Assembly: GCA_030390025.1 (NCBI GenBank) | Contig: CM059452.1 | Span: 8,122,001-8,186,000 of the forward strand | DNA: 64,000 nucleotides | DNA from: Squalus acanthias | Lineage: Eukaryota | Reading direction: 5' to 3' | In this document: positions 1-64,000 of the stretch, one piece after another | How positions within the stretch are numbered: the stretch's first letter is position 1 | Layout of the letters: the number at the start of each line of letters is the position of its first letter | The notes under the pieces: generated by a model | Told to the model about the DNA's origin: nothing | What the model saw: the letters and a program-made list of their open reading frames with translations, nothing else | The model's database searches: none | Translations under genes and position numbers: made by a program

Positions 1-829
1 AACAAGGTAAGTGGTTAATTAATTACAATTTAAAAATGTTTTCAACAGGTTTATCTTTTTTAGATACTTTAAAGAATGGTAAGTTTATTTTTAGCACCGT
101 TACAAAGTATAATTAATTTTTTCAAATATTTAAATTTTTGTTTCAGGTAGTTAATTTATTTAACTGATAGTTATTTTAAAAATGTAATTTAAAAAAAAAA
201 TTATTTGAAGTTTAAGTGTGGTTTTGGGGCCGATCTCTATTCATAGATTTGACAGGTCTCTCTGTCAAATCTATGAATGAAAATGCCCTGCTAGGATTGG
301 CTCTCCATGGCCCACGTGATCCCAGGGGACGCTTCGAACTAACTGCGCCCCTGGGATACACAAGCTCTGCGCGCAGGCAGCTGCAGGAGGCCCAGGACCC
401 GAAGTCCTCGTGGGCCCAAAGCTCAACTGCAGGCGCGGTAGGCAAGTACGCGCACGATGCTTGCACCCGCAGGAAGCCTGAAAGCTGAATTTCTGGCCCA
501 ATGGCTCCGCCCTCAGGGTCAAGAGCTCTACACGAAAATTGCACTGGTTCAAAACGAGTGTCAAATGAAACCCAGGATTTTAGGTGCAACTGGAAACAAA
601 GTAAATTTTCTGGTGTCTTGTTGCGATTTTTGGGGCGATGAAAATGTGCGGGAACCAGTTGCAGCCCCCGTCAGAGGAGAAGTGAAAGCTCCGGAGAATG
701 GAGTTCCAAGGGGTCTTTTGTGGTGGAGAATAATGTGTAATACCGATTTGAAGTAGTTTGTTTATTTCTGTCATTAATGAACACTTAAAATGTCTGGTGA
801 GAGAGTCAGAGGAAATATGACTGCAGGGC

Positions 830-1372
830 AGTCATAGCAACATGGGAACCAGGAGTAGGCCATTCAGCCCATCCAGCCTGTTCCGCCATTCAATGAGATC
901 ATGGCTGATCTGCACCTCAACACCATCTACACGCCTTGTTTCTGTAACCCTTGATACCTTGCCTAACAAAAATCTATCAACCTCAGGTTTGAAATTTGCA
1001 ATTGGCCCACAGCCTCAACAGATTTTTTGCAGTGAGAGAGTTCCAGATTTCCACTGTCCTTTGTGTGAAGAAGTGTTTCCTGACATCACCCCTGAACGGC
1101 TCGGTTCTAATTTTAAGGTTATTCCCCTTGTTCTGGACTCCCGCACCAGAGGAAATAGTTTCTCTCTATCTCCCCTATCAATTCCATTTATCAACTTAAA
1201 CACCTCAATTAGATCTTCCATAATCAAAGGAATAGAAGCCTATTATGTGCAACCTGTCCTCATTATTTAACACTTTTCCCGATATCATTCTATTAAATCT
1301 GCACTGCAGCCCCTCCAAGGCCAATATATCCTTCCGGATGTGTGGAGCCCAGAATTGAATGCAGTTCTCTAA
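830..1372 (-). mobile_element. CR1-type LINE 3' fragment (degenerate)
   Basis: Translates to CR1 ORF2 C-terminal motifs (YLENCIQFWAPHIRKDILALEG; DLIEVFKLINGIDR; ESRTRG) plus CR1 3' UTR. Confidence 0.85.
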
Positions 1373-1554
1373 ATAGGGAAGAGGCCCTTTCTCGCAGTGG
1401 GTCTCGAGACCGTTAAAAGTAAAGGGTTCCAGAAACCTACTGCCGCTCATAATATGATCAGCCAACTCAGGATAAACCTGAGACCGAGGACACCTCACAT
1501 CAGAGCAGAGGGAAACCTTCTTTGGCGAGGTTATGGAATCATGAACCGTGAGGA

Positions 1555-1985
1555 ATCCTGATTCAGAAGATTGTGGGTTCAAGTCTCACTCCAAATACGT
1601 GAACAGAAGATGTAAATTGACGCTCCCAGTGCAGCACTGAGGGAGCGCTACTCTGTCGGAGGTGCCGTCTTTCGCATGAGACTTTAAACAGACCTCTCAG
1701 GTGGACGTAAAAGATCCCATGGCACTATTTCGAGGAGGAGCAGGGGAAATCTCCCAGGTGTCCTGACCAATATTTATCCCTGAACAAACATCACTAAATA
1801 ATAAGATTGTCTGGTCATTATCACATTGCTGCTTGTGGAACTTTACTGTCTGCAAATTGGCCGCCGCGATTTCTACATTACAACAGTGACCACATTTCAG
1901 GAATTACTTCCTTGGCGGTAAAGCGCTTTGGGACGTCCAGAGGTCGGGAAAGGCGCTATGTAAAGGTAGTTCTTTCTTTTATTTT
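1555..1985 (+). mobile_element. tRNA-derived SINE (SacSINE1/Deu-like), 5'-truncated
   Basis: B-box GGTTCAAGTC, body GGACGTAAAAGATCCCATGGCACTATTT shared with copies at 16645, 30920 and 58281, tail AAGCGCTTTGGGACGTCC. Confidence 0.7.
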
Positions 1986-2285
1986 ATATCGGAAGAAAAC
2001 ACAAACAGCATGATTGTAAATTAGAAATAGAGCTTTCTCAGGGTAAACCTGAGACTGAGGACACCTCATTCACTGTCTGACATCACAGCTGAGGGAAACG
2101 TTTAGCGAAGTTTATTGAATGCTGAACCGTGAGGAACCCTGAGTCAACACTGACATCGGAAGGAAACACAAACTGTGTGATTGGAAATGAGAAATAGTTC
2201 AGTGCTTTTTACTAATTCCAATAAAAGTCCTGACTGAGATCAGCGCTCAAAATGATCTGGGCCTGCTCGGGATTGTGTCACTTAC

Positions 2286-2603
2286 CCAGAGATCTGGAGA
2301 TGTTTCGGCTTTGGGTGACCCCTTGATGAGAGACCTGGCAGGTATAGACCGAGCCGGCAAACCAATCCCCGGCGGTGAATGTCAGCCGACTGGTCGCCGA
2401 GAAGTTCCCGTTCACTTCAAAGACGGGAGAAGTGACGAAATCCGAATCCATGAGCTGCCCATTCTTCAGCCAAGTCACGGTCAGTGACTTTGGACGGAAA
2501 TCGATGATTGAACACACGGCGGTTGCAGACCTGATGCTGGTGATTTCTTCACTGGAACTCCGGGTGAGGATCACAGTTGGATGGACGATGTCCTGTTTAG
2601 GAC
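2286..2603 (-). CDS. IGHM: Immunoglobulin mu heavy chain CH2 exon (open)
   Basis: tttgaag| acceptor and |gtaagt donor, 318 bp, phase 1/1; [49 protein letters not shown] matches shark IgM CH2. Confidence 0.92.
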
Positions 2604-2729
2604 CTTCAAAAGAACACATGTTAATAACATTCCTTATAAAATAAAAGATTAAGAAATGCAACATGTCCTTATATTTTAACAGGACCTTTACTGTCAGGCT
2701 CACACTAACCTGGCACCTCCAGAGAGCAT

Positions 2730-5700
2730 AACTGTGCACTGTATTCTAAGTGTGATATGGAGACCGGAACTCTACACAGTACAGGAAGTGTGCGATGGAG
2801 ACCAGAACTGTGCACAGTACTCTAAGTGTGATATGGAGACCGGAACTCGGCTTAATACAGTAAGTGTGATATGGCGGCCAGAACTCTACACAGTACTCTA
2901 AGTGTGATATGGAGACCCGAACGCTACTCACTACTCTAACTATGAAATGGAGATCAGAACTGTGCACAGTAAACTAAGTGTAATATGGAGGCCAGAATTG
3001 TGCACAGTACACGAAGTGCGAAATGGACAGCAGAACTGTGTAGTGTACACTAAGTGTGATATGGCGGCCAGAATTGTGCACAGTACACGAAGTGCGATGT
3101 GGACAGCAGAACAGTGTAGTGTACACTAAGTGTGATATGGCGACCAGAATTGTGCACAGTACACGAAGTGCGATATGGACAGCAGAACTGTGTAGTGTAC
3201 ACTAAGTGTGATATGGCGGCCAGAATTGTGCACAGTACACGAAGTGCGATATGGACAGCAGAACAGTGTAGTGTACACTAAGTGTGATATGGAGACTACA
3301 ACTGTTCACAAGACTCTAAGTATGATGTGGAGACCAGAACTGTGCACAGTATTGTAAATGTGATATAGAGGCCAGAAATGTGATCAGTACTTCAAGTGTG
3401 ATATGGAGACCAGAACTGTGCACAGTACACTAAGTGTAATATGGAGACCAGAACTGTGCACAGTACACTAAGTGTAATATGGAGAACAGAACTGTGCACA
3501 GTACACTAAGTGTGATATGCAGACCAGAACTGTGCACGGTACACTAAGTGTAATATGGAGACCAGAACTGTGCACAGTACACTAAGTGTAATGTGGAGAC
3601 CAGAACTGCGCACAATACACTAAATGTAATATATAGACTGGAACTTTACACAGTTCACTAAGAGCGATACGGAGAACAGAACTGTACACAGTACACTAAG
3701 TGTAATATGGAGACCAGAACTGTGCACAGTACACTAAGTGTAATATGGAGAACAGAACTGTGCACAGTACACTAAGTGTAATATGGAGAACAGAACTGTT
3801 CACAGTACACTAAGTGTAATATGGAGAACAGAACTGTTCACAGTACACTAAGAGTGATATGGAGAACAGAACTGTACACAGTACACTAAGTGTAATATGG
3901 AGAACAGAACTGAGCACAGTACACTAAGTGTAATATGGAGAACAGAACTGTACACAGTACTCTAAGTGTGATATGGAGACTAGAACTGTGCACAGTACAC
4001 TAAGTGTGATGTGGAGAACACAACTGTGCTCAGTAACCTAAGTGTAATATGGAGACTGGAACTGTGCACAGTACATTCAGTGTAATAAGGAGACTAGACC
4101 TGTACACAGTACACTAAGTGTAATATGGAGACCAGAACTGTGCACAGTACACCACGTGTGATATGGAGACCAGTAGTGAGACCACACCTTGAGTACTGTG
4201 TGCAGTTTTGGTCGCCTTATCTGAGGAAGGATGTTCTTGCCATGGAAGGAGTTCAGCGAAGATTCACCAGGCTGATACCTGGGATGGATGGAATGACGTA
4301 TGAAGAGAGATTGGGTCGATTGGGCTTATACTCGCTGGAGTTTGGATGAATGAGAGGGGATCTCATTGAAATTTATAAAATTCTGACAGGACAGGACAAA
4401 CTAGATGCAGGAAGGATGTTCCCGATGGTCGGGGAGTCCAGAACCAGGGGTCACAGTCTAAGGATAAGGGGTAAGCCATTTAGGACAGAAATGAGGAGGA
4501 ATTTCTTCACCCAGAGAGTAGAGAACCTGTGGAATTCTCTGCCACAGAAGGCAGTAGAGGCCAATTCATTAAATAGATTCAAGAAGGAGTTGGATATATT
4601 TCTTAAGGCTAAAGGGATCAAGGGATATGGGGAGAAAGCAGGGACAGGGTACTGAATTTGGATGATCAGCCATGATCGCATTGAATGACGGAGCAGGCTA
4701 GAGGGGCCGAATGGCCTACTCCTGCTCCTATCTTCTATGATTCTAAGATTCCATGATTCTATGCACAGTACACTAAGTGTGATATGGAGACCAGAACTGT
4801 ACACAGTACACTAACTGTGATATGGAGACCAGAACTGTGCACAGTATACTCAGTGTGATATGGAGACTGGAACTGTGCACAGTACACTAAGTGCGATATG
4901 GAGACCAGTAATGTGCACAGTATACTAAGTGTGATATGGAGACTGGAACTGTGCACAGTACACTAAGTGTGATATGGAGACCAGTAATGTGCACAGTATA
5001 CTAAGTGTGATATGGAGACCAGAACTGAGCACAATACACTAAGTGTAATAAGGAGAGCAGAACTGTGCACAGTACACTAAGTGTAATATGGAGAACAGAA
5101 CTGGTCACAGTACACTAAGTGTAATATGGAGAACAGAACTGTGCACAGTACACTAAGTGTAATATGGAGAACAGAACTGTTCACAGTACACTAAGTGTAA
5201 TATGGAGACTGGAACTGTGCACAGTACACTTAGTGTGATATGGAGACCAGGACCGTGCACAGGACACTAAGTGTGATATGGAGACCAGAACTGTGCATAG
5301 TACACTAAGTGTGATATGGAGAACAGAACTGTGCACATTACACTAAGTGTAAGAAGGAGACTGGAACTGTGCACAGTACACTAAGTGTAACATGGAGAAC
5401 AGAACTGTTCACAGTACACTAAGTGTAATACGGAGACTGGAACTGTGCACAGTACACTAAGTGTGATATGGAGACCAGGACTGTGCACAGTACACTAAGT
5501 GTGATATGGAGAACAGAACTGTGCACAGTACACTGAGTGTAATACGGAGACTGGAACTGTGCACAGTACACTAAGTGTAATATGGAGAACAGAACTGTTC
5601 ACAGTACACTAACTGTAATACGGAGACTGGAACTGTGCACAGTACACTAAGTGTAACATGGAGAACAGAACTGCTCACAGTACACTAAGTGTGATATGGA

Positions 5701-7200
5701 GACCAGAACTGTGCACAGTACACTAAGTGTGATATGGAGACCAGAACTGGGCACAGTATACTAAATGTGATATGGTGACCAGAACTGTGCACAGTACACT
5801 AAGTGTAATATGGAGAACAGAACTGTGCACAGTACACTAAGTGTAATATGGAGAACAGAACTGTGCACAGTACACTAAGTGTAATATGGAGAACAGAACT
5901 GTTCACAGTACACTAAGTGTAATATGGATAACAGAACTGTGCACAGTACACTAAGTTTAATATGGAGAACAGAACTGTGCACAGTACACTAAGTGTAATA
6001 TGGAGAACAGAACTGTGCACAGTACACTAGGTGTAATATGGAGAACAGAACTGTTCACAGTACACTAAGTGTAATATGGAGACGGGAACTGTGCACAGTA
6101 CACTAAGTGTGATATGGAGACCAGAACTGTGCACTGTACACTAAGTGTGATATGGAGAGTAGAACTGTACACAGTACACTAAGTGTAATGTGGAGACGGG
6201 AACTGTGCACAGTACACTAAGTGTAATATGGAGACTGCAACTGTGCACAGTACACTAACTGTAATATGGAGAACAGAACTGTGCACAGTCCACTAAGTGT
6301 AATATGGAGACTGGAACTGTGCACAGTACACTAAGTGTGATATGGAGACCAGAACTATGCACAGTACACTAATTGTGATATGGAGACTGGAACTGTGCAT
6401 AGTACACTAAGTGTGATATGGAGACCAGTAATGTGCACAGTACACTAAGTGTAATATGGAGACCAGAACTGTGCATAGTACACTAAGTGTAATATGGAGA
6501 ACAGAACTGTGCACAGTACACGAAGTGTGATATGGAGTCCAGAACTGTGCACAGTACACTAAGTGTAATATGGAGACCAGTAGTGTGCACAGTACACTAA
6601 GTTTAATATGGAGACTGGAACTGTGCATAGTACACTAAGTGTGATATGGAGACCAGTAGTGTGCACAGTACACTAAGTGTAATATGGAGAACAGAACTGT
6701 GCACAGTACACTAAGTGTAATATGGAGAACAGAACTGTGCACAGTACACTAAGTGTAATATGGAGAACAGAACTGTGCACAGTACACTAAGTGTGATATG
6801 GAGACCAGAACTCTGCACAGTACACTAAGTGTGATATGGAGAACAGAACTGTGCACAGTACACTAAGTGTAATATGGAGAACAGAACTGTGCACAGTACA
6901 CTAAGTGTGATATGGAGACCAGAACTCTGCACAGTACACTAAGTGTGATATGGAGACCAGAACTGTGCACAGTACACTAAGTGTGATATGGAGATCAGAA
7001 CTTTGCACAGTACACTAAGTGTGATATGGAGACCAGAACTCTGCAAATTACACTAAGTGTGATATGGAGACCAGAACTGTGCACAGTACACTAAGTGTGA
7101 TATGGAGAACAGAACTTTGCACAGTGCACTAAGTGTAATATGGAGAACAGAACTGTGCACAGTACACTACGCGTGATATGGAGTCCAAAACTGTTAACAA
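2730..7200. repeat. 38-bp tandem satellite filling the CH1-CH2 intron
   Basis: Unit CACTAAGTGT(A/G)ATATGGAGA(C/A)CAGAACTGTGCACAGTA repeated roughly 100 times, interrupted by a CR1 fragment. Confidence 0.95.
4176..4762 (+). mobile_element. CR1 LINE 3' fragment inserted in the satellite
   Basis: RPHLEYCVQFWSPYLRKD...GIKGYGEKAGTGY, 3' UTR and (GATTCTAT)-like tail. Confidence 0.92.
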
Positions 7201-7310
7201 TAGTCCAATGTGGACTAACCAAATTTCTGTAAAAGTTGAACATAACGCCTCACCTTCTCACAGTTCCCCCCCACCCCCCCCCCCCTCCTCCTGTATCCCA
7301 CAATACTAAC

Positions 7311-7610
7311 CTCGTATTTTTATTCCCCAGTCCGACCCACTTTGTCGAAACTGGCATTAGATTGTGCTGCTCCCCACCTCTGACTCGGTGATGGTTAACT
7401 GGCTGCTCAGGGTGTAGGTTCCCTTCTTGTTGAACACTGACGGGTAGGTCTTCAATCCAGTGGTGATCGGCTCTTTATCTTTCCTCCAGGAAAGGCTGGT
7501 GATTTCCGGGAAGTAGTCCATCGCCAAACAGCCGTAGGTGACGGGGCCGCCGGTGTTGGGTTGTTCACAGGAGGAGAGCAGGGCGTAGAGGGTGGGAGGA
7601 GACTGTGTCG
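7311..7610 (-). pseudogene. IGHM: Immunoglobulin mu CH1 exon with in-frame stop
   Basis: ttcccag| acceptor, |gttagt donor, 300 bp; [60 protein letters not shown]; TAA at 7357-7359 replaces the Tyr before the second Cys. Confidence 0.9.
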
Positions 7611-8510
7611 CTGGGAAAGAATGGCCAATTGAACAAGTTAGATTCTGTAATCCGTGTTTATAACATAAGCAATCAACTCGAAATTTGACTACAGGATAAA
7701 CTCATGCCATCATTATCCGATCAATAGCTACATCGGCATTTGAGCTTCTGTCAGTTCCATCATAAGCACCTGTCGATCCCCTGGTCAGGAACACACCTCT
7801 CTGTCCCCGAGCTCTATCACATTACACAAATAAGAACCTTTTCACGTCACCACAATAAATTATCTTTCATTGGCTCATAAAATAGAAGAGCAGAGACGTT
7901 TTCCTGCTATTTCGGCCAGCATTTATTTCTCAATCAACGTCACTTCTGGTCATTTATTTCATTGCAGTTTTTGGAAATTTGCTCTGTGCCAATTGAGTGC
8001 TGCGTTTCCCTACAAAACAACAGTGACTACACTTCAAAAGTAACAGCGTAATCCACGCTTATAAAATTAGCGAAAATACTCAAAACTTGATGAACACAGA
8101 ATTTCCACTGCCTAGTTTCTAAGATTCAAGCTGTAGATAAATCGGGATTGATGAGAATCTATTTCTTTCCCTGCATGTTTGAGGAAGACCGATGTACTTC
8201 AACGCACTGTGATTTGTGCTCTATCCCATTCTATTGAATGGACGTCTCCTGAGTTTTCTCCTCCTTCCCACTCAATTAATAATCCGCGTTCAATACGGTT
8301 CCAAAATCCGGTTTATTGAAGTTTCTCTTTAAATGCTCCATTTCATTTAGCAAAGTAGCTTTCGACCTCCCACCAGTGAGAACAGGCGCTGCTTTCCGGG
8401 TCGTTACAGTCACTTCTTGTTGCTATTTGTACCGAAAATTATCTAAACATCGGGACAGGTTTCTTTTCTAAATATCTAATATTGGCAATCCTTCAACATT
8501 ATAAATCTGT

Positions 8511-9530
8511 AGGAGGCAGAGAGTAGTGGTGATCGGATGTTGTACTAACTGGATAAAATGATGCAGTGGGTCCCCCATGGATCGCTATTAGGACCATTGT
8601 TGTTTATGTTATATAAAAATGACCTGGACTTGGGGATAGTGAGCAAAATTTCGAAGTTCGCAGATGATTCAAAACTTGTTCAAGTAGCAAATAGTGAGCA
8701 GGATAGTAACTGTCTTCAGGGGGAAATACACAGACTGGTGAAATAGAGAGGCACATGGCAGATGCAATTTAATGTGGATAAGTGTGAAGCTATGCACTTT
8801 GGGAGTAACAACGTGGAGAGACAGTATAATCTAAATGGTACAATTTTGAGGCGATGCAAGAACAGAGAGACCTGGAATGCATATTAACAAATCGTTGAAG
8901 GTGGCAGGGCAAGTTGATAACGCTGTTAAGAAAGCGTATGGGATACTTGGCTTTATAAATATGGGCATTGAATATAAGAGAACAAGGAAGTTATGCTAAC
9001 CCTTTGCAAATCACGGGTTAGGCCTCAGCTGGAGTATTGTGCACAATTCTGGCACTACAATTTAGGAAGGATGACAAGGCCTTGGAGAGGGTATAGAGGA
9101 GTTTTAACAGGATTATACCAGGGATGAGGAACTTCAGTTATGTGGAGAGATTGGAGAAGCTGGGATGTTCTCCTTAGAGCAGAGAAGTTTAAGGGGAGAC
9201 ATAATAGAGGTATTCAAATTTATGGGAGGTTTTGACAGAGCAAATAGGCAGAAACCGTTTCCTCTGGCAAGTAGGTCGGTAACTAAAGCTCACAGATATA
9301 AAATAATTGGCAAACAATCTAGAGGGTAAATTGGGGTAATGTTTTTCACACAGAGGGTTGTTAAATTCTGGAATGCACCAGGCAGCTGGACATGTATTGA
9401 AGAGAACTCATTTGCAGGGTTACGAGGAAAATGCTGGGGTGTTGGACGAAATTGGACAGCTCCGTCAGAGCCGGCACAGGCAAGACGGGCCGAATGGTCT
9501 CTTGCTGTTCGGTAAGGTGCTATGATTCTG
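8511..9530 (+). mobile_element. CR1 LINE RT/3' fragment (degenerate)
   Basis: VPHGSLLGPLLF..ISKFADDSKL and downstream CR1 motifs. Confidence 0.85.
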
Positions 9531-10239
9531 CACGACTCAGCGGAATTAGTTCTTCTCGATTTAATGGAAGGAAACGCTTCATAATGTTGAACACCTCTAT
9601 CAGATCTATTTTTATTGTTTCTTATAATGAAAGAGGATATTTAAAATAAAGGGATCTGAGCAATTTGACGCGAATTAGTCAATCGGTTACTGTTATAAAG
9701 ACTTAAAGCTCATAGTGAATGACGTCCCATCGCAGGCTGACTGTTTCTCTTTAAATGATTCACAGAAATGCAGCTCAGTGATTGTGAGCCTTGTGCTGTG
9801 ACCCAGTCCAATAACAGCAACTCGGCCGTATTTGTCCCTTTTCAAAAAACAATTGAACCAAATAATGTTTTTCAAACATAAGATTCCCATGATGGTTATT
9901 TGGAGCGGGAGTGTCGACATTCTCCATTTAAATTGTCAAAATAACTTCCAGCCTCCCATCAGATCAGAACAGGCGCTGCTTTCTGGAGCGTTACAGTCAC
10001 TTCCTGAAACTGTTTGTTCTGAAATTGAGCTCAGGATCAGGCCAATCTCATTCAATCATTATTGGACAATCAAAATATTTAAATTCATTAAAATTTGGGC
10101 ATTTGTTTCAGAAAGAATGTTAACACCAATTAATGTGCGTTGTTCCATCTGGGCAATGGAACAATTTATTTTTTTATATCTGGCTAGATTACTGGTTAGA
10201 TGCAGATTAAGGTTCCTTGGAGACTGCCTGACCAAGCAC

Positions 10240-11225
10240 CATAATGTCAGATACAGCACGGATAAGATAGAGTAACGCTCGCTCTGCACTACCCTGGCTG
10301 TCAGATCAGGTATAGCAAAGGTTGGGTGCAGGGTGATGCTCCCTCTACACTGTCCTGTCAGACACTCCGGGTCAAGTATAGCAAGAGATAGATATCTTTT
10401 TAGACTGTCAGGTAAGATTAAGGCGGATTAGATAGAGAAAACAACTCGCTATGCACAGCCCAGTCAAATATTCACGCATCACATGCAGCAGAATTTAGAT
10501 ACAGTGCAAAACTCCATCTACACTGCCCTATCAAACACTGTGAGGTTTAATGATACTCGATTTAGATGCAGATTAAAACTTTACCCATATTGTCCCATCA
10601 AACATTCCCAGCTCTAGTAGAGCAGAGTTTGGATACAAAATAAATGCTCCATAAAATGCGCTTTCAAATTGTCCAAGTTAGGTAAAGCACAATTATATAC
10701 AAAGTAAAGCTTCCCATACACTGTCCCATTAAAGCTTCCCAGCTCACCTATAGCACTGATTAGATAGAAGGTAAATCTATACTGAAGTTGTCCATCAAAC
10801 TCCACGTCCTTGTAAATAAGAGATTAGATCTCCCAGTGCACTGCCCATCAAACGCACTCAGGACAGGTACAGCACGGGTGAGATACAGAGTAAAGCTCCC
10901 TCCACACTGCCCCATCAAACACTCCCAGGTAGGTACAGCACGGGTGAGATACAGAGTAAAGCTCCCTCCAAACTGTCCCGTCAAACATTCCCAGGACAGG
11001 TACAGCACGGGTGAGATACAGAGTAAAGCTCCCTCTACACTGTCTCATCAAACACTCCCAGGGCAGGTACAGCACAGGTTAGATACAGAGTAAAGCTCCC
11101 TCCACACTGTCCCATCAAACACTCCCAGGGCAGGTACAGCACGGGTTAGATACAGAGTAAAGCTCCCTCTACACTGTCCCATCAAACACTCCCGGGGCAG
11201 GTACAACACGGGTTAGATACAGAGT
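10240..11225. repeat. 67-bp tandem repeat (degenerate on left, homogeneous on right)
   Basis: Unit GTACAGCACGGGTTAGATACAGAGTAAAGCTCCCTCTACACTGTCCCATCAAACACTCCCAGGGCAG. Confidence 0.9.
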
Positions 11226-14200
11226 GAAGCATCACACTGTCGATTTAAATTCTCAAAATAACGTCCAGCCTCCCATCATATCAGAACAGGCGCTGCTTTC
11301 TGGAGCTTTACAGTCACTTCGTGAAACTGTTTTTTCTGAAAGTGAGCTCAGGATCAGGACAATCTCATTCAATCGTTATCTGATACTCAAAATGTTTAAA
11401 CGTTATCAATTCATCATAAATTGGGCAGACTTTTTTGAAAGAAGATTAAACTCAATAAATGCGCGGATGTTTCACCGGAGAAATGGATATATTTTTATAT
11501 ATCTGGCTCGAGCACTCGCACCTTATTAGTTAGATGCCGATTCAGGTTCCTTCAATACTGTTGCAAAAACACTCTCAGGTCAGATACAGGATAGATACGA
11601 TAGGGCACTGCAAAGGCAGATTTACTTTGTCATGCGCTGTAAGGTCAGGTTGAATTCAGATTAAATATCCTATTCCACCGCCCTGTCTGAAACTCCGGGT
11701 CAAGTATAGCAAGGTTTAGATTCCGAAATAAGTTCCCTCTACACTGTCCCGTCAAACATAACCAGGGTAGGTACAGCACGGGTTAGAAACTGATTAAAGC
11801 TCATTCTATAGTCTCTCTGCCGTGTTTCTGAACTGCTCCATCTGAATGTCACAAACCTGGTTCCTGATCTTATTTCCGTGGCGCTTCCTCAACCTTAAAG
11901 TCAACCGTTCAAGTTTCTCACAGATTACAAGTTTCTTAAATAATTGAGTCAAATTACACTTGCTGAAACACAAGAGAACAAACCAGCAGGTTTACAACCA
12001 GTCAGGAGGACTCCTGATTCTCACACAGTGAGCAGGCGCACAGAAACAGAACAGACACAAACGGTGCAACAATCGTGCTCTCAGCAGATAGATCTGTTCA
12101 ATCTGTCAATTTCTAATTGATCTCTTGTCAATTTCCGACCACCTCAAGTCTGCACGTTTTTTGAAATTAAAATGGTATTCATGAAAAAACTCAACATCCA
12201 ACCATTTCTCCCTCTCTGTCGACAATCTTACAAACCGTGTAAGATTTAATTTCACTGAAATAATTCACATTCAAAGCAATTTTCTGCCCGTAACACAGGA
12301 CTCAGTGACAGAGGAAGAATTTAACAAACCAGGAGACATTTACATTGAAAACCGATTACCCACTGATTTGATATAATTTCTTAATTAAATATAACCTTTA
12401 AAATCATCGAGGGAAACCACGATTAAAATCTGCGGCGACACCTTCTCGAGCTGAGCACAGCTGAGTAAGACATGTATTGTTTCTAAATTAATTTTAGACT
12501 TAAATAAAATTCTCTCCAACCCTTGAGATTTTGCAGTAACTGTAATCCTGTCCAGTATACAACGCAATTGTGGGAGGTCATTTCTGTTTAATGAATTAGC
12601 ACTTATGTTATATTGTAAGTTAATATTCATGTTAAATGATGTTACACCGTACAATTGAAAATATTCTTCGACCTTGTCTGGCCCTTCCTCCTCAGAACCA
12701 CGTGCACCTGTAACTTTTGTAATTAAATTAATCTGCTCGAATTTCAGTGTCTTATTTGTCATCTCCAGCCTTATTAATACAATTAATTAATAGTAATTTT
12801 AAACCTGTTACTGCCTGGTAACTTATGATATATTAGGGTTTTAATTAAATTGGCATGATAATTCATCAATATTAAAAAAATAAACATCATATTTATACTT
12901 AATGCAATCAGACAAATATATTATTTTTACTTAAATCAAATCCTATTTGAATAATTAATACTGATCACGAACTTCTAATACTGTCCTGCTCTCTACCTAC
13001 ACCTTTGTAAACTCTTCACGTTTCTGAACTCTATGATATAACATAAACTCCGTCTATTCTCAGAGTGGATTTCACATTTCACTAACTACCGATGGGCTGT
13101 AACACCGCCTGTTTACTGAAGCTGGGCTCCCGAGTTGAAATATTTTTCTCAATCTTAACTATAAAAAAATATTTTTATGAATTAAAAACCACCCGGGTAG
13201 TTTTCAGTCAGTAACAGAGCCTCCGCTATTTAATAACACGGACAATATTTTATGTTTTACTCCCGTAATTCACACAATGCCCGTAAATTAATAATTAAAT
13301 ATATTTCGCTATTTATTGAAAATAATCTTCAGTATGATCAGTGTAAAACTGGCGGAGAACAATTCATTCAGACCATCTGCGACACTGAAACTTAATGAGC
13401 AAATGGAGGAGAGATTGTGTGAATCAATTTACTATTGATAAGAATTAACATAACTCTGCCTATCGTTCTATCCCGTATACAGCAGAGCTATGGGAGATAG
13501 GATGCTTTTTTAAATTCAAAATAATATGAACCTTTTGTGATTAAATTAATCTGCTTGAATTTCAATGGGTTATTTGTCTGTCTCTAGCCTTACGCAGTCT
13601 GAACCTTCCTTGAATTAAAATAGAATCACATGATCAATTCTTTGACTGCGTCTGTCTCTCAACTTTTGATCTTGCTGATTAGTTTAGTGATAATTGTTTC
13701 GCCATCAAACAACCAATAATATTGAAAGAGTAACAAGGTTTCGACTGCACAGTATGAATTAAATAACTCGGCAGATATGTTAAATTGAAAAACTGCAATT
13801 TACAACACGGATTTATGTTGTATTTAAATACAACCCTACATTCATCTGTGTAAAACAGGAGGCAGCCAGTAATTGAGCGCCCCTAATCAAACTGAACACA
13901 GCGGTGGAATTAGTATGTTGTTATTGAAATAATTGCAGGCATAATGAAAAACTGTCTCCAGCCTCTAAAATGTTCCGCTCACGTTAATTGTGCCCAGTGT
14001 AGAGCAGAATTGTGGAAAGCGAATAATGTTTAATAAATTAATATTAATGCTACAGCACATTTTAGTAACATTGGGCGATATTATCGCATTACAATCGTTG
14101 ATTAATATAAATTTAATTTAACTACAACCTGAACACTTGTTAATTATGTAGTTTGTAATTACAGTAACATTTCACGCATTAAATATGAGCACCGTAAACC

Positions 14201-15322
14201 ATAGATTAATAGTTGAATGCATAATTATCACTTAAATAAGATGTGTTAAAATACGTTTCAATGATTTTTGATTTCTAAAACCTTCCTGTTTTCTGCCTAC
14301 AATCTTCTTTCAAACAGTTTTAAACACATATAATATTTGCAATAGATCAGAAATCTGCTGCCGCTCGATGTGACCGAGATTAAACATTCTAGAAACGCCA
14401 AAGAGTTTCACAAATTCTAGTTATTCAGAGTAACACAGACACATACTCTCCTCAGCAGATAAGCAGAAAATCACATCACTGAGGGGCTGAATCCCTCGAC
14501 ATGGAGCAGCAGCTTAATTCTATAAACCCTTTCCGCAGAATCAAATATAACATTGCGAAAAAATCTCAATACAGAATCCAGCGAACAAGCCTATCACTGA
14601 AATAACTAATTATTGAAATAAACAGAAATCTAAATAATGACAGCAGAATTGTGAGCAGACGGATCATGTTTAATATTGATTTTATAGCATATTTTAATAA
14701 TATTGGGTGAGATTATTAAATTATAATAATTTAATTTATATTAATTTAAATCTGTTCTGGATGCAAATTTGTTAATTATGTAGTTATTAATTACAGTAAT
14801 ATTTCACTTATTGAATATGACCGTAGGTGAACATTAGATTAATAAATGACAATCTCATTATCACAAATAAAAATACATTAAAATATTTTAAGATTATTTT
14901 TGACTGCTAAAGCTTTCTATTTTCTGCCTACAATCTTATTTCAACCACTTTTAGTCACATAATGTTCACATTTGAGCAGAAAACCTGCAACCATTAGATG
15001 TCACCGAGATTAAATATTGCAGAAACGCCAAACAGTTCAACAGCTGTTAGGTATTTAAAGTAACTCAGGCACACAGTCTCATCAGCAGATAAACACCAAA
15101 TCACATCAATCAGGGGCTCAATCCCTCAACAATATATTTTTCTGAAGGAACTGTTAAATTCTATTATCCCTTTGCAGCAGAATCAAATGAAACAAAGCAA
15201 AAAATCTAAATACAGAATCCACCGAACCCAAGTTTCAGTGAATGAATGAAATATTGAAATAAACAGAAATATAAACTGAAGACACAAATATAACCGTTAC
15301 TGAAAGAGTGAATGTTTCTTAC

Positions 15323-15370
15323 CTGCAGTCACCGTCACCATGGTGCCTTGTCCCCAGTAATCGAGGTAGT
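15323..15370 (-). CDS. IGHJ: IgH joining segment JH (YLDYWGQGTMVTVTA)
   Basis: WGxG motif, |gtaag donor, preceded by RSS. Confidence 0.95.
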
Positions 15371-15409
15371 CACAGTGTTACATTCCCTGGGTTGGGTCAC
15401 ACAATAACC
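15371..15409 (-). other. JH recombination signal, 23-bp spacer
   Basis: Plus-strand CACAGTG (15371-15377), 23 bp, ACAATAACC (15401-15409). Confidence 0.95.
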
Positions 15410-15732
15410 GGCTCTGTGTAAAACAACAGAAATCCAACATTAGTTTAAATATTCACATCCCAGAGACAAATAAAGTCACGATGGATCTTCATAAAATGAT
15501 ACATGTGTTAATGGATACTTTTCACTCTTTATAAATAACCTGATGTTTTATATTTCACAGAGTAACCCATGAACAGTTAATCAAATCATCAACTGATCAA
15601 TGATTAATTATCACAGTTTATCCATATTAAGCTGTGCTAGTAGACAGTGCTGGACACAAATAGGACTTCACTGCATCTACAGTTGGATTGTGAAAACGAG
15701 CACTGACCCAGACTCACTCAATTGGTGCTGAG

Positions 15733-15760
15733 GGTTTTTGTATTGACAGTAACTGCTGTG
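15733..15760 (-). other. 12-bp-spacer RSS 3' of the joined V-D
   Basis: CACAGCA + GTTACTGTCAAT (12 bp) + ACAAAAACC. Confidence 0.95.
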
Positions 15761-16239
15761 CTCTCCTGCTGTTTTTTGCACAGTAATACATGGCGGTGTC
15801 TTCGGTTCTCAGATTATTGATCTCGATATAGGTTGTGGAAGTTGTTCTTGAAGGAATGATCCGGCCTTCGACTCCAGGCGCATAATAATTGGTATCCGAC
15901 GGCTTTCTGTAAGCAAGCAGCCACTCCAGCCCCTTTCCGGGAATTTGTTTAATCCAGTACATGTGGTGGCTGTCCAGACTGAACCCGCTCACTGAACAGG
16001 ACAGTTTGTGAGATTCTCCGGGCTTCTTCGACACAGAAGCCGACTGAGTCAGCACGATATCGGACCGGACATCTGTCAGTGAATGAAAAAAATGCAATTA
16101 CATTGTGGAACATTCACATCAATGAATAGAAATAAAAGCACAATATCTGAAGCTGTCTTCTATCGTGTCACTAAAGCCGTGAGGAATACTCACAGGCGAA
16201 GCAAGCCAGTAACAAACAGAGGCACGGGGCAAGTCCCAT
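15761..16239 (-). CDS. IGHV: IgH variable gene, IgW-like, germline-joined to a D-like tail (leader 16194-16239; V(D) exon 15761-16072)
   Basis: Leader MGLAPCLCLLLACFA|YVRS, 121-bp GT-AG intron, DIVLTQSASVSKKPGESHKLSC..WIKQIPGKGLEWL..EDTAMYYCAK-NSRR; open frame; TTTAAATA TATA-like element ~90 bp upstream. Confidence 0.9.
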
Positions 16240-16644
16240 CGTTCGGTCTCTCGGTGTAACTGACTCGGGAACGTGTCTCGGCGCCGCAACAACGCCTCCT
16301 GATTGTGAACTTGGAGCTGAACCGCCCCACTATTTAAACTGGCTGGAGCCCTGTGTGTGTGTGAGAGAGAGAGGGGAGCTGCGGACTGGGAGTTACACGC
16401 CTCCCCCAGCAGCAGCCTGACTCCTCCTCTGTTTCCTGTCTGAGTCCATCTGTGTAAAATATAATTAACCATTAATAATCCGTGTTCTGTGTCCATTCCC
16501 AAAAAATACGTTGACTTTGATTGCCGATTTACTGTTGGGGATTATATACGGTCGAACCAAAACATATTTAGTTTAAAATTGAATCAGTGTGAGGATTTAC
16601 ATTCCCCACAAACAGCCCACATTTACTCAGTGTCCAATTCCTCT

Positions 16645-16920
16645 CAGGTGGACGTAAAAGATCCCATGGCATTATTTCGAAGAGCGGGGGAATTCTCCCC
16701 GGTGTATTGGCCAATGTTTATCCCTCAACCAACATCACTAAAACAGATGATTTGGTCATTTATCACATTGATCATAGTGGGATCGTGCTATGCACAAATT
16801 GCCTGCCGCGTTTCCCTAGATTAAAACATTGATTACTCTTCAAAAAGTACATCATTGGCTGTGAAGCGCTTTGGGACATCCTGATGTCGAGACAGGCGCT
16901 GTATAAATGCATGTTTTTCT
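16645..16920 (+). mobile_element. SINE fragment (same family as 1555-1985)
   Basis: CTCTCAGGTGGACGTAAAAGATCCCATGGCA body and GAAGCGCTTTGGGACATCC tail. Confidence 0.7.
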
Positions 16921-18289
16921 TTTCCGATCGGCAACTGCTTGTGGGATGGAAGGGAAATGGACACAAGAGTTGATGATATTTGTCCCGGTTTTACAGGAGG
17001 GAAAGCGAAGTTTGGGAATAACGTCACACATTGTCAGATAGCATCCATCGCGCCTGCGCAGCACTGCACTTAATACAATCATCACTGACTCAGTCGGGCT
17101 TTGGATCTCAATTCACCTGTGTGAAGACTATCACTTTATTTCACTCTGAACAATTCTAAGTTGTAAAAGTTAAGATCTACACCGATCTATGTGGGTGTGA
17201 GGAGACCGCACGGTCCGCCCCAAGCTGTCTGGGTGAGAATTCAATCACGCTGCCTGCCTTTCTAATCGCAGTTACATTACTGTCCCACCGACCATGGAAA
17301 TATCCTCAACACTGCAGATTAAACAGTATCGACCAGTGTGAACCGATTAAAGGAGCAATTACAGTCGTAGATTTGGGATATTACTAGTTTGAGGTAACAT
17401 TTTTAATTTGCACCAGGAAAGGGAACTCATTAAGTTAAATGCTTTAATTGAGTGTTACCATCGTGCAGTTTGATTCAGTGCTGCCCTTAACCCAGCTGCT
17501 CTGATGCCAAGTGCACGTCTCTCACAGCTGGACCGGAGCGTGTTTCATTTTAAAATATAAAGACTGTCAATGACAATTAGACCAAAACCTCAGTGAGTAA
17601 CTACAGTTCCCGGTCAGAGGCTCCATCACTGGGACAATAAATCGGCAGACTGCAGGTTATGGGGTCAAGGAGAAAATTACCAATGGAACCAAGAACTGTT
17701 ATATCGGTTATTGCCTTCTTTATAACTGTGCCGCTCTATGTTTATGTGATTCCAGCACAGCTTCCATGGCCTTCTGCAGGATTGTAATAGAATATCGCAT
17801 TCAATCAGAGGAGAATTGCCTTTTATTGATGAATGTCTCAAACTCTTTGCATTTCTCCAATCGTATTTTATTCAGTTATGCACATGTCACACACGAAACG
17901 TCATATTTTTTAAGGTCATGCCATAAGAAATATATTTTCTATGGACGTTGCCTATTGATTCAGTAGTTGAAGAGTTAAATTCCACTTCGCTCCCACCCAC
18001 ACTCACTCCATATCTCTCCCACACAGTTTATGCGAGAAACTCATCATTTCCCCGTCAGGGAGGGGCGAGAACTCACAATGTAACTTACAGGAAACATCTG
18101 TTGGTTCTGTGCAAAAAAATCAACGAGCAGTTTCCAGCCCGCTGATCAGAGATAGCAAGCCAACTACAGCCCTCCTCTTACGAATGGAACCTATTTGTAC
18201 ACAAATCTGCCCAGCAACAATATACTCATACTGGTAAAACACAACCCCATTGGTTATATTGAGGTTCATTTCAAATGATTTGATAAAAT

Positions 18290-19040
18290 TGGGAATGATT
18301 CTCAGAGACTGGGACCTATCTGACACACCAGAGTGAAAAACCCATGGAAAGATCCTCAGAGCCTGGGACCTATCTGACACACGGAAAACACATACGCTGG
18401 GAATGGTTCCCAGAGCCTGGGACCTATCTGACACACGAGAGAGCACAAACCTTGGGAATGATTCTCAGATCCTGGGACTTATCTGACACACCAGAGTTTA
18501 CAAACCCTGGGAATGATTTCCAGATCCTGGGATCTATCTGACACACCAGAATGCACAAATCCTGGGAATGATTTCCAGCGTCTGGGACCTATCCGACACA
18601 CCAGAGAGCACAAACACTGGGAATGATTCTCAGAGCCAGGGACCTATCCGACACAGCAGAATGCACAAACACTGGGAATTATTCTCAGAGCCAGGGACCT
18701 ATCCGACACAGCAGAATGCACAAACACTGGGAATGATTTCCAGCGTCTGGGACCTATCCGACACACCAGAGTGTACAATCCCTGGGAATGATCCCGAGTC
18801 TGGGACCTATCTGACACACCAGAGTGTACAATCCCTGGGAATGATTCTCAGAGCCAGGGACCTATCTGATACACCAGAGAGCACAGACCCTGGGAATGAT
18901 TCCCCGAGCCTGGGGCCGATCTGACACACCAGCGGATACAAACCCTGGGAATTATTCTCTGAAACAGGAGAATATCTGACACACCAGAGAGCACAAACCC
19001 TGGAAAATATGCCGAGAGCTTTGGACCTATCTGGCACACA
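18290..19040. repeat. ~55-bp tandem repeat
   Basis: Unit CTGGGAATGATTCTCAGAGCC(T/A)GGGACCTATC(T/C)GACACACCAGA.TGCACAAAC(A/C), about 13 copies. Confidence 0.9.
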
Positions 19041-19126
19041 GACTTTTCATCTGTTCTGTTCGAATACACTCGGCCCTCTCTCAGTTATCACTGTACTAAA
19101 CCATTGTCTTTGTTTCTTTTATATTA

Positions 19127-19920
19127 TGATGCGGAGATGCCGGTGTTGGACTGGGGTGGACAAAATTGAGAGGTCGCACAACACCAGGTTATAGTCCAAC
19201 AGTTTTATTTGAAATCACAAGCTTTCGGAGCTATCGATTGCTCCTTCCTCAGGTGAAGTGAATTAGATGCAGAATCGCCAAAGCATATATAGATAGAGAA
19301 CAAAGCATGTGTACCTTACAATTGCAGACCACTAAATTAAATCAACTTGACTATCTGCCGAGGTGTGATAAAGTTAATTAAGTCAGCCAGGAAGGTACCA
19401 CATCAAAGACATAGCAAGATACAACTGAGACAATGAGGTGTAGTCGCAGGGGTTCTAACGTGTCAAAAGCTGCCATCTGTATGTAAAACGAAAAGCTTTA
19501 AAATTTTTACTTTTTTACTGGGAAAATTTTTACTTTTTTACTGGGAATCACATCTGTGAACAAGCCAACGACGACTCGAGTCCGGATCACGTCATGTATC
19601 GTGACATAAACCCAAGATCCCGGTTGAGACCGTCTTCATGAGTGCGGAACTTGGCTATCAGTTTCTGCTCGATGATTTTGCGTTGTCGTGTGTTTCTAAG
19701 GTTGCCTTGGAGAACGCTTACCCGCAGATCCGAGGCTGAATGTCCTTGACTGCTGAAGTGTTCCCCGACTGGGAGGTAACAATCCTGCCTGGCGATTGTT
19801 GCGCGGTGCTCGTTCATACGTTGTCTCAGTGTCTGCATGGTCTCGCCGATGTACCATGCCGCGGTGCATTCTTTCCTGCAACGTATGAGGTAGACAACGT
19901 TGGCCGAGTCACATGAGTAT
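19127..19920 (-). mobile_element. Penelope-like element 3' fragment (GIY-YIG end + pLTR)
   Basis: MQTLRQRMNEHR..PVGEHFS..EQKLIAKFRTHEDGLN; same family as 51893-54489. Confidence 0.85.
19215..19256 (-). ncRNA. Minimal type I hammerhead ribozyme in Penelope pLTR
   Basis: TCAC-CTGAGGA-AGGAGC(loop)GCTCC-GAAAGCTT-GTGA: CUGANGA/GAAA core, stems I and II pair. Confidence 0.6.
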
Positions 19921-20430
19921 GTCTTTTATATTAGACAGAGTCTCAGCTTATTACACTCGGCCCTGTCTCAGTTATTACGGCAAAAAGCAATTTCGCCCTT
20001 TATATTACTCTACACGATATCTCTGTTGTTATTACATTAGACCCTGTCTCAGTTATACTGCAGTCGAACACGTCGCTGATTATATTACACTAGACCCTGA
20101 ATGTGTTTATATTACACAAGACCCTGTCTCATTTATTACTGCACTAGACCCTGCCTCTGTTCTAATAACACTAGACTAGGCTCTTTCTCATTTATTACAT
20201 ACATAGACCCTGCCTCTGTTTATATTACACTAGACCCTGTCTCAGATATTACTGCACTAGACCGTGCCTCTGTTTATATTACACTAGACCCTGTCTCAGT
20301 TATTACTGCACTAGACGATGTCCCTGTTTATACTACACATGTCCCTATCTTACTTATTACTATAGTAGACCATGCATCTGTTTATATTACACTAGACCCT
20401 GTCTCATTTATTACTGCACTAGATCTTGTC
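19921..20430 (+). repeat. 27-bp satellite (degenerate)
   Basis: Unit CACTAGACCCTGTCTCTGTTTATATTA. Confidence 0.85.
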
Positions 20431-20681
20431 TGGTGTAATATAAACATATGTAATAGTGGAAAGTAGATCTCGGACTTGCAGTTGTACATTTAAAATGCTT
20501 TTGAAATGTGAGCAGTTTCCGTGCGCTCTTCATTGCAGCAAGTTTCAACCCGGCGTAAGAGTGACACACATGCAGAGCTGCCCACAAGACACTCAAATGC
20601 ATCGGTTCCTCCTCCTCCACCATTAGAGGAGATGTGTGGGTTTTGCAGTTGCGTTTCCCTTCTTCATTGCCAGCTTCTTCC

Positions 20682-22575
20682 AAAAAATTGATTAAAAGGG
20701 AGAAAATAGAATATGAGAGTAAACTAGCAACAAATATAAAAACAGATTGTAAGAGCTTCTACAAGTATGCAAAAAGGAAGAGAGAAGCAAAAGTAAGCGT
20801 TGGTCCCTTAGAGGCTGAGACAGGTGATATTATAATGGGGATAAGGAAATAGCACAGACTTCAAACAAATAGTTTGTATCTGTCTTCACAGTAGAAGACA
20901 CAAAAAGCATGCCAAAATAATGGGGGATCAAGGGACTAATAAGAGTGAGGAACTTAATGTAATTAATATCAGTAGATAAAAAGTACTTGAGAAACTAATA
21001 GGACTAAAAACAGAAAAATACCCTGGACCTGATGGCCTACATCCGAGGGTCCTAAAAGAGGTGGATGGATTGGTTGTGATTTTCCAAATTTCCTGGATTC
21101 TAAAAGGTTCCCAGCAGATTGCAAAGTAGCAAATGTGACCCTGATATTCAAGAAAGGAGGGAGAAAGAAAACAGGGAGCTACAGGCCAGTTCGCCTGACA
21201 CCAACCGTCGGGAAACCTTTGGAATCCATTATAAAGGAAGTGGTAACAGGGCACTTATACAATCTTAATATGATTAGGCAGAGTCAACATGGTTTTCTGA
21301 AAGCGAAATAATGTTTAACAAATGTATTAGAGTTTTTGAGGAAGCAACTAACAGGGTAGATAAAGGGGAACCAGTGGATGTAGTATATTCGGATTTCCAA
21401 AAGGCATTCGATAAGCTGCCACATAAACGGTTGCTTCGCAACGTAAAGGCTCATAAGGTTGGGGTTAATGTATTACCATGGATAGAGGATTGGTTAACGG
21501 ACAGAAAACAGAGAGTAGGGATAAACATGTCATTTTCGGATTGGCAGGCTGTAACAAATGGGTACGGCAAGGATCAGTGCTGGGGTCTCAGCTAATTACA
21601 ATCTAGTTTAATGGCTTAGCTGAAGGGACCGAGTGCAATGTATCAAGTTTTCTGATGATACAAAGCTAGGTCGGAAAGTAAGCTGTGAGGAGGACACAAA
21701 TTGCCTGCAAAGGGATATAGACAGAACAAATGAGTGGGCAATGAGATGGCAGATGGAGTATAATGTGGGGAAATGTGAGGTTATTCACTTTGGTAGGAAG
21801 AATAGAAAAGCTGAATATTTTGAAATGGTGAGCAACTACTAAATGTTGGGGATCAGAGAGATTTAGGTGTCCTCCTACAGGAAACACAAAAAGTTAGCAT
21901 GCAGGTACAGCAAGCAATTAGGAAGGCAAATGAAGTGTTGGCCGTTATTTCAAGATGGTTGGAATACAAGAGTAAGGAAGTCTTACTACAATTTTACACG
22001 GTTTTTGTGAGAACACACCTGGAGTACTGTGCACAGTTTTGGTCTCCTTATCTGAGGAAGGACATACTTGCCTTGCAGGCTGTGCAACGAATGTTTACTT
22101 GATTGATCCCTGGGATTTAGAGGGCTGTCCTATGATGAGAGATTGGGTAGAATGGGCCGATACTCTCTGGAGTTTAGAAGAATGAGAGGTGATCTCGTTG
22201 AAACATATGAGATTCTGAAGGGGATTGACAGGGTAGATGCTGAGAGGTTGTTTCCCCTGGCTGGAGTGTCTAGAACTAGGGCATAGTCTCAGGATAAGGG
22301 GTCGGCCATTTAAGACTGAGATGAGGAGGAATTTCTTCACTCAGAGGGTTGTGAATCATTGGAATTCTCTGCCCCAGAGGGCTGTAAACGCTGAGTCCTT
22401 AATATATTCAAGATTGAGGGAGATAGATTTTTGGACTCTAGGGGATTCAAGGGATATGGGGCTCGGTCGGGAAAGTGGCATTGAGGTCGAACATCAGCCA
22501 TGATCTTATTAAATGGCGGAGAAGGCTCTAGTGGCCGGATGGTCTACTCCTGATCCTAATTCTTACGTTCTTATA
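20682..22575 (+). mobile_element. CR1 LINE ORF2/3' fragment (degenerate)
   Basis: KIEYESKLATNIKTDCKSFY, DVVYSDFQKAFDK, KFSDDTKL, TTCTTA(C/T)G tail. Confidence 0.9.
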
Positions 22576-22809
22576 TAACTTCATAACTTCCCATGAAAAC
22601 CTCCTCAGAATATATAGCAGTAATTGTGTTCCTTCCTCCCTTAATTCCTCCTGATCTCTTGGCCCTCTTGTGGTTTGATCTGAGAAACTCCTCTGGGTGA
22701 ACGTCACTGGGTCAGTGCAAGTTGCTGTCTGTGGAATTGTGAATCATGTTTAAAAGAAAACTCTGGCGCCTGCAGTAGATGTTTATCATCAGCAGTGCAT
22801 ATCCAAGTA

Positions 22810-23535
22810 CTATTGCGCCCATCGTGTCTGTGCCGGCCGAAAAAGAGCTCTCCAGCCTAATCCCCCTTTCCAGCTCTTGGTCCGTAGCGCTGTAGGTTAC
22901 AGCACTTCAAGTGCATATCCAAGTACTTTTTAAATGTCCTGAGGGTTTCTGCCTCTACCACCCTTTCAGGCAGTGAGTTCAAAACCCCTACCACCCTCTG
23001 GGTGAAAATAATTCTCCTCAACTCCCCTCTAATCCCTCTACCAATTACTTTAAATCTATGCCCTCTAGTTATTGACGTCTCTGCTAAGGGAAATAGGTCC
23101 TTCCTCATCGCGGCCTCTCATAATTTTATACACCTCAATTAAATCTGCCCACAGCCTCATCTGTTCCAAAGAAAACAACCCCAGCCTATCCAATCTTTCC
23201 TCAGATCTAAAATTCTCCAGTCCTGGCAACATCCTCGTAAATCTCCTCCGTACAATCTCTGGTGCAATCATATCTTTCCTGTAATGTGGTGACAAGAACT
23301 GTACGCAGTACTCTAGCTGTGACCTAAATAGTGTTTAATACAGTTCTAGCAAAACCACCCTGGTCATATATTCCATGCCTCGGCTACTAAAGGAAAGTAT
23401 CCTGTTTGCCTTCTTAACCACCTGTCCTGCTACCTTCAGGGATCTGTGGACATGCACTCCAAGGTCCCTCTGTTCCTCTACACTTCTCAGTATCTTACCA
23501 TTTATTATGCAATCCCTCGCCTTTTTTGCCCTCTC
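22810..23535 (-). mobile_element. CR1 LINE 3' fragment
   Basis: RRFTRMLPGLE..ERLDRLGLFSLEQ..TRGHRFKV..FTQRVVG. Confidence 0.85.
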
Positions 23536-23569
23536 ATTAGATTTAATAATGAGAAAAGAGAATGAGAAA

Positions 23570-24620
23570 AGAGTCTCACGCCTTTTATTGCATTTTGTCC
23601 ATTTCTACTTGCCATTATCCAGCCCAAGCTCGGGTTATATTTGGGTTTCAAGGCATATGTTACACTCTTCAACGTGATAATATCTAGTTGAAAGAGTAGT
23701 CTTGCTTAAGATCGAGATAAAGATCATGGTTGAAGGTATTTTAGGGTGAGGGTTTTAGGTTAGCGTTAGCGTCTTTGGTGTTGGAGTCATTAGGGTTAGT
23801 GTATTTACGGTTCAGGTAGGGGTTAGGGTTCGGGTTAGGGTTCGGTTTAGGGATCGTGTTTGGGAATAGTGTTGGTGTTGGGGTGGGTTAGGGCTACGGT
23901 TTGTGAGATAGGGTTAGTGTTCGGGTAGGGGTTAGCGTTCGGGTTAGTGTTGGTGCTGGAGTTCGGGTTCGGTTTCGGGTTAGGGTAAGGGTTTATGAGA
24001 TAGGGTTATGGTAAGGGTTAGAGTAGGGTTTCCATAGTATTTGGGTTAGTTTTTTGGGACATACTTTAGGTTTGACTCTGGATCAGCGTTTTCGTACTTT
24101 ATATTTGATTGAGGCCATTTGGTAACTGGGTTTCTAATTTTGCATTCCAGCATCTCTCTCTTCTTCCTTTGTGGGATTGGCCAGCTCATATTGGTTTCAA
24201 GCCCCATAATTTCAAGGGACTGAACCCCACGTTCCATCAAAAGTCTGGTGATAGCTTTCTTTTCATGTTCTGTTCTAGTGGCACTGAGGTGCCCTGTAAG
24301 CCTGGTTCTTTGATTGTTTCCTGTTCCTCTTTATATAAGATGTTTTCATCGGATTGCCATAGATTACATTGGGCTGTTCACATGCAATCTTTTGGTTTAT
24401 TAAGGCTGTCTTCCCCGTGCTCCTGTTTTCTATCATTTTTTGGATTTTTATGTATTTAGATGTCCCACTATGCTTGTCACGCCAGTTTTGCATTGCCTGT
24501 ACTCTGCTGCCGACCAACACGTCATTTAGATTCTTGCCTCTTTTAATAACTGATGTTATGCTGTATGGCTGAGTCCGCACATCCCCTTTCAGTTTTTCAA
24601 AATGCTTTAATTACTCTGTT
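23570..24620 (-). mobile_element. Degenerate Penelope-like remnant of a second family (GIY-YIG C-terminus + 3' region)
   Basis: KRGKNLNDVLV, CEQPNVIY, QRKKRE..ETQLPNGLN motifs across broken frames; followed by telomere-like tract and AATAAA. Confidence 0.55.
23740..24050 (+). repeat. Degenerate interstitial telomeric-like repeat (TTAGGG)n
   Basis: Hexamer-phased TTAGGG/TTCGGG/TTAGTG/TTAGCG units over ~310 bp. Confidence 0.85.
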
Positions 24621-24639
24621 AATTTGTTGGGCCATTTGA

Positions 24640-26365
24640 GTCAGGGCCTAGTGTAATATAAACAGAGATAGGGCCTAGTGCAGTATATCTGAGACAGGGC
24701 CGAGTGTAATATAAACAGAGACAGGACCTGGTTTAATATAAACAGCGACAATGTCTAGGGCAGCAAAATCTGAAACAGGGCCTAGTATAATATAAAAAGA
24801 GACAGAGTCTAGTTCAGTATAATTGAGACAGGGCCTAGTGTAATATTAACAGAAACAGGGCCTAGTTTAATATAAACAGCAACAATCTCTAGGGCAGTGA
24901 TAACTGAAACAGGGCCTAGTATAATATAAACAGAGACAGAGTCTAGTTCAGTATAACAGAGACAGGGTCTAGTGTAATATATAACAGAGACAGGGACTAG
25001 TGCAGTATAACTGAGACAGGGCCAAGTGTAATATAAACAGAGACAGGGTCTAGTGTAAAATAAACAGAGACAGTGTCTAGTGTAATATAAACAGAGACAG
25101 GCCCCAGTGCAGTATAACTGAGACGGGGCCTAGTGTAATATAAACAGAGACAGGGCCTAGTTTAATATAAACAGTGACAGGGTCGAGTACAGTAATAAGT
25201 GAGACAGTTAGGCCCTACCTCAGTTATACTCATCTAGACCATGTCTCTGTTTAAAGTACACTAGGACATGTCTAAGTTTCTGCTCCATTGCACCATGTCT
25301 CTGTTCATATTACACAAGCCTGTGCCTCTCTAATTCCTGCACTAGGCCGTGCCTCTGTTTATGTTACATTAGAACGTGTGTCTGTTAAATACACTAGGAC
25401 AAGTCTCAACTATTAGGCAAAATACCCTTTCACTGTTTATATTGCACAATGCCCTGTCTCATTTATCAATGCACTAGACCCTGTCTCATTAATTACTACA
25501 CAAGTCCCTGTCTCTGTTTACATTACACTAGGCTCTGTCTCAGTTATTACTGCACTCGATCAGTTTATTTTCTATATTACACTAGACGCTTTCTCTGTTT
25601 ATATTACCCTAGCACATGTCTCAATTACTGTTGCATTAGACACTGTCTGTGTTTATATTACACTAGACGCTTTCTCTGTTTATATTACACTAGCACCTGT
25701 CTCAATTACTGCTGCAATAGACATTGTCTGTGTTTATATTGCACTAAGGTCCTGTTCCAGTTAATACTGCACTAGACCATGTCTCTGTTTATATTATACT
25801 AGATCCGGTCACAGTTAATACTACGCTAGACCATGCCTCTGCTATATCAAACTAGGCCCTGTTTTTATTATTACTGCAATAGACTATGCCTATATATATA
25901 TTACATTAGGCCCTGTCTTTTTATCACTGCACTAGAGCATGCCTCTCTTTAAATTACACTAGACCCCGACTCAGTTATTACTGCACGAGAACATGTCTGT
26001 GCTTATATTATATTAGACTGCATGCCTGCTTATAACACACGGCTCTGCATCAGATCTTACTGCACTCGACCAAGTCTCTGTAGATATTACACTCGGCCCT
26101 CTCTATTTTATGATTACACCAGACCATACCTCTGTTTACTTTACAATAGGCCCTGCCTACTTTTATATTACACTAGAACCTGTCTCAGTTATTACTACAC
26201 TCGACCATGTCTCTGGTTATAGTGCACTCAAACATGTCTCATTTATTATTGCACTATGCCCTGCCTCTGTTTATATTACAATTAGATCCTATATCAACTA
26301 TCACTATACTAGACCATGTCACTTTGTATATGACACGAGATCATGCCTCTGTTTATATTGCATTA
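24640..26365. repeat. 27-bp satellite, two blocks in opposite orientation (switch at ~25208)
   Basis: 24640-25208 reads TAGTGTAATATAAACAGAGACAGGG; 25209-26365 reads the complement. Confidence 0.9.
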
Positions 26366-28010
26366 GCCAGAAGTGCCGAGTGGATGATCCATATCGGCCG
26401 ACTCCCGAGGTCCCCACCATCACAGAAGCCAGTTTTCAGCCAATTCGATTCACTCCACGTGATATCAAGAAACGGCTGAGCGCACTGGATACACCAAAGG
26501 CTATGGACCCCGACAACACCCCGGCTATCGTGCTGAAGACTTGGGCTCCAGAACTAGCCGCGCCTCTAGCCAAGCTGTTCCAATACAGCTAAAACACTGG
26601 CATCTATCCGACAATGTGGAAAACTGCCCAGGTATGTCCTGTCAACAAAAAGCAGGACAAATCCAACCCGGCCAATTACCGCCCCATCAGTGCTATCAAG
26701 CGGCACTTACTCACCAATAACCTGCTCACTGATGCCCAGTTTGGGTTTTACCAAAATCACTCCACTCCCGACCTCATTACAGCCTTGGTCCAAACATGGA
26801 GAAAGGAGCTGAATTCTAGAGGTGAGGTGAGAGTGACTGCCCTTGACATCAAGGCAGCATTTGACCGAGTCAGCCATCAAGGAGCCCGAGTAAAACTGAA
26901 GTCAATGGGAATCAGGGGGAAAACGCTCCACTGGCTGGAGTCATACCGAGCACAATGGAAGATGGTTGTGGTGGTTGTAGGTCAATCATCACAGCCCCAG
27001 GACATCGCTGCAGGAGTTCCTCAGGACAGTGTCCTCGGCCCAACCATCTTCCGCTGCTTCATCAATGACCTTCCCTCCAACATAAGGTCAGAAATGGAGA
27101 TGTTCGCTAATGACTGCACAGTGTTCAGCGCCATTCACAACTCCAGAGATAATGAAGCAGTCCATGTCCACATGCAACAAGACCTGGACGACGTTCAGGC
27201 TTGGGCTGATAAGTGGCAGGTAACATTCGCGCCACAGAAGTGCCCCAGGCAATGACCATCTCCAACAAGCGAGAGTCTAACCACCTCCGCTTGACATTCA
27301 ATAGCATTACCATCGCCAAATCCCCCACTATCAACATCCTGGGCGTCACCATTAACCAGAAACTTAACTGGACCAGCCACATAAATACTGTGGCAACAAG
27401 GGCAGGTCAGAGGCTAGGTATTCTGTGGCGAGTGTCTCACCTCCTGACTCCCCAAAGCCTTTCCACCATCTACAAGGCACAAGTAAGGAGTGTGATGGAA
27501 TACTCTCCAATTGCCTGGATGAGTGCAGCTCCAACAACACTCAAGAAGCTCGACACCATCCAGGACAAAGCAGCCCGCTTGATTGACACCCCATTCACCA
27601 CCTTAAATATTCACTCCCTCCACCACCGGTGTACCGTGCCTGCAGTGTGTATCATCTACAAGATGCCCTGCAGCAACTCGCCAAGGCTTCTTCGGCAGCA
27701 CCTCCCAAACCCGCGACCTCTTCCACCTAGAAGGACAAGGGCAGCAGGCGCCTGGGAACACCACCACCTCCAATTTCCCCTCCAAGTCACGCACCATCCT
27801 GACTTAGAAGTATATTGCTGATCCTTCATCGTTGCTGGGTCAAAATCCTCGAACTCCCTACCTAACAGCATTGTGGGAGTACCTTCACCACACGGGCTGC
27901 AGCTGTTCAAGAAGGCGGCTCACTAACACCTTCTCAAGGGCAAATAGGGATGGGCAATAAATGCTGGCATTGCCAGCGACGCCCAGATCCCATAAACGAA
28001 TAAAATAAAA
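26366..28010 (+). mobile_element. Non-LTR LINE RT/3' portion with A-rich tail (family distinct from the CR1 copies)
   Basis: KQDKSNPANYRPIS, TALDIKAAFDRV, AGVPQDSVLGP, MFANDCT; tail AATAAATGCTGG..AATAAAATAAAA. Confidence 0.9.
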
Positions 28011-29262
28011 CACTAGACCCTGTCTCAGTTATTACCACACTAGGCCCTGTCTCTGTTTATATTACACGAGTCCCTGTCTCAGTTATTACCGCACTAAACC
28101 ATGTCTCTGTTTATATTACACGAGTCCCTGTCTCAGTTATTACTGCACTTAGACCCTGTCTCAGTTTATATTACACTAGGCCCTGTCTCTGTTTGTATTG
28201 CACGAGTCCCTGTCTCAGTTATTACCGCACTAGACCATGTCTCTGTTTATATTACACGAGTCCCTGTCGCAGTTATTGCTGCACTTAGAACCTGTCTCAG
28301 TTTATATTATGGGAGCTCCCGTAGAATGTGCTGAGGTGGTACATCAATGCAAGGTTTTCTTGATACATTAATATCAGAAACAGAAATGACATCATCATTT
28401 TCCCAATAGGAGCGATGTCAAACCTTGGCTCTCGTGTTATGGCAACCTGCGGCCACAAGTTAGTAGTGCAAACTTGATTGTTTATATGACACTAGACCAT
28501 GTATCTGTTTGTATTACACTAGATCATGCCTCTGTTTGTATTACACTAGACCCTGTCTCTGTTTGTATTACACTAGACCCTGTCTATGTTTATATTATAC
28601 TAGACCCTGTTTCTGTTTATATTACACTAGACCCTGTCTCTGTTTATATTACACTAGACCCTGTCTCTGTTTATATTACACTAGACCCCGTCTCTGTTTG
28701 TATTGCACTAGACCCTGTCTCTGTATTACACTAGACTCTGTCTCTGTTCATATTACACTAGACCCTGTCTCTGTTTATATTACACTAGACCCTGTGTCTG
28801 TTATTACTGCACTATACCCTGTCTCTGTTCATATTGCACTAGATCTTGTCTTAGTTATTACTGCACTAGACCATGCCTCTATTTTTATTATGCAAACTTT
28901 GTCTCAGTTATATTTTTTGAGACCTTGTCTCTGTTTACATTACACTAAACCCTCTCTCTCTCTCTGTTTATATTACACTAGACACTGTCTCCGTTATCAC
29001 TGCACTGGACCCTGTCACTGTTTATATTACACTAGACCCTGTCTCAGTTATTACTGCTTTGAACATATCTCTGTTTACATTACACTAGGCCCTGACGATT
29101 TCCTTTCTCTCGTTGACATTATTTCTGTTTATATTATACTTATGCCTGTCTCAGTTATTACTGCACTCGACCATGTCTCTGTTTATATTACACTAGAACC
29201 TGTCTCTATTTAGATTACACTAGACCCTGTCTCAGTTATTACTGCACTCGACCATGTTTCTG
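28011..29262 (+). repeat. 27-bp satellite (with ~170-bp interruption)
   Basis: Same unit as 19921. Confidence 0.9.
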
Positions 29263-30090
29263 TAAGATAGACAGACAGATGATAGATAGAGGGGTAGATA
29301 GATATTGGTCATCGTAAAGATATACATTTGCGTGTGCGAGATGATGCAATTATTTTTTTTACTTAGATGCACGTTTATTCTTGTTAATTGCTATCAGCAG
29401 CTGCGTGTAATTTCTAATTGATCTAGTTAATGTCGGTAATATTTGTGTTGAAAGGATGGGGTGAATCTTGGATCAATCACCCAGAGGTGAACTGGGATTT
29501 AGGGACAGGACTAAAGGTGAGTGCCAGTGCACTGAACTTTGCACCACTGAGTGGCAAACTCTTGTGTTAAAGTTTACTAATTCACACTTGTGTTGTCCTG
29601 TGCCAATTGCTCACAGTTTGTAATGTTAAGGATTGTTTTCCTGCAGTATTTTCTGTTGCGCTTTCGCGGGACCCACTGATTTTGTGACAGAGCCTGGAAC
29701 CGTGACCTCACAGCACCGCCGGATGGGCGGCCGCGGGGTCCTAATGACCACCCTGTTCACTAAATTACATCTGGTTCAGAGGAACAACTGAAAGGAACAC
29801 ACAAAAAGCGTCTGCTGTATGATGTGTGGGTGTAAATAACACATCATTTTTAATGTTTGCAAGTGCATTCCACAAAAATAAATGATTATCTTCACCAGTT
29901 ATTTTTCACCATTTTATTTCCTTTTATTCAAAATGTAATTGCAGATCGTTCAATATCTTTAACATTTATTGATATCCCATTGTCTTGCATACTCTTGTTT
30001 AGAACGTGATGTCACACTGACCATTCCGTTACCAAGGCGAGCATGTCTGTCCGCAGTATTCAGTTGGAAAGAGGATTAATTCACACCGAG

Positions 30091-30917
30091 GATAGAAGAT
30101 AGGGTCAGGAGTAGGCCATTCGGCCCCGCGAGTCTGCTCCGTCATTTAATGAGATCATGGCTGATCATCCAAATTCAGTACCCTGTCCCTGCTTTCTCCC
30201 CATATCCCTTGATCCCTTTAGCCTTAAGAAATATATCTATCTCCTTCTTGAATATATTTAATGAATTGGCCTCAACTGCCTTCTGTGGTAGAGAATTCCA
30301 CAGGTTCACCACTCTCTGGGTGAAGAAAATCCTCCTCATCTCAGTCCTAAATGGCTTACCCCTTATCCTTAGACTGTGATCTCTGGTTCTGGACTCCCCC
30401 GCCATCGGGAACATCCTGCATCTAGTCTGTCTAGTCCTGTTAGAATGTTATAAGTTTCAATGAGATCCCCTCTCATTCTTCTAAACTCTAGCGAATATAA
30501 GCCTAATCGACCCAATCTCTCTTCATACGTAATTCGTGCCATCCCAAGTATCAGTCTGGTAAATCTTCGCTGCACTCCCTCCATGGCAAAAACATCCTTC
30601 CTCAGATAAGGCGACCAAAACTGCACACAATACTCAAGGTGTGGTCTCACCAAGGCCCTGTACAACTGCAGCAAGACATCCTTGCTACTGTACTCGAATC
30701 TTCTCGCTGTGAAGGCCAACATACCATTTGCTTCTTAACCGCCTGCTGCACCTGCATGCTTACCTTCAGCGACTGGTGCACAAGGACACTCAGGTCTCGT
30801 TGCACTTCCCCTTTTCCCAATCTATTGCCGTTCAGATAATAATCTGTCTTCCTGTTTTTGCCACCAAAGTGGATAACCTCGCATTTATCCACATTATACT
30901 GCATCTGCCATGCATCT
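30091..30917 (-). mobile_element. CR1 LINE 3' fragment (same subfamily as 4176-4762)
   Basis: MQYNVDKCEVIHFG..RPHLEYCVQFWSPY..GIKGYGEKAGTGY. Confidence 0.92.
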
Positions 30918-30919
30918 GC

Positions 30920-31180
30920 ATATACTGAGGAAATGCTGCACTCGTGCCGTCTTTCCGATGAGGTGTTAGATGTCTGCCCTTTCAGGTGGATATAAAAGAT
31001 GCCATGGCCACTATTGGAGTAAGAGCAGCGTAGTTCTTCCTGGTATCCTGAGCCAATATTTATCCCGCACCCAACTTCACTTAAAACATGTTACCTTGTT
31101 ATTATCACATTGCTGTTTATGGGATCGTACTGTGCGAAAAATATCTGCTGCATTTCCTACATTACAACAGTGACTACACC
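30920..31180 (+). mobile_element. SINE fragment
   Basis: Homologous to SINE body at 1640-1890. Confidence 0.65.
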
Positions 31181-31427
31181 AGCGACCACCAGGAAAAGCG
31201 ATAGGATTTCGTGGTACCGGCAATTACCGGGCTGGGCACCGGAAGTTACAATCTCCGCCTATCAGGGTAATGCAACCGACGGGAGCGGAGTGTTCAATTT
31301 GTTTGTTGACAGAAGGAGGCGTTATAACATTTTCGGTGTGCGGGAAACCGCGGCTCCAGAATCCGGGGTGTATTACTGTGCGAACACGCACGTTGGGGCA
31401 AACGGTGAGACATCCTGTACAATAAGT
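31181..31427 (+). pseudogene. TCR alpha/delta-type V remnant, 5' part displaced by LINE/SINE; 23-RSS
   Basis: ISWYRQLPGWAPEVTISAYQG..ESGVYYCAN then CACGTTG-23bp-ACAATAAGT (31389-31427); possible FR1 remnant at ~30002-30090. Confidence 0.8.
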
Positions 31428-31984
31428 CTCGTCTATCTCAATCATCGAGATCAGGACTTTTAACCTCACCATCTTGGGTCCCCCTTTAGAAAACAAACAT
31501 TCAGAATTGCAGTATTGCCATTTAGTGTCACCTGACAATGGTCTACAGGGTTAAAGAAAGTGTTAATGGTGTCGCCACTTTAAATGGACGCACTTGTAGG
31601 AATCCCTGAGGGACTGGGTTACCCAGTAACCGTGATTTCACTGGGATACATCAATATGGTGGTGTCATAGCATTAAATACTCACTTGGGAAGCTACAGTC
31701 GTCAGGGCAACTTGGAATGGTCAATAAATGCCGGCCTTGCCAGCGACGCCGACGTCCAGAGAATGAATTAAAAAAAACTTAATATAACATTGTATGGCGT
31801 TTTCAGTTTTATTATTTTGTGTCACTTCAAATGAAATAAATGAAAATGGAAGTTACTACAATATTTAGCTCCGTGGTGGTTTAATTTTTCCCTGCAGTAA
31901 ACATCCTGTTCACAGTAAAATAAATAAGAACAAAGTGAATACTTAGTTTGACCAATTCGACAAATACGCATTTACCCGAAGCCA

Positions 31985-31998
31985 CCACCAGGTGGCGC
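31985..31998 (+). promoter_or_regulatory. CTCF-binding motif
   Basis: CCACCAGGTGGCGC, near-perfect consensus. Confidence 0.65.
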
Positions 31999-32660
31999 GC
32001 CTGTCTGTCAGGAGCTTTCAGATTGATATAGGACTTAAAGACAATCAAAAATTTCCGCTTCTGTTTGTCTTATACAATGAAAGCATCGAGACCAAAGGCC
32101 GTACGGACGTCACGGTAACTATAAAGAGGACGGAGAAGAGAAGGAAATATGAGGTAAATATTCATTTAAAGGAGTAAAGAAGGGGAATGATTTAGGGGTT
32201 CAGATACAGAAACTTTGGAAGAAGTTGATGATGCTGTAAAATTCTATGATTCTAAGACCACGATGACCATTTGAGATAGAAATACGTCAGAGATCAAATC
32301 TTCCTGAACAATTTAATCTGTCGTTACACACAGTTACCAGTGGAATTCCTTCCCAGTGACGATTTAAGGGGTCTCTGGTTTGATGGACAGCCAATCCCCG
32401 AGTGGGACTGTGAATGACGTCAGGTGACAACATCCCATAATAGGCCGATTGGTGAGAATGTGGCCCATCAGTCCCACACTGCACGGAGTGAAAGTGAAGC
32501 TCTCCCCTCTCCTTCCCCTCCCAACCATTGAAAGTCCGGGACTCGGCAGCAAGGTCTAGTCTGGAAATCAGACCCTGTCCTTTTCTATGTTTGGTTGTAC
32601 AACATACAGAGTAAATAGATGGACAGACAAAGATCTAGCCTTTTGTCCATCGTCATCGTC

Positions 32661-33127
32661 ATGAACAGGAACCTCGGCAAAGACCTGTTTCCAGTTGGAG
32701 CCCTGGTGTTGATGATGTTGTGTGAGTTCATTGATCAGCTCAGACGCCTTGTTTCATTAATCTCTTAATAGCTTGTGGTTGTTGAGTGAGTTTGTTTTGT
32801 TCACAGCCGTTCGGTGTGAGGATCGGATCTCACCCGCTGAGCAGGTGGTGTCTCGGGAAGGGGAACGGGCTGAACTGGACTGCCGGCTCTCCGTTGGTAC
32901 TGGGGATACCGTAGTCTGGTACAGACAAGCACTGACGGGGGCGCCGACATTTATCGGCTCCATATACCAGGGAAATGAGACTACAGGACGCTACAAACTG
33001 TCTTTTGACCGAGTGAATAAGTCCAACACCATCTCTATGGACGGCACCTCGGCCAGAGACGCCGGAGTGTATCACTGTGCGGTGGAGACACAGTGAGGCA
33101 AAGAGCGGCTCCAGCTATACAATATCC
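32661..33127 (+). CDS. TCR alpha/delta-type V gene, intact (leader 32661-32721; V 32807-33088; 23-RSS 33089-33127)
   Basis: MNRNLGKDLFPVGALVLMML|SVRC-EDRISP..LDC..WYRQ..DAGVYHCAVE; CACAGTG-23-ACAATATCC; TGACGTCA at 32415. Confidence 0.88.
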
Positions 33128-33346
33128 TGTTCGCTGCCGAGTCTCCGCTGCACCCTTAACCTTTCCTCAAATCAAGTACTTTAGAAATGCCGGTGACAGT
33201 CAGAAATGTTAGTTTCCCGTGTTCAAACTTCCATCTGGATAAAGTTACAACATCTTATAGCTATAACTACAGAGACAGTGAATCGAAACATATTAACTCA
33301 GATTTTCTATGTTTGGTTGTACAACATACGGAGTAAATAGATGGAC

Positions 33347-33714
33347 NNNNNNNNNNNNNNNNNNNNNNNNNNNNNNNNNNNNNNNNNNNNNNNNNNNNNN
33401 NNNNNNNNNNNNNNNNNNNNNNNNNNNNNNNNNNNNNNNNNNNNNNNNNNNNNNNNNNNNNNNNNNNNNNNNNNNNNNNNNNNNNNNNNNNNNNNNNNNN
33501 NNNNNNNNNNNNNNNNNNNNNNNNNNNNNNNNNNNNNNNNNNNNNNNNNNNNNNNNNNNNNNNNNNNNNNNNNNNNNNNNNNNNNNNNNNNNNNNNNNNN
33601 NNNNNNNNNNNNNNNNNNNNNNNNNNNNNNNNNNNNNNNNNNNNNNNNNNNNNNNNNNNNNNNNNNNNNNNNNNNNNNNNNNNNNNNNNNNNNNNNNNNN
33701 NNNNNNNNNNNNNN
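33347..33714. other. Assembly gap (368 N)
   Basis: Run of N. Confidence 1.
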
Positions 33715-33784
33715 TGTATCCACTCAATTTGTTTCATTCTCCTTGCATGTATCATTATGTTAATTCTTGTTCTTGGTTTGACAG

Positions 33785-34104
33785 CTGCGCCTTGTCACTC
33801 GGAGACTTTCCAAATATCGGTTTATCGGGGAACCGAAGCACAAACCATTTCGCTTCATCACAAAGCTACTTTCGCTACAAATGATTTCGTATTCTGGTAC
33901 CGGCAGTTCTCCAATCAGGCTCCCGAGTATCTCAGCTCCACATTCAGAGAAGAAAGAGTTGAGGGCAGGTTTAAAGTGTCTGTGGACCGTGAGAAAGGCT
34001 CCACCACTCTCACCGTTAACACGGCTCGCCTGTCAGATGCCGTGCTGTATTACAGTGCGGTGAGACACGGTGAAACAAAGAGGTGAGGAGCCTGAACAAG
34101 AACT
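33785..34104 (+). CDS. TCR-type V exon with open frame but lacking both canonical cysteines; 23-RSS 34066-34104
   Basis: tttgacag| acceptor; TISLHHK..FWYRQFSNQAPEYL..GRFKVSVD..SDAVLYYSAVR; CACGGTG-23-ACAAGAACT; leader probably in gap. Confidence 0.75.
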
Positions 34105-34339
34105 CACTCATCCCGGGGACCGAGGAGACTCCCAGCCCACGGGTTTCAGAAGCAAGAGCGATAAAAGTAGAATCAGTAACAAGGTAATTAAAATGAGTAA
34201 AGTAAATCATCAGAACCATTTAATAGAATAAAAATAAGATTTATTGTTTATTTGGAAATACAAGTTCATTTTTTCACAATTTCAACCATAATCGTCCCTG
34301 ATCCTGCCGGAACTTCTCGATTATCTCTCCCGTACGGGA

Positions 34340-34760
34340 CCTGCCCTGGGAGTGTTTGATGGGACAGTGAAGAGGGAGCTTTACTCTGTATGTAACCCGT
34401 GCTGTACCTGCCCTGGGAGTGTTTGATGGGACAGTGTAGAGGGAGCTTTACTCTGTATCTAACCCGTGCTGTACCTGCCCTGGGAGTGTTTGGTTGGACA
34501 GTGCAGAGGGAGATTTACTCTGCATCTAACCCGTGCTGTTCCTGTGCTGCGAGTATTTGATGGAATGTGTAGAGGGAGCTTTACTCTGTATCTAACCCGT
34601 GCTGTACCTGCCCTGGGAGTGTTTGATGGGACAGTGTAGAGGGAGCTTTATTCTGTATCTAACCCGTGCTGTACCTGCCCTGGGAGTGTTTGATGGGACA
34701 GTGTAGAGGGAGCTTTATTCTGTATCTAACCTATGTTGTTCCTGACTGGGAGTGTTTGAT
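34340..34760. repeat. 67-bp tandem repeat, opposite orientation to 10240-11225
   Basis: CTGCCCTGGGAGTGTTTGATGGGACAGTGTAGAGGGAGCTTTACTCTGTATCTAACCCGTGCTGTAC, ~6 copies. Confidence 0.9.
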
Positions 34761-35230
34761 GCGCAAAATTGCTTAAAAAAAATTACCTTGATGAGGAATA
34801 TATATAGTTTGGACTCAGCATTCAGATTAATCCGCAGCAGCCAAATATGAATCATCTTTGATTCATGGAGTTACTGAATTGTGATTGATCTCCAGATTGG
34901 ATGATTAGAAATGTAGAAAAACTTACATTTTTACGAAATTAACAATCTAAAATTACCAATTGTGGAATTATTAACGTGAAGTTTATCTAGTTTATGCAAA
35001 TGAACAGGTATTGTGTTCGTTACTTGGGCATACCAGAAAACTGACATAAGATATCTAAGAATTAATATCAAATAGCAACGATAGCAAAAGCAAAGCAATA
35101 AAATGGCAGCAGTTACAGTAATAATAACAAAATAATCACAATAATAAACTGGTACAATAATAATCCTGTATAATCATTAATAAATTGAGAAACAATGTTT
35201 CACAGACAGGTTGCCAGTGTCCTCCTTTCG

Positions 35231-35244
35231 CCACTAGATGGCGC
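35231..35244 (+). promoter_or_regulatory. CTCF-binding motif
   Basis: CCACTAGATGGCGC. Confidence 0.65.
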
Positions 35245-35516
35245 TAAAGCACCACATCTTTGGCCAAAATTTTCAGAGCCGTCAGTTTAACGGTTTCACA
35301 GGTGACAGCTGGGGATTCCAGGAAATACTTCTGTGTATTTAGGGCAAGAGCCACTATAAACAGCAGGTGTTACGGCACGGGAGACTGACAGCGAACTCTC
35401 GGTGTCACTGTGTTTCATGGACTAAAGTTACTGTGAGGGCCGATAAGGGATGATAACAATTCCTCAATCCAAAATGTTTCCTCAGTGTGTCATAAACAGA
35501 CAGTTGTGTAGATCAT

Positions 35517-36205
35517 ACACTGGGCCCTCTCTCAGTTATTACTGCACAAGACCCTGTCTCTGTTTATATTACACTAGACCCTGTCTCTGTTTATATTACA
35601 CTCGGCCCTGTCTCTGTTTATATTACACGAGTCCCTGTCTCTGTTTATATTACACTAGACCATGTTTCTGTTTATATTACACTGGGCCCTGTATCAGTTA
35701 TTACTGCACTAGACCATGTCTCTGTTTATATTACACTAGACCCTGTCTCTGTTTATATTACACTAGACCCTGTCTCTGTTTATATTACACTAGGCCCTGT
35801 CTCTGTTTATATTTCACTAGGCCCTGTCTCTGTTTATATTACACTAGGCCCTGTCTCTGTTTATATTACACTAGGCCCTGTCTCTGTTTATATTACACTG
35901 GACCCTGTCTCTGTTTATATTACACTAGGCCCTGTCTCTGTTTATATTACACTGGACCCTGTCTCTGTTTATATTACACTGGACCCTGTCTCTGTTTATA
36001 TTACACTGGACCCTGTCTCTGTTTATATTACACTAGACCCTGTCTCAGTTTATATTACATTAGACCCTGTCTCAGTTATTACTGCAATGGACCCAGTCTC
36101 TGTTTATATTACACTGGGCCTTGTCTCAGTTATTACTTCACTAGACCATGTCACTGTTTATATTACACTAGATCCTGTCTCATTTATGACTGCAATGGAC
36201 CCAGT
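35517..36205 (+). repeat. 27-bp satellite
   Basis: Same unit; gives YYTRPCLCL repeat ORF. Confidence 0.92.
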
Positions 36206-38608
36206 CTGGAATGCATGCGAGATGGTTTCCTGGATCAGTATGTGGAGGAACCAACCAGGGAACAGGCTATTCTGGATCTGGTACTGTGTAAGGAGAAACA
36301 GCTAATCAATAATCTTGTGGTAAAGGGGCCTTTAGGGACAAGTGAACATAATATGATTGAATTTTGCAGTAAGCTTGACAGTGATGTAGTCCAATCTGAA
36401 ACTAAGATCTTCTATCTAAACAGAGGAAACTACAAGGGAATGAGTGACAAGTTGGCCATGGTAGATTGCGAGACTACACTAAAAGGTATGAAGGTGCACA
36501 TACAATGGCTAACATTCAAGGAAATAATGCATAATTTGCTACAAACATATATTCCTCTCGGGCATAAAAAACCAAAAGGAAAAGTGATCCAACCATAGCT
36601 AACAAAAGAAATTAAAGCTAGTATTATGTCAAAGGAGGAAGCTTATAAAGTTGCCAGAAAAAGCGGTCAGCCTGAGGATTGTAATCTTTTTAGAAATCAG
36701 CAAAGGGGGACCAAGAAATTGATAAAGAAAGGGAAATGGAATCTGAGCACAAACTAGCAAAAAATTTAAAAGCGGATTGTAAAAGTTTCCATTTGTATGT
36801 GAAAAGGAAAAGACTGGCGAAGAAAAGTGTAGGTCCTTTGCAGTCAGAGACGGGAGAATTTATAATGGGGAATGAGGAAATGGGTTAGAAATTAAATAAA
36901 TACTTTGTTTCTCTCTTCACGGAGGAAGACACAAAAAACTTCCCAGAAATACGAGAAAGCCAAGGGTGTAACGAGAAAGAGGAACTTAAAGAAATTATTA
37001 TTAGTAAGAAAACAGTACTAGTAAAATTAATTGGACTAAAAGTCGATAAATCACAACGACCGGATGACCTACATCCTAGGGTTTTGAAAGAGGTGGCCAT
37101 TGGAATAGTGGACGCATTGGTTGTCATCTTCCAACATTCTGTAGATTCTGGAACGGGTCCTGCAGATTGGAGGATAGCAAATGTAAACCCGCTATTTAAG
37201 AAAGGAGGGAGAGAGAAAACGGGGAACTACAGACCTGTTAGCCTCACATCAGTAGTTGGGAAAATGCTGAGATCTATTATAAAGGCTGCAATAACTGGGT
37301 ACTTAGAAACTAATAGTAAGATTGGGCAGAGTCAACATGGATTTATGAAAGGGAAATCCTGTTTGACAAACCTATTGGAGTTCTTTGAGGATGTAACTAG
37401 TGGAGTAGACAAAGGGGAACCAGTAGATGTGGTGTATCTGGATTTTCAGAAGGACTTCAATAAGGTCCCACACAAGAGGTTGGTGAACAAAATTAGGGCA
37501 AATGTAATTGGGGGTAATATACAAGCATGGATTGAGAATTGGTTAACAGACAGAAAACAAAGAGTTGGGATAAACGGGTCTTTTACAGGATGGCAGGCTG
37601 TGACTAATGGGGTACCGCAAGGATCGGTGCTTGGGCCCCAGCTATTCACAATCTAACTCAATGATTTGGATGAGGGGACTAAATGTAACATTTCCAAATT
37701 TGCTGATGATACAAAGCTATGTGGCAGTGTCAGTTGCGAAGACGATGTGAAGAGGCTTCAAGAGGATCTCGACAGGCTAAGTGAGTGGGCGAGAACATTG
37801 CAGCTGGAATGTAATGTGGATAAATGTGATGTTATCCACTTCGGTAGAAAAAACAGAAAGGCAGGGTATTTCCTAAATGGTGAAAGATTGGGGAATGCAG
37901 ATGCTCAAAGGGACCTGTGTGTCCTTGTATATGAGTCACTGAAAGTGAATGTGCAGGTGCAGCAAGCCATTAGGAAGGCAAATGGTATGCTGGCCTTCAT
38001 TACAAGAGGATTTGAGTATAGGAGTAAAGAAGTCTTACTCCAATTATATAGGGCCTTGGTGAGACCACACTTGGAGTACTGTGTACAATTTTGGTCTCCT
38101 TACCAAAGGAAGGATATACTTGCCATAGAGGGAGTGCAATGAAGATTCACGAGATTGATTCCTGGGATGGCGGGACTGTCGTATGAGAAGAGATTGAGTA
38201 AACTCGGCCTGTATTCTCTTGAATTCAGAAGAATGAGAGGGGATCTCATTGAAGCATACAAAATTATTACAGGGCTTGATAGGATGGATGCTGGGAGAAT
38301 GTTTCCCTTGGCTAGGGAGTCTAGAACCAGGGGCCACAGCCTCAAAACAAAAGGTAGGCCATTCAGGACTGAGATGAGAAGAAATTTCTTCAAAAAGAGG
38401 GTGGTAAATCTTTGGATTTCTCTACCCCAGAGGGCTGTGGAAGTTCAGTCATTGGGTATATTCAAAACGGAAGTCGATAGATTTCTGACGAGTAAGGGCA
38501 TCAAGGGATATGGCGATAGGGCCGGTGAATGGAGTTGAGGCAGAAGATCAGCAATAATCTCATTGAATGACGGAGCAGGCTCGAAGGGCCGAATGGCCTA
38601 CTCCTGCT
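36206..38608 (+). mobile_element. CR1 LINE ORF2 5'-truncated, inserted in 27-bp satellite
   Basis: FLDQYVEEPTREQAILDLV, GNYRPVSLTS, GVPQGSVLGP, KFADDTKL; several stops. Confidence 0.92.
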
Positions 38609-39797
38609 GTCCTGTCTCTGTTTATATTACACTCGGCCCCGGTCTCAGTTATTATTGCACTAGACGCGGTCTCCGTTTGTGTTACACTAGGCCCTGTCTC
38701 AATTATTAATGCACCAACGCATGTCTCTTTATATTAAACTAGGCCCTGTCTCAGTTATAAGTGCACTGGATACTGTGTCCGTGTATATAACACTGGGCGT
38801 TGTCTCATTTATTACTGCACTAGGCCGTGGCTCTGTTTATATTACACTAGACCCTGTCTCAGTTATTACTGCACTAGACCGTGTCTCTGTTTATATTATC
38901 CAGACCGTGTTTCACTTATTGCTGCACTGGACCCTGTCTCTGTTTATATTACACTGGACCCTGTCTCTGTTTATATTACACTAGATCCTGTCTCTGTTTA
39001 TATTACACTAAACCCTGTATCAGTTATTACTACACTAGACCCTGTCTCTATTTATATTACACTAGGCCCTATCCCTGTTTATATTAGACTAGACCCTGTC
39101 TCTGTTTATATTACACTAGACCCTGTCTCTGTTTATATTATACTAGACCCTGTCTCTGTTTATATTACACTTGATGCTGTCTCTGTTTATATTACACTAG
39201 AACCTGTCTCTGTTTATATTGCACTAGACTCTGTCTCTGTTTATATTACACTAGACCCTGTCTCTGTTTATATTACACTAGACCCTGAATCTGTTTATAT
39301 TAATCTAGACCCTATCTCTTTAATTATTGCACCCGACCATGCCTCTGTTTATATTACACTAGACTCTGTCTCAGTTATTACTGCACTGGACTCTGTTCTG
39401 TTTAAATTACACTTGGCCCTATCTCTGTTTATATTAAACCAGACCATGTCTCTGTTTATATTACACTAGACCCTGTCTCAGTTATTACTGCACTGGACTC
39501 TGTTCTGTTTAAATTACAATTGGCCCTATTTCTGTTTATATTACACTAGACCCTGTCTCTGTTTATATTACACTAGACCCTGTCTCTGTTTATATGACAC
39601 TAGACTCTGTCTCTGTTTATATTACACTAGACCCTGTCTCTGTTTATATTACACTAGACCCTGTCTCTGTTTATATTACACTAGACCCTGTCTCTGTTTA
39701 TATTACACTAGACCCTGTCTCTGTTTATATTACACTGGGCCCTGTCTCAGTTATTACTGCACTGGATAATGTCTCTATTTATATTACACCAGGCCAT
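38609..39797 (+). repeat. 27-bp satellite
   Basis: Same unit. Confidence 0.92.
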
Positions 39798-41165
39798 AAC
39801 TCACTTAACCTCCCTGTCTCTCAGTCGTTATTCACCATCTCATCGGATTATTTCGGAGCATCCCGGCCACGGGAACATATCCAGATGTTTCTGATCAGAC
39901 CCGAGTTTCTTAAGGCATTTTCCTTCTGTTACTGCGCTGCTTTTCATCTAAACATCTGGAGTTCAGGCATGTGATGGAATAGCACATCTGGTTAAACGGG
40001 GGAAGTAATAACGACCATTCTGAAGGGTGTGGAAGGACGTTTGGGAATGGGTGGAGCTGGTGTTTAAACTCTGTGTCTGCCTCAATCCGTCTCCCCCAAC
40101 ACCCTCACCACCTCACCACTCTAACTGGGGGCCGCGATCTGCTCTAATCACATACCCGTCTCTCTGTCCTGTTCCCTGTCTCCCGCTGACTCCGGGCTCG
40201 GTGAGTTTCTGGAAGTGATTAAGCCCATCATGTCTGTACTTTCCTCTCGCTCCTCACACCATTTAATGTTCGTCTTTTGAGACTCCTATCCAATTTCTCT
40301 ATTAAAATAATTCATGTATTCATTCCACATTTTCACCGCCTTCTGTGTAAAGAATTGTTTTTCTCACCATAGAAATGTATCTTTTGCCGAATTCACTCGG
40401 TTAATGACTGGGCCATGGAGGGCTGCGGGTCCCACAATTCACAAAGGCAGAGAAAATCCCCCAACTGTCACACTGTCGAACTTTTCGCACATGCGCACGT
40501 CACCAACCGTTTTAACGACAACTTTATAAGTCTCTCGCGCGCCAAACTCTCACTTTTATGGATTAAGATGGGGCGATTATTTGGTGCAAACTGAAGTCAC
40601 TTATCCTTTTAATCGAGGTTTTTTTTGTAAATAAACGGCAGACTTGAGCAACGTATTCCGTCACACAAACATGGCCAACTGTACGTCACACAGAGGTGGC
40701 CGCCGGTTTGCCCTGCAGTGGATGACGCCACAACCTTTTCCGCACGTCACAGCACCGTGATTGGCTGTTTCTCCCATTGATTCAGGGTCAGGGCTTCACG
40801 CGCCTCTTCCAGCCTCCGCTCAGCGCGAAAGAGCCCCAGTTGGTGCAGCCTGTGACCTCTGACTCAGGGCTGTGACTCCGGGGTGTCAGCCAAGGTCTCT
40901 TAAGGGGGTCCTACACCACCCGAGAAAAATGTTTGTATCGGCTAATCACTCAAGATAAATTGGTACCAGCAAAATAGTGAAGTAGGATCGGTACTGGTAC
41001 CGAGATTGTTAGCCTGGATTATGGGCTCAATTGTCTGGAGTTGGAATTGAACCCAACAACCTTGTGACTCAGAGGCAAAAACCTTACTCACTCAGCCACG
41101 GCTGACACTTGCTGATATGTTCCCTTGAACTGGAGGCACTGTCTGCGGCAGTTTTATTTCACTGA

Positions 41166-41645
41166 GGTTTTTGTACAGCGACAGATGAGTTTTAAAACAA
41201 TGTGATTCTCAGCCCGCAGAAATATACGGCGGTGTCCTGGATTTCCGCTCGCGTGATCGTTAAAGGAAACTTCTTTTCTGCGTTGGTCTGGCCGGCCTTG
41301 AATCTTCCCTTGGCAAAATCCGCCTCGTCTTTGCTGTTTTTATCCCGGTACAAAATAAATCGCGGAGCCTGGTTCGTGTACTGCTGGTACCAGTACAGAT
41401 CGGGGTTACCGTGGCTTGCTGTGTAGCTACAGTTTATTTTCACAACATCTCCTTCAGTGACATAGAGCGCGGTCTGAGGTTGTGACACCGAATCTGCCCG
41501 AATCTCCCCTGAAATAAAAGTTAACTGAGGGTTGAATACAATACTGAGATAGAAAATCTATTAACCTCACATTGGTGCACAGACACAACGCATGGTCATA
41601 CTTACCGAACATCAGGCACAATATAACGAGGTTGCGGTACGTCAT
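41166..41645 (-). CDS. TCR alpha/delta V gene, intact (leader 41606-41645; V 41205-41508; 23-RSS 41166-41204)
   Basis: MTYRNLVILCLMF|GEIRA-DSVSQPQ..INCSY..LYWYQQYTNQAPRFILY..DTAVYFCGLR; CACATTG-23-ACAAAAACC. Confidence 0.92.
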
Positions 41646-41849
41646 GGGCTCTATTATATCTTCACAAACAACCCCTTGTAACAGCAGTTCTATTTCCTGT
41701 AGCAATCTGTTATACTGAATAAAGTGAATAACTGTTCGACTGGAAGGTATAACAGAAGGTGAGGGACTATCTCGTGCAATTCTATTCCTGGTTAAATGGA
41801 CCGAATGCATTAATTGGGTAACAGCATTTTAACTCCGCCCCTACCGCAG

Positions 41850-42180
41850 CTCACCTTCCGCTGAAACCCTCATCCCTGCCTTTGTTAACTCTGGACTCGA
41901 CTATTCCAATGCTCGACTGGCCGGCCTCCCACCTTACACCACCCGTAAACATGAGCTCATTCAAAACTCCAGTGCCCGTATCGTAACTCGCTCCGAGTCC
42001 CGTTCGCCCATCACGCCTGTGCTCGCTGACCTTCTTTGGCTCCCGGTAAGGCAACGCATCGATTTCAATTTTCTCATCCGTGTATACAAATCCCACTCCA
42101 AGGCCTCGCCCCTCTCTATTTCTGTAACTGCCTCCAGCCCCACAACCCTCCGAGATCTCTGTGCGCCTCCAATTCAGTTT
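41850..42180 (+). mobile_element. L2-type LINE fragment
   Basis: FVNSGLDYSNARLAGLP..ELIQNS..PITPVLADLLWLPVRQRIDF..VYKS. Confidence 0.75.
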
Positions 42181-42224
42181 TTGGAGATTAAAGAAATGAA
42201 GTAATGTGTTTGCTCCACAATTAC

Positions 42225-42271
42225 CTGTCAGAAATGCCCCCCAGAACAATCCAGATGCTCAGTAGCCGCAT
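42225..42271 (-). pseudogene. Orphan TCR V leader exon (47 bp, frameshifted), paralog of 62243-62287
   Basis: ATGCGGCTACTGAGCATCTGG..|gtaatt; its V exon is absent and an L2 fragment lies in its place. Confidence 0.7.
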
Positions 42272-43203
42272 TGTCGCTGTCCGTTCTGTAAAAGGTGGGT
42301 TGGATATTTGAAGACGCCCGTCCTAATCCCCGCCCTCAATAATCTGCTGTCGTGTATCAGGATGCTCTGACCTCACTTCCTTGTGTTCCCAGTGGTGCTG
42401 TGAGACCGGTAGGTGGTGAGCTGGCTGCCAGTGAATAGAAACACCCCGAGCTGAGTCAGTGTCCTTATAGGGGAATGGTTCCACTTTTAGTATCCGTGGG
42501 TGGGAATTAAACTCTTGTCTGATTATTGGAACCCGGAAGCTGAGGGATTGTTAATGGTGACGGAAAACATTCCAGCAGTAAAGAGTCATTCTGAAGGGCA
42601 ATGGACATTGGGAGAACTCTGTGCTTGGGGCTTGTTTTAAAGAGTAAAATCACTACCTTGTGAAATATGTTCATTGTGTAGAAACTGTCTGTGACCCAGG
42701 AACATACTCTGATCAAATAAACACAAATACATCGGAGTGCAGATTGAATCAGAGTGCTAAGCTGTGAGTTTGGTGAGTGAGGGAGTTCGGGGAGGGAGGT
42801 GTGCCTTCCTTTTTCCATCTTTGTCAGCTTCCTGGTGCGGCGGCGGACCTGCGTGAGGCGAGGCGGCGGCAGAGGGTTTAAAAGGCTCCAGAGACCAGGT
42901 AAGGCGGGACCAGTCTCCGAACTCGGAGGGAGGGAGAGAGGTAAAAATAATCGAGGTGTGACGTCACCAGAAAGCAGGTAAGTAATTGGTTGGTGAGTAT
43001 TTCTCTCTTTTAAACTTAAACTCTGTGGGTTGTAGTTAATATGGCCTTTCTGGTGCAGAGTGACTGTTGGTAAACCATTTAACTGGTGTAATTTAGAGGG
43101 ATTGATTTAATTTAAATCCAATTGATTAGAGAGGATACTAGCATCTATAATCGGGCAGAGAGTGTCCATAACTAACAGTAAAAAATTTAATTAATTACAA
43201 AGA

Positions 43204-44157
43204 ATGGAGCAGGTGATGTGTTACTGTTGCAAGATGTGGGAGCCAGTGGACCCCATTGAGGCCCACGGTGATTACATCTGTGACAAGTGTATGCTGCTAC
43301 AGGAACTCCAGCTCCGTGTTGATGAGCTGGAGTCTGAGCTTCAGACACTGCGACACATCAGGGAGGGGGAGAAGTACCTGGACTCTGTGTTTCAGGAGGT
43401 GGTCTCACCTATGAAGTTAATTAATTCAGATGTAGCCCATGGTCAGGGACAGGACGGTGTGACTACGAGTGAGGCAGGTACGGGGTTCCAGGAGGTAGTG
43501 TTGGAGGAGCCGCAGCCCTTGCTCTTGTCCAACAGGTTCGAGGTTCTTACTCCCTGTGGGGACGGGAGCAGGGACTGCAGGGAGGATGAGCAACCTGGCC
43601 ACAGCACCGTGGAACGGGGGGCCATTCAAGAGGGGGGAGTAAATAGAAATGTTGTAGTGGTAGGGGATAGTATTATTAGGGGGATAGATAGAGTTCTCTG
43701 CAGCCGAGAGCGAGATTCCTGTAGGCTGTGTTGCCTGCCCGGTGCCAGGGTTAAGGACATCTCCTCTGGGCTGGAAAGAAACTTGCAGTGGGAGGGGGTG
43801 GATCCAGTTGTCGTGGTCCATGTTGGTACAAACGACGTAGATAGGACAAGGAAGCCGGTTCTGTTAAAGGAGTATGAGCAGCTAGGGGTCAAATTAAAAA
43901 ACAGAACCTCAAGGGTAATAATCTCTGGATTATTACCTGAGCCACGAGCGAATTTGACTAGGACAAATAAAATTAGAGAGTTAAATGAGTGGCTCAAAGA
44001 CTGGTGTGGGAGAAATGGGTTTTGTTTCCTGGGACACTGGCACCAGTACTGGGGCAGGAGGGAGCTGTTCCGTTGGGAGGGGCTTCACTTGGCCAGTGCT
44101 GGGACTAGAGTCCTGGCGGATCATATAACTAGGGCTGTAGAGAGGGCTTTAAACTAA
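43204..44157 (+). CDS. CR1 ORF1 protein (Zn-finger, coiled coil, SGNH/GDSL esterase-like)
   Basis: CxxC..CxxC N-terminus, VVVGDSIIRG, HVGTND, EGLHL motifs; 317 aa open. Confidence 0.88.
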   Translation: MEQVMCYCCKMWEPVDPIEAHGDYICDKCMLLQELQLRVDELESELQTLRHIREGEKYLDSVFQEVVSPMKLINSDVAHGQGQDGVTTSEAGTGFQEVVLEEPQPLLLSNRFEVLTPCGDGSRDCREDEQPGHSTVERGAIQEGGVNRNVVVVGDSIIRGIDRVLCSRERDSCRLCCLPGARVKDISSGLERNLQWEGVDPVVVVHVGTNDVDRTRKPVLLKEYEQLGVKLKNRTSRVIISGLLPEPRANLTRTNKIRELNEWLKDWCGRNGFCFLGHWHQYWGRRELFRWEGLHLASAGTRVLADHITRAVERALN

Positions 44158-44254
44158 CTAGTGGGGGGGAGGTTCCTAGAGAGCAAATAATAAAAATGAC
44201 AACAGGGAAGGTCATAGACTTAGGTAGCAGTGGAGAAATTAAAAACCAGAGTGT

Positions 44255-47149
44255 GTGTCAGGAAGGGGCAGAAGGTATGGAGTAAAAGGTAAAGTAATAA
44301 AAAGGACAAAAGCAGGAACTAAGTGTCACAAAACATATTTGAAAGTTCTCTATCTGAATGCACGTAGCATTCGTAACAAAATAGATGAGTTAATGGCACA
44401 AATAACTACATATGGGTATGATCTTGTGGCCATTACAGAAACATGGCTGCAGGGTGACAATGCCTGGGAATTAAACATACCAGGTTATTTAACGATCAGG
44501 AGGGACAGGCAGGAAGGAAGGGGAGGTGGGGTGGCTATGTTAATAAAGGAAGGAATCACTGTAATACAGAGAAATGATATTAGGTCAAAAGATCAGGATA
44601 ATGAAACAGTTTGGGTGGAGATAAGGAATAATAAGGGGAAAAAACACTAGTGGGCGTAGTCTATAGGCCTCCGAACAGTTGCAACTCTGTTGGACGGAGT
44701 ATCAATCAGGAAATAGTTGAGGCTTGTAGTAAGGGAACATCTATAATTATGGGGGATTTTAACTATGATATTAATTGGACAAATCAAATTGGGCAGGGCT
44801 GCCTTGAGGATGAGTTCATTGAGTGTATTAGGGATGGGTTTCTTGAGCAGTATGCAACTGAGCCGACCAGGGGGCAAGCAACATTAGATCTGGTCCTGTG
44901 TAACGAGACAGGATTAATTAAAAATGTCCTAGTAAAGGATCCCCTTGGAATGAGTGACGATAACATGGTTGAATTCCATATTCAATTAGAGGGTGAGAAG
45001 GTTGGATCTCAAACAAGCGTGCTAAGCTTGAATAAAGGAGACTATGAAGGTATGCGAGCAGAATTACGTAGAGTGGATTGGGAAAATAGATTAAAGGGTA
45101 AGACGATACATGATCAGTGGTGTACATTTAAGGAGTCATTTTACAACTTCCAAAAAATATATATTCCACTGAGAAGAAAAGGGTGTAAAAGAAAAGACAG
45201 TCATCCGTGGCTAGGTAAAGAAATTAAGGATAGTATTCGAATGAAAACAAGGGCATATAAGGTAGCCAAATCTAGTGGGAGGATAGAGGATTTGGAAAAC
45301 TTTAAAAGACAGCAAAGAATAACTAAAAGATTGATTAAGAAAGGGAAGATAGATTATGAAAGTAAATTCGCAAAAAATATAAAAACAGATAGTAAGAGTT
45401 TTTATAATTATATAAAAAGAAAAAGGGTGGCTAAAGTAAACGTTGGTCCCTTGGAGGATGGGACCGGGAAATTAATGGTGGGAAATATGGAGATGGCAGA
45501 TGCACTGAATGAATATTTTGTATCAGTCTTTACAGTAGAGGACACTAAGAATATCCCAACACTGGACAAACAGGGGGCTATAGGGGGGGAGGAGCTAAAC
45601 ACGATCAAAATCACTAAGGAAGTGGTACTCGGTAAAATAATGGGACTCAAGGCGGATAAATCACCTGGACCTGATGGCTTACATCCTATGGGTCTTGAGG
45701 GAGGTGGCGGTAGGGATTGTGGATGCATTGGTAATAATTTTCCAAAACTCCCTGGACTCAGCAAAGATCCCGGCAGACTGGAAAACTGCTAATGTAACAC
45801 CCTTATTTAAAAAGGGCAGCAGACAGAAGGCTGGAAACTATAGACCGGTTAGCCTAACATCTGTGGTAGGTAAAATTTTGGAGTCCATTATTAAAGAGAC
45901 AGTAACGGGACATTTGGATAATCATAATTTAATAGGACAAAGTCAGCATGGTTTTATGAAGGGGAAGTCATGTTTGACAAATTTGCTGGAGTTCTTTGAG
46001 GAAGTAATATACAGGGTGGATAAAGGGGAACCAGTGGATGTGGTGTATTTAGACTTCCAAAAGGCATTTGACAAGGTGCCACACGAAAGATTATTGCTTA
46101 AGATAAAAAATCACGGGATTGGGGGTAATATTCTGGCATGGATAGAGGATTGGCTATCTAACAGAAGGCAGAGAGTTGGGATAAATGGTTCATTCTCAGA
46201 CTGGCAATCAGTAACTAGTGGTGTTCCGCAGGGGTCAGTGCTGGGATCCCAACTCTTTACAATCTATATTAACGATTTGGAGGAGGGGACCGAGTGTAAC
46301 ATATCAAAGTTTGCAGATGATACTGTGATGGGAGGGAAAGTAGTGAGTGAGGAGGACATACAAAATCTGCAAGGGGACATAGACAGGCTAAGTAAGTGGG
46401 CAGAGATTTGGCAGATGGAATACAATACAGGAAAGTGTGAGGTTATGCACTTTGGCAGGAAAAATAGTAGAGCAAGTTATTATCTTAATGGCAAGAAACT
46501 GGAAAGTACTGAAGTACAAAGGGATCTGGGGGTCCTGGTGCACGAAACTCAAAAGGTTAGTATGCAGGTGCAGCAAGTGATTAAGAAGGCCAATGGAATG
46601 TTGGCTTTCATTGCTAGGGGGATAGAATATAAAAATAGGGAGGTATTGCTTCAGTTGTACAAGGTATTGGTGAGACCGCACCTGGAATACTGCATACAGT
46701 TTTGGTGTCCATATTTAAGAAAAGACATACTTGCTCTCGAGTCAGTACAAAGAAGGTTCACTCGGTTAATCCCGGAGATGAGGGGATGGACATATGAGGA
46801 GAGGTTGTGTAGATTGGGACTCTACTCATTGGAGTTCAGAAGAATGAGAGGCGATCTTATTGAAACATATAAGATTGTGAAGGGGTTGGATCGGGTGGAT
46901 GTGGGGAGTATGTTCTCGATGATGGGTGAAACTAGAACTAGGGGGCATAGTCTTAGAATAAGGGGCTGCTCTTTCAAAACTGAGATGAGAAGGAACTACT
47001 TCACTCAGAGGGTGGTAGGTCCATGGAATATGCTGCCCCAAAAAGCTGTAGAAGCTACATCATTACATAAATTTAAAACAGAAATAGACAGTTTCCTAGA
47101 AGTAAAGGGAATTAAAGGTTACGGGGAGCGGGCAGGAATTTGGACATGA
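44255..47149 (+). pseudogene. CR1 ORF2 endonuclease/reverse transcriptase with two single-base frameshifts (~44645, ~45689)
   Basis: YLNARSI, AITETWL, IIMGDFN, LDLV, GVPQGSVLG, KFADD across three frames. Confidence 0.9.
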
Positions 47150-47544
47150 GTCTAGGTTCGGATCGGTCATGGCCCTGTGGGTAACGTAGCGGGCCCAGGG
47201 GCCGTGTAGCCTGATCCTGCTCCTATTTCGTGTGTCCAATTCTGTTGGGTTCAGGAGATGGTTCTGTGATAGTAGATTGGCGGTTAGGATCAGATCAGCC
47301 ATGATCTTATTGAATGGCGGAGCAGGCTCGAGGGGCCAATTGGCCTACTCCTGCACCTATTTCTTATGTTCTTATGTTCTTAAATCAAAGGGTCCGGGAA
47401 ACTGACAGGGGAGATGTGCAAAGGGCTGCACAATATTGCAGGCAGGCACCGAAAAGGCGTCGAAAGACAAAAGGGGTGTTAAGTTTTGTTTTAAATGCGA
47501 TTTGAAAGCACAAATTAATACAACTCCTGAATTGAATCTTTTTT

Positions 47545-48015
47545 ATTATTCGTTCCGGGATGTGAACATCGCTGACAAGGCCAGCATTGATTGCACATCC
47601 CTAATTGCCCTTGAGAAGGGGGTGGTGAGCCGCCTTCTTGAACCGCTGAAGTCCGTGTGGTGAAGGTACTCCCACAGTGCTGTTAGGGAGGGAGTTCCAG
47701 GATTTTGACCCAGCGACGATGAAGGAACGGCAATATACTTCCAAGTCAGGATGGTGTCTAACTTGCAGGGGAACTTGCAGGTGATTGTATTCCCATAAGC
47801 CTGCTGCCCTTGTCCTTCTATGTGGTAGAGGTCGCGGATTTGAGAAGTGCTGTCGAAGAAGCCTTGGCGAGTTGGTGCAGTGCATCTTGTAGATGGTACA
47901 CACTGCAGCCACGGTGCGCTGGTGGTGGAGGGAGTGAATGTTTAAGGTGGTGGATTGGGTGCCAATCAAGCGGGCTGCTTTGTCCTGTATGGTGTCGAGC
48001 TTCTTGAGTGTTGTT
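47545..48015 (-). mobile_element. LINE 3' fragment (family of 26366-28010)
   Basis: TTLKKLDTIQDKAARLI..FKKAAHH. Confidence 0.85.
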
Positions 48016-48300
48016 GATATAATGACGAGGAGCGTTGCGAGAGGGTTCCACATGACGCTCCCTGAGTCTGTAACTCTGCAATCTGGGAAATCCTCTGTCG
48101 GAGCAGAAATACAGATTCCCGCCCCACTGCACTGCTGATCCAACCAATGCCAAACAGGGAACAGCGGCAGCAATCTCTCCAATAACACAGGGTAGGCAAG
48201 GCGTGTCAGAGGGAGAGCAGCAAACGGAAGCTGTGGGCGGGGCTGCCGCGGGCGGTGTTGTCACACGTAGTATCCACCTGTGAGCAACTGAAGTCAATAA
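48016..48300 (-). pseudogene. Orphan TCR V promoter + truncated leader (ATG 48053), inverted paralog of 54590-54816
   Basis: MWNPLATLLVIIS vs MCNRLAPLLIIIS; upstream ~200 bp homologous; cut by LINE. Confidence 0.7.
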
Positions 48301-48641
48301 CAATGTCCCCTTCGGAAATTATATAACTCTGCCTCTCTGTAAGGGCTGCGTTACTTTCACATTTATTAAAAATTCGGGACAAGCAGGCTCGCGAAAGGAA
48401 TTGCAGAATTTATGTTATTCAATAATCATTGAAATCTTCATCAGTGAAGTGGGTTAAAACCAGGTGCACATCTCATTTACAATTAACTAACTTGTGAAAT
48501 TATTCAACGGTAGGGGATTGGATAACACTAATGAGCAGAAATATGAAATAAAAAGAATGTTCACGTTAATTTATTTTGAGGAATTGTCGGTCAGCATTGG
48601 TTGACGTAAAGTGACCGGCGGTGTGAATCCGCGCTCTGTCA

Positions 48642-48655
48642 GCGCCACCTGGTGG
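48642..48655 (-). promoter_or_regulatory. CTCF-binding motif ~40 bp beyond V RSS
   Basis: CCACCAGGTGGCGC on minus strand. Confidence 0.7.
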
Positions 48656-48697
48656 CCTGGTTTAAAGTATCTCTTTTGAGCTGATCTCACAGAACCC

Positions 48698-49528
48698 GGT
48701 TACTGCAAGAAGTGTCCCGATGCCCTTCTCACTGTGGGCCTCAGTGCACAGTAGTACACGGCGCGGTCAGCGAGCTGCAGCGCAGTCACTGTGAAAACAG
48801 CGACAGTTTTCGACTTTTCCAGAATGACAGAGAAACGGCCATTAACTTCATCCTTTCCAAAGGAATGTACTCGAATTATGACAGTGGGAACCTTGTTCTG
48901 GTTCTGACGATAAAGCTCCAGGTAGTAGTTGGGTTCGGAGGTTGAATAATTGCAATTAATACTCATCGAGGTTCCTTCCGGATATTGGGCTTCTGTTGGC
49001 GATTGATCAACGGAGTCTCCAGAACTCAGTCCTGCAGAAAACATTCCTGGTTACCCATGGATGCAATGAGAAAACAGGTCACCCGTTTCTCTTTCTTTAG
49101 CAATACATCTGACTAGCTCTCTGTGTGTACACAGGGTGACAAAGAGAAAGAAAGAGAAAGCATCAGATAAATGGCTGGATATAGATAGACAGGCAGGTGG
49201 ACAGAGGGTAAGACAGACAGAGAGGCAGCGAGACAGACAGACAGCAGGGGGACAAAGAGAAAAGCAGGCCGACAGGCAGATAGACAGACAGACGAAGGAC
49301 AGAGAGCGAGAGAGAGACAGACAGTGAGAGATACACACATAAACAGACAGACAAGTAGAGAGACAGGTGGATAGACAATTAGACAGATAGGTGGGCAGAC
49401 CTGGAGATCGATGAACACAGGACAGTTGTGTCAATAGTGGAATGGACAGACAGACAGATGTATAAATAAATAAACCAACCAAATAACAACGTTGTTAGGC
49501 CCCAAACAACGAAAAGCCCGAACTTCAT
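48698..49528 (-). CDS. TCR alpha/delta V gene, open frame, conserved Trp replaced by Leu (leader 49480-49528; V 48737-49031; 23-RSS 48698-48736)
   Basis: MKFGLFVVWGLTTLLF|GLSSG-DSVDQSP..INCNY..YYLELYRQ..AVYYCALRP; CACAGTG-23-GCAGTAACC. Confidence 0.85.
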
Positions 49529-50352
49529 AATGGCCGCAGTCTCCCCACACCGGTAGCACGCACATCACCCGGTGCCTCCTCTTAGTTGCAGCTTTCGGAC
49601 TGAAGCGGCGAATTTGAAGTGTTTCTGTCAGCACACGGAGTCCCCGTCATTTCCTGAATCAAACCAAGAGCCTGGTTTCAATGAGCTGCCGGTGATCATT
49701 GTCGCTGTCTGTGTTCATCATCACTGCCCGCGGCCCCGGCACACAGGCTCCGTGAGCTGCACTGCTTTGTCCCGGACATCTGATCATCCGACCCCGGGAA
49801 TGGGTGAGGATTCTGTCTGACCGTTACCGGCCTCACCCACAATGTCCTGGACACATCCCGGAACTACTCGGAAAGAGGGAAAAACCTTCGGACTGAAGTT
49901 CATTCTTCAAAAAGATTCCTATTTAAGGGAGATGAGAAGCTGGAATTCTCTGCCAGACACTGTTACTGACGCAGACTCCATCAATTATTCTTTTAGAAAG
50001 AAGCCTGTTGGGTACTGAGAGAATTATTAAAGAGCACAGGGAGCGAGAACGGAAGTGAAGACTTGATGGGCTTAATCACCTTTTTGTGTTTTAATATATG
50101 AAGATTCATTGAGAATGAATTCCTGAAGAGTGTCTCCATTCTGTATTTTACTGGACACGTAGAAACGGCCCAAAATAAACCTCGCGGTGTCCTGACAGAC
50201 CAATCCACGTTACATTCATTGCATCGAAAGTTGAAATGTGCATCAGAAAACAGTCACATGAGGGCAGTGTGAACCAACACTGCTGCTTAATAGTTTGTCA
50301 GATTGTGTCTAAAATAAGGCTCATCGTTAACGTGAGGAGGGACCTTTGTACT

Positions 50353-50900
50353 GCGGCCCGGTGTGAGCTCAGAGACAGTGTGAGCTAGTGTCAGTGAGAC
50401 ACACTGAGTGTGAGCGGCCCGGTGTGAGCTCAGAGACAGTGTGAGCTAGTGTCAGTGAGACACACTGAGTGTGAGCGGCCCGGTGTGAGCTCAGAGACAG
50501 TGTGAGCTGATGTCAGTGAGAAACACTGTGTGTGAGCGGCCCGGTGTGAGCTCAGAGACAGTGTGAACTGGTGTCAGTGAGAAACACTGAGTGTGAACGG
50601 CCCGGTGTGAGCTCAGAGACAGTGTGAGCTGATGTCAGTGAGAAACACTGTGTGTGAGCGGCCCGGTGTGAGCTCAGAGACAGTGTGAGCTGATGTCAGT
50701 GAGAAACACTGTGTGTGAGCGGCCCGGTGTGAGCTCAGAGACAGTGTGAACTGGTGTCAGTGAGAAACACTGAGTGTGAACGGCCCGGTGTGAGATCAGA
50801 GACAGTGTGAGCTGGTGTCAGTGAGAAACACTGAGTGTGAGCGGCCCGGTGTGAGCTCAGAGACAGTGTGAGCTGGTGTCAGTGAGAAACACTGAGAGTG
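50353..50900. repeat. 61-bp tandem repeat (~9 copies)
   Basis: GCGGCCCGGTGTGAGCTCAGAGACAGTGTGAGCT..TGTCAGTGAGA.ACACTG.GTGTGA. Confidence 0.92.
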
Positions 50901-51088
50901 GGCGCCCCGGGGTGGGTAAACCCAGAGATATAGCTTGTTTCGTTAGTTCGACGGGAAGAAACCTCTGCGTTGGACAAGAAGCGAGAGTCTGTCTCTTTGT
51001 TAATTACCCTGAATATAATATCCGTGTCCTAGTTCTAACCCGACCTCTGTGTACATTTCTTTCAGCCTCCTCTTCATCTGATCGGATA

Positions 51089-51453
51089 ATGCTCCGGATT
51101 TACAGAGTTTCCCTGCTGATTTACACTCTGATCTGCACGGATGTGAGCGGTGAAGATGAGGTGAAGCAGTTCCCTCGGCGTGTGGTTGTTAGTGAAGAGG
51201 GAATCGTATCGATCAACTGCTCCGCTACCGCTGCCTTTACCGTCCTGCGCTGGTACAAACAGCACCCGGATCAGACCCTCCAGCACCTGGTGATGGCTTC
51301 AAGCGGGGCCGATCTGCACGGGAGGATCACTGCTTCAATCGGGGGAGGCAATAAACTCAGTGCCCTGAGACGCGCGAATGAGAGACAGCGCCACCTATCT
51401 CTGCGCCGTGAGCCCACAGTGTAACAAACAGGCGGAGAGTCCGCACAGAAACC
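51089..51453 (+). pseudogene. TCR V pseudogene, frameshift in FR3; 23-RSS 51415-51453
   Basis: EDEVKQFP..INCS..WYKQHP; DSATYLCAVS lies in another frame; CACAGTG-23-ACAGAAACC. Confidence 0.85.
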
Positions 51454-51980
51454 TGCACCGAGGGGGAGTGCCGCTCTGCTGTGTTTGGAGCAACGGGATT
51501 GGGAGGGGCCCGGTTATAATAATCGGAGGACAGAGGGAATGAACACAGAAAAATAATAGGAAATATAGAAGAGAGAGATTTAAAGAAATTCTGAAATGCA
51601 GAAATTTTGAAACACAGAGAGAGGAAAACAAAGTGAAGGCACTAAAGATAGAATGAGAGAAAGAGAAAAATCAATGTAATAGTACGTGTAGTGGACAGCA
51701 AATTAGGAAAGGAGGGAAATTAAAGAAAGTGTTAAACCACGAGTGAGAAACATAAATCTTAAAGGTAAGAGAAAGCCATAAAGAAAGAGATTCAAAAATT
51801 GTAAAATTGTCTGAACCGCCTCTCCCAAAACTCGGACGCTGGAAAGTTCGCCATTGATAAACTCACACCCTACGCAAAATATTATCCTGACATCATGTGG
51901 AGATGCCGGTGTTGGACTGAGGTGGACAAATGTGAGAAGTCGCACAACACCAGGTTATAGTCCAACAGCTTTATTTGAAA

Positions 51981-52017
51981 TCACAAGCTTTCGGAGCGCT
52001 GCTCCTTCGTCAGGTGA
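51981..52017 (-). ncRNA. Minimal hammerhead ribozyme (Penelope pLTR)
   Basis: TCAC CTGACGA AGGAGC AGC GCTCC GAAAGCTT GTGA. Confidence 0.65.
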
Positions 52018-54403
52018 AGTGAAGAGATGCATATAGGCACAGCATATATAGTCAGAGAACACTGCCAGATGATTACAGTTAATCTTTCTAACTGCCCAAT
52101 ATCACACCTCGACAGAGAGATAATCACGGCAATCACAGGTGTGGATGGTGTCCAAACAGGTCAGTCAGGAAAACATTACATCAAAGACAATGAGGTGGGG
52201 TCACAAGGGGTCAAATGTGGCAGATGCTGGGGTCTGTATGGAAAACAAAAAACTTTTTTTGCTGGAAATCACAGCAGGTCCGGCCGCATCTGTGCAGAGA
52301 GAACAAGCCAACGACGACTCGAGTCTGGATGACTCTATGTCAGGTGGGGTTACATGTAGCGTGACATGAATTCAAGATCCCGGTTGAGGCCGTCCTCATG
52401 GGTGCAGAACTTGGCTATCAGTTTCTGCTCGACGATTTTGCGTTGTCGTGTGTCTCGAAGGCCACCTTGGAGAACGTTTACCCGAAGATCGGCGGCTGAA
52501 TGTCCTTGACTGCTGAAGTGTTCCCCGACTGGGAGGGAACACTCCTGCCTGGCGATTGTTGTGCGGTGTCCGTTCACACGTTGTCGCGGTGTCTGCATGG
52601 TCTCGCCGATGTACCATGCTCCGGGGCATCCTTTCCTGCAACGTATGAGGTAGACAACGTTGGCCGAGTCACATGAGTATGTACCATGTACCTGGTGCGT
52701 GGTGTCCTCACGTGTGATGATGGTATCTGTGTTGATGATCTGGCATGTCTTGCAGAGGTTGCCGTGGCAGGGTTGTGTGGTCTCGTGGTCACTGTTCTCC
52801 TGAAAGCTGGATAATTTGCTGCGAACGATGGTCTGTTGAGGTTAGGCGGCTGTTTGAAGGCGAGTAGTGGAGGCGTGGGGATGGCCTTAGCGAGGTGTTC
52901 GTCGTCATCGATGACATGTTGAAGGCTGCGAAGAACATGGCGTAGCTTCTCCGCTCCGGGTAAGTACTGGACGACGTAGGGTACCCTGTTGGTTGTGTCC
53001 CCTGCTTGACTTCTGAGGAGGTCTATGCGATTTTTCGCTGTGGCCCGTCGGAACTGTTGATCGACGAGTGGAGCATCATATCCCGTTCTTACGAGGGCGT
53101 CTTTCAGCGTCTGTAGGTGTCCATCGCGTTCCTCCTCGTCTGAGCAGATCCTGTGTATTCGCAGGGCTTGTCCATAGGGGATGGCTTCTTTTACGTGGTT
53201 AGGGTGGAAGCTGGAGAAGTGGAGCATCGTGAGGTTGTCTGTGGGCTTGCGGTAGAGTGAAGTGCTGAGGTGTCCGTCTTTGATGTAGATTCGTATGTCC
53301 AAGAATGAAACCGATTCTGAGGAGTAGTCCATGGTGAGTTTGATGGTGGGATGGAACTTGTTGATGTTATCGTGTAGTCTTTTCAGTGATTCTTCGCCGT
53401 GGGTCCATAGGAAGGAAATGTCGTCGATGTATCTGGTATATAGCGTTGGTTGGAGGTCCTGTGCAGCGAAGATGTCTTGCTCGAACTTGTGCATGAAGAT
53501 GTTGGCGTATTGGGGTGCGAATTTGGTCCCCATGGCTGTCCCCACGCCTCCACTACTCGCCTCCAAACAGCTGCCTAACCTCAAACAGACCATCGTTCGC
53601 AGCAAATTACCCAGCTTTCAGGAGAACAGCGACCACGACACCACACAACCCTGCCACGGCAACCTCAGCAAGACATGCCAGATCATCAACACAGATACCA
53701 TCATCACACGTGGGGACACCACCCACCAGGTACATGGTACATACTCATGTGACTCGGCCAACGTTGTCTACCTCATACGTTGCAGGAAAGGATGCCCCGG
53801 AGCATGGTACATCGGCGAGACCATGCAGACACTGCTACAACGTGTGAACGGACACCGAACAACAATCGCCAGGTAGGAGTGTTCCCTCCCAGTCGGGGAA
53901 CACTTCAGCAGTCAAGGACATTCAGCCTCCGATCTTCGGGTAAGCGTTCTCCAAGGTGGCCTTCGAGACACACGACAACGCAAAATCGTCGAGCAGAATC
54001 TGATAGCCAAGTTCTGCACCCATGAGGACGGCCTCAACCGGGATCTTGGGTTCATCTCACGCTCCATGTATCCCCACCTGACGTAGAGTCATCCAGACTC
54101 GAGTCGTCGTTGGCTTGTTCTCTCTACACAGATGCGGCCGGACCTGCTGTGATTTCCAGCAAAAAAAGTTTTTTGTTTTCCATACAGACCCCAGCATCTG
54201 CCACATTTGACCCCTTGTGACCCCACCTCATTGTCTTTGATGTAATGTTTTCCTGACTGACCTGTTTGGACACCATCCACACCTATCATTGCCGTGATTA
54301 TCTCTCTGCCGAGGTGTGATAAAGGGCAGTTAGAAAGATTAACTGTAATCATCTGGCAGTGTTCTCTGACTATATATGCTGTGCCTATATGCATCTCTTC
54401 CCT

Positions 54404-54440
54404 TCACCTGACGAAGGAGCAGCGCTCCGAAAGCTTGTGA
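54404..54440 (+). ncRNA. Minimal hammerhead ribozyme (Penelope pLTR)
   Basis: Identical motif in the opposite arm. Confidence 0.65.
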
Positions 54441-54522
54441 TTTCAAATAAAGCTGTTGGACTATAACCTGGTGTTGTGCGACTTCTCACTATTATCCTGA
54501 CAGAGTAAAGTTCTCAGAGTGA

Positions 54523-54536
54523 TCGCTAGAGGGCGC
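54523..54536 (+). promoter_or_regulatory. CTCF-like motif
   Basis: TCGCTAGAGGGCGC. Confidence 0.5.
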
Positions 54537-54770
54537 CGTGGTCACATGTTTCTCGCCGTTACCAACTGGAAATGATGGAGGCAAAGCTTGCAGTAACACT
54601 GCCCGCGGCAGCCCCGCCCACAGCTTCCGTTTGCTGCTCTCGCTCTGACCCGCCTTCTGTTATCGGAGAGCTTACTGCCTCTGTTACTTCTTTGGCATTG
54701 GTTGGATCAGCAGTGCAGTGCGGTGGGGATCTGTATTTCTGCTCCTACAGAGGATTTCCAGGACTGTAGA

Positions 54771-55102
54771 ATGTGCAACCGCCTCGCACCGCTCCTCATC
54801 ATTATATCACTTCTCAGTAAGTATTTCCTCCCCAGTTAAAGTCCATTCTCCCCTGACGGCTGTAACCCAGCTATGATAATTGGTTAAATGATTCTGATGA
54901 TGATTGTGATAGAGATGACTATTACTATTATTTTATATTAGAATGGAGCCTGCAAGACGCAGTGGAACAGCCGGTTCCTGAAATAACGGTTGAAGAGAAA
55001 AGTAATGTCACTCTAAACTGCGCCTTGAAAACCGCCGCTAGTAACCCTTATGTGTACTGGTGCAGTCAGCACCCCGGGCAGCCTCCACAGTACGTGTTTT
55101 AG
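54771..55102 (+). pseudogene. TCR V pseudogene, 3'-truncated (leader 54771-54816; V from 54942)
   Basis: DAVEQPVPEITVEEKSNVTLNC..YVYWCSQHPGQPPQYVF*; no FR3 or RSS. Confidence 0.8.
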
Positions 55103-55376
55103 TGAGTCACTATCACAAAGGGATGGGGTTCACCTCACTTCCCTCCACAAGGAGGAGAGGAACTTGCTGGTCATTAGACCACTGACATGTCCGGATGTGA
55201 ACCGCGGGTGAACAATGTCTATTTCCAGCCAATCCAAGCACAGCAAACCCACGTGACTGAGACTTTAACTGGGCGGCGCTGACTTTAATCAGCCGCCTGT
55301 TCAATGTCGTCACTCGGTTCGGGGTCTTCTGATGCGAGCTGTCTGCCGCTTTCCTCTTGACATTGTAATTACAAGG

Positions 55377-55844
55377 ATGTATTACTCGGTACAAGTGAAT
55401 GTATCACTCGTTATTCTGGTGCTGCTACCATGTAGGTACAGGAGCTGTGCTCAATAACCCGCAGTGTTTTTTTATTCACGTTGCTCCGGTGTTTTATTAT
55501 CTGAATGTTTTTACAGGTCGATGTCTCTCGGACCGAGTGCTGCAGTCTCCCGCTGCGATAACAGTCCGGAGCGGGGATTCGGTGCAGATAAACTGCAGCT
55601 ATGACATGTCCAGCATTTACGGCATGCACTGGTACAAACAGAGACCCAGTCAGGGACTGGAGTGGGTAATAATGCTGGCATCAGCTGGCAAAGAGAAAGG
55701 GACCGATTTGAATTGGATCTTTCCACTGCGGACAAACGCGGCCAATTGGTCATTGAGAGCACGGAGAGCGCGGATACCGCGGTGTATTACTGTGCGATAG
55801 AGCCGCACACTGAGAGGAAACGCGGCAGTCACTGTACAAAAACC
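55377..55844 (+). pseudogene. TCR V with one 1-nt frameshift at ~55697 (leader 55377-55431; V 55517-55805; 23-RSS 55806-55844)
   Basis: DRVLQSP..INCSY..MHWYKQRPSQGLEW / DRFELDL..DTAVYYCAIE; CACACTG-23-ACAAAAACC. Confidence 0.85.
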
Positions 55845-56364
55845 TCCCTCCTGTTTACAGTCCCGTAACAGCTGCAGCAATCTCTCCAAAAACACAGGGC
55901 TGGCAAGGCGGGTCAGAGCGAGAGCAGCGAACGGAAGCTGTGGGCGGGGCTGCCGCAGGCAGTGTGACCGCAAGGTTTGTCTCTATAATTTCCAGTTGAT
56001 AGCGGGTTTGATCAGAGATACTGACAGTCACAGCATAAAGTATCGGCCTGTGGAGCCGTCACTCAGTGAGGGCATTCCTTGGTCTGAGGAAAACTTCAGC
56101 ATTGCTTAATTGTGGGATTATATTCACCGGGGCCGAATCGGTCACACTGAGTGTTTATTTTATGCTGGTGTGTGACGACTCATCGAGAGCATTAACTTCA
56201 TTCTCCTGTAACATTCGTGTTTACACCGAGGTGTCCACACTGTGTTTGAGATTTCCTCTGGTCGCTATTTCTGACAAAACAGAATAAGCTTGCGATTTCG
56301 TTAAAACAACTTTCAGAGGAGAATTCCACAGAGAAAGCAGAGGAAATGTTCCCCTTGTGTGTCC

Positions 56365-56510
56365 CCATCAGAAGGTTAATCAAACCCGACCCCCATCAAC
56401 CACCTCAGTCTGATTACTGAGAATGAGTGAAATAAACTGAACATCTTCATCTACATTCAAACCGATATATTGTCATTTCGAGATCATATCTTACCGCCAT
56501 CATCCGACTG
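56365..56510 (+). pseudogene. Possible highly decayed TCR V remnant
   Basis: QKVNQTRP.. start and a YRHH..-like FR2 trace resembling the V at 62130. Confidence 0.3.
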
Positions 56511-57665
56511 TTTTGGCAATAGCTCGGAGGTGAATATGAGCCCCTCTCCTAAATATCTTCTGAACCCGTTAGATTAATGTCTGCCTGAAACTAACAGGAA
56601 GCGCAGAAATTAATCACATGGGGAGGGAAATAGTGGCTGTCAGCAGTCAACCTCCTTTCTCCTCTGGTTCACAACAACACGTTTCGAGTAAGCACGAGAC
56701 TCCGTAGTGGAGTATACGGAACAGACCTTATTGATACACAGAAAGGTGACCAGCCTTTAACTCTATACAGAGAGTGACTGTTTCGGTTTCTGTATCTTTC
56801 GAGTACACGCTGAGATACTGTTGAAAACCACGATCCTTTATACACCATTTTTGACTACATCAAAGGAAAATGTCATTGATACGCCTTTATGACGTATCTT
56901 ATCTTCCAAATCCTTTGGAAACAGAATATTGATGTAAACAATTTGCAATTGTTTACCACAGAACGACTCCCCCTACACGAGACTTCCTGACGTTAACAGT
57001 TACTAGTATCTTTGAAGTAACAGCTGTACCAACTGCTCCCTGTAGCTAATGATTCCCTTCTAACCATGTTTATTACCCTAAAACTAAACCACTCATGGGT
57101 GACGTCATTACTATCACTTATTCCCTTACACAAGCACTTTACATCTCAGAAAACAATCACTGCATTCTGTTTACGACAATTCAAAATATCCTGTTTATAT
57201 CTTGGAAAGCCTGGAAGCTTGTTAATCCAAGATACAAAGAAGTTCGACTGTTAACCCGTAACTCCCCAAGATGTCCAACATACATCTCTCCAGGCTGTCC
57301 AACAGAGGTTAGTGATACGGGAGAAACTCCTCACTCGGGTTACAATCCTGTCTCTCTGAGTGTGTCGCCCACGACATATTTTAATATGTAAGGTATTTTT
57401 TTTCAAACTGTAGCTTTACAAAATTACCAAAAATGTCACTTAGCAGTTGCTTTAAGATTTGCAGTAGAAGGAAATCATCCATAAGCGTGGTGGAGAGAGA
57501 TTGTGACGGTGAAAACAAGACAGAACAAGCGGGAGGGGAGGTATTTTACTGAACACCAGGAACACAACACAAATATAAACAGGTCTGAAATGCTGATGGT
57601 TTTCGACATATCATGAATAACATGGGACTGAATGCGGAGGAAGCAGCGAGAAACATATGATCACG

Positions 57666-57679
57666 GCGCCCTCTGGCAG
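57666..57679 (-). promoter_or_regulatory. CTCF-like motif
   Basis: CTGCCAGAGGGCGC on minus strand. Confidence 0.45.
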
Positions 57680-58280
57680 ATACAATGGGAATTTTTACAC
57701 TTTTCCGATACTAGGTGAAAACAGACAGTAAGTTTATCTATGGGGCAGTTTCCAGTGCCCATTTATTGCGAGACCTGTTGTGGTGATGCTGATGGTGAAT
57801 GTAGAGCCTTGTACATCAACACTTACAGCGACAGAAACATTAATCAGATGAATTCGAGCTTGGAAATTGACAGCTTGCGCTCGCAGATTTAACCCTTTCT
57901 GATCTGCACAATAAACAACAACTCACAACCCACATTCACAACAACTGACTTTCATTTCCTTTCAGTTCTACTGGCGCCAGATGCTCGTGACCTTTGTGCA
58001 CAGGCTCCAGACAGTCAGTATGTTTCTCCTCCTGTATTTCCCGGTGTCCAGTGATTCCTTTCTCTGTGTCTCCGCACTGTGGGAACCCGAATACAAACTG
58101 GTCCCCTGCTCAGGGAGAACAAGCGACCGAGGCCCAGACAGGCCGCTGTTCATCTGTCTCTCAGTCAGCAGCCTGGTTACCTCTATGAAAGCCTTTCACT
58201 CATCTACCTGCATATATTATTAATAAAGTTAAATATGAATAACAATGAAAAGTTTAAGGTCTAATCTACAAATACCAGGT

Positions 58281-58700
58281 ATCAGCCGTGGCTCCGTTTG
58301 TAGAACTCTCGCCTCTGAGTCAGAAGGTTGTGGGGTCAAATCCCACTCCAGAGACTTGTGCACAGAATGCTAGGCCCACCCTCCCGATGTGAGTCCTGAG
58401 GGAGTGCTGCACTGTCGCAGGTGTCGTCTTTCGGACGAGTCGTTAACCTGAGGCCCTGTCTGTCCTCTCAAGAGGACGTAATAGATCCCAATATTTCTAA
58501 AAAGAGCAGCGGAGTTTTCCTGGTGTCCTGGTCAATGTTAATCTCTCGATCAACAACAGCAAAACATATTATCTAGTCATTATGACGTCACTGTTTGTGT
58601 GATGCTGCTGGGCCGTGACTGATCTTCAAAAGTATTTCATTGGCTGTTAAGCAATTGGGGACGTCGTGAAAGGCGCTCTAGCAATTCTCTTTATTTCTTA
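58281..58700 (+). mobile_element. tRNA-derived SINE, near full length
   Basis: tRNA-like head (GTGGCTCCGTTTGTAG, GGGTCAAATCC) plus shared body and tail. Confidence 0.75.
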
Positions 58701-58872
58701 CTTTACTCGTGTAACTGCAGTGTAAATTTTATTATATATTAATGATTAATAAAAGGAAATACGTATTAGAATTAACAGTACAAGGTCTAACCATAAATAC
58801 AGGGACCAGCTGAGACTCGCCCCTGATCACAATGTTCCCCTGACGCGCTGATATGTTGAGCGACGCTCTGAC

Positions 58873-59360
58873 AGTTTTTGTACAGGTCCAGCCCAGCTCC
58901 GTGTCTCTGTGGGGCTCAGTGCGCAGTAATACACCGCGGAGTCTGTCAGTTGTGTTTCAGACACATTCAGCGGGACGGTTCGGTTCGAATCATTGAGCTT
59001 CGCTGATAAACGGTCCCCTGGAAATCTCCCTCCATTCTCGCCAAATCTGTTTCTCTGTCAGCAGATACTCTATGGATCCGCTGGGATACTGACGGTACCA
59101 GAATAGTTCAGGAGTGCTGGTGCTTGTAGCTGTATAATTACAGTGCAACTGAACATCGTCTCCTTCACTGACTGTGGTTGCAGCCGGTGTCTGTGAAACG
59201 GAATCTCCTCGACAATATCCTGCAAGAGCCCAGAGCGATACTAAATTAAACAATGTCACTTCACTGTGTTTACCCCCCAGAATCAACCTGTCACCCCCAA
59301 CACTTACCTGAAAAGCAAATCAGGGCAGTTAAACATAAATATATATCCCCACAGCTCAGG
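58873..59360 (-). pseudogene. TCR alpha-type V pseudogene (V 58912-59219; 23-RSS 58873-58911; leader lacks ATG)
   Basis: DSVSQTP..LHCNY..LFWYRQYP..YLL +1 frameshift ..DSAVYYCALS; CACAGAG-23-ACAAAAACT. Confidence 0.85.
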
Positions 59361-60207
59361 GGCTGCAACGGGAACGTGCTTGGATGGACTGAATAAAAGT
59401 TCCTTTAATGAACCTTCAGCACCTTCCAACGGGATCAGTTCCTCACCTTCACCTCTTGTGATGTGAAGGGAAAACTCCAAACTGTCTGTGGGTTTAAGAC
59501 TCATGTGTCTGTCAATGTCCGTCATTGGCTCCGGCGGGACGGTTGGGTCTGTCTGCCATTCGCCTTTAATCTCACCTCAACTCATCCGCTTTCATTCACT
59601 GAGGGAGATTGTCGAGTTTCCCCAAACAGTGTTCAGTGTTGAGTCAAATGGGATCCAGATAGTTTTCTTCACTTCGGATCAACCTATTGATATTCAAGAG
59701 TTATGGGAACTGACCGATTAAATATAATGTATGATACAGATGGGAAACACAATGCTGTGTCACTTGTGAACTTACCAATTAAGAAAGCTGCAGCTGTGAC
59801 GAATAAATAAAAAGTAACAGCCAACATGTCTGCAGAGAGTTGATGGTGGATTTGAACAGAACGGTTTGAAGCTGAAATTGTCTTGTAGTCAAGAATTGGG
59901 AAGATGTTGAGTAATATCCGGTCTCTCTGCCGTTTGGTCCGTTCCCGACAGAGTCAGCAGATCACATTCAATCAGCTCTCGGTCCTTTGTTCTCCAATTC
60001 ATCCAATCAGTTTGTAGCTCCTTTGTTTTCCAATTCAACCAATCCGCTCACAGCTCCTTTGTTCGCCAATTCATGACGTCAGAGCGGGGATCATAGAACG
60101 GAGTGAAATTGTTCGCCCTTTAGCAGCGTCAGTCTGTGAGGGGGAGCAGTGAAGGGCAATAGTTAATGTTGTTCTGGTGCCGGAGCCTCCCATCTAAACC
60201 AGACACC

Positions 60208-60570
60208 ATGTGTTCCCCATGTTCCTCACTGATATTAGTGGTCGTGCTGCCCGGTGAGTCTATGTTTAAAGGAACGTATGTATTTCATGGGTTATATTTA
60301 CTCCCAGACTTTTGACAGATTCTGTATTTTGTTACAATGGCGAAGCCTCATTAACACATGATCCACCTGATTTACGGTTCAGGAAGGACAGATCTTAATA
60401 CTGAACACTAGTTACTCCACAGCCGATAGATTTCCCTACCTCTTCTGGTACAACCAGTATCCCCGGGGATGATCCGAGATATTTAATGAGGAGATACATC
60501 TCGGTGCACGGAGACACGTCTCCAGATTTCCCAGAGCGGTTCTCCGCTGACTTGGACAAAGGCACAGACA
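60208..60570 (+). pseudogene. Decayed, 3'-truncated TCR V, paralog of 63630-63930
   Basis: Leader MCSPCSSLILVVVLP|gtgagt; LFWYNQYP, RYLMR, SPDFPERFSA in broken frames; TGACGTCA at 60074. Confidence 0.75.
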
Positions 60571-60680
60571 GGAATGATATAGAAACCTAATAGTCTATTG
60601 TCTCCGTGGGTTTGGGATCAAATTAACCCCACAGATAACAGCACAGAAGAACACATAATGGAGCTGTAAATTCTCGCTGA

Positions 60681-61238
60681 GGTTTTTGTACGGGGCCTTT
60701 GCTTTTTCTGACGCTGTGCCTCACTGCACAGTAATAGACCGCCCCGTCCTCCACACTCAAGCTGCTTATATTGAGGTAACCGTACTTTCTAGACGTGTTA
60801 GCAGCCGCCAGATATTGTCCTGAGATTTCGACTCCCTTCAGTGCTACTGTTTTGCTAATTATCCAGCTTGGAGGCTGTGACGGTTTTTGCCGATACCATT
60901 GCATGTAGTCAATATCCGGGCTTTTATATTCGCAATCTAACTGCACCGAACCCCCTGTTGACACGGCGATTGTCACCGGAGACTGAGTTACTGGATCTAC
61001 ACATAGTCCGCCTGTGAACATAGGGGAACAGAAGAGCAGAAGATTAAATCGAAACGTGTGTCTATCTGTATGAGAGTGGGTAACCCTCCATCTACGCAGC
61101 TGTCCATCATGTGGATATTTCTGATCGGTAATTGTACTAAATCCCTGCACACGCTCTTTGCATCAACCAGCTAACCTGTGTTTTTAATATAATCCAATAC
61201 TTACTGTTCAACACAGCCGCCAGTATTATTAGAAACAT
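60681..61238 (-). CDS. TCR alpha/delta V gene, intact (leader 61205-61238; V 60719-61011; RSS with 22-bp spacer)
   Basis: MFLIILAAVLN|SGLCV-DPVTQSP..LDCEY..MQWYRQKP..DGAVYYCAVR; CACAGCG-22-ACAAAAACC. Confidence 0.88.
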
Positions 61239-61924
61239 GTCTGACTGAATCTCTCACAGTGACTTGGAATTGAATGAGGCAGAGATTGAGAAGGAGAGCG
61301 GTAACCCGGGCTGTTCAGCTCATTGTTCCACCCACACACTGCAGGGGGCGGCCCCATTGTGACCTCACTCAGGCTTCGATCGCTATTGGCTTTGGCGTTT
61401 GCATCACGTGACTTTCTAATTACCATTCTTGGGTTTGGCGCCTTCTGCTTGTGCATGGTGTAACATCGGGCTTAGAATGAGGGCATTGAGGGGATTTAGG
61501 GTTTTTGGTCATATATAAAAACACGATTGCCAGCTATTGACTCTCAAAGAGCAAGATTATAGCTGATGAAAGCCACTCATTATTTCTGATGCGGTGTAAT
61601 CGCTTAATTACGCTCTCACTCTATTTCTTCCCAGTCGCTTGCTCAGTAAGCAAGAGCAGTTTGACCACAGACGTCATGAAGTGGCGAACAAAGGAGCTAT
61701 GAGCTGAGTGGGTGAATTGGAGAAGAAAGCAGCTGTGAGTTGATTGGAAGAACTGGAGTAAAAAGAAACTGTGAGCTGCTTGGATCTCACCTGTTGACTC
61801 TGTCAGGAATGAACCAATCGGCAGAGACGCCGGATATCATTCAACATCTTCCCAAGTCTTGACTAAAATATTTCAGGTTTAACCTGTTCTGTTCAAATCT
61901 GTCATCAACTCTCTGCAAACATGT

Positions 61925-62287
61925 TTCTGCTTTATGCTCAACTCCATCAACTCCATCATGATCCTTCCACAGTATAAACTCGGGCTGTGTGTCTGGGTGG
62001 TGCCGGTACCAATATAAACAATAAAAGGTGCTCCATTTAGTGTCAGAGCGACAGTTTAAAGTCACCGCTTCTCCTTCTGTCTTAACTCCTGAGGACAGCG
62101 GCTGAGTGACAGAATCTCCAAGACTCAGATCTGAAAAACATGTTCAAACTGGAAAAGATCAGACCGGCGGGTGTTTAAAATTCAGAGTCAAACCATGTTT
62201 AGAAATGATAGAAAAGATGAAATGTGTTTGGTCCATAATTACCTGTCAGAAATGCCCCCACACAGCCCAGATGCTGAGTAGCCGCAT
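61925..62287 (-). pseudogene. TCR delta-like V pseudogene (45-bp frameshifted leader; V truncated after CDR2)
   Basis: DSVTQPLSSGVKTEGEAVTLNC..FYCLYWYRHHPDTQPEFILWK..HKAE then switches into an inverted copy of 59825-60080. Confidence 0.8.
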
Positions 62288-62822
62288 TGTCGCTGTCCGC
62301 TCTGTAAAAGGGGGGTTGGATATTTGAAGACATCCGTTCTAATCCCCGCCCTCAATAATCTGCTGTCGTGTCTCAGGATGCTCTCACCTCACTTCCTTGT
62401 GTCCCCAGTGGTGCTGTGAGACCGGTAGGTGGTGAGCTGGCTGCCAGTGAATGGAAACACCCCGAGCTGGGCAACAGTCAGTGTCCTTATAGGGGAATTG
62501 TTCCACTTTTAGAGAACGAAACCCTTGTCTGGTTAATGGAACCCGGAAACTCAGGATTGTTAATGATGACAGAAAAAATCCAGCATTAAAGAGAAATTCT
62601 GAAGGACATTGGTCGTGGGGGAACTCTGTGCTTGGGGCCTGTTTTAAAGAGTACAAATCACTACTTTGTGAAATCTGTTCCTTGTGTATAAATTGTCTCT
62701 GGCCCAGCAACATACTCTAATCAAATAAACCCTGTGTACAGGCCGCGATCAATGGGTCCGGGACACTGACAGAGGAGTTGTGTAAAGGGCTGCACAATAT
62801 TGCAGGCAGGCACGGAAGGGAC

Positions 62823-63343
62823 ATCATAGATTCATAGAATCTTACAGCACAGAAGGGGGCTTTCGGCCCGTCGTGCCTGTTTAGTCCCATATCCCAGCTT
62901 TTTCTCGATAACCCTGCAAATTAGTCCTCTTCAAGTACATGTCCAATTGCCTTTTGAAAGTTCCCATGAAATCTGATTCCACCACCCTTTCAGGCATTGC
63001 CTTTCAGATCTTAACAACCCTCTTTGTGAAGAAATGTCTCCTCATTTCCACTCTAGTTCTTTTGCCCATTATTTTAAATCTATTCCCTTTGGTTATCAAC
63101 CCACTTGCCAGAGGAAATAGTTTCTCCCTATTTGCTCTGTCAAAACCCCTCATAAATTTGAATAATTCTATTAGGTCTCCCCTTAACCTTCTCTGCTCTA
63201 AGGAGAACAATCCCAGCTTCTCCAATCTCTCCACATAACTGAAGTCCTTCATTCCCTGGTATCATCCTAGTCAACCTCCTCTGTACCCTCTCCAGGGCCT
63301 AGGCATCCTTCCTATCGTGTGGTGCCCAGAAATGTACACAACA
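62823..63343 (-). mobile_element. CR1 LINE 3' fragment
   Basis: SYVERLEKLGLFSLEQRRLRGDLIE; ATTCTATG tail. Confidence 0.88.
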
Positions 63344-63551
63344 GAGAAAGGACAAAAGGGGAGTTAAGGTGCCACAGACATGATTTGTGAAGTTCATTTT
63401 TATTATAAATACGAGTTGAAATCACCTAAAAAAATCCCCCAGTGGACCTGACCTGTTCTTGTTGAGTGTTGTGATTTGTCGCTCTTTTAAGTATCTCCCT
63501 GTGACTCTCACTGTAGAGGCTGAATTATCGCTGCTGTTTATCGGGGTGAGA

Positions 63552-63565
63552 GCGCCCTCTGGTGA
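63552..63565 (-). promoter_or_regulatory. CTCF-binding motif 24 bp beyond V RSS
   Basis: TCACCAGAGGGCGC on minus strand. Confidence 0.65.
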
Positions 63566-63589
63566 TCACTAACTGCAACTCTCAGTGTG

Positions 63590-63930
63590 GGTTTTTGTAC
63601 GGGATCCGCTATATCTCTGCAGCAGTGTGGGGCTCATGGCACAGAAATACACGGCGGTGTCGGTGACAAGAACCGCGGTGATATTTAAAGGAACCGTTTT
63701 GCTGTCTCTGTGGAAAACAGCAGAGAACCGGCCTGGGAAATCTGGAGACCGGTCTACCGTCCCCGAGCTATATATCCTCAGTAAATATCTCGGAGCTTCC
63801 CCGGGATACTGGATGTACCAGAACAGAGTTGGAGCAGCTGCCGAGTAACTGCAGTTCAATATTATGTTTTTTCCTTCCTGAATCATTAATTCAGACGGAT
63901 CCTGGGACACTGAGTCTTTGCCACTCGTTC
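63590..63930 (-). CDS. TCR alpha-type V exon, open (V 63630-63930; RSS with 24-bp spacer); leader outside window
   Basis: DSVSQDP..LNCSY..LFWYIQYPGEAPRYLL..DTAVYFCAMS; CACACTG-24-ACAAAAACC. Confidence 0.9.
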
Positions 63931-64000
63931 CTGTAACAAAACACAGAATGTGTCAAAAGTCTGGGAGTGAATATAACACTTGGAACACACACTGACCCTT

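Follow-up and report, generated by a model that had tools for sequence, protein, structure and literature searches.

Background

Germline-joined immunoglobulin (Ig) clusters were reportedly first found in the horn shark, in 1988. Germline VD and VDD genes of sharks and skates are described in passages of PMC2193156, PMC5192425, and PMC4279169. In the partly joined IgM clusters covered there (VD-J, VDD-J, and VD-DJ), V is fused to D in genomic DNA, the remaining pair of recombination signal sequences (RSSs) is intact, and open and fully joined clusters are intermixed. Part of PMC2191167 assigns horn shark clone 1113 (VHII, 1993) to a second VH family; its IgM cluster is unjoined and expressed, and its V is 61% identical to the main family, is alike in FR3, and has a 3-nt insertion in CDR2 and a 6-nt deletion in FR3. 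The excerpted text of PMC2435157 describes somatic VDD-J intermediates of the nurse shark, which form in no strict joining order. Sections of PMC4279169 and PMC12227049 deal with somatic products in which an IgW V is switched to an IgM C or an IgH V is brought to TCR-delta, and with IgH clusters lying among TCR V genes.

The gene analysed here most likely belongs to the known kind, a germline partly joined IgM cluster (VD-J or VDD-J), as judged by its segments and signals: the V 23-RSS and the intervening signals are gone, and the D2 3′ 12-RSS and the JH 23-RSS are kept. It is probably an IgM cluster with a V-D-D2 12-RSS fusion left by two ancestral RAG joints in a germ cell or early embryo, in a copy that is probably a pseudogene. 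It differs from the partly joined clusters of the passages cited above in having a family II V, a nearly absent D2, and a stop codon in C-mu-1. With 1113, as portrayed in that part of PMC2191167, it shares both indels, the FR3-end identity with the main family, and an IgM D1-D2-J-C-mu cluster; however, 1113 is single-copy and unjoined with an inverted D1-D2 spacer, whereas the family of our gene has at least 12 copies, 10 of them joined, and a spacer in standard orientation. The nurse shark intermediates of the PMC2435157 excerpt have the same configuration, and their loose joining order resembles the seven joined states of this genome, but the configuration here is fixed and duplicated in the genome. 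The somatic switch and trans products resemble our gene in combining an IgW-related V with a non-IgW C, and their loci likewise have IgH clusters among TCR V genes; in contrast, D and J are of the IgM type here, the boundary lies within V, and the event appears to be neither somatic nor at the coding joint (sections of PMC4279169 and PMC12227049). Our literature search found nothing direct on an IgW-type V on an IgM cluster or on a genome-wide census of joined clusters.

Organization of the cluster

The window is the whole 64-kb stretch of DNA that was analysed (C29:8122001-8186000). It contains a shark IgM heavy-chain cluster encoded on the minus strand, with the following features.

16194..16239, minus strand: leader exon, ATG at 16239, GT donor at 16193, leader peptide IgW-like
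15776..16072, minus strand: VH exon, frame open, VH family II (horn shark 1113-like), groups with IgW V
15782-15780, minus strand: VH Cys codon
15761..15775, minus strand: junction tail; the 13 nt of the initial annotation are 15773-15761
15733..15760, minus strand: 12-RSS, heptamer two mismatches from consensus, nonamer exact
15410..15732 (323 bp), minus strand: D2-J spacer, no free D
15371..15409, plus strand: JH 23-RSS, heptamer exact, nonamer with one mismatch, facing the 12-RSS
15323..15370, minus strand: JH, IgM-type, GT donor at 15322
7311..7610, minus strand: C-mu-1 exon, both splice sites present, TAA at 7359-7357
2286..2603, minus strand: C-mu-2 exon, open
Beyond the window start, in the neighbouring stretch L058: C-mu-3, C-mu-4 with secretory tail, and TM1, open

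The V is followed by four C-mu exons, the secretory tail, and TM1. The isotype names are our presumption, based on shark IgM motifs and on the contrast with the many-domain clusters of C284. The 3′ end of the VH exon is about 4-6 nt shorter than in unjoined paralogues. An exact-consensus RSS search gave 0 matches, and a scan of the whole 64 kb allowing up to 3 mismatches was used instead. Among the 12 RSSs that it returned, only the one behind the window VH has a 12-bp spacer; at this threshold there is no 23-bp-spacer RSS behind that VH, and no further RSS between its 12-RSS and the JH 23-RSS. The initial annotation had described a V without a 23-RSS after the Cys codon, a 13-nt tail running into a 12-RSS, and no free D in the ~320 bp before the JH 23-RSS. 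The scan bears out every coordinate, the spacer measuring 323 bp.

Source of the joint

Fourteen clusters have a free D2, and in 12 of them the D2 3′ RSS is letter-identical to the 28-nt 12-RSS (of the other two, one does not match the pattern and one is interrupted by N). The RSS-to-J stretch is 93-96% identical to other C29 clusters; hence, the 12-RSS is not there by chance. The unjoined cluster L005 has the order V-23, 12-D1-22, D2-12, 23-J. Its D2 12-RSS lies at +743 from the Cys codon, compared with +22 in the window gene. The window gene is 721 bp shorter than L005 with both ends of the loss at coding ends, and the two are 94.8% identical on the V side and 94.8% on the D2-J side.

The junction tail is composed of 1-3 untemplated A, a 7-nt exact D1 core (15772-15766), and then 5 nt, which in the twin locus L002 are G-rich and can be assigned to the D1 end and/or the last 1-2 nt of D2. 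Matching the tail to IgM D segments, a check that had been proposed initially, points to D1 and not D2. Compared with eight D1 alleles, the window tail matches at 7 of 7 nt, which is borderline on this copy alone (shuffle p 0.054), and D1 and D2 are alike in sequence; the twin tail matches at 10 of 11 nt (shuffle p 0.018). The best D2 match is 4 nt. No P nucleotides are present at the window joint, possible N addition amounts to 1-3 A only, and the ends are trimmed, so the RAG/TdT signature is weak. D2, cut to 1-2 nt, is the shortest among the 6 distinct VDD-J joints scored.

These features make V-D1-D2, i.e., VDD-J, the most likely state of the window gene. A germline coding joint one step from JH had been suggested at the outset; the pre-joined, inherited state holds, while the single joint gives way to what are probably two, V-D1 and D1-D2. 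One RAG coding joint would have linked V to D1 and another D1 to D2, with D2 trimmed to 1-2 nt, in an ancestor's germ cell or early embryo; duplication of the joined cluster followed. Both RAG as the agent and D1, next to a trimmed D2, as the source of the tail are what we infer.

Since D1 and D2 are alike and P nucleotides are lacking, two other routes have to be weighed. In the first, which is unlikely but survives best, the D1 coding end sits directly on the D2 3′ 12-RSS with zero D2 letters. The twin tail can be read wholly as D1 (10/11), and so can that of an independent joint, L003 (9/10); moreover, a V-D1-joined, D2-free gene of the same V family exists (L006). It could have arisen, with the same small chance, as a RAG hybrid joint in the germline, or through a deletion driven by homology of the G-rich D1 and D2 ends, after V-D1 joining. 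The D1 22-RSS and the D2 3′ 12-RSS point the same way and make up a 12/23 pair, and the pertinent part of PMC2191167 attributes the spacer inversion of 1113 to a related non-standard event. Against this reading, the last 1-3 nt of the tail fit D2 too, and 7-12 nt of D2 are kept in 4 of the 6 distinct VDD-J joints. Hybrid joints are also rare products, which counts against it. A shade more doubtful is the specific version in which a RAG hybrid joint (D1 end on D2 12-RSS) was fixed in the germline, was repeated independently in L003, and together with the loci L017 and L024 (see below) would record non-standard RAG outcomes in germ cells.

Ranking below these, and improbable, is a single V-to-D2 coding joint that skipped D1 (a true VD-J) and was later blurred by mutation. 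The V 23-RSS is compatible with the D2 5′ 12-RSS under the 12/23 rule as outlined in part of PMC2191167, and a 14-nt D2 allele fits, by eye, 9 of the twin's last 12 positions; however, 3 changes in 12 nt would be required in the twin and 5 in the window, where the flanks differ by ~5%, and D1 requires one.

Inheritance of the joint

The twin locus L002 lies ~300 kb away in inverted orientation and has the same breakpoint as the window gene. The two differ at 7 of 1020 nt, two of the differences being in the tail, and are 98.1% identical over 4005 nt, with 68 mismatches in 3.8 kb of intron. Joining predates the duplication, because two diverged loci cannot share the joint of one lymphocyte. On the evidence of the breakpoint common to the diverged duplicate, the window joint is inherited, which answers the initial concern that the join might be found only in lymphocyte-derived reads.

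A somatic origin needed testing, because VDD-J intermediates are frequent in nurse shark thymocytes according to the excerpted text of PMC2435157. That such a lymphocyte intermediate was assembled in place of the germline allele is very improbable, as somatic joints are unique to each clone and one breakpoint is common here to two loci 2-4% diverged over >10 kb. In its favor, apart from that frequency, the window joint was not seen in the contigs of six public runs (X1, X2, X3, X4, X10, and X14; 20 listed). None of the 20 listed runs has half of the query words, and no RNA holder is on record. The window's private alleles occur in 0 of the 6 runs examined, whose tissue and species are not stated, so the runs may be from other species. 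The VDDJ joint of L021, a cluster of the same V family, is identical over 30 nt in two DNA runs, X2 and X4, which come from different studies and one of which could be the assembly's own source. A 91-nt contig of X3 runs from V into a 12-RSS with seven other letters and two gaps, having 18 letters on the RSS side, and weakly hints at a different joint. X14, RNA by our guess, covers the window V type; V-to-J joints are present in it, as is splicing of J to the start of a C-mu-1-like exon, in contigs that do not tie the V family to C. The window joint is absent among the 12 junctions listed of its 48.

Relation of the V family to IgW

The window V family groups with the V genes of two many-domain C284 clusters and a horn shark protein named IgW V, the support being 100/100 in the DNA tree and 100/97 in the protein tree; near-duplicates, frameshifted V genes, L022, and J-only loci were left out of both trees. 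Reviews reportedly remark on the IgW likeness of horn shark 1113. The window V is collinear with L005 and 87% identical to it, compared with 66% to the closer true IgW V. It agrees by eye with the printed 1113 protein sequence at 81 of 96 residues (Fig. 5 in the part of PMC2191167 considered here), and a catshark protein, P0001, is 82% identical to it.

The same V type is found unjoined on an IgM D1-D2-J-C-mu cluster (L005/L060/L076). In FR1, L005 resembles IgW (81%) more than IgM V (58.5%). In the unjoined clusters L005 and L057, the final 42 nt of V match IgM V at 92.9% and IgW at 83.3%, and the V RSS matches that of IgM cluster L045, whose V belongs to family I, at 97.5% versus 64.3% for IgW. 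The 3-nt CDR2 insertion, the 6-nt FR3 deletion relative to family I, and the shared FR3 end are all present on unjoined L005. By these comparisons, the IgW-to-IgM boundary falls no later than late FR3, which places it upstream of any RAG cut and apart from the coding joint of the window gene. The chimera is older than the joint, because V switches to IgM-like sequence within FR3 of the unjoined clusters. No IgW D, J, or C exon is present in the window cluster; identity to C-mu-1 is ~35% for C1 of the C284 clusters and 90% for that of the window.

An IgW-related V would have reached the IgM cluster much earlier than the joint, likely by homologous exchange in FR3, and family II V genes may have been on IgM clusters before this lineage split from the horn shark. 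The initial proposal, in which RAG made the chimera at this joint by linking the V of an IgW cluster in trans to the D of an IgM cluster, draws on the grouping in both trees and on 1 interlocus VDD-J among 58 nurse shark thymic clones (PMC2435157, excerpt) but has next to no probability, being refuted by the unjoined IgM paralogues L005 and L057 with the same V and a boundary upstream of the V RSS, and by the same unjoined arrangement in horn shark 1113 (PMC2191167, in part). A join between two IgM clusters may have taken place but would not produce an IgW/IgM chimera. Nor is the 12-RSS native to such V genes, both unjoined relatives (2/2) carrying a 23-RSS.

Two further observations concern this family. 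P0003 is a family II V protein whose last residues match a read-through of the D2-type heptamer, as the window frame does, and may be another pre-joined gene. At L045 (C29:8298963), a family I V is followed by the kind of RSS and 3′ flank that characterizes the family II clusters L005 and L057, a sign of V exchange between clusters.

Joined and unjoined clusters in the genome

Own-genome searches and fetched stretches gave at least 47 IgM-type clusters with a V, some of them on small contigs and possibly second haplotypes; 13 are open and 34 joined. The joined ones comprise VD-D-J (1), V-DD-J (1), V-D-DJ (2), VDD-J (8), VD-DJ (4), V-DDJ (3), and VDDJ (15). All seven joined IgM states thus occur in one genome (C29:5.8-10.3 Mb, C130, C449, C988, and others), and all joints of the 34 clusters are at segment borders among the junctions listed. 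The window V family has at least 12 clusters with 73-100% protein identity, 10 of them joined, with six distinct joints.

Family II, unjoined (2/12): L005, L057
Family II, VD-D-J (1/12): L006
Family II, VDD-J (4/12): window, L002, L003, L004
Family II, VDDJ (5/12): L011-L013, L021, L022

The three family II clusters with a D1 3′ 22-RSS (L005, L006, and L057) have the D1-D2 spacer in standard orientation, and the inverted arrangement (V23-12D1 12-23 D2 12-23J) is found in none of them; in the window gene the spacer is deleted. An apparent absence of D2 from L057 proved wrong, as D2 is present and is followed by 500 N. An in-frame bias of the joints was also rejected, 2 of 6 distinct VDD-J joints in frame being the chance level.

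In L017 (C449) and L024 (C29:8791800), a family I V lacks its last 3 nt and has gained a G-rich 7-nt tail resembling a D1 end. These V genes keep their own 23-RSS, and D1 (with one base changed in the 5′ nonamer) and D2 remain free; this could reflect either an open-and-shut joint or conversion from a V-D1 gene. L052-L055 are four related JH segments that lie behind repeat sequence and have no RSS, with no V in the 4 kb fetched. L043 (C3:208.24 Mb) and L049 (C3:206.92 Mb), which are related to each other, are fully joined IgM V genes that contain stops; they lie on a different contig, of 209 Mb, at a great distance from the main locus.

Constant region and predicted function

In the assembly, the C-mu-1 TAA (7359-7357) takes the place of the Tyr codon that five aligned paralogues carry immediately ahead of the second Cys, and makes the window copy a likely pseudogene. 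In a B-cell precursor, the VDDJ exon would need one more 12/23 step, a deletion between the 12-RSS and the JH 23-RSS, for completion; arithmetically, joining to JH without trimming keeps the frame (22 + 14 nt). The product would be a heavy chain in which the start of CDR3 is fixed and only one junction varies, and in the window copy the stop would truncate it. The V, J, and four C exons of L002 are open. Given the stop in the window C-mu-1, the twin is the likely working gene, and we infer that it, and not the window copy, could make IgM.

TCR-delta D and J segments have an RSS layout with a 12-RSS side, which a V with only a 12-RSS could presumably no longer join. A heavy-chain-only reading, in which C-mu-1 is skipped, was considered and rejected: the splice sites are intact, and FR2 has the usual light-chain-facing residues.

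Neighbouring sequence

The start of the J-C intron is tandemly duplicated in the window. In this intron near 14710, the signal changes: before this point, the window sides with C29 versus the C130 pair at 93:4 sites, and after it at 47:48, consistent with either a crossover or misaligned repeat units. A 3′ tree that grouped the window with C130 clusters was set aside, as its signal maps to the J-C intron and not to the joint.

The window also contains V exons or 23-RSSs in both orientations at 32761-33127, 33715-34104, 41166-41557, 51415-51453, 55806-55844, 58830-59057, 60626-61162, and 63572-63952. One window V exon was tested and had TCR alpha chains among its solved-structure matches. A near copy is present in L059, at the opposite flank of the IgM cluster. 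C911:373726-519384 (L056) has more than 25 tandem VH-like genes at ~4-kb spacing, ~40% identical to the query, which we take to be possibly TCR-associated Ig-like V genes.

Implications

As a shark gene this one is unremarkable, and the window copy is likely dead. Reading germline joints against their precursors is hard for heavy chains, as a passage of PMC2193156 points out; here, open and joined versions of one rare V family stand in one assembly, and germline joints can be read against precursors. Family II is IgW-related, and its divergence does not require the spacer inversion proposed in the relevant part of PMC2191167. If the hybrid-joint reading is true, RAG outcomes in germ cells would rewrite the segments that a cluster can use. 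With the open twin, one can ask whether partly joined genes complete their rearrangement in young animals.
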